A stretch of 64,000 nucleotides of DNA from Pachysolen tannophilus NRRL Y-2460 (Eukaryota), in contig KV454012.1 of NCBI GenBank assembly GCA_001661245.1, positions 826,848 to 890,847 of the forward strand. Direction: 5' to 3'. Below the pieces are notes generated by a model. It did not search any database, was not told the origin of the DNA, and saw only the letters and a list, made by a program, of their open reading frames with translations. Below, in pieces: positions 1-64,000 of the stretch. The position numbers were made by a program, and so were the translations under genes. Numbering within the stretch: position 1 is the first letter of the stretch; each line of letters opens with the position of its first letter.

Positions 1-41
<41 letters not shown>

Positions 42-270
42 TAAGTTGCGATGCGCAGTTGCGTCCACAACTGCAATTCATCAGTGCACTGATACAGCGC
101 TCTCGATTTCCTTAAAGCGCGCACGAGCGTATAGCATTTGCTGTACGCTTTCAAAGATATTAGCGGTGCGCTTTTTAAGCGCAGTTATCAGCGCACTTGC
201 GAGTTAGATGTGTACCGCATTTTTTTTCCATTTCTCTAATTTTTCAATTTTCAATTTTTCATTTTCCATT

Positions 271-1746
271 TCAACCTAGCATCTCCAGATACAAGTATGG
301 AGTAAAGACCACTATAGCTGTATATAAAGTACCAATGGCTTCTACTATTGCTAATGGGAAACCGAGTATTCCTCTTTTGAGGAAGTTCAAGTATATGGCG
401 TAGAATGCAACACTGAAAAAATGTTGGAATAATACTAGAGGTTTTGGTATAGTACCACTTAATAAACCTATTGGACCTGCGACACAATTATTACCTAATT
501 GAAAATATGCAAAACAACCTCTTTGCAAGATTGATAAATATTTATTTTCTGCTGAGAATAATTGGAATAAGGCTATTGATAAGACATTTATAACTGAATC
601 TAAATTTTTCCTTTCATCATGAAACAGTAATAGTTGTTCAAGAACTGCAGAAGTATCTTCAAAATTATCAACTTGAGATAAAAGTTTTGAAACTAATACA
701 ACATCATTTAAACCAACAGTCATACCACCTCCTGTTAAAGGATGTCTCATATTTAATGCATCTCCTATTATTAGTAAACCAGGTATAACATTTTTTTCAG
801 CGGTAAGATATTGGTTTGGCATTATTTTATAATTTTCTTTATCAAGATTATCTATAGCAAATTTAAAAGAAGGTTTAACAGAATCTGGTAAATTTGGTAA
901 GATTTTCTTGTTTAAATATTCTATAACTGTTTTTTGAGATGGTAATTTATTTGACTTGTAAGCACATAAGATTCTTGTCTCTGAAGGTGAAATTTGATAA
1001 ACTAATATTGGATAATGATCACCTAATAATACATGACCATGATTCTTTGCCGGTAATACACAATCATGTAAACAAAGTGAAATAAAATAAGATTCAACAC
1101 TTGGAACTTTACTTGTTAATTCTTTTCTAAAATTTGAATAAATACCATCTGTAGATATCACTAATTTCCCCTGTTTAAAATCACCATTACTAAGTTTAAT
1201 ACCAATAACTTTACCATGCTCCTCACTACTTAAATCAGTATTTTTAACAATCTCTTTAACTGTAGCTTCTAACCATTCAACATTAGGTTCATTTTTAACA
1301 AATTGTCTTAAATTGGAAATAAATTTCCCATGCCTAAATGCAACACCTCTAACGCGTTCATCTTCTTCCCAACTACTAACTTTAATAGTAGAATCATCAT
1401 GAAGTTGTTGAACCAAAGAAACTGTTTCAACATTATCATCATAAGACCCAATAGCATCGTTTTTAAAAGGATATTTTAATTTAAGATTTTGATTGAAAAA
1501 CCCAATATAATAACCAAAAACTGGAATAGCTTCTATATCATTTATAACACTTAACATCCCTAAATTTTTTAACGCCATCAACCCACTAGGTTGCATTAAC
1601 TCACCAACAATTCTATTTGGCTCAGACCAGTCTCTTTCAACAATAAGTACTTTTTTACCTTGTCTAGCCAACTGAGTTGCAATGCAGGGTCCTACAACAC
1701 CTGCACCAATAACTATAACATCATAAGAAGGCGGATCTGAAGTCAT
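271..1746 (-). CDS. ERG1: squalene epoxidase (squalene monooxygenase)
   Basis: FAD motif VIVIGAGVVG, ERDWSEPNRIVGELMQP, GDALNMRHPLTGGGMTV and a hydrophobic C-terminus. First ATG is at 1746; the ORF track starts at an upstream GTG. Confidence 0.97.
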   Translation of the reverse strand: MTSDPPSYDVIVIGAGVVGPCIATQLARQGKKVLIVERDWSEPNRIVGELMQPSGLMALKNLGMLSVINDIEAIPVFGYYIGFFNQNLKLKYPFKNDAIGSYDDNVETVSLVQQLHDDSTIKVSSWEEDERVRGVAFRHGKFISNLRQFVKNEPNVEWLEATVKEIVKNTDLSSEEHGKVIGIKLSNGDFKQGKLVISTDGIYSNFRKELTSKVPSVESYFISLCLHDCVLPAKNHGHVLLGDHYPILVYQISPSETRILCAYKSNKLPSQKTVIEYLNKKILPNLPDSVKPSFKFAIDNLDKENYKIMPNQYLTAEKNVIPGLLIIGDALNMRHPLTGGGMTVGLNDVVLVSKLLSQVDNFEDTSAVLEQLLLFHDERKNLDSVINVLSIALFQLFSAENKYLSILQRGCFAYFQLGNNCVAGPIGLLSGTIPKPLVLFQHFFSVAFYAIYLNFLKRGILGFPLAIVEAIGTLYTAIVVFTPYLYLEMLG

Positions 1747-2343
1747 TACCACAAAAAAAATATATATCTATTACTCTAAAACTGAAATGAAAACAAAAAA
1801 AAAGCAAAAATAATCAAATACTCAACAACCCAATCTTCATATATATATATATATATATAAATGTATTAATCGTCGTATACAGTTTTTGTACAAATGGAAT
1901 GATTTTTCATGTTTTGAAATTTTTTTTTTTTTTTTTTTTTTTCACTTTTTTTTTTTTTTTTTGCATTTTTCAAGCCATGTGATACAACTCGGTTCAAACT
2001 GTTTATACGAAAACGACAACAACAACAACAATCACGACAATGACAATGTGAAGAACAAAACAAGACCTAGGATTTATTTATTTAGTCAAAGCAAAAGTTA
2101 AGTAAATGAACTATGTATGTAAAATGATTTAATAAATAAAGCAGGGAATAAATATTATATAGTAAAAAAAAAAAAAAAAAGGAAAAACCGAGTTAAATGA
2201 AAAAAAACATCAATGGGGAAAAAAAACCAAAGTAAAAAAGTGAATATTATATAAATAGATTGAGTAAATAAGGTGATATATATGTATGTGTATGGTTGTA
2301 AATGGAGCAAGCAGAAGTTTGAATGAATAAAGTTTCAGAGGTT

Positions 2344-5300
2344 TCAATCCCATTCAGAATCGCCTCTAGAACTTTTCAAACTCAAGACTTTCTCTTTTAA
2401 TCTCATCAAATCATCGTTGTCTTTTTGTAGAGAGGAAGCTCCGTTAAGTTTTTGACCATTTGACAGAGGCAGTAATGGATCCAAAGATGTTTGGAATGCA
2501 CACATATCTGCAATATTAGCAATATTAGTGCCACTGCCCAATTTTCCATTGGGAGTAGTAGCACCATTGGAAGTTGTACCATTCCATTTAAAAAACTCGT
2601 TAAAATAATTAAAGTCTTTATTTGCACTTGCATTGTTTTCCACGTTGGTGGTTGTTAAATTAGAAACTTCTAAATCCATAATGTCCATATCAACGTCATA
2701 AATATCCGACGCGGTATTTGCCGTTAATGATGAAACCTCGTGAGTATCACCTTTTCTTCTAATATTGTAGTTTGTTTTTTGATTGTGGTTGCCATCATTA
2801 TGAGTAAAAGTATCCAAGAAAGTATTAATATGATCAGTATCAACACTTCCACTAATACTACTACCATTTTTTGGATAATAACAATTGTCATAACCATTAA
2901 ATTGTGATTGTGAATTTCTATTCATGTTTGGATTTGGTTTATGATTCGCAAATAATGATCCAGTCCTATAACTAGCTGGTAAACTATTGGGGATTAAAGA
3001 ACTAGGTGGATTTGAATTACTCATTGAAGAATTTCCTCTTTTCATCAGCATTGATGTACTTGTTGCTGTGGTGCTAATCGATGAACTTCTTCTATTGATT
3101 GAGGATCCACGTGACATCATCATCGAGTTGTTATAAGTACTCGTACTGTTACTACTATTACTTGCACATGATGATGCTCTTGACATTCTATTTGCTTGAA
3201 TGCTGCTAAATAAACTATTACCACTGGTAGTTTCTGTGGTTTTGGAACAATTGGTTCCAACTGAAGAAGCTGAAGATGAAACAGCTGACACTGGTGTTGG
3301 AGTTACACATGAAACACTTCTTTGTCTCTTGCTACTTGGTTGGAAAGACAAATCAACCATATGTGGGCTGATGTTGTTTGATGATGGGCTACTCAATTCT
3401 GTAAAACAGTTAAGATCAGTATCATCAGTACTAGAACCTGCAGCCCCACTACTACTATGACTATCATCAAGACCCATACTTAATAAAAATCCATCTTGAT
3501 TGTTATTACAATAATTGGATCCACTACCAACTATAGAATTGCATGTAAAACTAGTATGAATGTCTTCTAATTCTTTCATAACATCAACAACATTGTTGCT
3601 TCTCCATTCTAATAACTTTCTTGTAGCAGATGTTAATCCTTTAATTAATGCATCCAAATTTCCAAAGCTGACTTCAAACATGACTACAATCTTGGATATA
3701 ATAGATTTAGTCTTGAGTACATCATCTGATGGTTGTTCTTTACCATTATTAGTACAGCTATTATTTTCATTACTATCATCCAACAGTAAATAATTCAAGC
3801 AAGCAAGTAGAAGATAAATCTTAAAATCATAAGGTAATAAACTTAATCTATCAACTATCAAAAATTTTTTATTTATAGACAATTTTTCAACGCTAATTTC
3901 TGTTTGATCTTTATTGAATTTATTTTCATCTTCTTCTAACGGAGTTTGTGGTAAAGGATTTTTACGTTTTCTTCCTCTTGTTGCTCTTTTCTTGAATTCA
4001 TGTTTTGTCATTCTTGTTAATGTATCGATTCCTAATTGGATGTATTCCATAGATAACTGTGACAACACTTGTAATTTTGAATTGTTCTTAATGTTATTAA
4101 CTGTGTTATCCTTCTTAGTAACAAATTCTGGTTTAATGCAATTTTTAGTAAACTTGAAATAAATTGACATTCTGTACATAAGGTAACATGCATTAAGCTG
4201 GTTTATCAAGATACCATTATTTTCTTTAATTTTTTTATCGTCATCATCTTTTAATAATTTTTCTACTAATGAGTCAAATTTTTGTTTCCAAGAAGCTAAT
4301 CTTTCATCAATAGTTTGTAAAAAAATTGGGAATGATTCTTCCGTATTATTATACCATTGATCAATTAAATCGTTAAAATCTGAAGGAATAATTTTGAGTA
4401 ATTTAATATATTCCAAAGTAAAAACTAATTCTTCTTGTAAGACTTTAACTGTTTCTAAAGAAGAAGGTTCTAACCAAGAGTTTTCAAGTGACAAGTTATC
4501 AGTAATATCAAATGTCAATGACAATGTTGAAAATCTATAATTGCAATTTATCTTGATTAAATGATACAAGATTTTAAAAGACCAATAAAGTTTTAATCTT
4601 ACAAATGTATCTTGTAATTCCATTTTCACCTTATTGTTGTTGCCATTTTGTTCTAATTCTAATGACAGAGATACAGAAGGTGATTCAAGTTTTTGTTTTG
4701 AATTTTCATCTTCTTGATCTTCTTCCCTCTTAACAGTATTTAATGCACCTATATCTTGTGTTGCTAATGTTTCTGAAGTTTTCAAATCTATAACTTCTGT
4801 TGCTTCTTTTGGATTATTTTCAATTTCCCCTATAGATCCAGTAGTCATTGTTTCAGTATTATCAGATGCATATTCCAAGTAATCAGAATTAATATTTAAA
4901 CCTAAACAATTAATATAGCTTAATGACATTGAAACCAATTGGAAAATCCATTCATCTAATGATTCAGTAGTTTCAATATAATTAACTTTATAATTGGATC
5001 TAGGTAATTCAAAAGTGTACAAATAGTGTAATAATAATAATAAATATTCTAATTTAGCAACACTTGGTTTTGTAAAATCAATTGTTGCAGAAATTTTTTT
5101 AAAAAATTGAATTCCAAGAAATTTATAATCTCTATTATTAATATTATCATTATGATTATCTTCTTCTTTTGCTAATGAAGAATCATACACAGATGTACAA
5201 TTAAAGGAAAATTTCATCATTATCAAAGTTTTTGCAATAAATAATTTTGCAACAGTATCAAAATCATCAAAATAAGTTTGAGTTTCTATATCATACTTGT

Positions 5301-6448
5301 TGAAAAAATTCAAGTAATCATTATAATAATTTTTAAAATCCAAGATTGGTATAAATTTGTTAAAGTTGTTAAAAAATTTAGCAATCAAACTATCCATACC
5401 ATTTAAAACAGTTACATTAAAACCAGAGACTTTATTATTGTTATTATTGTCGGATGAAATGGCAATTGTATCATCATCGTTTCTTTTTTTCAATAAAGGT
5501 TTAATATAATTGAACAATAAGAGATTATAATCAACATTTAAATCGCAATCATCTTGAGAAAATTTTAAAGTTTCTACTTGTTTTTTCTTTTGATATTGTT
5601 GATTATTTTCATATTGATGTTGATATAAATTAACATCAACAAATTTCAATATATCGTAAAGTGGAGATTTTCTTTCTTGACCAATAACCAATGAACCTGT
5701 TTTCGGAGAGATCTTGAACACTTGTCTTGGAATTGGAGTGGTAGGTTTGAAATTATTATTGTCATTGTTGTTGTTGGTGGTAGCACAAGAATGTATGTTT
5801 GTATCGAGAGCTGTACCGTGAGTACCATCAATACACTGAGTACACTTGTTAGATTGAACGCACAGTGAATTTAATTTATCCTGTTTATCCAGTGAATGCA
5901 GTGAATCCAATGTATCAAGTAATTTTTTTGGGGCGCTTATACTATCATTACCAAATTTGTCCAATTTAGCCGCCGTTGAAACATTTGCTGTTTTCTGCAA
6001 ATTCTCCAACTCTAATCTTATCCTATTATTTTCTAATTCCAATTCTACAACTTGTTTTTCTAAAGTTTTTGTATAATTTCTCGGAAATGATGCTCTAGAA
6101 AGTTTATTTGTTGTTTTACAGAAAAAACCAACTTTTTTACAATTTGAACAACCTCCGGGCATACCATCACATTTTATTTTTTTAATACAACAACGATCAC
6201 ATGCTTGTGAAATTCTTGGTTTTCCAGTAGAAGTTTTAATTATATCCCTGAATTCAAATAAACAATTTTTTTTTTTTTTTTGCCAGAGTGTTAGTAACTA
6301 ATATCATTAAATAAATTTATTCATATATGTACACATCATCCAATTTTTTTTTTTTTTTGTTTAAAAAAAAAAAAAACATACCATGTCTTTGTTTCATCAT
6401 TTTGATTCAGGTGTAATTTCCCATTATTTTTTTTGTATTGTAAACCAT
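2344..6448 (-). CDS. Zn(II)2Cys6 transcription factor, Sip4/Cat8 family, two exons (exon 1 uncertain)
   Basis: The frame extends 5' of the 6162 ATG to give RISQACDRCCIKKIKCDGMPGGCSNCKKVGFFCKTTNKLSRASFPRNYT, a Sip4/Cat8-type cluster plus linker. Exon 2 starts at 6247. Exon 1 (6448-6382) is 1 nt short of frame. Confidence 0.8.
6248..6381 (-). other. spliceosomal intron of the Zn2Cys6 gene
   Basis: GTATGT donor (6381-6376), TACTAAC branch point (6296-6290), CAG acceptor (6250-6248). Confidence 0.85.
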
Positions 6449-6585
6449 AATATATATTTTTAAATTACTCAATCAACCAACAATAAACACTTTATAAAAA
6501 GGATCTGGTCAAACCCAGAGATAAACAATTAAATAAATATAAAAATATATATATATGCAATAGGTTTTTAATTAAAAAAAAAAAA

Positions 6586-7434
6586 AAATCCTGGGGAAAT
6601 CCTTTATATATACTTGTTCTTTTTTTTCTTTGTTCCTTTTTACCAAAAATCTGGGGTAATGCGCCGTAATGCGCCCGGCGAGAAGGAATTTTTTAAAAAG
6701 TCATCTCAATTACGTAATGGTGATTTCAACAAATTAAGAGGAAAAAAACCCAAAAGGTAGTGTAAAGATACCACAACAACAAGATTAAAAGTGGTTTTTT
6801 TAGATGGTTTTTTTTTTAGGTGTATGGTGTAGGGTGTACTACCGGTAAGAATCTATTTTACAGTTTTGGGGTGCATCACGATATTCGCGAAACATATATA
6901 TGCACGGAGTGGGGTGGGGCGGTTTTTATATTTATTTTTTTAAATTTTTTTTTTTAATTATGGGGCGGGTGCCTGCATCGCTCTTGTTCAAAATGTCATT
7001 TCTTATTCTTAATTGTTTGTTGTTTTTTTTGAGTCGGGAACACACTACATCGATGAATGACCACTTTAATAGTTATGGACTAAGTGGTTCCATTACTGAC
7101 AAAGTGCTGCTGAGTTTGAATTTGAGTTTGAGCTGAGTTTGAGCTAAAAATTTACGTGCGCGCGTACGCACAATAAACGTTACTTTTTTAATAGTATTAA
7201 ATAGTAATAATAATACTACAAACAAAGTATTATTATTATTATTATTTAGTACTACTCGTTTACAGTATTAAATATTTAAATATATTAGTTTATTTTTTTT
7301 TTTTTTTTTCTCGGTATTATTTATTTTTAAGTCATACAATTGATTTAACTGTATCAGCTGATTGTACAACAAATTAAAAGTAAATTGATTGATTGATTGA
7401 TTTTTTTTTTTTTTTTTTTTTATAAAAACTGGGG
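6586..7434. promoter_or_regulatory. divergent promoter with Mig1/CreA sites
   Basis: AT-box+SYGGGG matches: AAATCCTGGGG 6586-6596, AAAATCTGGGG 6646-6656, AAAAACTGGGG 7424-7434, between a Sip4/Cat8-type gene and GLK1. Confidence 0.6.
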
Positions 7435-7568
7435 TGAATTTTATTTTTTCATTTTATTATTATTATTATTTTTATTTTTATTTTTGTCTGCTGTTCTGTT
7501 TAGATAAATTAATTATATAAAACTTGTTTTGTTTGTGTGTTTGTGAGAAAAAAATATTGGTTTTTAAA

Positions 7569-9014
7569 ATGTCGGTAAATGCAAAATTACAATCAAGAGT
7601 TGATGGTATTATTAATGAACTTACCGTTTCTCAAGAAATTTTGAATAAAGGTGTTGATTTTTTCATTAAAAGTGCTGAAAAAGGTCTTGATAATAAAGAT
7701 AATGATCCATATGGTCTTCCAATGATTCCAACATATGTTACTTCAATTCCTACTGGTAAAGAACGTGGTGTATTATTGGCAGCAGATTTAGGTGGAACTA
7801 ATTTTAGAGTTTGTTCAGTTTCTTTAAATGGTGATCATACATTTATTATTAAACAAGAAAAAAATCCAATTCCTGTTGATTTAATGAGTGCAAATTCACT
7901 GGATGAATTATTTGAATATTTAGCTAAAAAAATTGGACAATTTGTAAATACTCATCATGGTGATCAACTGTCAGAAAGTAAAAGTGATGATAATAAATTA
8001 AAATTAGGTTTTACATTTAGTTTCCCAGTAGATCAAACAAGTTTAGATTCTGGTACTTTAATTAGATGGACAAAAGGTTTTAATATTGAAGATTGTGTTG
8101 GTAAAGATATTGTTCAATTGCTTCAAAGTCATTTGGATCTTTTAAAAATTCCAGTTTCAGTTCTGGCTCTTGCAAATGATACTGTTGGTACTTTACTTTC
8201 TCGTGCATATTCTGCAGGTGCAGTTGCTGGTGATAAACAAGGTGATACACTTGTTGGTGCAATCTTTGGTACTGGTACTAATGGTGCATACCCTGAATTA
8301 ATAGATAATATTAAAAAATTACCTAAAAATTATGTTGATGAATTAAAATCAAAGGGTAAAACTCATATGGTTATTAATACAGAATGGGGTTCATTTGATA
8401 ATCATTTAGAAGTTCTTCCAACAACAAAATATGATGTTGAAATTGATAAAATTAGTGCAAACCCAGGTTATCATATGTTTGAAAAAAGAGTTAGTGGTAT
8501 GTTTTTAGGTGAAATTTTAAGACATATCTTGGTAGATTTATATCGTGAAGGATTAATTTTACAACAATATAGATCATATGAAAATCTTCCACATAGATTA
8601 AGAACACCATGGGAATTATCTTCAGAAATATTATCCTATATTGAAATTGATGATTCAACTCTGTTAAAACTGTCTGAATTGGCATTGTTAAACGCATTAA
8701 GATTACCAACAACTCATGAAGAACGTATTATCATCCAACAATTGACAATTGCAATTGCCAAAAGAGCAGCTTACTTGGGTGCTATTCCATTTGCTGGCTT
8801 ATTATTGAAAACAAAAGCATTGGAAGGTCATAACAAAGAAGTCGATATTGGTGTTGATGGTTCATTGGTTGAATTTTACCCAGGTTTTAGAGCAATGCTT
8901 AGAGATGCTTTATCAATGACAAAAGTTGGTAACCAAGGTGAACGTAGAGTTCACATCAATATTGCTAAAGATGGTAGTGGTGTTGGTGCTGCTCTTTGTA
9001 CCTTGAGTGATTGA
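7569..9014 (+). CDS. GLK1: glucokinase (hexokinase family)
   Basis: LLAADLGGTNFRVCSV, LGFTFSFPV, NDTVGT, INTEWGSFD, IEIDDST...LRLPTT and AKDGSGVGAAL, all Glk1-type signatures. ATG at 7569. Confidence 0.93.
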   Translation: MSVNAKLQSRVDGIINELTVSQEILNKGVDFFIKSAEKGLDNKDNDPYGLPMIPTYVTSIPTGKERGVLLAADLGGTNFRVCSVSLNGDHTFIIKQEKNPIPVDLMSANSLDELFEYLAKKIGQFVNTHHGDQLSESKSDDNKLKLGFTFSFPVDQTSLDSGTLIRWTKGFNIEDCVGKDIVQLLQSHLDLLKIPVSVLALANDTVGTLLSRAYSAGAVAGDKQGDTLVGAIFGTGTNGAYPELIDNIKKLPKNYVDELKSKGKTHMVINTEWGSFDNHLEVLPTTKYDVEIDKISANPGYHMFEKRVSGMFLGEILRHILVDLYREGLILQQYRSYENLPHRLRTPWELSSEILSYIEIDDSTLLKLSELALLNALRLPTTHEERIIIQQLTIAIAKRAAYLGAIPFAGLLLKTKALEGHNKEVDIGVDGSLVEFYPGFRAMLRDALSMTKVGNQGERRVHINIAKDGSGVGAALCTLSD

Positions 9015-9511
9015 TCGAGAATTTTTTTCATTCTTTATACTCGTTTATGTTTTATTTTTGTTTTACTACATATGACTTTTTTTATTTTATTTTCTTTTTT
9101 TTTTTTTTTTTTAATACTTACTTTATTATACTTAAAAAAGAAAACCAACTTTCCTTCTTTAGTCTCATGATTAATTATGCTTTTATAGTTGGTTGTTGTT
9201 TCTTTTTTTTATTTTAATTAATTAAATGGTTTAAACCATAAGTTCCAGAAACTTTTTTGGTGAGAAATTTCATGTAAGCGAAAAATAGAAGAAAGGACAA
9301 AAATAAAATAAAAAAATAAAAAATAAAAAATTAAAAAATAAATAATACCATTATTTTGCAACCAACCATTCTTTTTATCAATATAAAAGATATATTGAAT
9401 CATATTTTAAACCACTTTTCTATCTAATCCAATCATCTTTCAATTACTCTATATTCACATACATATATATTTATTTATATCTAAAAGCTGAAGTTGTTTG
9501 TTTTTGTTTTT

Positions 9512-9543
<32 letters not shown>

Positions 9544-9577
9544 TTTGATTAAATTCATTTCAAAATAGCTCAATTGG

Positions 9578-12067
9578 ATGAGTTATAATTTTGACGAGAA
9601 ATCTTACCGTCCTCAGCCACTAGGCAGATTTTCATCACCGCTGGCTTCATTGTGGAGAGCAAAACCATCATCAGCAACATTACCTTTATATAAGGATAAG
9701 CCACTGGATTCAAGTACTTCACTTTCAATTAGTAGCGCTGCCTCGGCTGTTACTTCTGTATTAACTTCATCAAATCCTTCAATAAGCACATCAAGAAATA
9801 AAAATTCATCAGATTATATTACAACAATAAATAGGAAATATAAAAGAAGAAAAATGTTATTTAAAGCTTCTTTTATCTTACTTACGGTATATTTCATATA
9901 TCAAATTTTTTTCTCTTCAAATGATGGTATTACTACAAGTGGTGGTGGGTATGGTACTACAAGTAAGAAAACTTGGCTTGCACGTAGAAATGAAGTTAAA
10001 AAAGTTTTCCTTGAAAGTTGGCATGATTATGAACTGTACGGTTGGGGATATGATATATATCATCCAATAAGACAGTATGGTGAAAATATGGGTCCAAAAC
10101 CATTGGGTTGGATAATTGTTGATTCCTTAGATACTTTAATGATTATGGATTGTCCTGAAGAACTTAATAGAGCCAAAAATTGGGTAGTAAATGAATTGGA
10201 TTATGATTTTAATTATGAAGTAAATGTTTTTGAAACAACAATCAGAATGTTAGGAGGACTTCTTGCTGCTTATCATTTAAGTGATGATGATGCATATTTG
10301 GATAAAGCAGTTGATTTGGGAAATAGATTATTAAGAGGTTTTGACTCACCTTCAGGAATTCCTTATTCCTCAGTAAATTTGGCAACTGGGAAAGGCATTA
10401 AAAATCATGCGGATGGTGGTGCTTCATCAACAGCAGAAGTTTCAACTTTACAATTGGAATTTAAATATTTGGCCAAATTAACTGGTGAAAAATTATATTG
10501 GCAAAAAGCAGAACAAATTATGCAAAAATTGGACGAAAATCATCCAGTAGACGGATTAGTACCAATTTTTGTCAATCCAACAACTGGTAAATATCAAGGT
10601 ACAATGATAAGATTAGGATCAAGAGGTGATTCTTATTATGAATATTTACTTAAACAATATTTGCAAACTAATGAACCAATATATAAAGAAATGTATCAAG
10701 AATCTGTTCAAGGAATTAAAAAACATCTTGTTGGGAAATCAAAACCAAATGGTCTTACTTTTATAGGAGAATTACATGAAGGAGTGAAACCAAATTCTCC
10801 ATTGGATCCAAAGATGGACCATTTAGTTTGTTTCTTGGGAGGTTTATTAGCAATGGGGGCTACTGATGGTGAGGAACTCTCTGTAGCAAAGAAAATTCAT
10901 GTTCCAGGTTGGTCATCTTTACAAGAATCAGATCTCATCTTGGGTAAAGAATTGACTGAAACTTGTTATAGAATGTACCATGAAGTTGAACCAAGTGGTC
11001 TTTCACCAGAAATTGTGGTGTTTAATACTAATGCAGGTGCCAAGAAAGATTTTTATATTAAACCTTTGGACAAACACAATTTGCAAAGACCTGAAACTGT
11101 AGAGAGCCTTTACTACTTATATAAGATCACCAAGGATCCAATGTACAGAGAGTGGGGTTACGAGATATTCCGTAACTTTGTTAAACATACAAAAGTTACT
11201 CAAGGTGGTAAGGAAGACAATCCTCGTTATGCTTCTTTGCGTGATATTACTTTGCACCCAACTGTGAAAAAGGATAATATGGAAAGTTTTTGGCTTGCTG
11301 AGACTTTGAAATATTTATATTTACTTTTTGACGATGATGAAAACCCAAAATACTCTGATTTGTCCAAGATAGTTATAAACACTGAAGCACATATATTTCC
11401 GAGATTTGAAATGGATCCATTGTTTAAAACTGGTTGGACTAGGGGCAGTAAATCTTCTGCAGCTGCAGATGTCGTTGGTGCCGGTAAGGCTCAAGCTGGC
11501 GTGGGGGCTGATTCTCCTCCTCTTGCCGGAGGTGCAGGTGGTGCAGACATTCTCAACCAAAAGAAAGAAGACGTAATTCAAAAAATCATAGGTGAAGAAA
11601 AATCCATTCCGAACAAAAAAATTACTGCAGACAAGACATTCAATGAAGATGAAAGTGTTGTGGATAAGAAAATTGTCAAAAATATCCATAATGGCGCGGC
11701 AGTAAAAGAAGAAAAGGAAAGAGTATTGGAGAAAAATGATATCGATGGCCTGGCCCTGAAAGTAGATCCTCAAGTAATTAAAAATCTCAATATGGCAGAT
11801 AGGAAACTCAGTTCTCCTGTTGATAAAAAACTTGGTGACGAATCCAATTTGGTAGGATCAAATAGTATACCGGACACTGATAATGTTCTTAAGGTAAAAG
11901 ATGAAGTCGTTGCCAAAATCCCAGGTGATGATAAAGCTGTTCCTAAAATTTTCCCAAAAATAATACCAGAAGGTAGTAATGTTAATGCTAAAAGACAAGA
12001 CGTTGCTAAAATAAATAATGGAGGTGCTAAGGATTCGATCAACTATAATGACAAATTAGTTGTTTAA
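9578..12067 (+). CDS. MNS1: ER alpha-1,2-mannosidase (GH47), type II membrane protein
   Basis: N-terminal TM after a basic stretch; NVFETTIRMLGGLL, LGSRGDSYYEYLLK, QRPETVES, MESFWLAETLKY, NTEAH. Confidence 0.95.
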   Translation: MSYNFDEKSYRPQPLGRFSSPLASLWRAKPSSATLPLYKDKPLDSSTSLSISSAASAVTSVLTSSNPSISTSRNKNSSDYITTINRKYKRRKMLFKASFILLTVYFIYQIFFSSNDGITTSGGGYGTTSKKTWLARRNEVKKVFLESWHDYELYGWGYDIYHPIRQYGENMGPKPLGWIIVDSLDTLMIMDCPEELNRAKNWVVNELDYDFNYEVNVFETTIRMLGGLLAAYHLSDDDAYLDKAVDLGNRLLRGFDSPSGIPYSSVNLATGKGIKNHADGGASSTAEVSTLQLEFKYLAKLTGEKLYWQKAEQIMQKLDENHPVDGLVPIFVNPTTGKYQGTMIRLGSRGDSYYEYLLKQYLQTNEPIYKEMYQESVQGIKKHLVGKSKPNGLTFIGELHEGVKPNSPLDPKMDHLVCFLGGLLAMGATDGEELSVAKKIHVPGWSSLQESDLILGKELTETCYRMYHEVEPSGLSPEIVVFNTNAGAKKDFYIKPLDKHNLQRPETVESLYYLYKITKDPMYREWGYEIFRNFVKHTKVTQGGKEDNPRYASLRDITLHPTVKKDNMESFWLAETLKYLYLLFDDDENPKYSDLSKIVINTEAHIFPRFEMDPLFKTGWTRGSKSSAAADVVGAGKAQAGVGADSPPLAGGAGGADILNQKKEDVIQKIIGEEKSIPNKKITADKTFNEDESVVDKKIVKNIHNGAAVKEEKERVLEKNDIDGLALKVDPQVIKNLNMADRKLSSPVDKKLGDESNLVGSNSIPDTDNVLKVKDEVVAKIPGDDKAVPKIFPKIIPEGSNVNAKRQDVAKINNGGAKDSINYNDKLVV

Positions 12068-12192
12068 ATAAAAGGTTTATAAAAGAAGTCTATATATTAT
12101 TTATATATATATATATATATATCAAATTAATAATTCCTGCTCCAACTATGATGCTAGTAGTCCTAACAATTTTTATATAATACTGATCAGAT

Positions 12193-13905
12193 TTAAACTG
12201 AACTTATTTCGACTTTGCTTATTATTTTTTCCAAATCTTGGTTTGAATTTTCTGATCCTTCTTCTAATACTTCAGTTTCATATTCTTCATCTTCCATAGA
12301 CGGTTCCATATTGAGTTTTTCACATTCTTCTAATGTGAAAGCATTGAACATATCTGTCTTATCCAAAGCACCGGCATTTTTAACAGGAAAGATTAAGCAC
12401 ACGATATAGTAAAGCAGCAGGGGACATATAAAAGAGAAAACTGTACTATTATAATAAAAATCAATGATGTTTGTCTTAATCTCTATATCGGGGTTCACCA
12501 CTGCAATCAAACCTGGGATACCAGGAGCAACACCCGCCAAGAAACAACATATAGCTCTCCAATTGAAACCTTTGGTAAAATAAAAACTTCCATCTTTATC
12601 TGTGGTGTATAGTTCAGATATTGGAATTCTAGCTTTTCTAACAAGATGGAAATCAGTAACAATAATACCAATGATTGGTGTCATGATAACACCAAAAGAA
12701 GACATAACATTGATAAAGACACTCGAACTATTATAAAAATTCCATGGTTGAACACACCATGACAACGTTGCTGTTATTATACTACCACGGACAATATTTA
12801 TATATCTTGGTAATACACCTGCAAGATCCATTCCACCTGCAAATCCATTAGCTAGTACATTAAAACATAATTGAGATGAGGCAAAAGCGAGTCCACAAAA
12901 AAAGGCTGCTGCTCTTGGTCCTGCACTGTAATTGTCTGTCATCCAGCGAAGACAAATATCTGTTGGTAACCAATATTCATCACCATATAATTGTGATGTA
13001 GTTGAAGCAGATACCAACCCCATAAATGGTACAAATGTCCCCATAGTCATAACACTAACAATAATACCGAAATACATTTTCTTTTTTGACGATGCAAATC
13101 TAGAGAAATCTGATTGATTTGTAACATCTGGACTCAAAGCACTAGTCCAGATAGTTATAGAGTATAACCACATCCAACCTGTGTTCCATGAGGATAACTC
13201 TACTTTTTCTTGCCAAATAGGTCCTGGACCACCATTTCGATGTAGGCAATTCCCAAAAATGGCCATCATGGCAATCAATGCAATGATACAAGACCCATTT
13301 ACCCAAGAATTCATTTTCTCTGGTTTCATGAAAAAGAAGAAATATTGAATTATTTGGAAAACTAAGAAGCCAACGAAATCTCTTGTAGTCATTGCAAGTG
13401 AATCTGGAAATGTATTTTTCATATTCATAAAATTCTCAGACCAAGATGATAATATAACCACTATTGCAACTCCACCAAGCCAACTCTGTGATCCATAGAA
13501 CACAATAGATAAGACAATTCTGGTAACTATCCCAATTCCAGAACCATATATTCCAAATACCATTCTCTGGCACACGGTAAAACCAATGTGGAATTTTGAT
13601 CCTGGTGTTGAGTTCAAACAAGTATAAATACAAAAAATTACATTACCTATTATCAAAGAACCCATAGTTTGCTGAATATTTAAACCTAACGATAACATAG
13701 CAGAACCTGTTGACCAAGTCCAAATAGTAATCGATGGAACTGCCCAATACCCAAAAAATGACCAAAACCCCCATATTCTTCTATGTGGTGGCATAGGTTC
13801 CAAATCTGGATTTCTCAAGATACTCAAAGGTTTCCCATCATGAGGAACTTCAAAAATCTTAAGTCTTTCTTGAAGTCTTGTTAATCTTGTCTCAACAGCG
13901 GACAT
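12193..13905 (-). CDS. NCS1-family nucleobase/thiamine permease, Thi7/Nrt1-like
   Basis: LRNPDLEP..WGFWS, IGFTVCQRMVFGIYGS, VTNQSDFSRF, GGMDLAGVLPRYINIVRG, QPWNF; many TM segments. Confidence 0.9.
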   Translation of the reverse strand: MSAVETRLTRLQERLKIFEVPHDGKPLSILRNPDLEPMPPHRRIWGFWSFFGYWAVPSITIWTWSTGSAMLSLGLNIQQTMGSLIIGNVIFCIYTCLNSTPGSKFHIGFTVCQRMVFGIYGSGIGIVTRIVLSIVFYGSQSWLGGVAIVVILSSWSENFMNMKNTFPDSLAMTTRDFVGFLVFQIIQYFFFFMKPEKMNSWVNGSCIIALIAMMAIFGNCLHRNGGPGPIWQEKVELSSWNTGWMWLYSITIWTSALSPDVTNQSDFSRFASSKKKMYFGIIVSVMTMGTFVPFMGLVSASTTSQLYGDEYWLPTDICLRWMTDNYSAGPRAAAFFCGLAFASSQLCFNVLANGFAGGMDLAGVLPRYINIVRGSIITATLSWCVQPWNFYNSSSVFINVMSSFGVIMTPIIGIIVTDFHLVRKARIPISELYTTDKDGSFYFTKGFNWRAICCFLAGVAPGIPGLIAVVNPDIEIKTNIIDFYYNSTVFSFICPLLLYYIVCLIFPVKNAGALDKTDMFNAFTLEECEKLNMEPSMEDEEYETEVLEEGSENSNQDLEKIISKVEISSV

Positions 13906-14591
13906 ATATATGTATAAAAGGGGTATTAAAGAAATTTCACAGTATTACAATAATACCTGCATATATATCTATATATATTTATATAGATATTTTATTTGTA
14001 TGTACATATGTATATATATATATATATAGATGATATATAGATGAACAAATTTAATCTTTGATGATCGCTAATTGAATTTTGCTGTTCTGGTTTGCATCTA
14101 CTTATCATTTAAATTTGATGAAAAACCCCCCAAAAGTAATCTCCCAAAAATCCCGATAATACTTTCAATAATACCGTTTCAATTGTTTATCAAAGTCAAG
14201 ATTTTTTTTTTTTTTATCGACGAATCTTTTCGTTTCCTTCATTTTTTTACCTTTTTCAGGATGATGAGACAAGTTTAAGTTTATTTTTGGCGCCGAGACA
14301 TATTTGTTCTCTTATCGGGAATATGATCAAAGAAGTAACGGGCAGGCTTGCTGCATTGTACCTCCTGAAGCGGTCAAAGGTTAAGCCGCAAATGCAATTC
14401 CTTGAAATTTTATCATCATTTGATGTAGGAACAAAAATTAACTAAGATTTATATGATAAGATGATGAATGGTACTTCAAATTAAAACTATATATAGTCTA
14501 AAATAAAAATTTTCTTTTTTCTTTTTTAACAGGTTAAGTACGGAATAATAAATGATTATACAAATGGATAAAATAGTTATATGATATTTGA

Positions 14592-16451
14592 TTATTCTTC
14601 CAAAGCATCATGTTGCTCTTTAACAACTTTTAAAGCTTTTTGGAAAGTATCTATTAATTCTGATCTATCTTCCAATCCAATACTTATTCTGATTAAATTT
14701 CTATCGATCCCCCATTTTTCAACTTCATCCAATTCTTGGAAATAAGCCAAGATTACATAAGGTGAGCATAATGTAAAATTTGTTCCTAAAGAAGGGCCTT
14801 TTGAAAGTTTGACCTCATTGAAAAAACACCTAGCATCGTTTTCGTTTGCAAATACTATGGATATCAAACCTCCATATCCTCCCTTTGGAGTCTTTAACAG
14901 GTCATAATGTTTTCTTGTTGGAGATAAAAATGGATAATAAATATTTTTAATAAGTGGTGTTTCTTGAAATAATTTAACAGCAGCCATTGCATTCTCATTG
15001 ATTCTTGATGAACGTGATTCAAAATCTCTAGAATTTCTTTCTAAATAAATTGCATCTTCTGCCCAAAAACTTTCTGGTTCATAAAGTTCCTCATCCAATG
15101 TTTGTTTCAAGATTTGATAATGTTCAGAACTAGGATTTAATACTAAGGAACCAGCCATGACATTAGAATCTCCGCTAAATACTTTTGTCAATGATGATAC
15201 CAATATATCACAGTATGGCAAAACATGAATATTTAAGAAATTTCCAACTGTTTCATCTACAACCACAGTAAAGTTATAAAATCTCGATAATTCCCAAATC
15301 TTTATCAAATCTGGAGTTTTCAATAAAGGATTTGAAGGACATTCACAAACTAAAGTCAATATTTGTAATTCACCAGTCTCAAGTTTTCTTTCTAATTCTA
15401 ATAATGAATCATCATCACCAAAACCATAGAAATGTACACCTTGCCCCCATTTTTTCAAAATATTTAATGTATCAACATATGGGAACCCAAAACATACAGA
15501 TTTTTGTTTTGCTGCTCTTTCAGGGAAACTTAACAAAATCAGTTGGTGAGCATTAAAAATTGAAGCCATTCCTGATGGGAATAAATAAACATCATCTTTT
15601 GATAACTTATTTTTTTGATTATCATCGGCTTCATTAATTTTTGTACTAATTCTTTTTTGTAAAATAATTCTTGCTTCCTTATTGAATCTTAAATCCAAGT
15701 TTCTACCAAACCTTTCTTCTATAAAAGTTGAGTATTCTTTTTCCTGAGTAGGATTTGTTGTTGTTGTTTCTAAAATAGATCCAGCTGTTCCAGTTGAAGC
15801 AGACGCTTCCACGGGTGCAACGGTAGCTGTTACTGCAGTTGCTGTGGAAGAAGATGATCTCAAAGAAGATGACCTCCTCGAAGTTTTATTTTTCAGCTTT
15901 TGTTTCTGTTGTAAATCTTTTGAATTATGTTCTGATAATTCCAACAATTTTGGTTTTAATTCTGACAATATATATTCACCCATTCTTGAAGAAATACCTT
16001 GACCAGCATGTTGCCAATATTGCTTTGCTAAAGGATACTCACTTGAAGGGAAATATACAACACTAAAGTTTGTTTCTATTCTAATACTTTCATCTTCTCC
16101 CTGTGTTGGAGAAGGAGTTGAAAGTTGTAAAATTCTAACATTACAATTTGATAATAATGTCTTTTCCTTAATAAATTTTCTACAACTTTTAGCAATCTTA
16201 TAAGTTGGGAAAATCATACATCTTTCACCATCTTTACCATATGACAATTCTAAAAGATTTGACAACTCTTGAATCCAAGAATGTATGAAAAATCTTGGAT
16301 ATCCAGAATTCATCTTATTAACAACCCATTCTTGACCTTCTTCATAACCAACATTAGCTTCCCATGTAGGTAAAGTCACCGAAACAGCATGCAGAGTATA
16401 ATTCGGAATAGGCGCCCCAACCTCTTGAGAAATTATATCCTTGCTTTTCAT
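14592..16451 (-). CDS. STR2: cystathionine gamma-synthase
   Basis: HAVSVTLPTWEANVGYEEG, GYPRFFIH, SSLTKVFSGDSNVMAGS (PLP lysine), KGPSLGTNFTL. Confidence 0.95.
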   Translation of the reverse strand: MKSKDIISQEVGAPIPNYTLHAVSVTLPTWEANVGYEEGQEWVVNKMNSGYPRFFIHSWIQELSNLLELSYGKDGERCMIFPTYKIAKSCRKFIKEKTLLSNCNVRILQLSTPSPTQGEDESIRIETNFSVVYFPSSEYPLAKQYWQHAGQGISSRMGEYILSELKPKLLELSEHNSKDLQQKQKLKNKTSRRSSSLRSSSSTATAVTATVAPVEASASTGTAGSILETTTTNPTQEKEYSTFIEERFGRNLDLRFNKEARIILQKRISTKINEADDNQKNKLSKDDVYLFPSGMASIFNAHQLILLSFPERAAKQKSVCFGFPYVDTLNILKKWGQGVHFYGFGDDDSLLELERKLETGELQILTLVCECPSNPLLKTPDLIKIWELSRFYNFTVVVDETVGNFLNIHVLPYCDILVSSLTKVFSGDSNVMAGSLVLNPSSEHYQILKQTLDEELYEPESFWAEDAIYLERNSRDFESRSSRINENAMAAVKLFQETPLIKNIYYPFLSPTRKHYDLLKTPKGGYGGLISIVFANENDARCFFNEVKLSKGPSLGTNFTLCSPYVILAYFQELDEVEKWGIDRNLIRISIGLEDRSELIDTFQKALKVVKEQHDALEE

Positions 16452-17132
16452 CTCTTCAATATCAACAATATCAACAATATCAACAAGATCTATTGAAACA
16501 ATTATACTGATTGATTTTAAATGATTATGACTAACTTTTGTTGTAACCTCCTATCATTGCCATTTTTTTCTATGTGAAAAATTTTGATACTACAAAACAA
16601 AAAAAGCCAAAAGAAAAAGCGGAGAAGTTTTTCAGGAGAAGTTTTTTTTAAGGAAAAAACAAACTTCTCCGTTTTCCGCCAGTAGGAGAAAAAGTGACCT
16701 TTGATTGGTAGGTAAAGTAGGTAAAGTAGGTAAAGTAGGTAGTAAACAATAGATTAAGAGTTTTGTTTAATTCATCATTTACAAAAGAATATTACATCAA
16801 CCTAAGGTCAATGGGGTTTGACCTTTATCCCCTTTCTTTAAAGTATAGTAAGTATAGTTTTTGAAATTGGTTAAAGTGAAAGAGAAAAAAAAAATTAAAA
16901 AAAAAATAAAAAAAGAAAGAAAAGAAATAAAAGTAAAAAAATACTTTTTAATCATTTCTTTTGTTTCTGTGCATATATAATAACAATCAATTCCATCAAA
17001 AACAAATCTTTCTAGCTTTATTTCTAACATCAAATTCTTTCCAACTTGCCAATTTGTAGTTCATAACTTGGTCATCGCATTCTCTTCATCCCACCAATTG
17101 TTCTCTATTAATATTATATATTCATCTTATCT

Positions 17133-17413
17133 TTATTTTTCCGAAGGTAAAATCTCAATGACCTTTTCACCCTTGTTGAATCTTGGATGTCTTGGATCAT
17201 TGATGAAAGCATCTGAGTTCATTTGAGCCTTGGCAGCACCACCAATTAAGTAGTAAGTAATACCCGCTAAACAAGTCAAAATTTAGTTAGTACACATCCA
17301 TTTCCAAAAATAAAAAATAAAAAAAAAAATACATCAATTATTTACGTACCACCAACAAAAAATGGCCAGTATGGTTTTAAAAGTGGAGTTGCAAATCTAG
17401 TATATGAAGCCAT
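17133..17413 (-). CDS. ATP18: mitochondrial ATP synthase subunit i/j; exons 17413-17350 and 17266-17133
   Basis: Spliced product MASYTRFATPLLKPYWPFFVGAGITYYLIGGAAKAQMNSDAFINDPRHPRFNKGEKVIEILPSEK matches Atp18 (TP.LK.YWPFF, FINDPR.PRF). Intron has GTACGT, TACTAAC (17292-17286) and TAG. Confidence 0.93.
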
Positions 17414-17714
17414 TGCAAATAAATTTTTAACTGATTGAAAATTTATAAATGAATATTATAATCTTTTTGTGACACTATATTATTACTACAATATATATTG
17501 CTGAAAGTTTTAAATCGAATTTTATTCGTTCACAAGAGAAATTTTGAAAAAGGACAAAAAAAATTAAATTAAAAAAAAAAAAAAAAACTACCCGGACATT
17601 GGTAATTTCGGCACTACCTTTTTCTTTTGTGTGGTGTAAGGTGTAGGTGGTGTACAATGGTGTAGGGTTTATATTGTTGGAGCAAGTGCTGTGATGGGTG
17701 TAGGGTGTGATATT

Positions 17715-18677
17715 CTATATGGCTAAAGTTATGCTATATATGCGAATCTCTGGAGTGTTGTCGTTCAACCATACAAGACTATTATTGGTGGTGGTATTTG
17801 CTAGTCTTTTGTCAATTACGTTATAGTTGAATTCATTTTTGGATAACAATTTTTCAAACTCATTGATTGTGTTTTCATTTCTTATTGTTGATGCTATTAT
17901 AATCTCTTTAACATTTGTATTTTGGAAACCTTGCTTGAAACATGAAATCAAATCTGGAAGTTCGGTCTGATCATAGGTTATATCTGCTCCGACAATAATA
18001 TCTATATCTGTTGTTGGGAAAGAGTCTTTAGACCACCAAAGTTTACAACACCTTATCGCATTATTATGAAGACTATCTCTTGGAACCAGTATATCATTTA
18101 AAGACAAGTTAGATGTATGGAGCGTTTCAATCAATGACAAGTTACCATCTGTCATAATTATATTTTTAACAATTTTTGTTGATGTTTCAATCAAATATTT
18201 ATAAATCGATAATCCAATTAATCCAGTACCAGTACCTAATTCTAGTAAACTTAAATTCTCAATTTTTTTAGACTTTAAGTAATCTCCATTAACTAAAAAA
18301 TCAGCTAAATATATTGAAGCCTCCCATGTTCTTAACCCTGTTGTTCCTAACCCACTAATCAATTTTGGAGTTTCTTTAATTTTTATACTCTTGGTAATTT
18401 TTTTACTTATTGAATATTCAACAATATCATAATCTGTAGGTGCCAACAGCTTCAGAGGTAATAATCTAACATAGGTATCATATACAAGTTCATCTATTTC
18501 CAAATTTCTCGTTTCTAACTCTGCAATTAATTTCTTAAGAAAACTTTTAACATAATAAGAGTTTAACGGTATAATATCTTCAATTATTGAGATTACACGT
18601 TGTTGCAGATTAATCGTATCATCACTACTTGTATCTAATAAGTCATCTGGTATGGCAATAGATGAAATTGGCACTCG
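17715..18677 (-). CDS. EFM3: protein-lysine N-methyltransferase Efm3/EEF2KMT, gene body lacking its first 10 codons
   Basis: GTTGLRTWEAS, LELGTGTGL, MTDG, GADITYD. No ATG at the 5' end; the missing start MDILSSRLRQ is on the + strand at 19468-19497. Confidence 0.88.
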   Translation of the reverse strand, partial: RVPISSIAIPDDLLDTSSDDTINLQQRVISIIEDIIPLNSYYVKSFLKKLIAELETRNLEIDELVYDTYVRLLPLKLLAPTDYDIVEYSISKKITKSIKIKETPKLISGLGTTGLRTWEASIYLADFLVNGDYLKSKKIENLSLLELGTGTGLIGLSIYKYLIETSTKIVKNIIMTDGNLSLIETLHTSNLSLNDILVPRDSLHNNAIRCCKLWWSKDSFPTTDIDIIVGADITYDQTELPDLISCFKQGFQNTNVKEIIIASTIRNENTINEFEKLLSKNEFNYNVIDKRLANTTTNNSLVWLNDNTPEIRIYSITLAI

Positions 18678-19330
18678 GACTGGGTAAATGGGATGAAATA
18701 ATTTCTAAAATAGAGTGTGGTCCATCTCAAAGACATTTTTTTAAAAGGAAAGAAGGTCTTACATTGAAAAATTATACTTATGTAAAATTAAGACAATATC
18801 CAGATGGAGGAATTGCAAGATTTAGACTTTATGGAACTGTGATTCCAATTATACCTTTAAATATTAATAGTACTGTATTAGATTTAGCAAGTGCAAAAAA
18901 TGGAGGAATTGCTGTTGCATATTCTGATCAACATTTTGGAAGTGCTGATAATTTATTATTACCTGGTAGAGGTCATGATATGTCTGATGGTTGGGAAACA
19001 AAACGTTCAAGAACTCCAAATCATATAGATTGGGTCATTACTAAGTTGGGGAATAAAACTAAAATTCAAGAAATTGTTGTAGATACAGCTCATTTTCGTG
19101 GTAATTTCCCCCAATTTGTTAAAATATTAGGAATAAATAATGAAAAACAAGTTCCTGAATTACCAGATGATTTATGGGATATATTAGTTGATAAAAGTAA
19201 AACTTTTGCAGATAAAGAACATTCTTTCAAAGTTCCAAGCAGTGATAAATCTTATACTCATGTAAAGATGATAATCATTCCAGATGGTGGTGTTAAAAGA
19301 TTAAAAGTTTTTGGAACTATTTCTTTGTAA
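18678..19330 (+). CDS. DAL2: allantoicase, C-terminal part (inside the inverted segment)
   Basis: ECGPSQRHFF, YPDGGIARFRLYG, SDQHFG, DGWETKRSR, VDTAHFRGNFP, IPDGGVKRL. Confidence 0.92.
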
Positions 19331-19467
19331 AAAGAGTATTATTTTTAAAGCATTGTATAAATTTTCACTGGTAAAGTAAAAGTAAAAGTAAAGTAAAAAA
19401 AAAAAAAAAAAAAGAAAAAAAATTTCTTAAACAACAACAATTAATAAAAGATTTATATAATATTTAA

Positions 19468-19497
19468 ATGGATATTCTATCAAGTAGATTACGTCAG
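19468..19497 (+). CDS. EFM3: displaced first 10 codons of EFM3 (MDILSSRLRQ)
   Basis: Joins in frame to CGA GTG CCA (RVP) at 18677 on the minus strand, recreating the Efm3 N-terminal RLxQRxP motif. Confidence 0.8.
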
Positions 19498-19852
19498 CCA
19501 AATCATCAGTGGCTTCAACTGAAATAAATGGAGCATGATTCCCATTGAAAAAAGTAGTATCAATCTCTGCAGCAATTATTTTTGCAGAAGAAACACCCAT
19601 TTTAATAATAACAAAATCAGATTCTTCTTCATTATGTCTTCTAGTTTCCCAACCATCATACCATGCACCCGAATAAACAAATTTTGTTGGATCACGAATT
19701 GGAGGTTTTGGTTTAATCAAATTTTCAGCAGATGCAAACCATTCATCTGAAAATTCTACAATTTCACCACCTAATTTTTCACCAATGACGTCTATATGAT
19801 TACAGACTATTTGGTCATGAAATTCTTTTTCAGCAAGGATCTCAACTGACAT
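19498..19852 (-). CDS. DAL2: allantoicase, N-terminal part
   Basis: FSDEWFASAENLIKP, WYDGWETRRHN, EIDTTFFNGNHAP. Homology stops at about 19498 and the ORF runs on into non-homologous sequence. Confidence 0.92.
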
Positions 19853-20599
19853 TATTATTATTATTATTATTATTAATTTTTTTTTTATTCGACTCTTTAC
19901 ACACAGCTATCCCGGACTTCTTATGAATTAACAAATCCTTGCCAAAACGTTAGTATTTATATACTTGAAATCTCTTAAAACTTCATTATCGGATTAGGCC
20001 GAGATTTTTTTTTTGACAGAGAAAAAAAAAAGAGATAAGAAAAATGATACATGTGTAAATTGGATTTGTTAGTCAATTTCAACCGCTTGAAAAGGTTTTC
20101 TTTAACTTTATTTAATCGATACCTGTAAGGAATTTAGATTCATTTTCACTGTTATGTAGAGGTGGAGATATTCTTGAAATTGAGTGGATTTTTTATCTTT
20201 GGATTTTTTTCTTTTTATTGCTCGATTTACTGTTAGATAAAACCTATATTGATTTCCCTTAATAATATGAATGTACAACAGCCGCAGTGCACACAGTACA
20301 CGCAGTTCATGAAGTTCACCAAGTGCAAACAAGAGAACCTTGGAGGAAACATCTTATTACCTAGATAAAATATAAACTTATTTTCTTTCTGTATCATTAT
20401 TATTCAAGCTCAGTGGGTTGTCAATTTTACATGATATTTCTTGTTATAGTTATGTGTTGTTGTTGTTGTTGTTGTTCTTTAGTATTAATTATCTCTTGTT
20501 GTTGCGGAGATAGTAGTATATGACCTTCCCCATTAGGAAATCTCTCTATATATTTTTTTCTTTCTTTGCTTTTTTTCACTTTGTTTCTCCATCTTTTCG

Positions 20600-20631
<32 letters not shown>

Positions 20632-20706
20632 TCACAATTAGCGCATATTAATAAGTTGAAGGATTCATATTATTAAAAAAAATTTTTTTTTCTGAGGGAA
20701 TGTATA

Positions 20707-21678
20707 ATGTGTATCTTACTATCTGCATATAATGCTCATCCAGACTATGCGCTTATACTTCTTTCAAATAGGGATGAATATTTTGTAAGAAAGACTTCAC
20801 CTGCAAGTTATGATAAGAAAACAAATACTATAGCGCCTTATGATCTTTCTAGACCAGAATGTGGGACATGGATAATGTTAAATACCAAGACCAACAAGTT
20901 GGCTATCTTGCTTAATTTTAGGGAAGAAGATGATGATGAACAAGTTGCAAAGCTAGGTAATCTGGTTTTAAGTGCATCATCATTAAAGAATTCATTAATA
21001 TCTAGAGGTTTAATACCAATGATTTATGCAAGAGATGGATTAGAAAATGATAAAGGAGAAGATGATTTACAAAAAAAATTAGAATCAGAATTTGGATATC
21101 CAGATAATAATATTGGTGGTTTTAGTTTAGTATTTGGTAATTTACAAAAATTAATTACGAAAAAGGATACAATGTATATTTTATCCAATAGAGCAAAAGA
21201 TTCAAGTAAACAACCAATTTTTAATAAAGATTATTCAAAATCATATTTTGTTTTTTCAAATTCATCAATTGATATTGATACAAAATGGCGTAAAATTGAT
21301 GTTGGAACAAATTGTTTAAAAGAATTAATTGAAAAAAATTATAATTTAAATGAAAAAGATTTAATTAATAAATTATTTGAATTATTATCTAAAAATGATT
21401 TAAATTATTCTTGTAAAGATTTACGTCAAAATTTTCAAAATTTAAAAGATACTATATTTGTACCACCATTAATAAATAATGATAAACTTTTAAAAGATGG
21501 TAAATATGTTGGACAATATTATGGTACAAGAACTCAAACAATAATATTAATCAATAAAAATGGAGATTTAAAATATATTGAAAAAACTTTACATTCAAAA
21601 GATTCTTCTGAAGTTGAAAATTCTTTTAAAAATTTTGAATATAATATTTTTAACAATGAAAATGTTAAGGAATATTAA
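20707..21678 (+). CDS. NRDE/TANGO2-family protein (YGR127W-like)
   Basis: MCIL start, NRDEYF, GTW, SRG, GGFSL and YGTRTQT motifs. Confidence 0.9.
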   Translation: MCILLSAYNAHPDYALILLSNRDEYFVRKTSPASYDKKTNTIAPYDLSRPECGTWIMLNTKTNKLAILLNFREEDDDEQVAKLGNLVLSASSLKNSLISRGLIPMIYARDGLENDKGEDDLQKKLESEFGYPDNNIGGFSLVFGNLQKLITKKDTMYILSNRAKDSSKQPIFNKDYSKSYFVFSNSSIDIDTKWRKIDVGTNCLKELIEKNYNLNEKDLINKLFELLSKNDLNYSCKDLRQNFQNLKDTIFVPPLINNDKLLKDGKYVGQYYGTRTQTIILINKNGDLKYIEKTLHSKDSSEVENSFKNFEYNIFNNENVKEY

Positions 21679-21948
21679 AATAATCTCAATATTAGAAAAC
21701 TACAAATTTAAATTAATTTTAAATCAAATTGATTTGCTTTGCTATTTATATTTTTCTTTCTTTTTTAGCTTCGTATTAAATATATAATAATTAAGTTTAG
21801 CTTTCCAAAAAAAACAAGAACAAGAACAAAAAAAAAACAAATTAAGACACCCATTTCCACCATTAGAAGTAACCTTTTAACCTTCAATAAATATAATACA
21901 TCAATTCTGATTTTTTTTTTGTTTGTTTGTTTGTTTGTTTGTTAGTGC

Positions 21949-22329
21949 TTATCTGCACAATTGAACATTACTCAACCTTTCTGTTAATTCTGTATCATCT
22001 TTAGCAAAATTTTGCTCTATTTTTTTACTATCCTTTGTTTTATTTACCGCTGATATTGGCGCTTCTTTATTTCTTTCTGTTAAAATCCCATTTGATTTTA
22101 TAGCTGATACTTTGGGGCTGCCTCTTTTTTTAAAATGACTAACATTACGGTGTTGTAATTCGCCTTCATATTCATCAATATTATTATTATTATTATTATT
22201 ATTATTCTGTTGTTGATTACTCTCTTCATCAGAAAAGACTTTTGATGTTAATTTCGAGTCATGAGGCCTTGCTATCTTTGTCACCAATTTATCTGTATGT
22301 TTGTAGTAAAGATAATTGTGTAGAGCCAT
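21949..22329 (-). CDS. hypothetical small hydrophilic protein (126 aa)
   Basis: ATG-initiated ORF with coding-like composition and a poly-Asn tract, flanked by AT-rich intergenic DNA. No family recognised. Confidence 0.65.
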   Translation of the reverse strand: MALHNYLYYKHTDKLVTKIARPHDSKLTSKVFSDEESNQQQNNNNNNNNNIDEYEGELQHRNVSHFKKRGSPKVSAIKSNGILTERNKEAPISAVNKTKDSKKIEQNFAKDDTELTERLSNVQLCR

Positions 22330-23311
22330 AGTAATAGTATTAATTCATATTTATTTCTTATTATTATTATTATTATTATTATAATATATATATAAACAAA
22401 ACCTTATTCAATTCTAAAGATTATTACAAAATTACAAATCTCTTTAGATATATATATATATATATATATATATAATTGAGAATTATTTTTTATAAATCGT
22501 CATCAGGCGGAATTCATTATTCAACTCATAGTAAACCATAGATTCAAAGTATTATTTCTTATTGTTATTGTTATTAATAAACACAATAAAAAAAAAAATT
22601 TTTTTTTTTTCCTTTTACAAAAATGGGATGATTTTTAAATAAAATAAAAAAAAAAAAAATTTTTTAAACGCAAGATGGCGGAAAGGCCAAATGAAAAAGT
22701 TGAATACCGAGAGCAAACTTCTAGACGTTCATGCTTCTTTCATGCTAGAATATTATTTTAGACATTGAATCTTTTCTTTTGGTATTTTGCCTTATATCTT
22801 TTTATAACAGTAATAGGTAGCGAGTTAGTTTACAAATTTAAATAATAAGAACAAATTTAAAGTAGATCTAGCTAGCTATAGTTTTTTTTTTTACATACAC
22901 CAATAAATAATAAAATTTCCATTTAATTTTCATTTCTCCTCTTTTTTTTTTTTTTTTACTTTAAAATTTTTTTGATGATTAATTCTTTTGTTAACCTCTG
23001 ACCATTTCTTCTATTTTGTATTTTTTTTATAATTAAATAACTAACTTAACTTAACTACTTATTTTTTGCTCTTGTTTCGTTTGAACCGAAGAAATAAATA
23101 AATAAAATAAATAAATAAAAAAATTATTTAAAAAGAAAAATGTGTCGTGTTTAAGTGCACAAATTCCCGTTTAGGAAATTGCAATGTTGTACCCAAAAAA
23201 TCTTCATAAAACCTCATCAAGAGAACAAAGGAAGATATATATATATATATATAAATATAATTTGTAAAAAATAGAATCTTTATATATACATGTATTTGTT
23301 GTTGGTTGAGG

Positions 23312-25399
23312 ATGTCAAAGAAAGATGAACGGGATGAGAGTCTGGCGGAGATGCAAGTGTCTGCAGGACAAATTTTGGCTGAGGCGTATGAGCGTAGGGA
23401 TCCACCAGTTAAATATTCAAATTATGGAATTAATGATTTGGAAGAATTAAATGATTATCAATTAAAAATTAGAACATCTTATGAAAAGGCGCTACAGTTT
23501 AAAAGGTCTGATATTGATCAATATGTGCGGTATGCTAAGTGGGAATGGGATTTAAAGAATTATGATAGAGCAAGGTCAATTTTAGAAAGACTGATTAATA
23601 TTAATAATTCAAATGTTAGATTATGGTTAGCTTATTTAAATTTAGAAATTTCTCATAAAAATATCAATCATGCTAGAAATTTATTTGAAAGATGTTTAAC
23701 TATTTTACCAAAAGTTGATAAATTTTATTATGAATATATTCAATTTGAAGAAATTTTAGGAAATTTTAATAATGTTAAAGAAATTTTTAATAGATGGATT
23801 AATTGGAAACCAAAAAATTCAAAAATTTATTTAAATTATATTAGATTTTTAAATAAATATAAAGATTTAGAAAATTGCAGAAAAATTTATGAAAAATTAA
23901 TTATTCAAATACCACAATTTGAATATATTGAAAAATATATAATTTTTGAAAAAAAAAATGGTGGTAATGTACTGAATTTATATAATTTAATTATTGAAAA
24001 TTTACAAAAATCAAATATTTTATCACAAGAAATTTTAATCTCATATATTGATTATGAATTATCATTATCCCTTGATTCTACAAATTTACAAAAAATTGAT
24101 AAAATTTTTAAATTTGGTTTTGATAATTTATCAAAAGATAAAAGTATTAAATTATACAATTATTATATAAATTATCTTAAACAATATAATAATGATAAAT
24201 TTAAAATAGAAAGTGGAGTATTATTGAAAAGAAAATTGAAATATGAATCAGAATTAATACAAACTCCTAATGATTATGATTTATGGTGGATTTATTTAGA
24301 TTTGATATTAGAATTATCTTTACCAGATGTTGAATCATATTTTGAAAAATGTTTATTAGAAAATATTCCTAAATTTAAAAAAGAGAAAAAATATTGGAAA
24401 AGATATTTATTATTATGGTTAAGATATTTATATTATTTAGAATTGGATTCGAAAAAAATTGAAAAAACAAGAGAAATGTATGATAAATTATTAAAAGAAA
24501 TAATTCCAAATAAATATTTTACATCTGGTAAAATTTGGATGAATTATTCTAATTTTGAAATTAGACAAGGAAATTTAATAAAAGCAAGAAAATTATATGG
24601 TTATTGTATGGGTAAATTCCCAAATAAAAAATTTTTTTACAAAAAATATATTGATTTAGAACTTAATTTAAAACAATTTGATAATGTACGTAAGATTTAT
24701 GAAAAATTTTTAATAATTCATAATGATGACTTAACAATTTGGTTTAATTATATCAATTTTGAAATTGAATTAGAAGAATATTTAAGAGCTGAAAAATTAA
24801 TTGAAATTTTATTGTTGAACCCTTCTACTATGAGTGAAAAATTCAAAATATACAAGTTTTATTTAAATTTTTTGATCCATGATCTTTATGATTTTAAACG
24901 TACAAGAAAAGTTTATCAGAATTTGCTACAAGAATCGGATTATAATGTTAATATATATATTGCATATGCATTAAACGAATTAAGTATCCCAACAGATGAG
25001 CAATTGCAAAAATTCCAAGAAAATCTGGATGATGAAGGAATGGAAATAGAGATAACAGATGTTCACTTAAATAATGTTAGAAACTTATTTGAAAAAGGAT
25101 CATTGCATTATAAACAGGACAAAGAGAAAAGAATAACTTTATTGGAGGCTTATAAAAATTTCGAGAAATCATATGGAGATCAAAACAGCTATGACAAAGT
25201 TAAGAGTAGACTACCACTTGTTGTCAAGAGAAAGACTGTAAATGAAGAAGGTGAGCAAAAAGAGGTTATTGATTACATATTTGAAGACGATAATGAAAAC
25301 AAAAAGGACAATAATGACAAAAACGGTGACGCCGGTATTATTAATAATGAATTTTTAGCAAATGCTAGAAAATGGATGTTGGAAAACAGCAAAAAATAA
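23312..25399 (+). CDS. CLF1: NineTeen-complex HAT-repeat splicing factor Clf1/crooked neck
   Basis: QVSAGQIL, DLEELNDYQ, YAKWE..RARSILER, KNINHARNLFER, P.DYDLW, YIDLE, FLANARKW. Confidence 0.9.
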   Translation: MSKKDERDESLAEMQVSAGQILAEAYERRDPPVKYSNYGINDLEELNDYQLKIRTSYEKALQFKRSDIDQYVRYAKWEWDLKNYDRARSILERLININNSNVRLWLAYLNLEISHKNINHARNLFERCLTILPKVDKFYYEYIQFEEILGNFNNVKEIFNRWINWKPKNSKIYLNYIRFLNKYKDLENCRKIYEKLIIQIPQFEYIEKYIIFEKKNGGNVLNLYNLIIENLQKSNILSQEILISYIDYELSLSLDSTNLQKIDKIFKFGFDNLSKDKSIKLYNYYINYLKQYNNDKFKIESGVLLKRKLKYESELIQTPNDYDLWWIYLDLILELSLPDVESYFEKCLLENIPKFKKEKKYWKRYLLLWLRYLYYLELDSKKIEKTREMYDKLLKEIIPNKYFTSGKIWMNYSNFEIRQGNLIKARKLYGYCMGKFPNKKFFYKKYIDLELNLKQFDNVRKIYEKFLIIHNDDLTIWFNYINFEIELEEYLRAEKLIEILLLNPSTMSEKFKIYKFYLNFLIHDLYDFKRTRKVYQNLLQESDYNVNIYIAYALNELSIPTDEQLQKFQENLDDEGMEIEITDVHLNNVRNLFEKGSLHYKQDKEKRITLLEAYKNFEKSYGDQNSYDKVKSRLPLVVKRKTVNEEGEQKEVIDYIFEDDNENKKDNNDKNGDAGIINNEFLANARKWMLENSKK

Positions 25400-25408
25400 T
25401 AGTTTTTT

Positions 25409-25449
<41 letters not shown>

Positions 25450-25470
25450 TTTTTTTTTTTTTTTTTTTAA

Positions 25471-25742
25471 NNNNNNNNNNNNNNNNNNNNNNNNNNNNNN
25501 NNNNNNNNNNNNNNNNNNNNNNNNNNNNNNNNNNNNNNNNNNNNNNNNNNNNNNNNNNNNNNNNNNNNNNNNNNNNNNNNNNNNNNNNNNNNNNNNNNNN
25601 NNNNNNNNNNNNNNNNNNNNNNNNNNNNNNNNNNNNNNNNNNNNNNNNNNNNNNNNNNNNNNNNNNNNNNNNNNNNNNNNNNNNNNNNNNNNNNNNNNNN
25701 NNNNNNNNNNNNNNNNNNNNNNNNNNNNNNNNNNNNNNNNNN
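25471..25742. other. assembly gap
   Basis: Run of N between poly-T tracts. Confidence 0.99.
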
Positions 25743-25794
25743 AGACAAAAATAATTAGTTTTTTATTTTTTTTTTTTTTTTTTTCTTTTTTTTT

Positions 25795-27525
25795 TCAAAA
25801 TGTATTATTATTATTTTTTAAATCCCATTGTATATCTAATAATGATTCAGATGAAGCAAATTTACCTGTAGTTGGGAACCCATAAAATTTGAAGTCAGTG
25901 GGGTCTTTTTTACTGGATATCATCACCATTGGTAAGTTATCTAATTTTTGTAAATCGTCTAAATCAATTAGTTTAAATTTTTCCTTATCATACAACAAAT
26001 GCAAATCTTGCTTATAATTGAACAATCTCAATTTTAATGACTTTATTGAAGCATTTTCATGTTGCTTGAACCTGAGGAAACAAGTATTATCAAACAAAAT
26101 CCAGTCAGTATGATGTTTCTCAGGAACTTCTATTAGAACTTCTGGTGATTCGTATCTAAGAGGGGCTTGTCTCTTAATGTGCACCTTGAAAAACTTGGAA
26201 TTTCCTCGTACATCTGTAGATATTTTCCATTGAAGTCCTAATACTGTGAATTTTGTAATAGAATTACTTTTCTTTGATGACAGTAAAATCTTATCATAAA
26301 TAGAATTTTCTTTATTGTGTAATTTTGTAAACATATAATGATAATTTTTTAAAGGGGATATTTTATAGCACAATTTATAAAAAAATCTATCAATTATTAA
26401 TTTATCATATTCTTTGGTATCAAAATCTAACTCATGTTCATCTAAAGAAATTTCATATTCCAAATAGGATTTATCAAATCTCAAACATCCATTATTAATT
26501 AATTTTGTTTCTAAATTGTGAATCCTGATATTAACCTTCAGTAATAAATCAGTAACTGAATTTAAAAGCTCTAATATTTTTTCACAAGATATTAATTTTT
26601 GCGATAAAAGATATCTCAACTTGTTTCTAAGAGTGAGTTGATAATCTGTGTTAGTATAATCCTCAAACCAGAGCAAATTGTTTTCTTTACAATAATTGTA
26701 TAATTCACTTTTACTTGTTTTCAATAATGGTCGTACTACATGAATTTGATCATGAGGAGATTTTGGAGGTAATGGTAATAACGATTTAAATCTTAGTCCA
26801 CCAACAAGTCCAAAAATCGTACTGTTATTATGTAATCTTAGTAAAAAAGTTTCCACCAGATCGTCCTTAGTATGACCAACGAATAAGTACTTGATTCCAT
26901 TTGATAAACAGTATTCATGCAAGAGTTCATATCTTTTCAGTCTTGAAACTTCTTCAAAGTTGGGTATATGAGGAAATAATGGAGATGAAGACCAATCAAT
27001 TTTTAATATTTTGTGTTCAACAACAACAGCTTTATCAGAGGAACTACTAGAACAAAGAGAACCATCACTTTTAAAAGTCTTTTTCATTCCAGCCACTGTG
27101 AGAAGCTGCTTACTCCCGAGCCCGCTATCCAACAAATTTCCCGGCAGGCTCTCATGCAAGCTCTTCGGCCCACTCCCCTGCACTTCCCCGCAACACCGCC
27201 CGATACCATTTCCATACTGATGATAATCATGATTTTCCAAAAAATGACCAATTTGACATGCCTCTTTTGAACTTTCCTTTCTATACTGATGATCTATAGT
27301 AATTGCCACTATTTTATAAGAATCTCTCTGTTTTGTCTGTCTTAAATAATTTTTCAACAAAAATGTTAAAGAGACAGAATCGACCCCACCTGAAAGTGCC
27401 ACTCCCAATTTCGCTGGTACGGCAGATTTAGAATCTACCACTTGCAGCAACAGTCCAAAAAACTTTGATACATGTGAATTAAAACTAGATTGTACCTGTG
27501 ACAGTAACAACAGCTTAGATGCCAT
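25795..27525 (-). CDS. tRNA(Ile)-lysidine synthetase (TilS-like PP-loop protein), probably mitochondrial
   Basis: VALSGGVDS PP-loop, ITIDHQYR.ES..EA, EEVSRLKRY, GHTKDDLVETFLLRL, RPLL, WFEDYTN, RNKLR. Confidence 0.88.
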   Translation of the reverse strand: MASKLLLLSQVQSSFNSHVSKFFGLLLQVVDSKSAVPAKLGVALSGGVDSVSLTFLLKNYLRQTKQRDSYKIVAITIDHQYRKESSKEACQIGHFLENHDYHQYGNGIGRCCGEVQGSGPKSLHESLPGNLLDSGLGSKQLLTVAGMKKTFKSDGSLCSSSSSDKAVVVEHKILKIDWSSSPLFPHIPNFEEVSRLKRYELLHEYCLSNGIKYLFVGHTKDDLVETFLLRLHNNSTIFGLVGGLRFKSLLPLPPKSPHDQIHVVRPLLKTSKSELYNYCKENNLLWFEDYTNTDYQLTLRNKLRYLLSQKLISCEKILELLNSVTDLLLKVNIRIHNLETKLINNGCLRFDKSYLEYEISLDEHELDFDTKEYDKLIIDRFFYKLCYKISPLKNYHYMFTKLHNKENSIYDKILLSSKKSNSITKFTVLGLQWKISTDVRGNSKFFKVHIKRQAPLRYESPEVLIEVPEKHHTDWILFDNTCFLRFKQHENASIKSLKLRLFNYKQDLHLLYDKEKFKLIDLDDLQKLDNLPMVMISSKKDPTDFKFYGFPTTGKFASSESLLDIQWDLKNNNNTF

Positions 27526-27717
27526 TACATGGACCGATAAACAAAAAAAAAGAAAAATTAAAAAAAAAAATAAAAATTACGTCCAAATGTGTGCGTGGTA
27601 TGGTAGTAAGTATAAGTACTAAATAATTTACGGATTAATTAATACCAAGTGTCTTACTATTTCGCTGGAAAAAAACGGAAAATTTTCTTCCAAAAAATTT
27701 TTTAATATTTAGGGAAA

Positions 27718-27877
27718 CCCCAGATTATACTATTAAAATGGGAATTATTGACGTTTGAATTTTGAGCTATGCCTTTAGCGAAAATGGTTCATTTTATGAA
27801 CCTTTTTTGATAAAATGGGTCTTTTGATGAACCTTTCAGAGCCCTCTGGAAATGGGAACTAATCAATTTTTGTGGGG
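27718..27877. promoter_or_regulatory. Mig1 sites in the MIG1 promoter
   Basis: ATAATCTGGGG (minus strand, 27728-27718) and TTTTTGTGGGG (27867-27877). Confidence 0.5.
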
Positions 27878-28199
27878 ATATATACAAAAAATAATATATA
27901 ACTAACGAAAAGAAAAAAAAAACATAAAAAAAAATTTTTCCCTTATATGGTAAAAGGTGAAATTATTATTATATTATTTTTATCTATATCCATTTCCTTG
28001 AATATATATTTTATATTGAGATTAGATTGAAACCAGATTTATACGGATTATTAAGCAAGTGTTTATTTTTTCTTTGATAAGGGAAGGTAAAAAAGAAAGG
28101 AAAAAGAAGTATTATATGTATCTATAGATTATTCACTGTAGTGATTTTTGTTTGAAATAAGGTTTACAAAATTTCATAATTTATATAAAATATAAAATC

Positions 28200-30140
28200 A
28201 TGTCTATGGATAATACGGCTAATGATGGTAGTACGGCCAGTACGATGAAGAGTGTTTCGGCGAATACGAAAACAGTGACATCGGAGTTACTGAGACCTTA
28301 TAAATGTCCAATGTGTGATAAGCTGTTTCATAGGTTGGAACATCAGACAAGACATATCAGAACACATACCGGTGAAAAACCTCATCATTGCAATTACCCC
28401 GGATGTTTTAAAAAATTTTCTAGGTCAGATGAGTTAACAAGACATTTGAGAATACATACAAATCCGAATTCTAGAAAGAGACAACAGGAGAGGAAAAAAT
28501 TCTTACAGCAGCAGCAGCAGCAGCAGCAGTTGCAACAACAACAACAACAACAAAATCATAAAATTGTACCGGAGAATATTAGTGGCGCGGATGATGTAGC
28601 CAATACTGCTTTAATGGACATTGACGATACTAATTCTAATGCTAATAGTGATGCTCTGGTGTCAAAAACAAGAATACCATTAAAGCCAAAGATTAAAAAA
28701 TCAAAGGCAAAGAAAGAATCACTTTTGAATAGTACATCAAGTCCTAATTTGAAAAAAAAATCCCAGGATATTATACTTTCAAATTCCAAATCATCGTTGG
28801 ATATGAATGTCTTGGCAACAGCTGCATCGGAAGAGTTGAAACAGTTGGAGCGTATCAAGCAGCATAATAATAGCAGTGATAGTAATAGTAGTAACAACAG
28901 TAATAGTATTGGTAATAATAATGCGGGGACATCTAAAAGCAATGTTCAATTTTTATTGGGTTCAGAAGATGATTTGATAAAACAAGTCAAATCCTTACCA
29001 TCGTTATCCGATTATTTCAGCAGTCATCCGTCTTCTTCTACATTAGCATCATATATACCCAGTGCACAATTTCCTCATCTGCTTCCACATCAACAGCCAC
29101 TCTCGCATCCACAATCACAGTCAAATTTACAATCGCAGTCGCATCCACAACCAAATGCAAATTCAAATATACCTCAAAATCAGAATCAATATCAGTACCA
29201 TTATCTGCCACAGCAACAGCACTATTCATTACCAATCACGCCACCTGCCCCTGCACCTTCATCATCTTCATCTTCGCTGGTTTCACCATTTTTCCAACGT
29301 CCTGGTAAAACAACTTTTTCGTCATTGCAACGTATGACTCCGATCATATCTAATGGAAACGAACGGAACAGTATGCAGGTGGTATCAACAACAGTGGAAG
29401 GCTCCAAACCAAACAGTGCATTGTCGAGATCGTATTCAAACACCGATTTTTACAATCTTAGCAAGTCTAATAATAATAAAAAATCAAGACCAAATTCCCC
29501 TACAATGCTTTCGTTTGGAAATTCAGGTTTGGTTAATCCACCTCCATTCTTTAGCCAACCTAATTCATTCACTAATTTGTCCTCCCTAATTTACTCAAAA
29601 CTTCCTGGTGGTGCCAATATCAATACCAATGCAAATTCCAATACCAATTCCAATGTCAATAACGTTAATTCCGGGGCCAACATGGGCACCAGCGCTTATT
29701 CCAGCTCTAATGGCAGTTCTAGCCTTGGTGGAAGCACCAGTGCCATACATAGTCGTGACTCATCGGCGGCATTGCATTTATTAGGTTTGGGGTTGACGTC
29801 ATCCTCGTCTTCAACTATGCCCAAAAATATGGTTGCGACCCCGGAGGAAACTCCTTTGCAAACACCTCTGGTTTCACCAGGGTTACACCCGGTAAGTTCT
29901 TTCACTTCAGGTGGAGTCTCTTCTAATCACATGTCATTGCCGCCACTACGAAGTTTGAAATTAGATTTGCCTCAAGATTTGAAAGATGTAGAAGATGAAG
30001 ACCAAGACCAAGAAGAAGAATCAGGTAAAAAAACCCCCACCAATCATTCATTCCAATCTGCAGTTAATAAGAATCAGAATAATAATGTAGGATTAATGGG
30101 GTTCACTCCTATAAACAACAGTAACCAGGAGGGCCACTGA
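28200..30140 (+). CDS. MIG1: C2H2 carbon catabolite repressor Mig1/CreA
   Basis: [52 protein letters not shown] and the LPPLRSL repression motif. Confidence 0.95.
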
Positions 30141-30486
30141 GACTTACAACTTTCTGTCGGTGTATTTGCGTGTTATATTTACATGTATGTTTAAGTCAAT
30201 ATATATATAATAATAATGCTTGATGAATTGTATTTTAAGTTTATGCTTTTTTCTTTTTTTTTTTTTTTATCTTTTGTTTTATTGTTTTAGGCTACAACAT
30301 TTGAAATGTTGTGTTTCTCGATTCATGTCAAGAAAATTCCCAATTTTGGATAACAAAGTATGATTTCCCCCTCTGCACGAGTCTGGTATATAAATAGCTC
30401 GAAATAAGGGATAATCAGATGAAGATTCTGTGTAGTTATAGTATTGTACTTTATTTATAATTACTGAAAGAATGGATTTTGTAACA

Positions 30487-31708
30487 ATGAAGTTAGCAAT
30501 TGTTAGGTTCTGTTTAAGTTTATTAGTTTTCAGCTCTTGGGCACATGCCAACTCAAGTTCGTATACAACTTCAACGCCTGCTTATGTATTTTCGGTAAGT
30601 AAGTAAGGGAAGGGAAAAAAAAAGGGATGATAAAGGAAAAGGGAAGCTTAGCTTACATAAAAGAGAGAAAGAAAGAAAAATCTGTAACTAACATCATTTT
30701 ATTTTATAAAAGTCCAATTCGGCATTCGGTTGTTCCAGTTGTTCATTAATCACTACTCTGTCAAGTTTGCAAGGCACAGAGTCATATACACCTTCAAGCA
30801 CAACAAGTAGCAGTACAACTGTCAGTAGCGCTACTGATAGTAGTACAAGTAGTAGTACCACTAGTAGCGGTAGCACCACAGGTATTGCTTCAACCGTGCT
30901 GGATCAAGTTGGTTCTCAACATAGCGCAATTTCAGCTCACAATAATGGAGAGGGGAGTTCTTCTACATTAACGGCGTTCGCGTCAGCTCTTTCTTCGGTT
31001 CCTTCAAAATCCGATTCAGACGACACTACTACGATTACTGTTGCCACAGAGACTATAACATCGAGCATTTTACCTGCTCAGCTTATAGTTGTTACCTCAT
31101 CTAGTCTGGTCAATGTAACAGGAGTTTCAGTTTTCCCTGCTATTGCAAGCGCAATCAGCGCTTTTATCGATGGATCAGATACAGCTCTGAGTTTTGTTAC
31201 GAGTTACTACACTAGTTCGTCATTCAAGACATTTGTTTCAACTTACGTGCTGTTCAATACCTCATCGGGTTCAAGTACTTATAAAACTACTTACACTGCA
31301 GGTTCAACAAATAGTACAGGAGGGTATGGCAAGAAATGGAATATACTGACTTCACAGGCAAGTCTACCTTTCACTTACACTGTTACCGTTAATAATTGTT
31401 ACGCTTCAGCATCGGTTCCAATATCATCAATTCCAAGTTCGGCTTTAGAGCTTGCTCTCGGTTCTTCTGTTGTTTTCCCATCAACCCTTTTCCCATCTTC
31501 TACATCTTTCCCAAATTTTTCATCAATTTTATCAACATCGACATTCAGTTTTGATGAAACGGTGAAAAGTTCATCTGAAGCCACACCCTTTGGTACCACA
31601 GCAGAATTCGACATTTCAACTGGAGGTGCAAATCATAGAATTGGTAGAATTGAAATTACAGGTGTATTAGGAATCATCTTTACTGCATTGTTGTCAATTA
31701 TAATGTAA
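30487..31708 (+). CDS. Ser/Thr-rich, putatively GPI-anchored cell-surface protein; exons 30487-30594 and 30713-31708 (367 aa)
   Basis: Exon 1 encodes a signal peptide (MKLAIVRFCLSLLVFSSWAHA). The phase-0 intron has GTAAGT, AACTAAC (30686-30692) and AAG. The body is S/T-rich with a hydrophobic C-terminal tail. Confidence 0.8.
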
Positions 31709-31976
31709 TAGAAATTTAATTGCTAGATTTTATGACTTGGGTTTATTGTCTTCGCAATATTTTTCTTTTTTTTTGTTCTTATTTTTTTGTTTTTTTTTTT
31801 TTGCTGAAGATATTTATTTCATCTTTCAAAAAGGGGTGCATATATACAATCAATCTAAGAAGTCAAAATAAAACCCGGACACTAATCTTGTAGATTGTTA
31901 AAAGTTGTTTTTCAAACTCAACTTTTTCCCCTCTCATCTCATGTTACTCCAAATTTTTTAAAACATGAAAAATTAG

Positions 31977-31984
31977 CACGTGAC
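31977..31984 (-). promoter_or_regulatory. Cbf1 site upstream of MET17
   Basis: GTCACGTG about 325 bp upstream of the MET17 ATG, typical of MET genes. Confidence 0.7.
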
Positions 31985-32304
31985 TTGACGTTTCTTGCAT
32001 ATTTTTGACATCTAATTGCATGCTTTTTTCTTTGTAAAATGAATCACATTATATGATTTGTTAAGTATGGTGTGTCTTTGATAAATCAATTTCCACCTCA
32101 AAAAGAAAAGTATTCACACAGTTATCCAATTAACTTTTCATTTCCAATTGAAACTGTATTAATTGTATAAATATTATAAATTTAAACTTTTTCGTCGTTG
32201 TTTTTTACTTCTTTTAAATATATATTATTTTATTTTATTATTCTGTACATAAAAGAAAATACGTACTTGACTTTCTTTTTGCTTTTTTAATTTTAAATAT
32301 ATAG

Positions 32305-33645
<1,341 letters not shown>

Positions 33646-34156
33646 ATATGATGATTTTACAGTTTTATAGTTTCTCTTATTTTCGGCTTTTTCCCTTTTA
33701 TATGTACTTTTAAACATATTTGTATACTCATTTATAGATATGTGATAAAAATATGAATGATGTGCCAAAACAACAACTCCGAAGAATATAAAATTATAAA
33801 CTTTACTTAAAAGTGACCTATTTGGGTCGTGTCGTGGCCCAATATCTGAACCACAACATTTCAAATGTTGTATGTACGTTTTGGGAAACTTCTCAACATC
33901 AAAGAAATTCAGTAAACTTTAAATGTTGATAAGATAATTTTCCGAGAGATAAGCCATGAACGGTATAAAAGACAGTAAAGATATCAAATCATTATGTCCG
34001 CAAAACTTATTTTCTTCCTGTTCTATTTTATTTTAATGTGTTATTTTCTTTTCTTACTTTCAGTTTTAGTTTTGATGGTACTTTTGTTTTAGCGCTTATA
34101 AAGGAAAAGTTTGAAAAAAAGCATTAATCGTGATTGAATTTACTTGAGCTTTGAAT

Positions 34157-35524
34157 ATGACTGTTTCAAAGACATCTATGGTTCGTATAGTGCAATGGGG
34201 TTTAGCCGCCATTGCATTGGCGATTTCTGGGAAGTTAACTTCAGATAATACTTCATTATCATCTATAGCTTCTGATCTTAACGATTTAAATTCTTCAAAT
34301 TCATCAACATCGTCAACCTTATCTTCCTTAACTAAAAGGTATGCATATTTGAATAAAGAAATTTTAAGTGAAGGTAATTATAGCGAAGAAGAAAATAATT
34401 ATAATGGGAGCGGTTATTTACAACTATTAAAAAGAGAGGATGATGATGACGATACTGATTCAAGTTCTAATATAACTTTGGCTTCTAGTTTAAAATCATC
34501 AGCCATTTCATTGTCTTCAGGTTCTCTTTCGGTTTTTTCAATTCCTACACTTTCATTTTTACCAAAATCGTTCACTGAAAATTATGTCAAAGCGTTCTCA
34601 ATCACTTCTACTTCAACTTCAACTTCAAGTTCGTTAACTAAAACTGATTACAGTTATATGGGTGGATTAGCGGTTAGTGAAGTAGGTGCCCATGTTTTGT
34701 TTTTTGCCAGTTTTGTCTACCAAGTTGCTGAATATGGCGCAATGGATTGCACAAGTATTGAGAGTTTATTACAAAATTATAATGTAACTAATGACGATAG
34801 TGAAGATCTAAGTGATTTTTTCAATTATCTAGAGTCAAGTAGTAATGATACTAGTAGTGATGATGACATAATTAGCTCAATATTTTCAGGTTATTCAAAT
34901 TCGTCTACATCTTCTTCAGCTTCTTTGAGTGGTCTCAGCACTAATAATCTTACTACAACTGAGACTGAAGCTAAGTTATTGATACAATTGGCTTCAAACT
35001 GTCAATTGAAAAAAGCTTCAATTGGTATTTGTTTTGTAGTATGGGTTGCTTATATTATTACCACAAGCTCAGTCTCATATAGTGGCTACAGCTTATATAA
35101 ATCCTATAAGAGTTCCAAAAGCAGCAGCGGTGATAATAAAACCACAGAACCAAAAACTGGTTCTAGTGCTCTGGCAAAAAATCTAGATTCAAATAATACA
35201 GATCATAAGAATAATTTTTCAACAAGGGAGAGTCCAAGTAAAGCAACGCCAACAAGTAGCGGGACTAAAGATGTCGTTGATACAGGAAAGAATAATCAAT
35301 TTCGTTTAATTTATAACAAGACAGGAGTATTTAGTTCTCATGGAAGCAATAATGCATCTTCAACTACAATTGATAACGACCAAAGTAAAAACGATTTTCC
35401 AGTAGAACCTAAGAAGAAGACTCAATATAGGTTGGTATATAATAGGTCGGTAACTTTTCCAAAAATTGAAAGCTATGAAGTTGATGATGATGAAGATCCA
35501 AGTATGGAAAAATTGGATGTTTGA
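34157..35524 (+). CDS. hypothetical multi-pass membrane protein with Ser-rich loops (possibly MARVEL-like)
   Basis: About 455-aa ORF with hydrophobic segments at VRIVQWGLAAIALAISG, GAHVLFFASFVY and CQLKKASIGICFVVWVAYII. Confidence 0.75.
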   Translation: MTVSKTSMVRIVQWGLAAIALAISGKLTSDNTSLSSIASDLNDLNSSNSSTSSTLSSLTKRYAYLNKEILSEGNYSEEENNYNGSGYLQLLKREDDDDDTDSSSNITLASSLKSSAISLSSGSLSVFSIPTLSFLPKSFTENYVKAFSITSTSTSTSSSLTKTDYSYMGGLAVSEVGAHVLFFASFVYQVAEYGAMDCTSIESLLQNYNVTNDDSEDLSDFFNYLESSSNDTSSDDDIISSIFSGYSNSSTSSSASLSGLSTNNLTTTETEAKLLIQLASNCQLKKASIGICFVVWVAYIITTSSVSYSGYSLYKSYKSSKSSSGDNKTTEPKTGSSALAKNLDSNNTDHKNNFSTRESPSKATPTSSGTKDVVDTGKNNQFRLIYNKTGVFSSHGSNNASSTTIDNDQSKNDFPVEPKKKTQYRLVYNRSVTFPKIESYEVDDDEDPSMEKLDV

Positions 35525-36786
35525 AAATAAAAAAAATAAAAAAAAAAAAACAAAATACAAAAAAAAAATTGAAATGCTCTCATATATTTTCAAAGATTCA
35601 TTTCCTCAGTTATTTCCACGTTTTTTTATTGGCATCAATTCATTTATTTACTTGCAAGAAAAAGAATATATATATTATTATTTATCATACATTTTTTTTT
35701 ACTTTATGCTTCAAGATGCAAATACCCCACTTCGGCTTAATTGCATTTTGATTCAATTTCTTTTTTTCCATCCATTTTCTTCTTATTTTTTTTTCTTTTT
35801 TTGTTTTTTGGTTAGCAAATCTTTCTTTTTTTTGATTTTGTCATTTAGGTACATGTTCTCACCAAAGAAAGTGAATCTTCAAAAGATGAAGCAAATGATA
35901 TTTGAAAGAAATAATATAATGCATAATGAAATGGAAAATTTATCTTTTAATGTAATACGTACGTAGCTTTAAAATTTTCGCTAACGCAAAAAAATTATTT
36001 TATATACATGATCTTAACTTTAAAAGAGGAATGAACGATGAGGGATATGAACTATGAACTATGAACTAAATCTCTTTGAATTACAATATCTCTCATGGTT
36101 TGTAAATAAGGACAATATGTATGATAATAATTCTATATATAAATAACAACAAACATTGTAAAAAAGACTGGAAGACAAGAAGAGAAAAATTTAACATATT
36201 CAACATATAATAATTCATATAATAAATAAATAAATAGCATAACTAGCATAACAAATAAATAAAATCATTCATGTAAAGAAGTGAAACAAAAAAAAAAACA
36301 ATTAAGAAACAAGATTATTAGTTTTTTTTTATCAAGTTTTTCTGTTTTCTTTCTTTTTTTTTGGGTTTTTTTTTTTTTTTTTTGTTTTTGTTTTTCTTGA
36401 TTGTTGTTTATATATATGTATTACCATCATATTGTTTCTTTTAACTTTAAAGATCCCAAAAAATTTCCATTTCAAAAACAAGTTTAAGCCGAAAAGCAAA
36501 AGAAAAAAAGAAAAAAAAAAATAAAAACAGAAGATGGTAATGTTCTTTCTTTTTTCTTTTTTTTTTTCCTATAGTTTTTTTGCTAAAACTAAAATTTAAA
36601 TAACTGTAAAACAGAAGAAAAGCACACACATATTTTTATAAATAATACCTTTGAAGAAGAGCAAACGAAAAATTAAGCTGGAAGACATAAGAGCAAAAAA
36701 AAAAGACATTTTATAAGATAAAACTAAAATCCGAGAAATGCGAAATGAGAAATGCGCGAAATGCAAATTAATGACAAGAAAAATCT

Positions 36787-37980
36787 TCAAGTTTCGCCAT
36801 GTTTAAAACAACATCTTCTTCCATATCTACATTCTCCGAATTTTGTCCAATTTGCACAAGCTTTTGTCTTCCAGTTACGAGGTCTCTTGACTTGTTTCAA
36901 TTCCTGTTCACCATGAGCAAATTGACATTTAGAACCGTAGGGACATGCACCTCTTTTCATATATTGCAAGCACAACTCTGTCTTGTACAACTCAGGGTTT
37001 TGTGTTATGGAACCACCAGAATTATCCTTTGATTCGAGTGATGAAGCAGTAGAATTATTTCTGTTAGAATTTTCTTCAACGGATTTATCACCAGTAGATA
37101 ACAATAAAAGGTTTTCTTCAGTTAACTGTTGTTGGTTAATAATAGCTTGCTGCGAAAACTGTTGTTGAGAAAATTGTTGTTGCGCTATAGCACTATCTGC
37201 GTTGACGCTGTTATTCAAATTAACATTCACATTAGGATTGGTATTATCATTAAGCAAATAGTTTTGATGCTGCTGCTGCTGTTGCTGCTGCTGGTACAAT
37301 TGTGTGTGGGAACCAGAAGAATGTAATGGGCTTGCAGGTGAAACACCACCACTACCACTACCATTTGCACTACAACTACCACTTGCACTGCCAGTGGCAT
37401 TGATTGTATTCTGCTGTTGAATTCTCAGCAACTGCTCCTGTTGCTGCTGGAGCTGTTGCTGTAATAAAAACTGTTGCTGGATTAAAAGCTGCTGCTGTTC
37501 CAAAGTCAACCCAACAGGTTGAGGCAGCTGAGTCTGCATTTGCGGCTGGAGTAAGTTTCCTGACGAAAGAGAAGATAAACCACCGGAAGATAAACCACCA
37601 GAAGAGGAAACACCGCCTGTGGCATTAAACGTTAGTGGCGACGATGAAGAGTATTGCTGATGCTGAGGTTGCTGATGCTGGTGCTGATGATGTTGCTGAA
37701 CCTTGTCATCTCCCCATAAATTTGGTATTAGTCTTGTCATGTCCATATTGTTCTGCGAGCTCAAACTACCATTCAAAGTTGTAGATGTAGAAATTCCCGA
37801 GGAACAATGAGATAACGGAACCGAAGAAACCAATTTGAAAATATCCTCTGAATTCGCCATCATCGACGACAGAGTTTGCGATTCATGGTCATGGTCATGG
37901 TCATGACCATGACCATGAGCAAAATTCGGTAGCTTTGATAACGTAGCTGTAGCTATAGGATCGTTATTATAATAATTCAT
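36787..37980 (-). CDS. TIS11: tandem CCCH zinc-finger ARE-binding protein (Tis11/Cth1/Cth2 family)
   Basis: LYKTELC-x8-C-x5-C-x3-H and WKTKAC-x8-C-x5-C-x3-H at the C-terminus; Q-rich middle. Confidence 0.92.
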   Translation of the reverse strand: MNYYNNDPIATATLSKLPNFAHGHGHDHDHDHESQTLSSMMANSEDIFKLVSSVPLSHCSSGISTSTTLNGSLSSQNNMDMTRLIPNLWGDDKVQQHHQHQHQQPQHQQYSSSSPLTFNATGGVSSSGGLSSGGLSSLSSGNLLQPQMQTQLPQPVGLTLEQQQLLIQQQFLLQQQLQQQQEQLLRIQQQNTINATGSASGSCSANGSGSGGVSPASPLHSSGSHTQLYQQQQQQQQHQNYLLNDNTNPNVNVNLNNSVNADSAIAQQQFSQQQFSQQAIINQQQLTEENLLLLSTGDKSVEENSNRNNSTASSLESKDNSGGSITQNPELYKTELCLQYMKRGACPYGSKCQFAHGEQELKQVKRPRNWKTKACANWTKFGECRYGRRCCFKHGET

Positions 37981-38058
37981 CTTTCCTATTTCACAATACT
38001 GAATAAATATAATAAATAAAAAAAAAAATAAAAATTTAAAATTTTTTAAATTTTTTAA

Positions 38059-38423
38059 NNNNNNNNNNNNNNNNNNNNNNNNNNNNNNNNNNNNNNNNNN
38101 NNNNNNNNNNNNNNNNNNNNNNNNNNNNNNNNNNNNNNNNNNNNNNNNNNNNNNNNNNNNNNNNNNNNNNNNNNNNNNNNNNNNNNNNNNNNNNNNNNNN
38201 NNNNNNNNNNNNNNNNNNNNNNNNNNNNNNNNNNNNNNNNNNNNNNNNNNNNNNNNNNNNNNNNNNNNNNNNNNNNNNNNNNNNNNNNNNNNNNNNNNNN
38301 NNNNNNNNNNNNNNNNNNNNNNNNNNNNNNNNNNNNNNNNNNNNNNNNNNNNNNNNNNNNNNNNNNNNNNNNNNNNNNNNNNNNNNNNNNNNNNNNNNNN
38401 NNNNNNNNNNNNNNNNNNNNNNN
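38059..38423. other. assembly gap
   Basis: Run of N; the two flanks are near-duplicates of each other. Confidence 0.99.
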
Positions 38424-38852
38424 AATAATAATAATATAATAAATAAAAAAAAAATAAAAATTTTAAAATTTTTAATTATTAAAAGTAAAAAAAAAAAAAT
38501 AAAAATAAAATAATTAAAAGAGAGAAAGAGAGATTAAAGATTATATATATGATTGATTAACCTCTCCTATAATAAATAAATAAAAAACTTGCAGCTCCAG
38601 TCTTTTTCTATCCAATATCTATTTTCTCATCAAAACTCTTTTGCTTAATATATAAATAATAATACTATATAATAATTTTGTCTTGTTTTTTTTTTCTAAT
38701 TTTTTTTATTTTCTGAGAGAAACAGAGTAAAAAAAAAATTTACCGGATGAATTATTGATTTAAGAGAGGTTTTTTCTTCTTTTCTTCTGGAAAAACCGTT
38801 TGGTCATGTGACCGAATTTTTCATTTTTGGTGGAAACGAAAAAAAAAAGTCT

Positions 38853-38862
38853 GTCACGTGAC
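38853..38862. promoter_or_regulatory. palindromic Cbf1/bHLH E-box
   Basis: GTCACGTGAC, with the variant GGTCATGTGACC at 38802-38813, upstream of TIS11. Confidence 0.55.
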
Positions 38863-40383
38863 CCGGTTTCTGTATGTAAGAAGAGAGGTTAAGATATCGG
38901 AAATAAAGAAAACATAAAAAAAAAAAAAAGAAAGAATTGAGTGAGGTAATATGAATGAATGAGTAGGAAAGAAAAATTTTTTTTTTTTTTTTTGTAATAT
39001 ACGTTCGTTATAGGAAGGAGGAGTAGATCTATGTATGTATCGATTGAGTGTCATCTGCTGATCTCTTTGAAATGTGATATTTATTTCAATTGATGAGTTG
39101 GGTTGGGATGGGATGGGGGGTTTCCAAATCCGAATGAATGTTTCCCGGGTAAGAAGTTTTAACATATACATAAGACTACTTACGGATTTTTTATATGCTA
39201 TTTTAGTTTTGAGCTCGGGGTATTTGCAGATAGCGGTGGTAAAAAAAAATGTAAGCCACAGGTTATAGTGAAATCTGTTATATGAGGAAGGTACCCCGCT
39301 CGGATCAAAAAGAGAAAAGAGAGAAAAAAATTTTTTTTTAATTATTATTATTATTTTGTGCACCCTGCACCAGCCTGGAAACGAGTGTGCTGTGTAACAG
39401 AAACACCCTGCACACATCCTACACACACATTGCACCACTTCTTTTTCTTTTTTTTTCCCTTCGTAAACATCGTATAAGATAAAATAATGTCAAAAAAAAA
39501 AAGAAAAAGATACGATATACGATTCTGAGTTATCGTAGTTAGCGCCATTACCGATATAATCACAAATAAAAGTATCTGGATTAAACTGGATTCTGTCAGT
39601 TGATCAATTTAATAGATGCGCAATTAAAATTTTCTAGAGGTGTTGTGCCTTTCAACAAGATAACGGAAATGACAATTAGAATCGTAGATAGTTGATAATA
39701 TAATTTTCAATTTTTAAAAAACAATTTTAAAAATAATCACAACAACAAGGATAAATAAAAAATTTTTTATTTATTCATTTTTTTTTTTTGTTCGTTCCTC
39801 ATCGGATATGATTGCAATAATGAAAATAAGAAAATCTACAATTTTTTTTTATTATTACTTTTAACCTCTATACAAACTATTGATGGATCAACATTACAGC
39901 CTCAGAGTAAACTTTTTAAACACCGCTATCAGAAGGTGGTGAAAAAGTCGCGGTGTAATCCACAGCGCCCACATGAAAAGTGAGTATTTCTATCTTTTTT
40001 TTCAAAAAGATAGAAACAAACTGTAACGGATGACTTAACTGTAACCTATCATCATTGACTGTTATAGTTGATAAGGAAAAAAAAAAAAAGAAAAAAAAAG
40101 AAAAAAGGAAAAAAGGAAAAATAAAATGAATAAATTTTGAAAAAAGAATCTAAATTAAAAAACTTGGTCGTGAAACAAAACACAAAGAATTTATTAAAAA
40201 AAGAAAATTTTTCAGTTTTCGTTTACACGACCAAATTAATTTTTTTTGATTTTTTTTTTTTTTTCCTTTGTTTGTTGAAGGTTTTTTTTCTCTCTCTTCT
40301 TTTTTTTTTCTTTTTGTATGTAAGTAATTGAACAAGAGAGATAAATCTATTTATTTGAACATTTGCAGTTGTTTATAGGAAAC

Positions 40384-43300
40384 ATGTGGCTAGATGTGCA
40401 GTCCATGACCTGGGACAAGTTGTCCTTGGATTTGGAAAAGCTAATGGCGAATTCTTTGTTGAGTGTGAGAATTCCCACATTGAAAAAATTAAAGTCATTC
40501 ATTTCACAAGGTTATATTAAACAAGATTCTGATTTAAATGAGATTTCAATTCAATTATTGAAAACTTTTTATTATTATCAAGATCAAGCTTCAAGGCGCT
40601 TGGTAATTGAGATCTTTGATCTGATCTTGGATAAAAATTTCAAATTTTTGGTTGAATATATACAATTTATTTCAAGACTTGTACTAGAAAATAAATCATT
40701 GGCGGTTAAAGATTATTTAACTTTATTAGAATGGTGTAATCATTTTTTAATTGCTTTAAATTCAACAGAAAAATTTTTTTTAATACAAAAAATAGATTCT
40801 GATTTTTTTTCAAAATTGGTTCATTCTCAAACTTTTTTACTTGATTCATGTCTACAATATGGTATTGGTTTAGAAAATGTGGTAACAGATTCTAAGAAGC
40901 CACCATATCAAATACCTACAACAAATACAACAACAACAACAACGACAACACTGGGGAATTTTAATTCACCAAAATTACATAGAAAACGTGTTTATGAAAG
41001 TGCATTGTCTCAAACAAAACTTGCAATTGCCAAATTTTTGAATTCAAATTCAACTTCATCATCTACTACTTTACTTGAACAATATTTAGAAAATATCTTG
41101 ACACAAAGTGGAACATCTAATACTTCCATATTAACTATGATTGGAATACTTTCATCAGCTATTGTTGATTTGATTCCTCAAAATCCAAGATTATATGATA
41201 CCTTCTCTTCGGAGCTGATTGTTGATAAAGTGGTTACTTTTTTTTGTCAAAAGATCTTAATGGATAAGATTCCACCACAACAATATAGTCTTGTTGCATT
41301 CCAAGATTTTACTGGATTTTTCATAAATCAAGAAATTTTTGGCATCAAAATTTTACCATCTTTAGAAAAATCAATTTTAAGATCACCAGAATTATCATTA
41401 GGACATATAACTAAAAATTTTTTTGATTCATTACCACCAATAATTGACCTTTCACAGTATTTGGACAATGGTAAATTACTTTCACAGTTGCTTTCTTCAT
41501 TTAAATCTTCAAGTGAATTGATAAGGCGTGGAGCATTGACAACCATGGAATCAATATTAACAAAACATTGTAACGAAGCAACACCTGAAATTTTAATAAA
41601 AATATCCGATCAAGTTTTCAATTCATTAAAATCAGTTACTTCCAATGATCAGAGACAACTTTTTGCCAAGACATTAGAATTTATTAATTCTAAAGATGAA
41701 AAAGTAACATTAAGAATATTAAATGGATTGGTATCATTTGTCACAAAAGATCAAAATGAGACATCTTTAAGGAAATATGTGGATACTTTTATTCATAAAT
41801 ATTATATTTGCTTGTATAATGAATGGCTGACAAAAGGTTCAACTATAGATATCGATTTCCTCAAGGTTATCAAAAATGGTTTATCTGATAAAAAATGGAA
41901 TTTTAGAAAAGCTTGGTTTATTGCCATTGCCTACTTCTTATTGAATTTTGATTCAGATCAATTTAATTCAAAATTTGTTGAGTTTTTTGAATCTATTTTC
42001 CCATTATTGCTGAAAACTTTGGACGAAATCATAACAGCACCAATTGCGACAACATTGGCCAATAAGAGTATCGAATGTGCATATGTAGTTGTGTTTTTAT
42101 CTAATTTTGTTCAAAATTGGCCTAATAATTCAGAATTGAAGAAGATCATTGAAAATGAGCAAATCTTTGCTAAACTGTTAAAGAATTCAGACGACACAAA
42201 GCCATCTATTATTCTTAATCATCGTATATATTCTAAATTGACCACTTTAGAAGAACAGACATGGTTTTTGAGAGCCATCTACTCTCTATTGAGTAATGTG
42301 AAAGAAAATCAATTGGATTACGGAAATTCTTGGTTATACTTGACTTTATCTCAAAAGATTCCAAATCCTTTACGTAGAGAGGCGATCAAGTATTTGGAAG
42401 AATGTTATTTGACAAGGCAAGAATTGTTTGGTGATTTGATGATCACTTCATTAACTACCAAGTTGAATACTGAAATTGAAGAAGGAGAGGATGACTTAAA
42501 CTTAATTCCTCGTCATATTCCAAGTGTTTTATCAGGTATCACTCAATCAGCTCTAACGGATAAGAAAATCTTATCAAAACACGTATCTGACTTGTTACTA
42601 CTTGCCCACCACGAAAAAATTCCTATTAAAAATGGTTGGGTTGGCCTAGCACTCAGATCAAGGCTAGATCCGGGTGAAATTGTTGACAATTATACTGATA
42701 AAATAATTTCAAATCTTTGCAACGTATTGCTTGATGAAAATTTTTCTAAACTGTTCCATAAAGCAGCAGCTGAAGCCATTACTACAGTTGTATTCATCTT
42801 ACCAAATAAAGTTTCACCAATATTGAAAAATATCATTTCTGATGATTTAAAGACTTCGCGTGTTGAAAATTATATTGATGAAACAAACTTGAAAATTTGG
42901 AAAGCTAAGGATGGTGAATTGGTGGTAGATGTTTTAAGCAAAGCAACTTCAAAACCTAAATATGCAGATAAAAATTCAAAAGATTATGAAACAAGAAAAT
43001 GGGAAGAAAGTATTAGGAATGAAATTGCAAATAAGAAAAATCTCCTGAACTCTAATGGAAGTATTAAAAAAAAATTATCAAAAGAAGAGCAAATTTTAGT
43101 CAATGAACAATTGTTGAAAGAATATGAAATTAGATCCAAAATCCAAGAAAACTACATCCATCTTAGACGTGGGATTGAAATTTGTAGAAGTTTGGCTTCT
43201 ATCAATGTTGACAGCGGTTCTCAGCACTGGTTTCCAATTGCTGTTAGCAGTCTTTTAACTATTTCGCAAAAACCTCAGACATCACTATTATTGGGGAGCT

Positions 43301-46300
43301 CTGTTAATGATGCATTTTTAGCATTATCTAACGTTATATCTCCAAGATTAGGATTAAATAAATTATTCCTAGGCTTAGCAACTTTGCGTATTAATGGCGT
43401 AACTAATTTGCAAGAATATTATTTGGAAGAACCATTGTTAGACTTAATTTCAAGGGTTTTATATAGAGTTAAGTTTTTGTCCGATCAGCGTCCATTAGAT
43501 TCAATGTCTTTGATTTACATTTTACCCTTGTTAATTCGGGTCTTGGAAATAGGTAAAGAGATTTCTATTAAAAACTCACAAAAGCAAATAACTAAAGCGG
43601 AGTTTGTTGAGGAAGAGAAAGAGGAAGAACAATTATACTTGTCTTTAGAAATTATATCTACACATAATGAAGTTTTCCAAGATGAATCGATTCCTCGTAA
43701 AGCCATATTAGACGTGCTATTATCCCTAATGGCATTGGCTTCGAAAGCCAAAATTGCAAAAGAATGTTTCAAATCCATATGTCAAGTTATATCCATTAAC
43801 CCATCAAAGTCAGATTTATCAATTATTATTGATGGTTGTATTAATCATGATCTGTTTGTGAGAAATTCCGTGTTGGAGGTTCTTGATACCGAATTCGACT
43901 TGTCTGCAGAAATGACTTATTCTAATGAATTATGGATTGCGTGCCACGATAATAACGAAAACAATGCTTCAATTGCATTGACAATTTGGAAAGAAAGCAA
44001 TTTCAAATTGGATGAAACTTCAACTACCCAGCTAATTCAATATTTAGGCAGTAAAGATAGCGGCTTACGTTTGTCTGTTGCGAAAGCAATTTCCGAAGCA
44101 ACAAAATTGATAGGCACTGTTTTTGACAAGACTTTAGATGCATTGTTAGAATACTACAGATTTTATGAAAAACCAGAACCTCCAAAGCTTGATGAATTTG
44201 GTTTAGTTATCCAGTCATCAATTTCAGATCAAAAAGATCGTTGGGAAGAACGTAGTGGTGTTGCATTATCGTTGAAGTTCCTTTCCCCTCTCTTTAAAGA
44301 CACTTCTTCTGTGGTAAAAGTATTTGAGTTTCTTATAGTTGAAAAAGCCCTCGGCGATAAAGAACCTATCGTACGTCAAGAATTACAAGAGGCTGGTATT
44401 GAAGTTATCAACTTAAACGGTTTCAAAAATATTGAGTCTTTGGTTCCTATTTTTGAAGCATGTCTCAGTGAAAAGGACGTAGGTAGTAAGGTGCAGGATA
44501 ATATTAGAGAAAGTGTCATCATTCTTTACGGTGCATTAGCACGTCATTTGGATTCCTCTGATCCTAGACTAACTAAAATTATCGATCGTTTAATTAAAAC
44601 TCTCGATACGCCATCTGAAGATGTTCAGTTTGCTGTTTCAGAATGCATCTCGCCATTGGTTGAACTGATTGAGTCGAAGCTAAGTTATTATTTCGAAAGT
44701 CTTTTTAAAAAACTATTTGAAGGAAAAAATTTGGCTCAAAGAAGAGGCGCTGCCTATGGTATCGCTGGTTTAGTGAAAGGTATGGGGATCAAGGCGTTGG
44801 CAAATAATGATATCATTCGTATTCTAGTTGATGCTGCAGAGGATAAAAAAGATCCAAAGAAAAGAGAAGGTGTTTCATTTGCGTTTGAATGTTTATCTCA
44901 AAGTTTAGGAAAATTTTTTGAGCCATATGTCATTGAGATTTTACCTATTATTTTGAAACAACTAGGTGATATGAGCCCTGAAGTTCGAGATGCGACAGAT
45001 TATGCTACAAGAGTTATCATGAAAAACACTACATCTTATGGTGTGAAAAAGTTAATTCCACTTGCCATTGAAAATTTAGATGAAATTGCTTGGAGATCAA
45101 AGAAAGGTTCTGTGGAACTATTGGGTTCTATGGCCTACCTTGACCCAACACAGTTATCTTCATCCTTGTCAACCATTGTTCCTGAAATTGTTGGTGTTTT
45201 AAATGACTCGCATAAGGAAGTACGGAAGGCTGCAGATCAGGCATTGAAACGTTTTGGTGATGTTATTAGGAATCCTGAAATTCAAACTTTAGTCCCAATT
45301 TTAATCAGAGCTATTGGTGATCCTACAAAATACACTGATGAAGCTTTGGATGCATTAATCAAAACTCAATTTGTTCATTACATTGATGGTCCCTCATTAG
45401 CTTTGATTATCCATGTTATTCATCGTGGTATGCATGATAGGTCTGCTTCAACCAAGCGTAAGGCTTGTCAAATTGTTGGTAATATGGCAATTCTCGTTGA
45501 TAGCAAAGATCTCATTCAATACTTACCAAGCTTAATTTCAGAGTTAGAAATTTCTATGGTCGATCCAGTTCCATCTACCAGAGCTACTGCAGCTCGTGCA
45601 CTTGGTTCCTTGGTCGAAAAGTTAGGTGAAGAGCAATTTCCCGATCTTATTCCACGTCTTCTATCAACTTTGCAAGATGAAGATAAATCTGGAGATCGTC
45701 TTGGTTCTGCTCAGGCTCTTTCTGAAGTTATTAGTGGCCTTGGGGTTAGCAAATTGGAGGAAATGTTACCAACCATTATATCTGGAGCATCAAGTACTCG
45801 TGCTTATGTACGGGCCGGTTTTATGCCTTTGTTACTTTTTCTCCCAGTTTGTTTTGGCAGCCAGTTTTCGCCGTATTTGAGTAAGGTTATTCCTGTCATT
45901 CTTGCTGGTTTAGCTGATACGGATGTTGATATTCGTGAGACTTCCCTTAAATCTGCTAGATTGATAGTCAAGAATTACGCAAGAAAAGCTGTTGATTTGT
46001 TATTACCGGAATTAGAAAATGGTCTTTCTGATACAAGTTACCGTATTCGTCTCTCGTCGGTTGAGCTTACAGGTGACTTGTTGTTCCAAGTCACAGGTAT
46101 CAGTGGAAGAAACGAGTTGTCAGAGAACCAACCAGATGCATCTGGTGAGGTCAACAATAATCTCCTTGACGTTCTTGGAAGAGAACGTCGTGACCGTATA
46201 TTGTCCTCTTTATTTGTTTGTCGTCAAGATACTTCTGGATTAGTGCGTAGTGCAACTGTTGATATTTGGAAGGCCCTTGTTGCCAACACACCTCGTACTA

Positions 46301-48729
46301 TTAAGGAAATTTTACCAACTCTTACTGAGATCATTATAAGGCGTCTTGCTTCTTCTGATGAAACCCAACGTAATATCGCAGCTCAAACTTTAGGTGAACT
46401 AGTTCGTCGTGTGGGCGGCAACGCGTTGTCGGAATTGTTACCTACATTAGAAGATCAGTTAGTTTCGAGTGATGTTGATGCTAAGCAAGGTATCTGTATT
46501 GCCATTCATGAACTTATCGAATCATCTTCGGAAGAAACAATTAGAGAATATCAGGATATCTTTATTAGAATTGTACGCTCTGCCCTTGTCGATTCCAATG
46601 AAAGTGTTAGAGAAGCTGCAGCTTTGGCGTTCGATGTTTTGCAAGACTCTATTGGTAACACTGCAGTTGATGAAATTATCCCAAATTTGCTCAATATGTT
46701 AAATTCAGCGGAATCGGATAATGCTTTGTCTGCATTACAAGAAATTATGTCCAAGAAATCGGATGTTATTTTCCCAATTCTTATACCTTCTTTGTTGTCT
46801 CCACCAATCGATGCTTTTAAGGCAGGTGCTCTTAGTTCTTTGGCAGAAGTTGCTGGTTCAGCATTATATAAACGTTTATCATCAATAATCAATGCATTAG
46901 TTGGAAGGCTTATAGATTCCGATGAAAATGATAAAGAATCTGCTGATATTAAGGCGTCCTTCGATAAAATTTTGCTTTCAGTTGATTCAGAGGAAGGGCT
47001 CCATCCTTTGTTAATTCAAATCTTATCTTTAATAAAGAATGAAGATTTGCGAAAGCGTGCTGTTATGTTTGAAAGATTGGGTCCATTCTTTTCCGAAACT
47101 ACTGTTGATTACTCAATCTATACTCTGGATATTGTCAGTCAATGTATAATGACATTAGACGATACCAATCCCAACGTTGTGATGTCCTGTTGGACAGCAT
47201 TATCTGAACTTCTTAAAAAACAAAGTAAAGAATCTTTAGAAAAATTGGTTAGACCTGCATATGAATCGTTGCTGATGACAGGATCCCCTGGTAAGAACTT
47301 AGCAGGATTTTCGTTACCAAAGGGTCCAAATTGTGTATTACCAATTTTCTTGCATGGTTTAATGTACGGAAATTCTGACCAACGTGAAGTTTCGGCTATG
47401 GCTATTGCTGATATTGTGGAAAAGACTCCAGCTGAAAATTTAAAACCATTTGTTACTGTTATGGTTGGTCCATTGATTCGTGTCATTGGTGAAAGATTTT
47501 CGAGTGATATCAAAGCAGCAATATTATATGCTTTAAATATGCTTTTCTCAAAAATTCCGCAATTTCTACGTCCTTTCATTCCACAATTGCAAAGAACATT
47601 TGTTAAATCGTTATCTGATCCTAGCCATGATCTTTTACGTTCTCGGGCTGCTAAAGCTTTAGGTACTTTGATTGAATACCAGCCTAGAGTTGATCCTTTG
47701 GTAACTGAATTGGTTGGAGGTGCTAAACAGGCTGCCGAAGATGGAGTAAAAACTGCCATGTTAAAGGCCTTATTAGAGGTTGTTAATAAAGCGGGTTCAA
47801 AAATGAGTGAAAATTCTAAAAACAGTGTTATGAATTTGGTCAAGGACGATATTTCAGAAGCTAGCGATAATATGGCTGTTGCATATGCGAGATTAGTTGG
47901 TTCTTTATCAAAAATTTTAACACATGATGAAGCTACTAAAGTTTTGAAAGAGAAAGTCTTGGATGCATCATTAAGTGATGATTCCGGTAAATTTGCTATT
48001 TTAACCTTAAATGCCTTTTTAAAGGACTCACCTTCACATATTTTCGAAACAAATTTAGTTGAACAAATCGGCTTTTTCATCAAGACTGCATGTCTCGATG
48101 AAGCTGGTTATATCAGCGACAATGCAGTTGTTGCTGCTGCTAAGTTTTTATTGCTATACGGAGAAACAAAATCTCCTGATTCTATCGAAACAAAAGGAGC
48201 GCTACCTTTTACAATTCCAGATGATGTTGTAAGGCAAATTGTTGAAGCTTTGTCAATTACCCTGTGTAAACCAGTATCAAACTCATTGGATACCAGAAGA
48301 TTGTCATTAGTTGTTATAAGAACTTTAGCCAGATTCAAATATGAAGATATCATCAAACCAAATATTACCAATTTGGCATTGTCTGTCTTTACATGTGTTA
48401 GAGACATTATCATTCCAATTAAATTAGCTGCTGAAAAAGCATATCTTGCAATTTTCAATATGGTTGAAGACGAAAAATCAGATTTTTTCAACTCATGGTT
48501 CTCGGAATTATCTTCATCAGTAAATGGTTCCACGGTAACTAGTATCACTGGTCAAGTAATACAACTAAGGTCAATTGGGGATTACACGAAAAGAGTTTCT
48601 TCTAGATTAGCTGCTGTTGAAAGGGAAAGAATTTCTGCCGGTGGTGACATTGAAACTATGTTTAGTGATAGGTTTGAGGATGAAAAGGAGATTTGGGCTG
48701 TTGGTGGTGTTGAATTAACTGCAAAATAA
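40384..48729 (+). CDS. GCN1: translational activator Gcn1 (HEAT-repeat protein)
   Basis: About 2780 aa; WRSKKGSVELLGSMAY, FVHYIDGPSLAL, VGPLIRVIGER, FIPQLQRTFVK, FSDRFEDEKEIWAVG. Confidence 0.97.
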   Translation: MWLDVQSMTWDKLSLDLEKLMANSLLSVRIPTLKKLKSFISQGYIKQDSDLNEISIQLLKTFYYYQDQASRRLVIEIFDLILDKNFKFLVEYIQFISRLVLENKSLAVKDYLTLLEWCNHFLIALNSTEKFFLIQKIDSDFFSKLVHSQTFLLDSCLQYGIGLENVVTDSKKPPYQIPTTNTTTTTTTTLGNFNSPKLHRKRVYESALSQTKLAIAKFLNSNSTSSSTTLLEQYLENILTQSGTSNTSILTMIGILSSAIVDLIPQNPRLYDTFSSELIVDKVVTFFCQKILMDKIPPQQYSLVAFQDFTGFFINQEIFGIKILPSLEKSILRSPELSLGHITKNFFDSLPPIIDLSQYLDNGKLLSQLLSSFKSSSELIRRGALTTMESILTKHCNEATPEILIKISDQVFNSLKSVTSNDQRQLFAKTLEFINSKDEKVTLRILNGLVSFVTKDQNETSLRKYVDTFIHKYYICLYNEWLTKGSTIDIDFLKVIKNGLSDKKWNFRKAWFIAIAYFLLNFDSDQFNSKFVEFFESIFPLLLKTLDEIITAPIATTLANKSIECAYVVVFLSNFVQNWPNNSELKKIIENEQIFAKLLKNSDDTKPSIILNHRIYSKLTTLEEQTWFLRAIYSLLSNVKENQLDYGNSWLYLTLSQKIPNPLRREAIKYLEECYLTRQELFGDLMITSLTTKLNTEIEEGEDDLNLIPRHIPSVLSGITQSALTDKKILSKHVSDLLLLAHHEKIPIKNGWVGLALRSRLDPGEIVDNYTDKIISNLCNVLLDENFSKLFHKAAAEAITTVVFILPNKVSPILKNIISDDLKTSRVENYIDETNLKIWKAKDGELVVDVLSKATSKPKYADKNSKDYETRKWEESIRNEIANKKNLLNSNGSIKKKLSKEEQILVNEQLLKEYEIRSKIQENYIHLRRGIEICRSLASINVDSGSQHWFPIAVSSLLTISQKPQTSLLLGSSVNDAFLALSNVISPRLGLNKLFLGLATLRINGVTNLQEYYLEEPLLDLISRVLYRVKFLSDQRPLDSMSLIYILPLLIRVLEIGKEISIKNSQKQITKAEFVEEEKEEEQLYLSLEIISTHNEVFQDESIPRKAILDVLLSLMALASKAKIAKECFKSICQVISINPSKSDLSIIIDGCINHDLFVRNSVLEVLDTEFDLSAEMTYSNELWIACHDNNENNASIALTIWKESNFKLDETSTTQLIQYLGSKDSGLRLSVAKAISEATKLIGTVFDKTLDALLEYYRFYEKPEPPKLDEFGLVIQSSISDQKDRWEERSGVALSLKFLSPLFKDTSSVVKVFEFLIVEKALGDKEPIVRQELQEAGIEVINLNGFKNIESLVPIFEACLSEKDVGSKVQDNIRESVIILYGALARHLDSSDPRLTKIIDRLIKTLDTPSEDVQFAVSECISPLVELIESKLSYYFESLFKKLFEGKNLAQRRGAAYGIAGLVKGMGIKALANNDIIRILVDAAEDKKDPKKREGVSFAFECLSQSLGKFFEPYVIEILPIILKQLGDMSPEVRDATDYATRVIMKNTTSYGVKKLIPLAIENLDEIAWRSKKGSVELLGSMAYLDPTQLSSSLSTIVPEIVGVLNDSHKEVRKAADQALKRFGDVIRNPEIQTLVPILIRAIGDPTKYTDEALDALIKTQFVHYIDGPSLALIIHVIHRGMHDRSASTKRKACQIVGNMAILVDSKDLIQYLPSLISELEISMVDPVPSTRATAARALGSLVEKLGEEQFPDLIPRLLSTLQDEDKSGDRLGSAQALSEVISGLGVSKLEEMLPTIISGASSTRAYVRAGFMPLLLFLPVCFGSQFSPYLSKVIPVILAGLADTDVDIRETSLKSARLIVKNYARKAVDLLLPELENGLSDTSYRIRLSSVELTGDLLFQVTGISGRNELSENQPDASGEVNNNLLDVLGRERRDRILSSLFVCRQDTSGLVRSATVDIWKALVANTPRTIKEILPTLTEIIIRRLASSDETQRNIAAQTLGELVRRVGGNALSELLPTLEDQLVSSDVDAKQGICIAIHELIESSSEETIREYQDIFIRIVRSALVDSNESVREAAALAFDVLQDSIGNTAVDEIIPNLLNMLNSAESDNALSALQEIMSKKSDVIFPILIPSLLSPPIDAFKAGALSSLAEVAGSALYKRLSSIINALVGRLIDSDENDKESADIKASFDKILLSVDSEEGLHPLLIQILSLIKNEDLRKRAVMFERLGPFFSETTVDYSIYTLDIVSQCIMTLDDTNPNVVMSCWTALSELLKKQSKESLEKLVRPAYESLLMTGSPGKNLAGFSLPKGPNCVLPIFLHGLMYGNSDQREVSAMAIADIVEKTPAENLKPFVTVMVGPLIRVIGERFSSDIKAAILYALNMLFSKIPQFLRPFIPQLQRTFVKSLSDPSHDLLRSRAAKALGTLIEYQPRVDPLVTELVGGAKQAAEDGVKTAMLKALLEVVNKAGSKMSENSKNSVMNLVKDDISEASDNMAVAYARLVGSLSKILTHDEATKVLKEKVLDASLSDDSGKFAILTLNAFLKDSPSHIFETNLVEQIGFFIKTACLDEAGYISDNAVVAAAKFLLLYGETKSPDSIETKGALPFTIPDDVVRQIVEALSITLCKPVSNSLDTRRLSLVVIRTLARFKYEDIIKPNITNLALSVFTCVRDIIIPIKLAAEKAYLAIFNMVEDEKSDFFNSWFSELSSSVNGSTVTSITGQVIQLRSIGDYTKRVSSRLAAVERERISAGGDIETMFSDRFEDEKEIWAVGGVELTAK

Positions 48730-49354
48730 CGGACTAAAGATAGTATTTCATTAATTATAATTAATTACAATTTTTTTTTTTTTTTTTTTTTTGTTAAAAA
48801 AAAAAAAAAAAAAAAATTAAAAACGTTTTGTATTTTTCTGTTTAATTTATTCAGCTATTTAATCATTATATATTAGAAAAACAATAATGTATTAATATTA
48901 TCAATTTGTACGATGTATTGAACGATTCTCAACAGGTAAAAATTAAATATTTTTTGTTGCATCATGCAATGCTAGTTAGAATATAAGCAGAAGCATACAT
49001 TAAACTGCATTTAGCAGACTCACTTAAGATTAAAAACTGTCTTAGATATTAGAGAATTCAACTAAAGCTAGTACCTAAACAATTAATTGACTACAGTAGT
49101 TAGTTATACAGATCAAATAAAAACATAATTTGTAAAAGAACAAAACAAAATAGGAAAATAAAGAACAGAAAAACTTAGGAAAACACATTATTATAATAAA
49201 AATACAGTATAGAAATTTTTTCTTGATAATTTTTTTTTTGTTTTTTTTTTTTTTTTTTTCTTTTTTCATAAAGTATAAAAGAGTCGAAATACAAAAAATA
49301 AGTTAAAGGAAATTATTTCCAAGGGCAACGGCGCAAGAGTATTGTATAAAAAAT

Positions 49355-50632
49355 CTATTTTGGTTCTTCGCTATGTTTCTCATGTTCAGCTTGCGTATCC
49401 CGTGAATGTGATTGAGAATGTTGAGCAGAAGATTGTTGAGGTTGAAAATGCATGTAATAATTATAATATTGCTGGACATATTCTTGAGTTTGAGGTGGTA
49501 ATGATTGATATTGAGAATATGGCAGTTGTTGTGGTGGTGGTGGTTGTGGTTGTGGTTGAGTATTACTATAAGGGTTATATGGAGGTTGCTGATATTGTTG
49601 TTGTGAATTGTAAGCGTTAAAATAAGGATATTGCTGTTGAACTTGTTGATAGTATTGGTAAGGATATTGTTGTGGTTGAGCTGGATGAGGTTGTGGAGTT
49701 AATGCTGCTGAGCCTTCTGGTGCTCCACTTGCAGCTTGGTCTTCTTCCCTCTTTTTTTTCGTTATTCTTTTTCTTCTTTGTTTTGGTTGTGGTTGAGTAA
49801 CTATAATATCTTCATTAGCAGTTGTAGTTTGAGCCAAATTTGCTTGATAAAAAGATTTAATATCTTTAACAAATAATGGGTAAAGTTCATCTAAAATATG
49901 TTCATTTGTAGCCAATTCTAGAGCTCTTTCAAATGGGATCCAAACACCTTTTAAATTCATTGCACCAATTTTTACCGCATATCTAACTTTTTCACCTTTT
50001 AATATACCATCTCTTCTACCTCTAGTCATACCAACTACATTTAACAATTTTGTACCATTAATATAATTTGAATCTTCTCTTCTTGAAACAGGAATACCTC
50101 TAGCTTCAACTTGATAACATATTGTATTTTGATCTTCCCAATAAGTGGTTGAAAATCTTGGTTTTACATGCGACAAAGGAGAAATTTTCAAATCTTGTTC
50201 TTGAGGTGGTGGAAATTGACCTTGAGAAATAACCGATTGATGATGTTGTTGATTGAAAGCGCCCTTATTTTTGTCGCCGCTACCATCTGAGCCCACTATA
50301 GGTAAAGTATTTGTAGTTGTTGTTGGCTCTATTTTTGATTGAGGCAGTTGTTGATAATAAGGATAACCTTGACTATTCCCATATGGATAATACATTGGCT
50401 GTTGCTGTTGTTGTTGAGGTTGTTGTTGCTGCTGCTGCGATTGAGCTTGAGCTTGTGATTGAACTTGTGATTGTGATTGTGGTTGAGCTTGTGATTGTGG
50501 TTGTTGTGCTTGTGCTTGTTGGGTACCATAATTATATGGATAATACTGTTGTTGCTGTTGATGATGATGATGGTCTCCTGCATCTGAAGCGATGCCGCTG
50601 CCACTTTCTTTCTCTTTTGGGGCTTTCGACAT
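49355..50632 (-). CDS. APSES transcription factor (Efg1/Efh1/Sok2/Phd1 family)
   Basis: [49 protein letters not shown]...[11 protein letters not shown] with Q/P/Y-rich flanks. Confidence 0.93.
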
Positions 50633-51062
50633 CTTGCTTAATCTGTATGTAGTTCTTTTTTTTTTTTTTTTTTAGATTTTAAAATTTTTTTTTGGCTAAT
50701 TTCTTTCTATTTAACTACTTCTTCTTCCTTCTAACCTCAATTAACCTTTCACACACTCTATTGACCGATTAAATAAGTCTTTATATCTATAAAAAATTCA
50801 AAGATATTATACCAATAAATTGGTTCTAATTAAAAAATAAATCTCTTATTAAAAGAAAACCTTTCTTGTTTATTATTATTTATTTAGAGAACAAGGAACA
50901 TTTTCTTTTAAACGTCAAAACAGGAAAAATTTTAGTATTTCCTAAAACGGAAATTGGTGGCTTTTTTTTTTTCTTGGTGAGGTTTGGTGTGTTTGTGCAC
51001 TACTTTGTTGTTTTTTTTTGTGTTTTTTTTTGAAATTTTGAGGCTTGAGAAAACTATGGCGG

Positions 51063-51115
51063 AACCAACTGGGCGGAACCGATTGGGTAAACCGATTGGG
51101 TAAGCCGATTGGACG
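51063..51115. repeat. 13-bp tandem repeat containing CCAAT boxes
   Basis: AACCGATTGGGTA twice (51077-51102), AGCCGATTGGACG, and a degenerate first unit. Confidence 0.75.
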
Positions 51116-51393
51116 GGCGGTGAATACTAGAAGTTACCGCAGATGGTTACCAAAGATGGTGCTGTAGCAGAATTCTTCTCAAGTTTTATCTATCAATCCA
51201 TGTGGCATTTTCATTAAAAGTATATATATATTACTTGTATTAGTTGCTATACACACTAAACCCCCCTGTATCTTCCCCTTATAGTATTGAATAAAATTAA
51301 ATTAAAATTATGTCTTTTTTTTTTTTTTTTTTATATATATTTTTGTATTTTGTTTTCAGTCTTTGAAAATAAGTCTGTTAAAATATTTGATAT

Positions 51394-54300
51394 TTATCGA
51401 AGAGAACCAACTGACCTTCCACTGCTGGTTCGTTCAATAGGATGGTGTGCTGGTCCATATCTGTCGGCATGAGCGAGAGGAATATCATAACTATTACGAG
51501 AATGAATACTCGACGCCAACGAAGTTGCAGAATTTTTCCTTTCCAAGCCTAATCCTCCTGAATTACCCATATCAAAATTATTAAAATTTTTCCTATTTTT
51601 TGAAAACTGTACTCCTTGTTGTTGTCCCTGTTGTTGGCTTAAAAATCTTGGTAACTTTGTCTGTGGATCAATTTCCAAATATTTTGATAATTCTTTTTTC
51701 TCGGTATTATACCTTCTTGAGAGTTCTACAGCATTGGCAGCCCTCAACATCAATCTAATATCACCAACCAATGCTCCAGTCTCATAGAAAAATTCTAATA
51801 TTGCATCAGAACATGGCCTTGCATCTTTTGCAGTCAATTCACCCAATGTTGGCCAAGTCTGTTCTAAAGCTGTATCATAAAACAAATTACTTTGCCCTGC
51901 TGATGAAAATGAATGTCTTTTAGAAGAAGTTGAATCATGTGGCTTCTCATAGGTTGAATAACGTTTACTCATAGTCAGCTGTATTGATTCTTGCTTATCT
52001 CCTGCAGGGGCTGCTGAGGTCGTTGATGCCGCAGTTGATGTTTCATCTTCATCTTCATCTTCTGCATCTACACCTTGATCAGAAGTATTTAAATCAAAGT
52101 CAAAGTCCTCATCAGAGGAAGACGTATAGCTACCACAAAATTCATCATCAGTTAAAGAATTAACACTAGTAAGATCAACTTTAAACTTTGGGTCATCTTC
52201 ATCCAATTCTTCTTTTTGATCTGAAAGTGAAATATTTTGTAAAGATTCGCTCACAGAATTCAAACTAGAAGCAGGTTGCTTATCAGAACATACGCTACCC
52301 AGATCAACACTTCCTCTAGTTCTTTTGGATCCAACGCTATCATGACTATTTTTTCTTGCCTTGCTAATTTTTTTAAGCAACGCAGAATCTAAAAATCCAT
52401 TATTAAAACGATTTAAAAAATCATCAAATTCTTCAACTGTTGGAATCTCAGCTAATATATTATCTTCCATTCCAGAGAAATATTTCTTATGTTTCGCCAA
52501 AACTGAAATATATTGTTGTTTCAAATCATTGGAGTCTTTAATTATTTGAGCTTCTTTTTTGGCAATAATTCCGTACAAAATTTCCAAAATCAAATCGTAC
52601 AATAACGGAACTTCGTAAAATTTGGACAAAAACATGGTATCTAAAGTAGTTGGAGCTATTGGCCATCTGCTTCCAACTTGACCAGTAGACAAAAACTCTG
52701 CAAATGCTTTCACTGTAGTAGACAAAAATGGAACATAAATTGACCTTGGTACTAACAATGCTTCTATCTTGGTAGAACTTACACCTAGCTGTTCTTCAAT
52801 GGTCTTTTTCTTTGGATTTGTCATTGTGTTCAAATTCACACTAATTCCTTCAACGCTTCCTAGGTCTTCAAAAGATAAAATTTGACTCGAAGATAAAGAA
52901 GTAGGTTGAGAAGAATTTCTTGGTAGCAGCGGTGACTGTTGTGGTTGCTGCTGTTGTTGTGCATCTTGCTCTTCTCTAACTTTTTCCAACTGAGAAAATG
53001 GCTGCATTCCAGTTATCGATCCTCTTGGTGAAGATGATGGAGAAACTGATTTCAATTGAGGGAACCGCTGCAGAGATTGAGCTGAAAAACTTTGTGACGT
53101 TGATGTTCTAGGTGTCGTCGATAAGTTCGGTAACTGAGGAAGAGATTCGGTGGGCATTGGCGGTACTGGTGGTAAGTTATTTAGCAACTGGCTTTCTGAT
53201 GCACTTTTGGATAATTCATTATTACTAGCTGAAGATGATCCGGAAACAACAGATGCTTTTCTAGAACTAGATACTGACTTTGGTAATAAAAATGGTGATG
53301 ACAAGTCACTCTTGACATTACCATCTTGAAAAGGTAATCTAAATTGAGGTGCATCTCCTGGGATCGTAGTACCAAGAGTAGGAGAATTATAAACAGTGAA
53401 TTTTGGATCCATGCTATCGGTATTATCTCCAGAAGTACTTTCTTCCTCATTGTTCAAAGTAGGAACAAAAAATTCACTTTCAACTTTTGATTTTTCAAAA
53501 TTATCAAAGGCTCTAACATATGATTTTGCTAAAAGGATTTCAAAACATCTCCCCCATCTCTTTTTGCATAACACAGAAGGAATTGGGATTATTTCACCCT
53601 CGGCACTAACAAGTTCCAAATCTGATAACGATGACCCAAATCTTTCAAATGCGTTTTTACCTAGTGTTACTGCATGTGGTGGAAAAACGGATTTGATTGA
53701 ACTCATCCTTATTTGTGGCACTACATACCGTGAATATGCCATGAAACTATTATCATGACTTTTATTCTGTTGTGTTTCGGATTGCATAGAACCATGATGA
53801 TATTGCGATTGCGAGTGTTCACGATAACCATTTTTTTCTGTATAAAGATAACTTGATGCCCTTGACGATGCATTTGTAAAAGGTAAAGAAACAGATATTA
53901 AATGATTAAAATATTGAGCTGAAGGTGATTCCGCAGAAGCCTCAAAGTTTCCTAGTAATACTATTTTATGATGTGATGACCATACATACCCTGTGGTGAT
54001 TCTATGTGAATATAAAGCATGGTTACAAAAAGCTTTCAACCTTGACCACTTCCCCGTTGGACTATGATACAAATATATGGATTGATGGAATTCATTTGGT
54101 AAACATCCCATAACAATAAAGCATTCTCCAAATATTCCAATATTTGGATAATTCAAATTAAAAGGAATATTAGATTTGTCGGGATTTATATCCAGATTAA
54201 AAGGTAATCTCCTACCAACAGTAGTACCATCCAAGGGAAATTCAATTAATGGATTCAAGTTCGTAATATCACCCATTGATGTAAAGGCCAACATACTGTC

Positions 54301-55134
54301 TTCATTGGGAGAATCAACTCCGATATCTCTATCTTCATCCTCGTTGGGTAAAATTGTTAAACATGTTTTCATAGTATCAAATTGAACAATTTTCTTTTGA
54401 GTCTTTTCAGTTTTATTTGCCAATTTGACTTTAATTTCTTCAATTGGTCTACTGTTTATTCTGGAATCTTTTAACCATTGTTGTTCTTTCAAATCAAAAA
54501 ATTCGGCATTAGGAAATGGTAAATCGCCGCCACTATTACCGCCTGTAATGATTAAAGCCTGATGATTGGACCTGCCAAACATTTGCAAACTATCACAACT
54601 AATCATTCTATGATTATACCTTTTCAAATTTTGATCAAATTTTCCATCGCTAAGGCAAATCCATTTATCGGCGCTTATATCATAACTCCATAAATCACTT
54701 GCAATCTCAAAAAAATTCGCCTTGTTGACAACTAATCCACCATGAATATATATAAAACCTTCATAGACATATATAGAGGCAAATATCCTTGGTTTGGGTC
54801 TTATCCCATCTTTATCAACAGTATTTATCTTCCATTTGCGCTCCAAGATATTCATCTTGAAAACCTCATTAGATATTAAATCGTTCAAATCTATTGTCGA
54901 AATATCGATATTTGATTTCTTAAGATGCAGCTCCAAAGTTTGAGTTATACTTTTAATACTTACTTCTTGTAAATCCAACCCTATTGTCAATCCTCCATAA
55001 CAAAAAATTCTACTCTTAACTAATTGGGTAGAAGCTCCAGTCCTAACTCTCAAGTTTTGTCTATCATCTTCGCTATTAAACTCAGGAGGTGCGATTGAAT
55101 AACACCTACTGGGAGAAGGACTAAGTGGTGCCAT
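51394..55134 (-). CDS. MDS3: kelch-repeat protein Mds3/Pmd1
   Basis: LRVRTGAS, IFCYGGL, PKPRIFAS, W.SHHKIVLLGN, IKSVFPPHAVTLGKNAFER, KRWGR.F, F.STGQVG, YEVPLLYDLI. Confidence 0.88.
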   Translation of the reverse strand: MAPLSPSPSRCYSIAPPEFNSEDDRQNLRVRTGASTQLVKSRIFCYGGLTIGLDLQEVSIKSITQTLELHLKKSNIDISTIDLNDLISNEVFKMNILERKWKINTVDKDGIRPKPRIFASIYVYEGFIYIHGGLVVNKANFFEIASDLWSYDISADKWICLSDGKFDQNLKRYNHRMISCDSLQMFGRSNHQALIITGGNSGGDLPFPNAEFFDLKEQQWLKDSRINSRPIEEIKVKLANKTEKTQKKIVQFDTMKTCLTILPNEDEDRDIGVDSPNEDSMLAFTSMGDITNLNPLIEFPLDGTTVGRRLPFNLDINPDKSNIPFNLNYPNIGIFGECFIVMGCLPNEFHQSIYLYHSPTGKWSRLKAFCNHALYSHRITTGYVWSSHHKIVLLGNFEASAESPSAQYFNHLISVSLPFTNASSRASSYLYTEKNGYREHSQSQYHHGSMQSETQQNKSHDNSFMAYSRYVVPQIRMSSIKSVFPPHAVTLGKNAFERFGSSLSDLELVSAEGEIIPIPSVLCKKRWGRCFEILLAKSYVRAFDNFEKSKVESEFFVPTLNNEEESTSGDNTDSMDPKFTVYNSPTLGTTIPGDAPQFRLPFQDGNVKSDLSSPFLLPKSVSSSRKASVVSGSSSASNNELSKSASESQLLNNLPPVPPMPTESLPQLPNLSTTPRTSTSQSFSAQSLQRFPQLKSVSPSSSPRGSITGMQPFSQLEKVREEQDAQQQQQPQQSPLLPRNSSQPTSLSSSQILSFEDLGSVEGISVNLNTMTNPKKKTIEEQLGVSSTKIEALLVPRSIYVPFLSTTVKAFAEFLSTGQVGSRWPIAPTTLDTMFLSKFYEVPLLYDLILEILYGIIAKKEAQIIKDSNDLKQQYISVLAKHKKYFSGMEDNILAEIPTVEEFDDFLNRFNNGFLDSALLKKISKARKNSHDSVGSKRTRGSVDLGSVCSDKQPASSLNSVSESLQNISLSDQKEELDEDDPKFKVDLTSVNSLTDDEFCGSYTSSSDEDFDFDLNTSDQGVDAEDEDEDETSTAASTTSAAPAGDKQESIQLTMSKRYSTYEKPHDSTSSKRHSFSSAGQSNLFYDTALEQTWPTLGELTAKDARPCSDAILEFFYETGALVGDIRLMLRAANAVELSRRYNTEKKELSKYLEIDPQTKLPRFLSQQQGQQQGVQFSKNRKNFNNFDMGNSGGLGLERKNSATSLASSIHSRNSYDIPLAHADRYGPAHHPIERTSSGRSVGSLR

Positions 55135-55875
55135 TGGCTATTCATACAATATAAACCAATAATAATATTTTGAATCCTTCAGTCCAACCAAAATCCAAAT
55201 CCCAATTATTTAAACAAACAAACAAAGCAAAACAAACAAAACAAAAACCTGGAAATAATTTAATATATAATATTAAAGAAAAAAAATTTTTAAAAAATCT
55301 AATTTCTTTCCCCTTTTCACTTCTTGACTTTCTACTGCTGCTACTACTACTACTACTTCTTCTTCTTCTTCTTCTTTCCTTCTCTAACCACTCTTTTTCA
55401 GTTAATCGTTATTACAAAAAATATATAAAATAAATATAAAAATGCTGTATTTTCGGAGCTCTCTCTACTTTAGGTCTCTTTTTAGAGCAAGCTCGGTCTT
55501 TATTTCCGAAAGGGGCAGTTCCTGGTTTTCTCCGTATAAATATAATGATTGAAGTAGAAAAGAGCTACAAGGTTGTCATTAGGTTAGTTCAATTGAAGGG
55601 GAATTGGAGTAGGTTTGTGTGTTTGCGTGTTAGTTAAGCTTAGGATGGTTCTACTGGAGTGAGTTTTGAGTATCAAAATTTGGTTTTATTAGTGCTTGAA
55701 GCAATTAATTAGCAAAACTTTTTGCAATATTAGGTCTATAACAGCATCTTTTGGTGACTTTTTCTATATACTTGTTGGATAACTAAAATAACAAAACAAA
55801 AAGATGTAAAATTAAATGGTGAGTCAACTTCTCAGCTTGTAGTTGTTCTGAATTTTGGACTCTTTAGGGCCTCTT

Positions 55876-57795
55876 TCAGGCTAGAGGGGTGATGGGAGGG
55901 GGGGAAGAAGTTTTAGGAACTGGTGTTGGTGTAAGTGTAGGAGGTGTTGGCGGAGAAGAAGCATTTTCAGAATGCTCTCCAGAATGATTATCTTTTTGTT
56001 CCAAAGATTCTGTATGGTCTTGATCATGGTCTTTGTCTTGGTCTTGATCTTTATCTTGACCTTCTTGTTGTTGATTATGGTCTTCGGCCGTGGTAATACT
56101 TCCACTTGCACTTCCACTAATGCTTTCTATTTCATCTTCCTTTTTTTTATTTCTCTCTTCTTCATCAATACATGTTAATCCATGATCTTTTAAAAAAAAA
56201 GAGGTTAATAAACAGAGAATCATTAATGGGAACCAAAGATAAAAGATATTTTTAATGGCGTCCATGAAATATTGCTGGACAATAGAGACTTCAGAAGGAT
56301 CTATACTGCTTATATCAATCTTAGAATATAAATTATCTTCAATATAAATCTTGGTAGATGAAGATAAATTCTCATCAGCATTAACTTTATTCAATATTGT
56401 ATTCGAATAAATTAAAGAACAAAATGCCAAACCAACTGCACCACCAAATGATCTAACAACATTTCTTATTGAAATTACAACTGATCTATCAGAAAGTTTG
56501 GCATGAGATTGAGCTGCAACTAAAGTTGGTTGGAAAATACAACCATTTCCAATTCCAATAACAATACAAATGAATACACAACCAACAGGTGGTGTATCAA
56601 CTTCCCATAATAATAATAATCCTGTCCCCAAAGTTTGGAAACAATAACCAATAATCACAACATGAATAAAATGTTTAACCATAGATATAATAAAACCAGA
56701 AGCTATACCGCAAATTGCTTGAGTTAATAAAACTGCCAATGTAAAACAAGATGTGACATTTGTTGAATAACCTCTAACAATTTCAAAATAATATGCAAAG
56801 AAATATGAAGTTGAAAAAAAATTTAAACCAAAACAAAAAGATTGAAGATAAATAAGATTTAAAGATCTATTATTAAATAACCGTATTGGAATTAATGGTA
56901 ATTTAGCTATTTTCCATTCCACAATGACAAACATAATTAAGCATAAACCACCACTTATAAACATTCCAATAACTAATCCACTATCCCATTCATAGATTGA
57001 ACCACCACCATTAATAGGTATTAAAAATAAAATTAAACCTGCAGTACTGAAAAAAAACCAATAAAATCTATATTTTTGATTTTTTCCATCTTAGAAATAG
57101 GGGCCTTAGAACCTGGTACTATAAACCAAGTTATAACGGCTGCAATAATAAATAATGGACAAAGCATATGATAAAAATCCCTCCATGAAGCACCAACTAT
57201 AAAACCAGAACAAATAAAGGGACCTAAACCATTCCCTAATCCAACAAAAGAACCTAATATTCCTTGGTACTTTCCTCTTTGTTCTAAAGTCACAATATCA
57301 GAAACAATAACCATTGTTAAACTGGTTATACCTGCTTGGCCCACGCCGCTAAATGCTCTAAAAACATATAACATTACACCACTATTTGAAAATCCACAAA
57401 TTAAATCAGAAATCGACATTATTATCATTGACAGAATTAAAACACTTTTTCTACCAAAAATGTCAGAAAATCTTCCAAATAAAACTTGGAAAACAGTATT
57501 AGCAATTAAAGCAGAGGTGCCTCGCCCAACTTATTGTCTTTTCTGCATTTATAGATTCTGCAATATAAGGTAAAGCTATAGTAATTCCAGTTTGATCAAC
57601 AAATGCAAAAAAAAGTGCACAAGACATTCCAAGTAATACTGTGATTAATTTCTTACCAGTAAGTCTATGCAAATGAGCATCACCTAATTTATCATCTAAT
57701 GCTTCAGTACTGCTCGGTTTTTGTACATTTTGAGACTCTTTATCAACAAATCTATGAGTTAATCCCTCACTATTATCTCTGAATGATGTACTCAT
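55876..57795 (-). CDS. DHA2-type MFS transporter, paralog A; needs +1 at 57522 and one extra T at 57050-57057 (about 639 aa)
   Basis: Three ORF pieces are collinear with paralog B: FVDQTGI..ALP, ISWA|GTSALIANT, GRFSDIFGRK, VSDIVTLEQRGKYQG, IFQPTLVAAQ, RNVVRSFGGA. Confidence 0.85.
57519..57525 (-). other. candidate +1 ribosomal frameshift heptamer GCG-AGG-C (paralog A)
   Basis: The 0 frame TGG GCG AGG CAC stops at 57499. The +1 frame GGC ACC TCT restores SWAGTS. Confidence 0.8.
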
Positions 57796-58586
57796 TTTCC
57801 AAAATTATTTCCTATTTTCCAGAAATCCAAATTTTAAAAATTTAATTTCTTTTAAAAAAAAAAATACTTAAATAATTCTCAATTCAAATTTCTCAAAATA
57901 AAGTCGGATGGATATACCCTTTATATATATATATATATATATACTCATATATGTACGTCTATTTTTCTTCTCGGTTCCCCTATATCGGCTAGTAATTTTT
58001 AAAGATAAAAAGTGTGTTAATGATTTCTCAAAATGACATCACAATATTCTCCCTAGCCCTACTGTCAAGTCCATCCACCATCTATATTATGCTGTTTAAC
58101 TAACATTCTTCTTCTAGTATGAATATTCTAAGTTATGGTACAATTCCTGACTAATTCCAAAGCGGTTTCTGGTCAGTTGACTGCAACCTTCCGAAGTGTG
58201 GTTTCGGACTTATTCCCTTTTAGGAAAGTACTACGAGATATCGGATAAAAAAAATTTTCCGGACGTTATCTTTTTATATAAAGAACTTTAATGGAAAAAG
58301 CTTGTTAAATGCTTACTTATTACATTTAATTATTGTTAATAACGCAGAGGAAAAGAAAGGTTTTTTTTTTTTTTTTTTTTGTATTTTTGTATTTGAAAAC
58401 TAAAGTCTTGATGAATAATGAAATAAAATATTATACTATACTCCTTTCAGGTCAAGTCCCTGATTTTTGTAAAATGATTATGTCCGTGAAAAAAAAAGAG
58501 AGACTTAAATTTTGAAAAAAATTAGGCATATTTATTCAGCCGCACAGGGTTTTACTGCATATAACAGCATGCGAATTTATTAGTTT

Positions 58587-60480
58587 CTAGTGAGGATTAA
58601 TACTGAATTTGTTGTTGTGCCGTGTATTATTTTTTGCCATAGTTAGGTCTTCGATATCGCTGGGCATATTTTTTGAGGATATTGATTCATTTTGAAAAGC
58701 GTGAGATCCTGTGGTGCTTTCATCATCATCATCATCATCATCATCATCGTTATCATCGTTATCGTTATTGTTATCGTTATCTTTATCGTTATCTTCATTG
58801 GAGTAACATTCATCATTTTGCTCGTCAGGGTCATCGATGCATTTTAAACCATGATCTTTTAAAAAGACAGAGGTACATAGACAAAACAGCATTAATGGAA
58901 ACCAAAAATAGAAAACGTTTTTGAGTGATTCCATATAATATCTTTTCGTTGCTATAACTTCTGACAGTTGAATTTGAGACAATGAAATTTGAGAATAAAT
59001 ATGTTTTTTAATATAATTCTTTGTATTTTGCGATAAATGACTATCTGAATCGATTTTCTTCAATAATGAATTTGAATATATTAAAGAACACAATGCTAAT
59101 CCTATGGCTCCTCCAAAAGATCTGACAACGTTTCTCATAGAAATTACCACTGATCGATCTGCCAATCTCGAATGGGATTGAGCAGCAACTAGTGTAGGCT
59201 GGAAAATACATCCATTACCAATTCCAATGGTAATACAAATAAATACACACCCAACAGGGGTGGTATCCTCTTTCCATAAAAGTAATAACCCATAACCTAA
59301 AGTTTGCAAACAATATCCTGTAGTAATGACCTGTCTGAAATGCTTAAGCCTTGTCAATATATATCCACTTATTATTCCAGCCAGTGATTGAGTAAAAAGA
59401 GCTGCCAGAGTAAAACAAGAGGTTATTAAAGCTGAATAACCACGAACAATTTCAAAATAGTAAGAAAAGAAATATGGGAGAGAAAAATAAGTTATTCCAA
59501 AGAAAAATGTATGAAGAAATATAATATTCAACGAATTATTTTTAAATAAATGTAATGGGATTAATGGTAACTTGGCAACCTTCCATTCTACTAGGAAAAA
59601 CGTAATCAAGCATAATCCACCAGAAATAAACATTCCAATTACTATCCCACTATTCCATGGATATAAAGACCCACCTCCATTAATGGGGATCAAAAATAGA
59701 ATCAAACCTGCGGTACTGAAAAAAAACCCAATATAATCAATTTTTTTAATTTTTTCCATTTTAGAAATTGTTGGCTTGGAATTTGGAACAATATACCAAG
59801 TTACCACAGCAGCAATAATAAATAAAGGACAAAGCATATGATAAAAATCTCTCCATGAGGCTCCTTTAATAAATCCAGAGCAAATAAAAGGACCTAATGC
59901 ATTACCAAGGCCAATAAAACCACCAATAATACCTTGATATTTACCTCTTTGTTCAAGGGTGATGATGTCAGAAACAATAACCATTGTCAAACTACTGATT
60001 CCCCCTTGTCCAATACCACAAAATGCTCGAAATACATACAACATAATACCATTAGTGCAAAATCCACAAACAAGATCAGAAATTGATAATATAAGCATCG
60101 ATGCAATCAAGACGTTTTTTCTACCGAAAATATCTGCAAATCTTCCGAATAAGACTTGAAAAACGGTGTTAGCAATTAAATTAGAGGTGCCTCGCCCAGC
60201 TAATGGTATCTTCTGCATGCAAAGATTTAGCCATATGTGGCAAGGCTACACTAATACCAGTTTGATCAACAAAACCAAAAAAAATTGCAGAAGCTAATCC
60301 TAATAACACAGTAATTAATTTTTTACCTGTAAGCCTATTCAAATGTGCATTACTCAATTTTTCATCTAAAGGTTGATTTTCGTTATTTTCTTGCTTCTCA
60401 ATGATTTGTGATTCAGTGAAATTTAGTTTTTCACCTTGACAAAATGCTTTGTTTCCCATTTCTTGGCTTGAAGCACTCAT
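58587..60480 (-). CDS. DHA2-type MFS transporter, paralog B; needs only the +1 shift at 60192 (630 aa)
   Basis: ORF 60480-60181 (N-terminus plus TM1) overlaps the ORF ending at 58587; they join as ISWA|GTSNLIANTVFQVLFGRFADIFGRK. Confidence 0.88.
60189..60195 (-). other. candidate +1 ribosomal frameshift heptamer GCG-AGG-C (paralog B)
   Basis: The 0 frame reads TGG GCG AGG CAC CTC TAA. The +1 frame GGC ACC TCT AAT continues the transporter. Confidence 0.82.
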
Positions 60481-62167
60481 TTCTACTTATTTAACGAAAG
60501 AAAATATATTAATCTTTTTTTTGCGTTTCTTTATGATTTTTTCCTTCAAAAATCAATGATTCAATAAATAACTATAAACTAAAGAAATATTTATACTATT
60601 TTATAACAAAAAAAGAAATCTTTTTACTTAAATTGAGATTTAAAAACGTACAATGTATTTCTTTTATCTTTGAGAATCAAGTTAATTTCTTAAATTGCAG
60701 TTCCACGATTGGAAAGTTATTTCAAAATTGCGGTATTAATTCTTGTTTACCAAAGCCAAGAAGTAAAGTGCTCAATCTGCAACAACTATACGCCATGATG
60801 GTGATCTCAACTTATCTGAATAGGGTATAACTTTGAATCAAAGGTTTTCCACTTGAAGAAGTATCTTTTTTTTTTTTTTCATTGCTTGGACATAGTTAAA
60901 ATTGGAATTTAACATGCATAACCTCGGATTCCTTTGGCTTTAAGATTTTTTTTAATTTTTTTTTTTGTTAAATCGATATATTTGCTTATCACTTCACCAT
61001 AGCCATTATCTATTTATCAATCATAAGAACCAAAAAAAAAAGAAACCTCTTTTTGCGAGTTTTTGAGTTTTTGGGTTTTCTTAAAACCCTTAAAAAAATG
61101 TACCACAATCATCAATAATGCATCATTATGCACGAGAGTCATCTGCTACTGCAGATACTCACTATTGAAAATATAACGGTAGTTTCTGTTATTACCCGTT
61201 TATTCTCATCTGGGTTGAGTTATAAATTATACTTGCTGGGTATTAAATGCTTCTCTCACGTTGGCATAAATAACTTTATTTCCTTTTGTTGTTTTGTTAT
61301 ATTGGTTAAAACATTAGAGTTAAACTATTAACGGGTAAAGCTTTTCTTTAAAAAAAAACTAATTCTAGACTCTTTAACAGAAAAAAAATCTACCAGTTAC
61401 CTCAGATGAAATGTCAGAAAGTATAGATAAAACAATATACCTTGAAAGCAAAATAACTAAAAAAGTTAAAAAAGAAGTTTGGAAGGGAATGAGCGTTTTT
61501 TTTTTTATTTCCCTTTTTCCCCCTTTTTTGTTTTGCCTTTTTTTGCTGGTGAAACCTTCAGGAAAGAGAAAAATAAAGTGTAGAAGCAAATAGTTCTTTG
61601 TACTTTATATTTTCGAAAGATTGACTGAACTGCCGACTTCAAAATAAATCTTTGCTCAAAATGAACTCTTTTATTAACAATTAAAATCCATAGAAATCTT
61701 TATTGGCGATTTTCCAAGTCAATTCAAGTGAATACTGTTATTTGGGGATAATTATGGACTTTAAATAAAAATCAATACAGGGATCTTACTCTAATGTTTG
61801 GGAAGGGTTCTTTTCCCCACATTCTTTATCTCACTAAACAATAATTAGAACTGGAACCTAATATTTTAATTCTTAAAATAGAACTTTTCAATATATAGCT
61901 TCACAGCGGTAAAATAATTTCAAAAATTAAGAAAAAAAGCATGAACCAAGACAATAGTAATTTTCAAATTTTTTGTCTTCACTATCAATCAAAAGTTAAC
62001 CTTGCAATCAACCAAGACAATTCCCATCTCGGAAAACCATCCAAAATTAACTATTTAAAAAAAAATTAATGCCCTAATTCCTTCTAACCTTACTATTTCT
62101 TTATCTTTATCAGCTTGATCCGATTACATCAGCTTTAACATATCAAAAGAGTGGTTACAGGTTCGCG

Positions 62168-62220
62168 GTTGGTGGATCGTTGGTGGATCGTTGGCGGTCA
62201 CTTGGCGGTCACTTGGCGGA
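62168..62220. repeat. GC-rich 11-bp tandem repeat upstream of GPI2
   Basis: GTTGGTGGATC twice, then GTTGGCGGTCA, CTTGGCGGTCA and CTTGGCGGA. Confidence 0.75.
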
Positions 62221-62429
62221 GCTGTTACTGAGCCCGAGAAAGGTCTCCAAGGCAAGTTGGCAAACACAGCCCCTGTAAGCTTGAATGTGTTGCAGCGCCC
62301 CAATGTTTTTGACTGGTTCACGTTTTGACCCTATTTCAAGATCAGTGAGGAATTATTAGTATGTGTGAATAATGAAAGTATGCTTGATATATATATTGGT
62401 GGTAGAGTATTCAACGATATGAATGGATA

Positions 62430-63623
62430 ATGAGAACCTCCTCATCTCCTCCTGTGCTAAGAAGGCCAAAAGATTTGAAGAATGTTGATATTCCTAAGAT
62501 AGAGATTAATGATGTTGAAAATGATTTTGCATTAGATGGGTTAAAAGATTCTCCGTCGGTTAAAGTTAGAAAGGATTCCATAAGGTCTACATATTCTTCA
62601 CGACAACAACAGTGGAAAAAATTGTTGTGGTTGAATCAAAATTATCCAGATAATTACACTGATGAGGAATTTTTATCGCAGTTAAAAAGAAATACCACAG
62701 TCGTTAACTATTCATACTGGAAACTTATGAATGATTTTTCATTAATAGTACTACACTTGTCAACTATTATCTTGGTTATTTTGATCTTCTATGGTTATTA
62801 CAACTTGAATTGGAATCCTTTAAAACCTGTTTGTATTAGTTCATCGGTGACTTTGATTTCATATTTTATTTATCATGTTAAGGATAATGAAATTAATAGT
62901 AGGAAATTAGAAATTAGTAATGGTAATCATAATCATTATTCTGGTCATGATTTTTTAAGTACTTTGAAATCCACAGTGTTGTTGTTGCTTATATTGTTAA
63001 TTTTATCCCCAGTTTTTAAATCATTAACGAATTCGACTTCCTCTGATAGTATATGGGCATTGTCAACATGGTTATGTATTTTGAATATTTTATTCAATGA
63101 TTATAGTGTTGATTTAGAGGATAGTACTAATCGTACTACTAATAGTACGGGATCTAATAATGATATTACAAATAATGGAAATGGATTTGTTTCCACTCAT
63201 AATCACATCAATAGTATTCAAGAAAGTAATAATAATAACTCAAATTTATCAAAAAATTTATCTCTTTCAAATGCAATTGTGTTAGCATCAAGATTAAATT
63301 CAAATCTCTCAGTTTTCTGTTTTGTATTATTTTCCATTCAAATCAACGGATTATTTCCAATTTTCAATAACTTTACAAGAAAATATTATCATTTTAGAAA
63401 ATTCCATTATTTCCAATTTTTCTCCATAAATTGCATTGTTGATTACCTCTTAGTATTCAAATTTGGATGGATAAAAATTTTTTTGATTTGGTTTTCATTA
63501 AAAATTTTGATCATGTTTATCATGCCATACTATTTCATTTTTTTGCAAAAATATAAAGATGAATTACAAGGACCTTGGGATCCGGCTAAACCTGTTATTA
63601 AAAACGTTAATATTAACATATAG
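62430..63623 (+). CDS. GPI2: GPI-GlcNAc transferase subunit (PIG-C)
   Basis: WKKLLWLNQNYPDNYTD..F, LSPVFKSLT.STSSDSIWA, AIVLASRL, LQKYKDELQGPWDPAKP. Confidence 0.95.
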   Translation: MRTSSSPPVLRRPKDLKNVDIPKIEINDVENDFALDGLKDSPSVKVRKDSIRSTYSSRQQQWKKLLWLNQNYPDNYTDEEFLSQLKRNTTVVNYSYWKLMNDFSLIVLHLSTIILVILIFYGYYNLNWNPLKPVCISSSVTLISYFIYHVKDNEINSRKLEISNGNHNHYSGHDFLSTLKSTVLLLLILLILSPVFKSLTNSTSSDSIWALSTWLCILNILFNDYSVDLEDSTNRTTNSTGSNNDITNNGNGFVSTHNHINSIQESNNNNSNLSKNLSLSNAIVLASRLNSNLSVFCFVLFSIQINGLFPIFNNFTRKYYHFRKFHYFQFFSINCIVDYLLVFKFGWIKIFLIWFSLKILIMFIMPYYFIFLQKYKDELQGPWDPAKPVIKNVNINI

Positions 63624-63772
63624 TATAAACAAATGATTTAATCTATTAAAATCATCACTTTGTATTATAATTGTTTAACTGAATTTTTTTTTTTTGTCCT
63701 TTTCTTTTCTATTTTGCTATACAAGTACATATTAAAAGCGTTGCATTAATACAAAAAACAAAATTTTTTTGG

Positions 63773-64000
63773 CTAATTATTAAACACACCACCAGCAAGA
63801 CATAAATTTCGTCTTGTGAAATGAACTTTATAAACAGGGGTTTTCTTTGTAAAATAAACGGCCATATGATCATTAGTAGCAACTACCTCTCTTCTTCTTC
63901 TTTGTTCTTCAGCTTTTGCTTCTTCCAGCTTTTGCAGCAGAACGTTGTTACCGTTGGCACCCGCACCCTCACCTGCACCTCCAGTGACAGAAATAGAAGA
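63773..64000 (-). CDS. 3' end of a protein-coding gene that continues beyond the window
   Basis: Open frame from the window edge: ...EEQRRRREVVATNDHMAVYFTKKTPVYKVHFTRRNLCLAGGVFNN then TAG at 63775-63773. Confidence 0.7.
   Translation of the reverse strand, partial: SSISVTGGAGEGAGANGNNVLLQKLEEAKAEEQRRRREVVATNDHMAVYFTKKTPVYKVHFTRRNLCLAGGVFNN

What the first reader, a model, noticed from the sequence alone, without database searches (positions are those of the whole stretch)
18678..19497. Clean 820-bp inversion that breaks both DAL2 and EFM3 and can be reversed in frame
Seen: allantoicase is split into an N-part on the minus strand (19852-19498) and a C-part on the plus strand (18678-19330). 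EFM3 lacks a start, while its N-terminus ATG GAT ATT CTA TCA AGT AGA TTA CGT CAG sits on the plus strand at 19468-19497. Flipping 18678-19497 gives DAL2 ...GAT GAT TTG G|GA CTG GGT AAA TGG... (1008 nt) and EFM3 ...CGT CAG|CGA GTG CCA... (993 nt), with no base gained or lost and no decay in any piece. The ends share only 1 bp of inverted microhomology (G18677/C19498) and no inverted repeat. Inference: a very recent NHEJ-type inversion giving a double knockout, a misassembly, or (least likely without repeats) an invertible switch.
Basis: seen in the sequence. Interest (0 to 1): 0.8.

Follow-up and report, generated by a model that had tools for sequence, protein, structure and literature searches.

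The report
Assembly error flips two yeast genes
An 820-base piece of this yeast genome assembly is back to front and seems to break two ordinary genes, but sequencing data from two studies show both genes whole, so it is almost certainly an assembly mistake that has left two wrong protein records in public databases.

Summary
In the assembly, 18678-19497 is inverted and splits allantoicase (DAL2) and the eEF2 methyltransferase gene EFM3. Flipping it gives open frames of 1008 and 993 nt; the ends share 1 nt and no significant inverted repeat. The sequencing data do not carry the inversion. In 4 of 4 runs laid (2 samples, 2 studies), Logan contigs change strand at exactly these two points, joining both genes whole at full depth (64-190x). 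Those contigs account for all depth at both assembled junctions. The whole genes keep 123 of 124 and 37 of 38 conserved positions, are single-copy and carry neighbouring locus tags in other yeasts. The organism is Pachysolen tannophilus (CUG=Ala). Verdict: local misassembly (about 0.92). Public protein databases carry its traces: a 141-aa truncated allantoicase and an EFM3 model with an invented first exon. Contigs drop rare variants, so a rare flipped minority is not excluded, but nothing supports it.

The parts
19498..19852 (-). 5' part of DAL2 (allantoicase), codons 1-118, outside the flipped piece. As assembled it runs on into 24 unrelated residues and stops at 19427 (141-aa ORF).
   Evidence: PF03561 positions 1-85; 141-aa ORF is on record in NCBI, UniRef and nr (P0241); joined to 18678 onward in run contigs (records 4, 10, 16, 22)
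18678..19330 (+). 3' part of DAL2, inside the flipped piece (end of repeat 1, all of repeat 2, stop codon)
   Evidence: PF03561, 2 stretches, E 5e-61; up to 69% identical to yeast allantoicases
19331..19467 (.). 137-nt A-rich spacer between the DAL2 stop and the EFM3 start, inside the flipped piece. The poly-A tract is where the laid pieces stop (19364 / 19432).
19468..19497 (+). first 10 codons of EFM3, inside the flipped piece
   Evidence: aligns without gaps to homologue N-termini when joined to the rest; joined to 18677 in run contigs (records 3, 8, 14, 21)
17715..18677 (-). rest of EFM3 (eEF2 lysine methyltransferase family, FAM86-like), outside the flipped piece
   Evidence: PF10294 E 6e-21; 99% identical to P0121, about 40% to named EFM3 of other yeasts
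18677..18678 (.). left assembled junction; no laid contig crosses it in the assembled order
   Evidence: (tables 5, 8)
19497..19498 (.). right assembled junction; no laid contig crosses it in the assembled order; 1-nt inverted microhomology with the left one
19042..19093 (-). antisense stretch of DAL2 that the public gene model P0121 uses as the first exon of EFM3 (its residues 1-17, followed within one base by GT); end approximate

Best explanation
The inversion is an error of this assembly. In the organism, DAL2 (335 aa) and EFM3 (330 aa) are intact, single-copy genes in tandem on the minus strand, 137 nt apart. Shown: contigs of 4 runs join them so, and the joined genes look like working orthologues. 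Inferred: during assembly, scaffolding or finishing, an 820-nt piece was placed back to front and butt-joined on both sides. That gives two reciprocal junctions with no base gained or lost and needs no repeat. Which step did it cannot be told with these tools. Gene callers then made a truncated allantoicase and an EFM3 model with a false first exon. From established knowledge of the families, DAL2 hydrolyses allantoate in purine breakdown and Efm3 methylates eEF2; neither was tested here.
For:: 4 of 4 runs laid (X5 of study P2; X1, X2, X4, one sample of study P1) each show two opposite-strand joints, 18676/7 to 19497/8 and 18677/8 to 19498/9. Depths are 100/104, 184/155, 190/159 and 73/64, like the flanking contigs; sides are 66-67 and 255 nt; no other letters lie in these pieces; the two read-order contigs explain the depth in all 8 junction bins to within 0.09, so a hidden contig across an assembled junction could have depth about 0.3 at most; holders have 0.94-0.95 of the sampled words, and junction-crossing words are 58 of 2171 (2.7%), which fits but does not prove it; no decay (123 of 124 and 37 of 38 conserved columns kept; homologue median departures 1 and 0); no second copy in G000; neighbouring locus tags for the two genes in Ogataea angusta, O. 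parapolymorpha and Metschnikowia sp. JCM 33374; no significant inverted repeat.
Against: Only contigs of runs were available, and the tool states that contigs drop rare variants. It is not known whether any laid run is the DNA the assembly was built from. A clean reciprocal inversion without repeats is not the usual assembler error, and the nearest N gap is 5974 nt away, so the faulty step is not visible. A full-length allantoicase of this species was not among the 120 hits listed.
Confidence: 0.92

Rival explanations
1. A real but private rearrangement. The inversion arose by end joining in one clone, library insert or subculture that fed the assembly, and the assembly recorded it faithfully. 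Other cultures are collinear.
For: Two reciprocal junctions with 1-nt microhomology and no loss are what end joining can give (established knowledge). The junctions are far from N gaps.
Against: No contig in 4 runs of 2 samples carries either junction. A double knockout would need to be the consensus of the assembled DNA yet absent from every run laid.
Confidence: 0.06
2. A programmed or recurrent invertible switch that turns DAL2 and EFM3 off together in a minority of cells, perhaps under nitrogen control as the species' mating-type flip is.
For: This species has a real flip/flop inversion at MAT, induced by nitrogen depletion (PMC6692504, passage read). DAL2 is a nitrogen-scavenging gene (established knowledge). 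Contigs can hide minor forms (tool note).
Against: The MAT switch uses 2-kb inverted repeats; here there is 1 nt, and the best nearby inverted match is at chance level. Contigs run unbroken through both sites in 4 of 4 runs. No depth is left over for the flipped form.
Confidence: 0.01
3. The inverted layout is real and fixed in the species. Allantoicase is made as two chains (the 141-aa ORF and the 222-aa ORF from the ATG at 18662), and EFM3 uses a new first exon as in model P0121.
For: Both ORFs exist as assembled. The break lies in a variable loop. P0121 and the 141-aa product are on record.
Against: The reads show the collinear order. The P0121 exon is antisense DAL2 sequence, needs an 8-residue insertion against all 11 other homologues shown, and scores 310.1 bits against 319.2 for the read-order start. 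Each record is a one-member cluster on one contig.
Confidence: 0.01

Closest known systems
Local inversion misassembly in a draft genome
   Same: A segment is reversed relative to the reads, and strand-changing joints in independent contigs fall at both ends. Gene models downstream are broken.
   Different: Such errors usually sit between inverted repeats or beside gaps (own knowledge). Here there is neither, so the step that made it is unexplained.
Saccharomycotina DAL2 allantoicase (PF03561, two repeats)
   Same: In read order: 335 aa against a homologue median of 339; 123 of 124 conserved columns kept.
   Different: The loop at the junction is a few residues shorter than in most homologues shown, similar to P0002. 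Broken only in the assembly.
Efm3 / FAM86A (EEF2KMT) lysine methyltransferase (PF10294)
   Same: In read order: 330 aa, with the N-terminal [QE]-R-[VI] motif found near the start of 51 of 79 yeast homologues; 37 of 38 conserved columns kept.
   Different: The public model P0121 has an 18-residue start taken from antisense DAL2 in place of the true 10 residues.
Flip/flop (FF1) mating-type inversion of Pachysolen tannophilus and Ogataea polymorpha
   Same: The same species; an invertible segment (PMC6692504 passages).
   Different: FF1 inverts 8 kb between 2-kb inverted repeats and is seen in both orientations. This segment is 0.82 kb, has no repeat, cuts through two coding sequences and appears in one orientation in the runs.

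Membership tests
Assembly artefact (local inversion) | Sequencing data cross the breakpoints in the other orientation | tested here: met
   4 of 4 runs laid, both joints, full depth
Assembly artefact (local inversion) | No sequencing data cross the junctions as assembled | tested here: met
   No such contig; residual depth within 0.09 in 8 of 8 bins. Holds for contigs only; raw reads were not available.
Assembly artefact (local inversion) | The assembly's own source reads contradict it | not testable with these tools
   Runs are coded; whether sample S1 is the source is not known
Flip/flop invertible switch (FF1 type) | Long inverted repeats flank the segment | tested here: not met
   1 nt at the junctions; longest exact inverted match within 30 nt is 5 nt as assembled and 8 nt in read order; gapped score at chance level
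Flip/flop invertible switch (FF1 type) | Both orientations occur in cultures | tested here: not met
   Only the collinear form in 4 of 4 runs; a rare form could be dropped from contigs
Flip/flop invertible switch (FF1 type) | Inversion is inducible (nitrogen depletion) | not testable with these tools
   Needs cultures
Fixed natural inversion with gene loss | Present in independent samples of the species | tested here: not met
   Absent from both samples laid
Fixed natural inversion with gene loss | Decay of the broken genes | tested here: not met
   No stops or frameshifts; conserved columns kept. A very recent event would also show none.
DAL2 allantoicase | Two PF03561 repeats in one chain | tested here: met
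   Profile positions 1-86, 102-154 and 1-154 lie in one 1008-nt frame in read order
DAL2 allantoicase | Allantoate hydrolysis | not testable with these tools
   Needs an assay
Efm3 / EEF2KMT | PF10294 domain behind a FAM86-type N-terminus | tested here: met
   PF10294 over its cut-off; named EFM3 among the best hits and P0121 named FAM86 N-terminal domain-containing. The N-terminal domain was not scored separately.
Efm3 / EEF2KMT | Methylates eEF2 | not testable with these tools
   Needs an assay or mass spectrometry

The most novel reading that the evidence does not exclude
A repeat-free, precisely reciprocal DNA inversion that switches off a nitrogen-scavenging enzyme and a translation-factor methyltransferase together in a small share of cells. 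It would be too rare to survive in run contigs but was caught once by the assembly, and would imply a recombination route in a yeast that needs no inverted repeats.
Probability: 0.01. Interest if true: 0.85.

Novelty: not a real feature. Interest (0 to 1): 0.07.

Why it matters
It matters for data quality only. Anyone using this assembly or its proteins would score the species as having a broken allantoicase and a wrong Efm3 N-terminus. A 141-aa allantoicase fragment (NCBI, UniRef, nr) and the 338-aa EFM3 model ODV96897.1 / UniRef100_A0A1E4TYT4 are on record. The species is the single reference for NCBI code table 26, so such errors can spread into comparative work (inference). I found no report of this error: searches for Pachysolen with allantoicase, DAL2, allantoin, EFM3, and assembly/inversion/misassembly listed no paper on it by title or abstract start. 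That library lacks most subscription papers.

Tried and rejected
Frame restoration as proof of exact breakpoints: rejected, because 841 of 5680 nearby pairs open both frames, and the DAL2 profile alone prefers other junctions (583.5 against 575.3 bits). A degenerate inverted match seen by eye at 18661-18672 / 19497-19507 as a template-switch site: rejected, chance level. A second intact copy or haplotig in G000: none found by DNA search (the other 36 matches are short A-rich stretches) or by PF03561. No RNA holder listed; this is no evidence on expression. The 222-aa C-part ORF is not in the protein collection under table 26 or table 1 (exact look-up only). Literature: searches listed only PMC7463906, only PMC4629796 (listing and abstract start seen, not read), none, and one search listed 20 of 1,717, of which only PMC6692504 names the species (12 of 16 passages seen). 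No structure or complex prediction was run, since both proteins are ordinary family members. No supplements were read.

Full report
What was checked. The sequence, ORF lists and Pfam agree. Allantoicase profile positions 1-85 lie on the minus strand at 19852-19498, the remainder and the second repeat on the plus strand up to 19330, and a Methyltransf_16 frame on the minus strand below 18704 has no ATG until 18155. Reversing the segment in a script gives frames of 1008 and 993 nt without internal stops, 137 nt apart. The window is G000:C2:826848-890847, in a genome of 12.6 Mb and 197 contigs. The EFM3 stretch is 99% identical to a named protein of Pachysolen tannophilus (P0121), which has Ala at the CTG codons, so NCBI table 26 was used from then on.

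How much the frame argument proves. Little by itself: 841 of 5680 breakpoint pairs near the two ends open both frames, because both frames depend on the same sum of coordinates. I scored the 841 with profiles from 115 allantoicases (P0002-P0120 of 325 aa or more; P0001 and 4 shorter rows left out) and 79 Efm3 proteins (P0122-P0200; the same-species model P0121 and 40 distant hits left out). The Efm3 start fits homologues without a gap. The DAL2 break lies in a variable loop, where the profile alone prefers other joins. The reversed genes show no decay: DAL2 departs at 1 of 124 columns conserved in 95% of homologues (homologue median 1) and EFM3 at 1 of 38 (median 0, maximum 5).

Repeats. No inverted repeat explains a flip. 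The repeat search over 17000-21500 shows only A/T-rich chance pairs among the 25 longest of 705. A gapped 11-15-nt inverted likeness next to the junctions is reached by 304-811 of 3000 random site pairs 820 nt apart in read order, and by 751-1961 of 3000 as assembled. The nearest N run is 5974 nt away.

The deciding test. Five public runs from 2 studies hold 0.94-0.95 of the sampled words (7 rows listed, 2 hold next to none; no RNA holder listed). Four were laid on 16800-21200: X5 (study P2) and X1, X2, X4 (one sample, study P1); X3 was left out because a call takes four. All are Logan contigs. Every one of the 4 shows two joints between opposite strands, at 18676/7 to 19497/8 and at 18677/8 to 19498/9, with one letter fitting either side (table 5). 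In each run one contig of 1220-1222 nt reads 17597-18677 and then 19497-19432 on the other strand, which is EFM3 whole. A second contig of 1120-1126 nt reads 19842-19498 and then 18678-19364, which is DAL2 across its break; the first ten bases of the gene lie beside a skipped repeat (table 8). Depths are 100/104, 184/155, 190/159 and 73/64, in the range of the flanking contigs, and these pieces carry no other letters. Table 8 hid 24 pieces, so I checked the depth bins holding the assembled junctions. The two contigs per run explain them to within 0.09 in 8 of 8 cases, leaving room for a hidden junction contig of depth about 0.3 at most. The limit is that contigs drop rare variants, so a small minority of flipped molecules cannot be excluded, and I do not know whether sample S1 is the assembly's source. 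With S1 left out, X5 is an independent sample showing the intact order. If S1 is the source, the assembly contradicts its own reads.

Context. G000 has no second copy of either gene by DNA search or of PF03561. The two genes have neighbouring locus tags in Ogataea angusta (KL921_002826 / 002825), O. parapolymorpha (KL918_005041 / 005040) and Metschnikowia sp. JCM 33374 (g1185 / g1184), and near ones in O. philodendri (000124 / 000127). Their orientation there was not checked. So the read order is very likely the old arrangement.

Traces in databases. The 141-aa ORF 19852-19427, the DAL2 front plus 24 unrelated residues, is on record in NCBI, UniRef and nr as a one-member cluster. P0121 (ODV96897.1) is an EFM3 model whose first 17 residues come from the antisense strand of DAL2 starting at 19093, followed within one base by a GT; it scores 310.1 bits against 319.2 for the read-order protein. 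The 222-aa C-part ORF was not found by exact look-up, and no full-length allantoicase of this species was among the 120 hits listed of 2945.

How it most likely arose. Shown: the assembly and the run contigs differ by a clean reversal of this segment. Inferred (0.92): a short piece was placed back to front and butt-joined during assembly or finishing; the step is not identifiable here. Rivals: a private rearrangement in one clone, insert or subculture that fed the assembly (0.06); a rare programmed switch (0.01); a fixed inversion with split genes (0.01).

Comparison with known systems. This species has a true invertible locus: an 8-kb MAT region between 2-kb inverted repeats, induced to flip by nitrogen depletion (PMC6692504, 12 of 16 passages seen). 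The present segment fails both features of that kind that could be tested, repeats and two orientations. The genes themselves are ordinary DAL2 and EFM3; their biochemical roles are taken from established knowledge, not tested. Five paper searches listed no report of this error; only listings and abstract starts were seen, apart from the passages of PMC6692504, and no supplements were read.

Verdict. Observation confirmed in the assembly; not a feature of the organism as far as 4 runs of 2 samples show. Novelty: not a real feature. Interest 0.07, for curation value. The most novel reading not excluded, a repeat-free switch in a rare subpopulation, has probability about 0.01.

Noticed in passing
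window 55876-57700 (-) and 58587-60218 (-): Two tandem MFS transporter genes (67-81% identical pieces). The downstream copy is split by a frameshift at a run of T near 57050 and appears to have a second one upstream, near 57500; the upstream copy's ORF also starts inside the domain (profile position 39). These could be homopolymer errors of the assembly or real decay.
   Followed up: partly
protein cluster 4 (P0014, P0246-P0259): The 90% cluster of Ogataea allantoicases also lists 311-aa EFM3 proteins and one 280-aa member. This may come from a fused or mis-called model of the two neighbouring genes in some Ogataea assembly.
   Followed up: no
window 18662-18664 (+): An in-frame ATG 16 nt outside the left junction gives the DAL2 C-part its own 222-aa ORF as assembled. 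It is antisense EFM3 sequence and disappears in read order.
   Followed up: yes
window 12193-13905 (-), 14592-16451 (-), 20707-21678 (+): Neighbours: an NCS1 permease (PF02133; purine, uracil, thiamine, allantoin family) about 5.6 kb from DAL2, a PLP-dependent Cys/Met enzyme, and a TANGO2 gene. Whether the permease is an allantoin transporter linked to DAL2 was not tested.
   Followed up: no
window 34157-35524 (+): A 455-aa serine-rich ORF with an N-terminal hydrophobic stretch and later hydrophobic segments, with no Pfam match at E 0.001.
   Followed up: no
window 2344-6162 (-): A 1272-aa ORF without a Pfam match that begins with Cys residues like the second half of a zinc cluster; it may be a transcription factor with an upstream exon (the likeness is recalled).
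   Followed up: no
window 20475-20621: No depth in any of the 4 runs laid, in a low-complexity stretch; the tool skips repeats, so the hole shows nothing.
   Followed up: no

What the first reader, a model, noticed from the sequence alone, without database searches (positions are those of the whole stretch)
57513..60198. Candidate programmed +1 ribosomal frameshift (GCG-AGG-C) conserved in two tandem MFS transporter paralogs
Seen: both DHA2 transporter genes break at the same codon. The 0 frame reads ISW-A-R-H-L and stops (98 and 99 aa, only TM1). Skipping one A (57522 or 60192) gives ISWA-GTSxLIANT, the expected family sequence, followed by the remaining helices. The 16 nt TGGGCGAGGCACCTCT is identical in both copies while neighbouring codons differ synonymously (ATA AGT vs ATT AGC; AAT ACT GTT TTC CAA GTT vs AAC ACC GTT TTT CAA GTC). 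The motif is GC-rich in otherwise AT-rich genes, is not a homopolymer, and leaves no room for an intron. Established: yeast +1 shifts use CUU-AGG-C (Ty1, ABP140), CUU-AGU-U (EST3), GCG-AGU-U (Ty3) and GCG-UGA-C (OAZ1). GCG-AGG-C joins the Ty3/OAZ1 P-site codon to the slowly decoded AGG with GGC in the +1 frame. Inference: a cellular transporter whose synthesis depends on recoding; I know of no described MFS example.
Basis: partly seen in the sequence, partly recalled or inferred. Interest (0 to 1): 0.93.

Follow-up and report, generated by a model that had tools for sequence, protein, structure and literature searches.

The report
Transporter genes needing a ribosomal frameshift
Two neighbouring drug-pump-type transporter genes of the yeast Pachysolen tannophilus each carry the same extra base at a sequence known to make yeast ribosomes skip one base, so they are most likely read by a programmed +1 frameshift, which would be a rare new cellular example.

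Summary
Both minus-strand MFS genes (copy 1 55876-57795, copy 2 58587-60480) break at TGG-GCG-A-GGC. Skipping A57522 or A60192 restores the family motif WAGT without a gap. The window is Pachysolen tannophilus NRRL Y-2460, a yeast that reads CUG as alanine. Its public gene models hide the breaks with artificial introns.

Contigs from sequencing runs of two studies keep the extra A at both sites. They also repair copy 1's second frame break, which is a homopolymer error in the assembly.

The copies are old duplicates (dS about 1.26). The shifted frame is still under strong purifying selection (dN/dS 0.145 over 449 codons). GCG occurs only at the two shift sites, 2 of 69 Ala codons. In copy 1 the +1 frame opens three codons before the site and has no ATG for 31 codons.

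GCG_AGG_C is already reported as a +1 shift heptamer in S. cerevisiae reporters and in K. marxianus KLMX_30357.

Best reading: programmed or corrective +1 ribosomal frameshifting of the Ty3 type without tRNA slippage (about 0.75). No RNA, footprint, peptide, tRNA-gene or orthologue data could be obtained. This is a new member of a known kind.

The parts
60181..60480 (-). Copy 2 (PACTADRAFT_1496), frame-0 part: ATG to stop, 99 codons. It encodes the N-terminal tail and TM1 and ends ISWARHL-stop.
   Evidence: model helix 52-86 is TM1
60189..60195 (-). Copy 2 shift heptamer GCG-AGG-C; the skipped base is A60192.
58587..60191 (-). Copy 2 +1-frame part: 534 codons plus stop, covering TM2-TM14 and an acidic tail.
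57499..57795 (-). Copy 1 (PACTADRAFT_15421), frame-0 part: 98 codons plus stop.
57519..57525 (-). Copy 1 shift heptamer GCG-AGG-C; the skipped base is A57522.
55876..57521 (-). Copy 1 +1-frame part. It is open to the stop once the assembly's missing homopolymer base is allowed for.
57050..57057 (.). A8 run in the window that read contigs show as A9. This is an assembly homopolymer error that falsely breaks copy 1 a second time.
   Evidence: table 4 (A put in behind 57049 in X1, X2, X3)

Best explanation
Both genes encode full-length 14-helix DHA2-type MFS transporters. Making them requires a +1 ribosomal frameshift at GCG-AGG-C. The ribosome starts at the 5' ATG and decodes TM1 in frame 0. It then pauses with peptidyl-tRNA-Ala on GCG in the P site and the slowly read AGG in the A site. 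Gly-tRNA then binds the overlapping GGC, so the A is skipped. This is the Ty3 type of shift, in which the P-site tRNA does not re-pair. Translation continues through TM2-TM14. Ribosomes that do not shift stop 4 codons (copy 2) or 8 codons (copy 1) later and release a peptide of about 98 aa containing only TM1. The one-base insertion most likely arose once, before the duplication, between a GCG and a GGC codon. It would have been tolerable at once because the heptamer it created is intrinsically shift-prone. It has since been kept in both copies. Shown here: the insertion is real DNA, selection acts on both frames, the shift window is narrow, and the joined product is a complete MFS fold. Inferred: the ribosomal mechanism, its efficiency, and the state of the tRNA pool.
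For: The extra A is present in contigs of runs from two studies, and copy 1's other break is an assembly error. For copy 1 versus copy 2 downstream of the site, over 449 codons: dS 1.255, dN 0.182, dN/dS 0.145. That is 176 of 289 synonymous sites changed against 171 of 1058 nonsynonymous sites, Fisher p 2e-48. Differences by codon position are 96/53/198. Upstream, over the conserved 59 codons, dN/dS is 0.187. In a neutral simulation, at 0.02 substitutions per site only 15% of 500 runs keep the 534-codon frame open; at 0.3 none do. Copy 1's +1 frame opens 3 codons before GGC, and its first +1-frame ATG lies 31 codons after; the frame-0 stops come 8 and 4 codons after GCG. GCG accounts for 2 of 69 Ala codons in the two genes, both at the shift sites. 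GGC accounts for 5 of 100 Gly codons. In other window ORFs GCG is 49 of 707 and GGC is 50 of 653. The joined protein aligns without a gap at the junction to 25 homologues, with W95 invariant and A96 and T98 at 90% or more. Pfam MFS_1 covers residues 62-460 in one stretch, E 3.5e-50. The AlphaFold model has pLDDT 80 and pTM 0.77, and the junction sits at the start of TM2 (helix 94-118). The best fold matches are EfpA, EmrB, QacA and NorC. Both copies keep 99 and 102 of 112 highly conserved positions. GCG_AGG_C is reported as a +1 site in K. marxianus and S. cerevisiae (passages). The roles of GCG, AGG and GGC in yeast +1 shifting are described in the Atkins 2016 review (passages).
Against: There is no direct evidence of expression or recoding. 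No RNA run was listed, and no footprints or peptides were available. Only two sequences carry the site, both from one genome and apparently one strain. No orthologue from another species could be examined, so the age of the insertion is inferred only from the absence of a conversion signal. The tRNA gene set of P. tannophilus is unknown here. AGG is not especially rare in this window (61 of 447 Arg codons). Four identical codons in a row is not remarkable in itself, because 211 of 356 identical-residue codons are the same codon.
Confidence: 0.75

Rival explanations
1. Both genes are very recent pseudogenes. A one-base insertion arose in one copy and was copied into the other by a very short gene-conversion tract, and the frames have not yet had time to decay.
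For: The 16 nt around the site are identical in the two copies. dN/dS between paralogues cannot detect a very recent loss of constraint. No second species or strain was available to date the insertion.
Against: The tract could be at most about 16-19 nt, bounded by mismatches on both sides, between sequences that are 74.7% identical (1138 of 1524 nt). The run at the site (15 nt without the A) is only one of 6 runs of 15 nt or more among 282, so it does not stand out. The insertion would have to create, by chance, a known efficient shift heptamer out of two rare codons (GCG 3-7%, GGC 5-8%). Neither copy has any other lesion; the one apparent lesion is an assembly error. A 534-codon frame in this AT-rich DNA rarely survives even 2% neutral change.
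Confidence: 0.08
2. The frame is restored by another route: a tRNA with an enlarged anticodon loop that reads four bases (GCGA or AGGC), or removal of the A in the mRNA.
For: The selection data only require that the +1 frame is translated; they do not say how. Pachysolen has a remodelled tRNA-Ala set: tRNA-Ala(CAG) is said to derive via a CGC-anticodon intermediate and an inserted A (Muhlhausen 2016, one passage).
Against: No such tRNA or editing activity is known in budding yeasts (my knowledge, not tested). The site is not a homopolymer, so transcriptional slippage is unlikely. The heptamer is exactly one that shifts on ordinary yeast ribosomes.
Confidence: 0.05
3. Two separate polypeptides are made: a TM1 peptide of about 98 aa, and a 13-helix remainder started internally. 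They assemble as a split transporter without any frameshift.
For: Both halves are under purifying selection. Copy 2 has a +1-frame ATG 9 codons before the GGC codon.
Against: Copy 1 has no +1-frame ATG until 31 codons after the site, and that frame opens only 3 codons before it. Yet those 31 codons (TM2 and the GRFxDIFGRK motif) are nearly identical at the protein level between the copies, with synonymous differences.
Confidence: 0.04
4. The extra A is a sequencing or assembly error.
For: The window's assembly does contain indel errors at three A runs (57049, 57853, 58488).
Against: Those errors are all in homopolymers, and the shift site is not one. The A is present in two diverged copies and in contigs of runs from two studies, the same contigs that correct the homopolymer errors.
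Confidence: 0.01

Closest known systems
K. marxianus KLMX_30357 +1 frameshift at GCG_AGG_C (bioRxiv 10.1101/2022.03.25.485750; passages seen)
   Same: It has the identical heptamer, lies in a chromosomal gene of a budding yeast, and has a frame-0 ORF followed by a long +1 ORF.
   Different: The protein is different (a YLR257W-like region plus an AAA/Aip5-like region), the yeast order is different, and that case has ribosome-profiling support. Here the shift lies inside a conserved transmembrane core, is obligatory for any functional product, and is present in two paralogues.
Ty3 GCG_AGU_U and S. cerevisiae OAZ1 GCG_UGA_C (Atkins 2016 review, passages; Ivanov 2025)
   Same: GCG is the P-site codon, on which the peptidyl-tRNA cannot re-pair in +1. 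The shift occurs by out-of-frame entry into the A site.
   Different: The A-site codon here is AGG, as in Ty1 and ABP140. No downstream stimulator or regulatory context was found. The host gene is a cellular transporter.
Ty1, ABP140 and YFS1 CUU_AGG_C (PMC12719033: abstract, introduction and passages seen)
   Same: The AGG-C A-site and +1 GGC pair are shared. These are chromosomal genes whose full-length product needs the shift, and the heptamer is conserved among homologues.
   Different: The P-site codon is GCG, not CUU, so tRNA-Leu(UAG) slippage does not apply. Those cases are confined to Saccharomycetaceae, whereas this one is in the CUG-Ala clade.
DHA2 (14-helix) drug:H+ antiporter family of MFS: EfpA, EmrB, QacA, NorC; fungal TRI12-like pumps
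   Same: Pfam MFS_1 and TRI12 match. phmmer against EfpA gives E 3.8e-19. Foldseek TM-scores normalised to the target are 0.81-0.88.
   Different: No member is known to me to need recoding, and none turned up in the literature searches. The substrate here is unknown.

Membership tests
Yeast +1 programmed ribosomal frameshift site (Ty1/Ty3 type) | A heptamer with a shift-prone P-site codon, a slowly decoded frame-0 A-site codon and a well-decoded +1 codon | tested here: met
   GCG-AGG-C is present at both sites. The same heptamer is reported active in S. cerevisiae and K. marxianus (passages; I did not see the primary 1999 paper).
Yeast +1 programmed ribosomal frameshift site (Ty1/Ty3 type) | Frame 0 closes soon after the site, and the +1 ORF has no initiation codon of its own that could serve | tested here: met
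   The frame-0 stops come 4 and 8 codons after GCG. In copy 1 the +1 frame opens 3 codons before GGC and its first ATG is 31 codons after.
Yeast +1 programmed ribosomal frameshift site (Ty1/Ty3 type) | Purifying selection on the protein in both frames, either side of the site | tested here: met
   dN/dS is 0.187 upstream (59 codons) and 0.145 downstream (449 codons), with dS 0.85-1.26.
Yeast +1 programmed ribosomal frameshift site (Ty1/Ty3 type) | The shift site is conserved among homologues that need it, while neighbouring synonymous sites vary | tested here: inconclusive
   This holds in 2 of 2 paralogues. No orthologue from another species could be obtained.
Yeast +1 programmed ribosomal frameshift site (Ty1/Ty3 type) | A matching tRNA repertoire: no tRNA-Ala(CGC), scarce tRNA-Arg(CCU), abundant tRNA-Gly(GCC) | not testable with these tools
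   No whole genome is held. The window contains 0 tRNA genes. The supplements of Muhlhausen 2016 could not be read.
Yeast +1 programmed ribosomal frameshift site (Ty1/Ty3 type) | Direct demonstration of the trans-frame product or of a frame change in ribosome footprints | not testable with these tools
   No RNA holder was listed. No proteomic or profiling data were accessible.
DHA2-type MFS transporter | An MFS fold with 14 helices, the motif-A loop (GRxxDxxGRK) after TM2, and similarity to the EmrB/QacA/EfpA group | tested here: met
   Pfam MFS_1 E 3.5e-50 and TRI12 E 3.9e-16. G112, R113, D116, R120 and K121 are invariant in 26 sequences. The model and its fold matches agree.
Pseudogene | Relaxed constraint or further disabling lesions | tested here: not met
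   dN/dS is 0.145. There are no other stops or indels, and the one extra break is an assembly error. The two copies keep 99 and 102 of 112 conserved positions.
Spliceosomal intron across the site (as in the public gene models) | Non-coding sequence with splice signals that is free to diverge | tested here: not met
   The 33 codons skipped by the copy 2 model are 13 identical, 11 synonymous-only and 9 replacing between the copies, with differences by codon position of 7/2/14. They encode the invariant W95 and the near-invariant A96 and T98. The two models use different 'intron' borders.

The most novel reading that the evidence does not exclude
The shift is a regulatory dial and not merely a tolerated scar. 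Under this reading, the output of both transporters is set by the tRNA pool at GCG-AGG-C. That could be the charging of the rare tRNA-Arg(CCU), which would couple pump level to arginine or nutrient state as polyamines do for OAZ1. The site may also have become shift-prone in this lineage because the tRNA-Ala that read GCG was consumed in making tRNA-Ala(CAG) during the CUG-to-alanine code change.
Probability: 0.12. Interest if true: 0.85.

Novelty: new member of a known kind. Interest (0 to 1): 0.62.

Why it matters
S. cerevisiae has only four known chromosomal genes read by +1 frameshifting (ABP140, EST3, OAZ1, YFS1; PMC12719033), and K. marxianus has one reported candidate. A membrane transporter pair that needs the shift in its conserved core would extend this kind of recoding. 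It sits outside the Saccharomycetaceae, in a yeast with an altered genetic code. The pair would also provide a natural GCG_AGG_C site kept through a duplication. It would show how an insertion can be fixed when it happens to create a shift-prone heptamer. In practical terms, the two public gene models (PACTADRAFT_1496 and 15421) are wrong: their 'introns' remove conserved TM1-TM2 residues.

Tried and rejected
- **Whole genome and tRNA set:** no genome is held, and there are 0 tRNA genes in the window.
- **RNA evidence:** no RNA holder was listed. Run X6 is small, and one of its contigs carries what I recall to be a 454-type adaptor as a loose end. It covers only 58949-59298 and is labelled 'DNA?', so it says nothing about expression.
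- **Split relatives:** I searched with the 99-aa frame-0 product. There were 4 candidates and 1 hit, P0122, which reads WAGTS in a single frame.
- **Close orthologues:** the best non-Pachysolen hits are 49-50% identical and intact.
- **Metagenomes:** the protein scan gave 594 pattern matches and 0 confirmed. The shift-site pattern scan gave 1 locus, L001, whose ORFs look like an AAA/FtsH-type protease (judged by eye from their translations, no family search run), 51% GC, a chance match.
- **Downstream RNA structure:** z-scores are -1.57 and +0.84, and there is no shared fold.
- **Other +1 candidates in the window:** 4 hits. Two are the sites themselves. ATAAGTT at 57534 is not shared by copy 2 and would destroy SWA. 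CGAAGTT at 52615 lies in an alternative frame of a 1246-aa ORF.
- **Intron reading (public models):** rejected.
- **Internal initiation:** rejected for copy 1.
- **Gene-conversion tract:** no signal.
- **Papers:** the supplements of PMC4937558 could not be read. The supplements of PMC5951914 hold codon and proteome tables but no tRNA gene table that I found. PMC359349 is not held. PMC12202755 mentions only generic frameshift errors.
- **Earlier findings of this scan:** nothing on this genome or protein. Two unrelated +1 cases turned up.
Full report
**What is there**

Two tandem genes lie on the minus strand. Copy 1 is 55876-57795 and copy 2 is 58587-60480.

- In copy 2, frame 0 runs 99 codons from ATG 60480 and ends ISWARHL-stop.
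- In copy 1, frame 0 runs 98 codons from ATG 57795 and ends ISWARHLCFNC-stop.
- Reading GCGA as one step, which skips A60192, gives copy 2 as one open 630-residue protein (P0001).
- The same reading of copy 1 skips A57522. It restores the family sequence but meets a second break 156 codons further on.
- GCGAGGC occurs only twice in the 64 kb window, both times at these sites. Shuffles give an expectation of 0.48, and 10 of 100 shuffles reach 2.

**Identity**

The joined protein matches two Pachysolen tannophilus NRRL Y-2460 entries: PACTADRAFT_1496 (copy 2) and PACTADRAFT_15421 (copy 1). The next hits are intact fungal MFS proteins at 49-50% identity.

The public models avoid the breaks by deleting sequence. 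The copy 2 model drops 33 residues around the site. The copy 1 model drops 16 residues at the site and 28 at the second break.

P. tannophilus reads CUG as alanine, so I used table 26 for the codon analyses.

**Is the extra base real?**

Contigs from runs X1 and X3 (one sample) and X2 (a second study) cover both genes at depths of about 118-185.

- At copy 2 they show 0 differences and 0 gaps over 58802-60600.
- At copy 1 they show no difference at 57522.
- All three add one A behind 57049, turning the A8 run at 57050-57057 into A9.

That added A removes copy 1's second break. The coding strand then reads GGT plus nine T's, giving G-F-F-F as in copy 2. The assembly therefore has homopolymer errors (also at 57853 and 58488), but the shift-site A is genuine. 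All these runs look like one strain, so there is no population sample.

**Is the shifted frame translated?**

The two copies are old duplicates. Downstream of the site, over 449 aligned codons, dS is 1.255, dN is 0.182 and dN/dS is 0.145.

- 176 of 289 synonymous sites differ, against 171 of 1058 nonsynonymous sites (Fisher p 2e-48).
- Differences fall 96/53/198 on codon positions 1/2/3 of the +1 frame.
- The conserved 59 codons upstream give dN/dS 0.187 in frame 0.
- Copy 1 keeps 99 and copy 2 keeps 102 of the 112 positions at which 90% or more of 25 outgroup homologues agree.
- Where the outgroup polarises a difference, 24 changes fall on the copy 1 branch and 17 on the copy 2 branch.
- In a neutral simulation of the 534-codon frame, 0 of 500 runs stay open at 0.3 substitutions per site, and only 15% stay open at 0.02.

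Both halves have therefore been protein-coding, each in its own frame, for essentially the whole time since the duplication.

**Where must the frame change?**

- In copy 1 the +1 frame opens only 3 codons before GGC, after a TAA. Its first ATG is 31 codons after the site.
- In copy 2 frame 0 closes 4 codons after GCG.

Taken together, the change must happen within TGG GCG AGG CAC CTC. The alignment with 25 homologues has no gap at the junction. W95 is invariant, and A96 and T98 are conserved at 90% or more. So the change falls after GCG (Ala) and before GGC (Gly).

The 31 codons between the site and copy 1's first +1-frame ATG encode TM2 and the GRFxDIFGRK loop. They are almost identical in protein between the copies, with synonymous differences. 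This rules out internal AUG initiation as a shared solution.

The 'intron' reading in the public models fails for a similar reason. The 33 skipped codons are 13 identical, 11 synonymous-only and 9 replacing, with a 7/2/14 distribution over codon positions.

**The site itself**

- GCG accounts for 2 of 69 Ala codons in the two genes, namely the two shift sites. GGC accounts for 5 of 100 Gly codons.
- In 18 other window ORFs of 300 aa or more, GCG is 49 of 707 Ala codons, GGC is 50 of 653 Gly codons and AGG is 61 of 447 Arg codons.
- The identical run at the site is one of 6 runs of 15 nt or more among 282, so nothing marks a gene-conversion tract.
- No stable or shared RNA structure follows the site.

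**The product**

- Pfam MFS_1 covers residues 62-460 in a single stretch (E 3.5e-50), and TRI12 also matches.
- The AlphaFold model has pLDDT 80 and pTM 0.77. Helix 52-86 is TM1 and helix 94-118 is TM2, so the junction (96|97) lies at the start of TM2.
- The best sequence and fold matches are the 14-helix DHA2 pumps EfpA, EmrB, QacA and NorC.
- Ribosomes that do not shift would release a peptide of about 98 aa containing only TM1.

**Comparison with the literature**

- The Atkins 2016 review (PMC5009743, passages) describes Ty1 CUU_AGG_C. There the A-site AGG is read slowly by scarce tRNA-Arg(CCU), and abundant tRNA-Gly reads the +1 GGC.
- The same review describes Ty3 GCG_AGU_U and OAZ1 GCG_UGA_C. 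In these the peptidyl-tRNA on GCG cannot re-pair, which it links to S. cerevisiae lacking tRNA-Ala(CGC).
- Ivanov 2025 (PMC12719033; abstract, introduction and passages seen) adds YFS1 as the fourth S. cerevisiae gene read this way.
- A K. marxianus preprint (10.1101/2022.03.25.485750, passages) reports +1 shifting at exactly GCG_AGG_C in KLMX_30357 from ribosome profiling. It states that Sundararajan 1999 showed this heptamer to shift in S. cerevisiae. I did not see that primary paper or Vimaladithan and Farabaugh 1994.
- Muhlhausen 2016 (PMC4937558, one passage) says the Pachysolen tRNA-Ala(CAG) probably arose from a tRNA(UGC) copy via a CGC anticodon. This is a lead on why GCG might be poorly served here, but it is not evidence.
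- Searches for a described frameshift in Pachysolen or in an MFS transporter found nothing relevant.

**Verdict**

The mechanism and the heptamer are already known. What is new is the gene class, the lineage, and the retention of the site in two diverged paralogues.

The main remaining rival is very recent pseudogenisation spread by a micro-conversion of about 16 nt (0.08). It requires several unlikely coincidences.

What is missing is any direct readout (cDNA, footprints, peptides), the tRNA gene set, and orthologues from the other CUG-Ala yeasts.

Noticed in passing
window 57049-57057, 57853, 58488, 57865-57866: Read contigs of three runs add an A at three A runs and swap TA for AT at 57865-57866 relative to the window. 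These are homopolymer-type assembly errors, and one of them falsely frameshifts copy 1.
   Followed up: yes
window 55876-60480 (proteins P0002, P0003): The public gene models of both genes use artificial introns with different borders. These delete 33, 16 and 28 conserved residues. Both models need re-annotation.
   Followed up: yes
window 58587-58860 and 55876-56180: Both proteins end in long low-complexity acidic tails that are not alike. Copy 2 is rich in Asp and Asn and includes a poly-Asp run. Copy 1 has Asp/Gln/Lys/His repeats followed by a Pro/Thr-rich end. The model has pLDDT below 50 there, and contigs break at the 58710-58801 repeat.
   Followed up: partly
copy 2 codons 358, 366, 505, 531; copy 1 codon 121: There are five CTG codons, read as Ala in this yeast. 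The one at codon 358 aligns with Leu in 19 of 25 homologues and with TTG in copy 1. The others sit at variable or small-residue positions.
   Followed up: partly
window 58949-59298: A small 2011 run (X6) has one contig with what I recall to be a 454-type adaptor as a loose end. It covers 350 nt of copy 2 downstream of the shift. If it is a cDNA library it would show transcription, but its kind is not on record.
   Followed up: no
window 57911-57955 and 58348-58397: A (TA)n run and a T19 run lie in the intergenic region between the two genes. Read contigs end or are skipped at these places.
   Followed up: no
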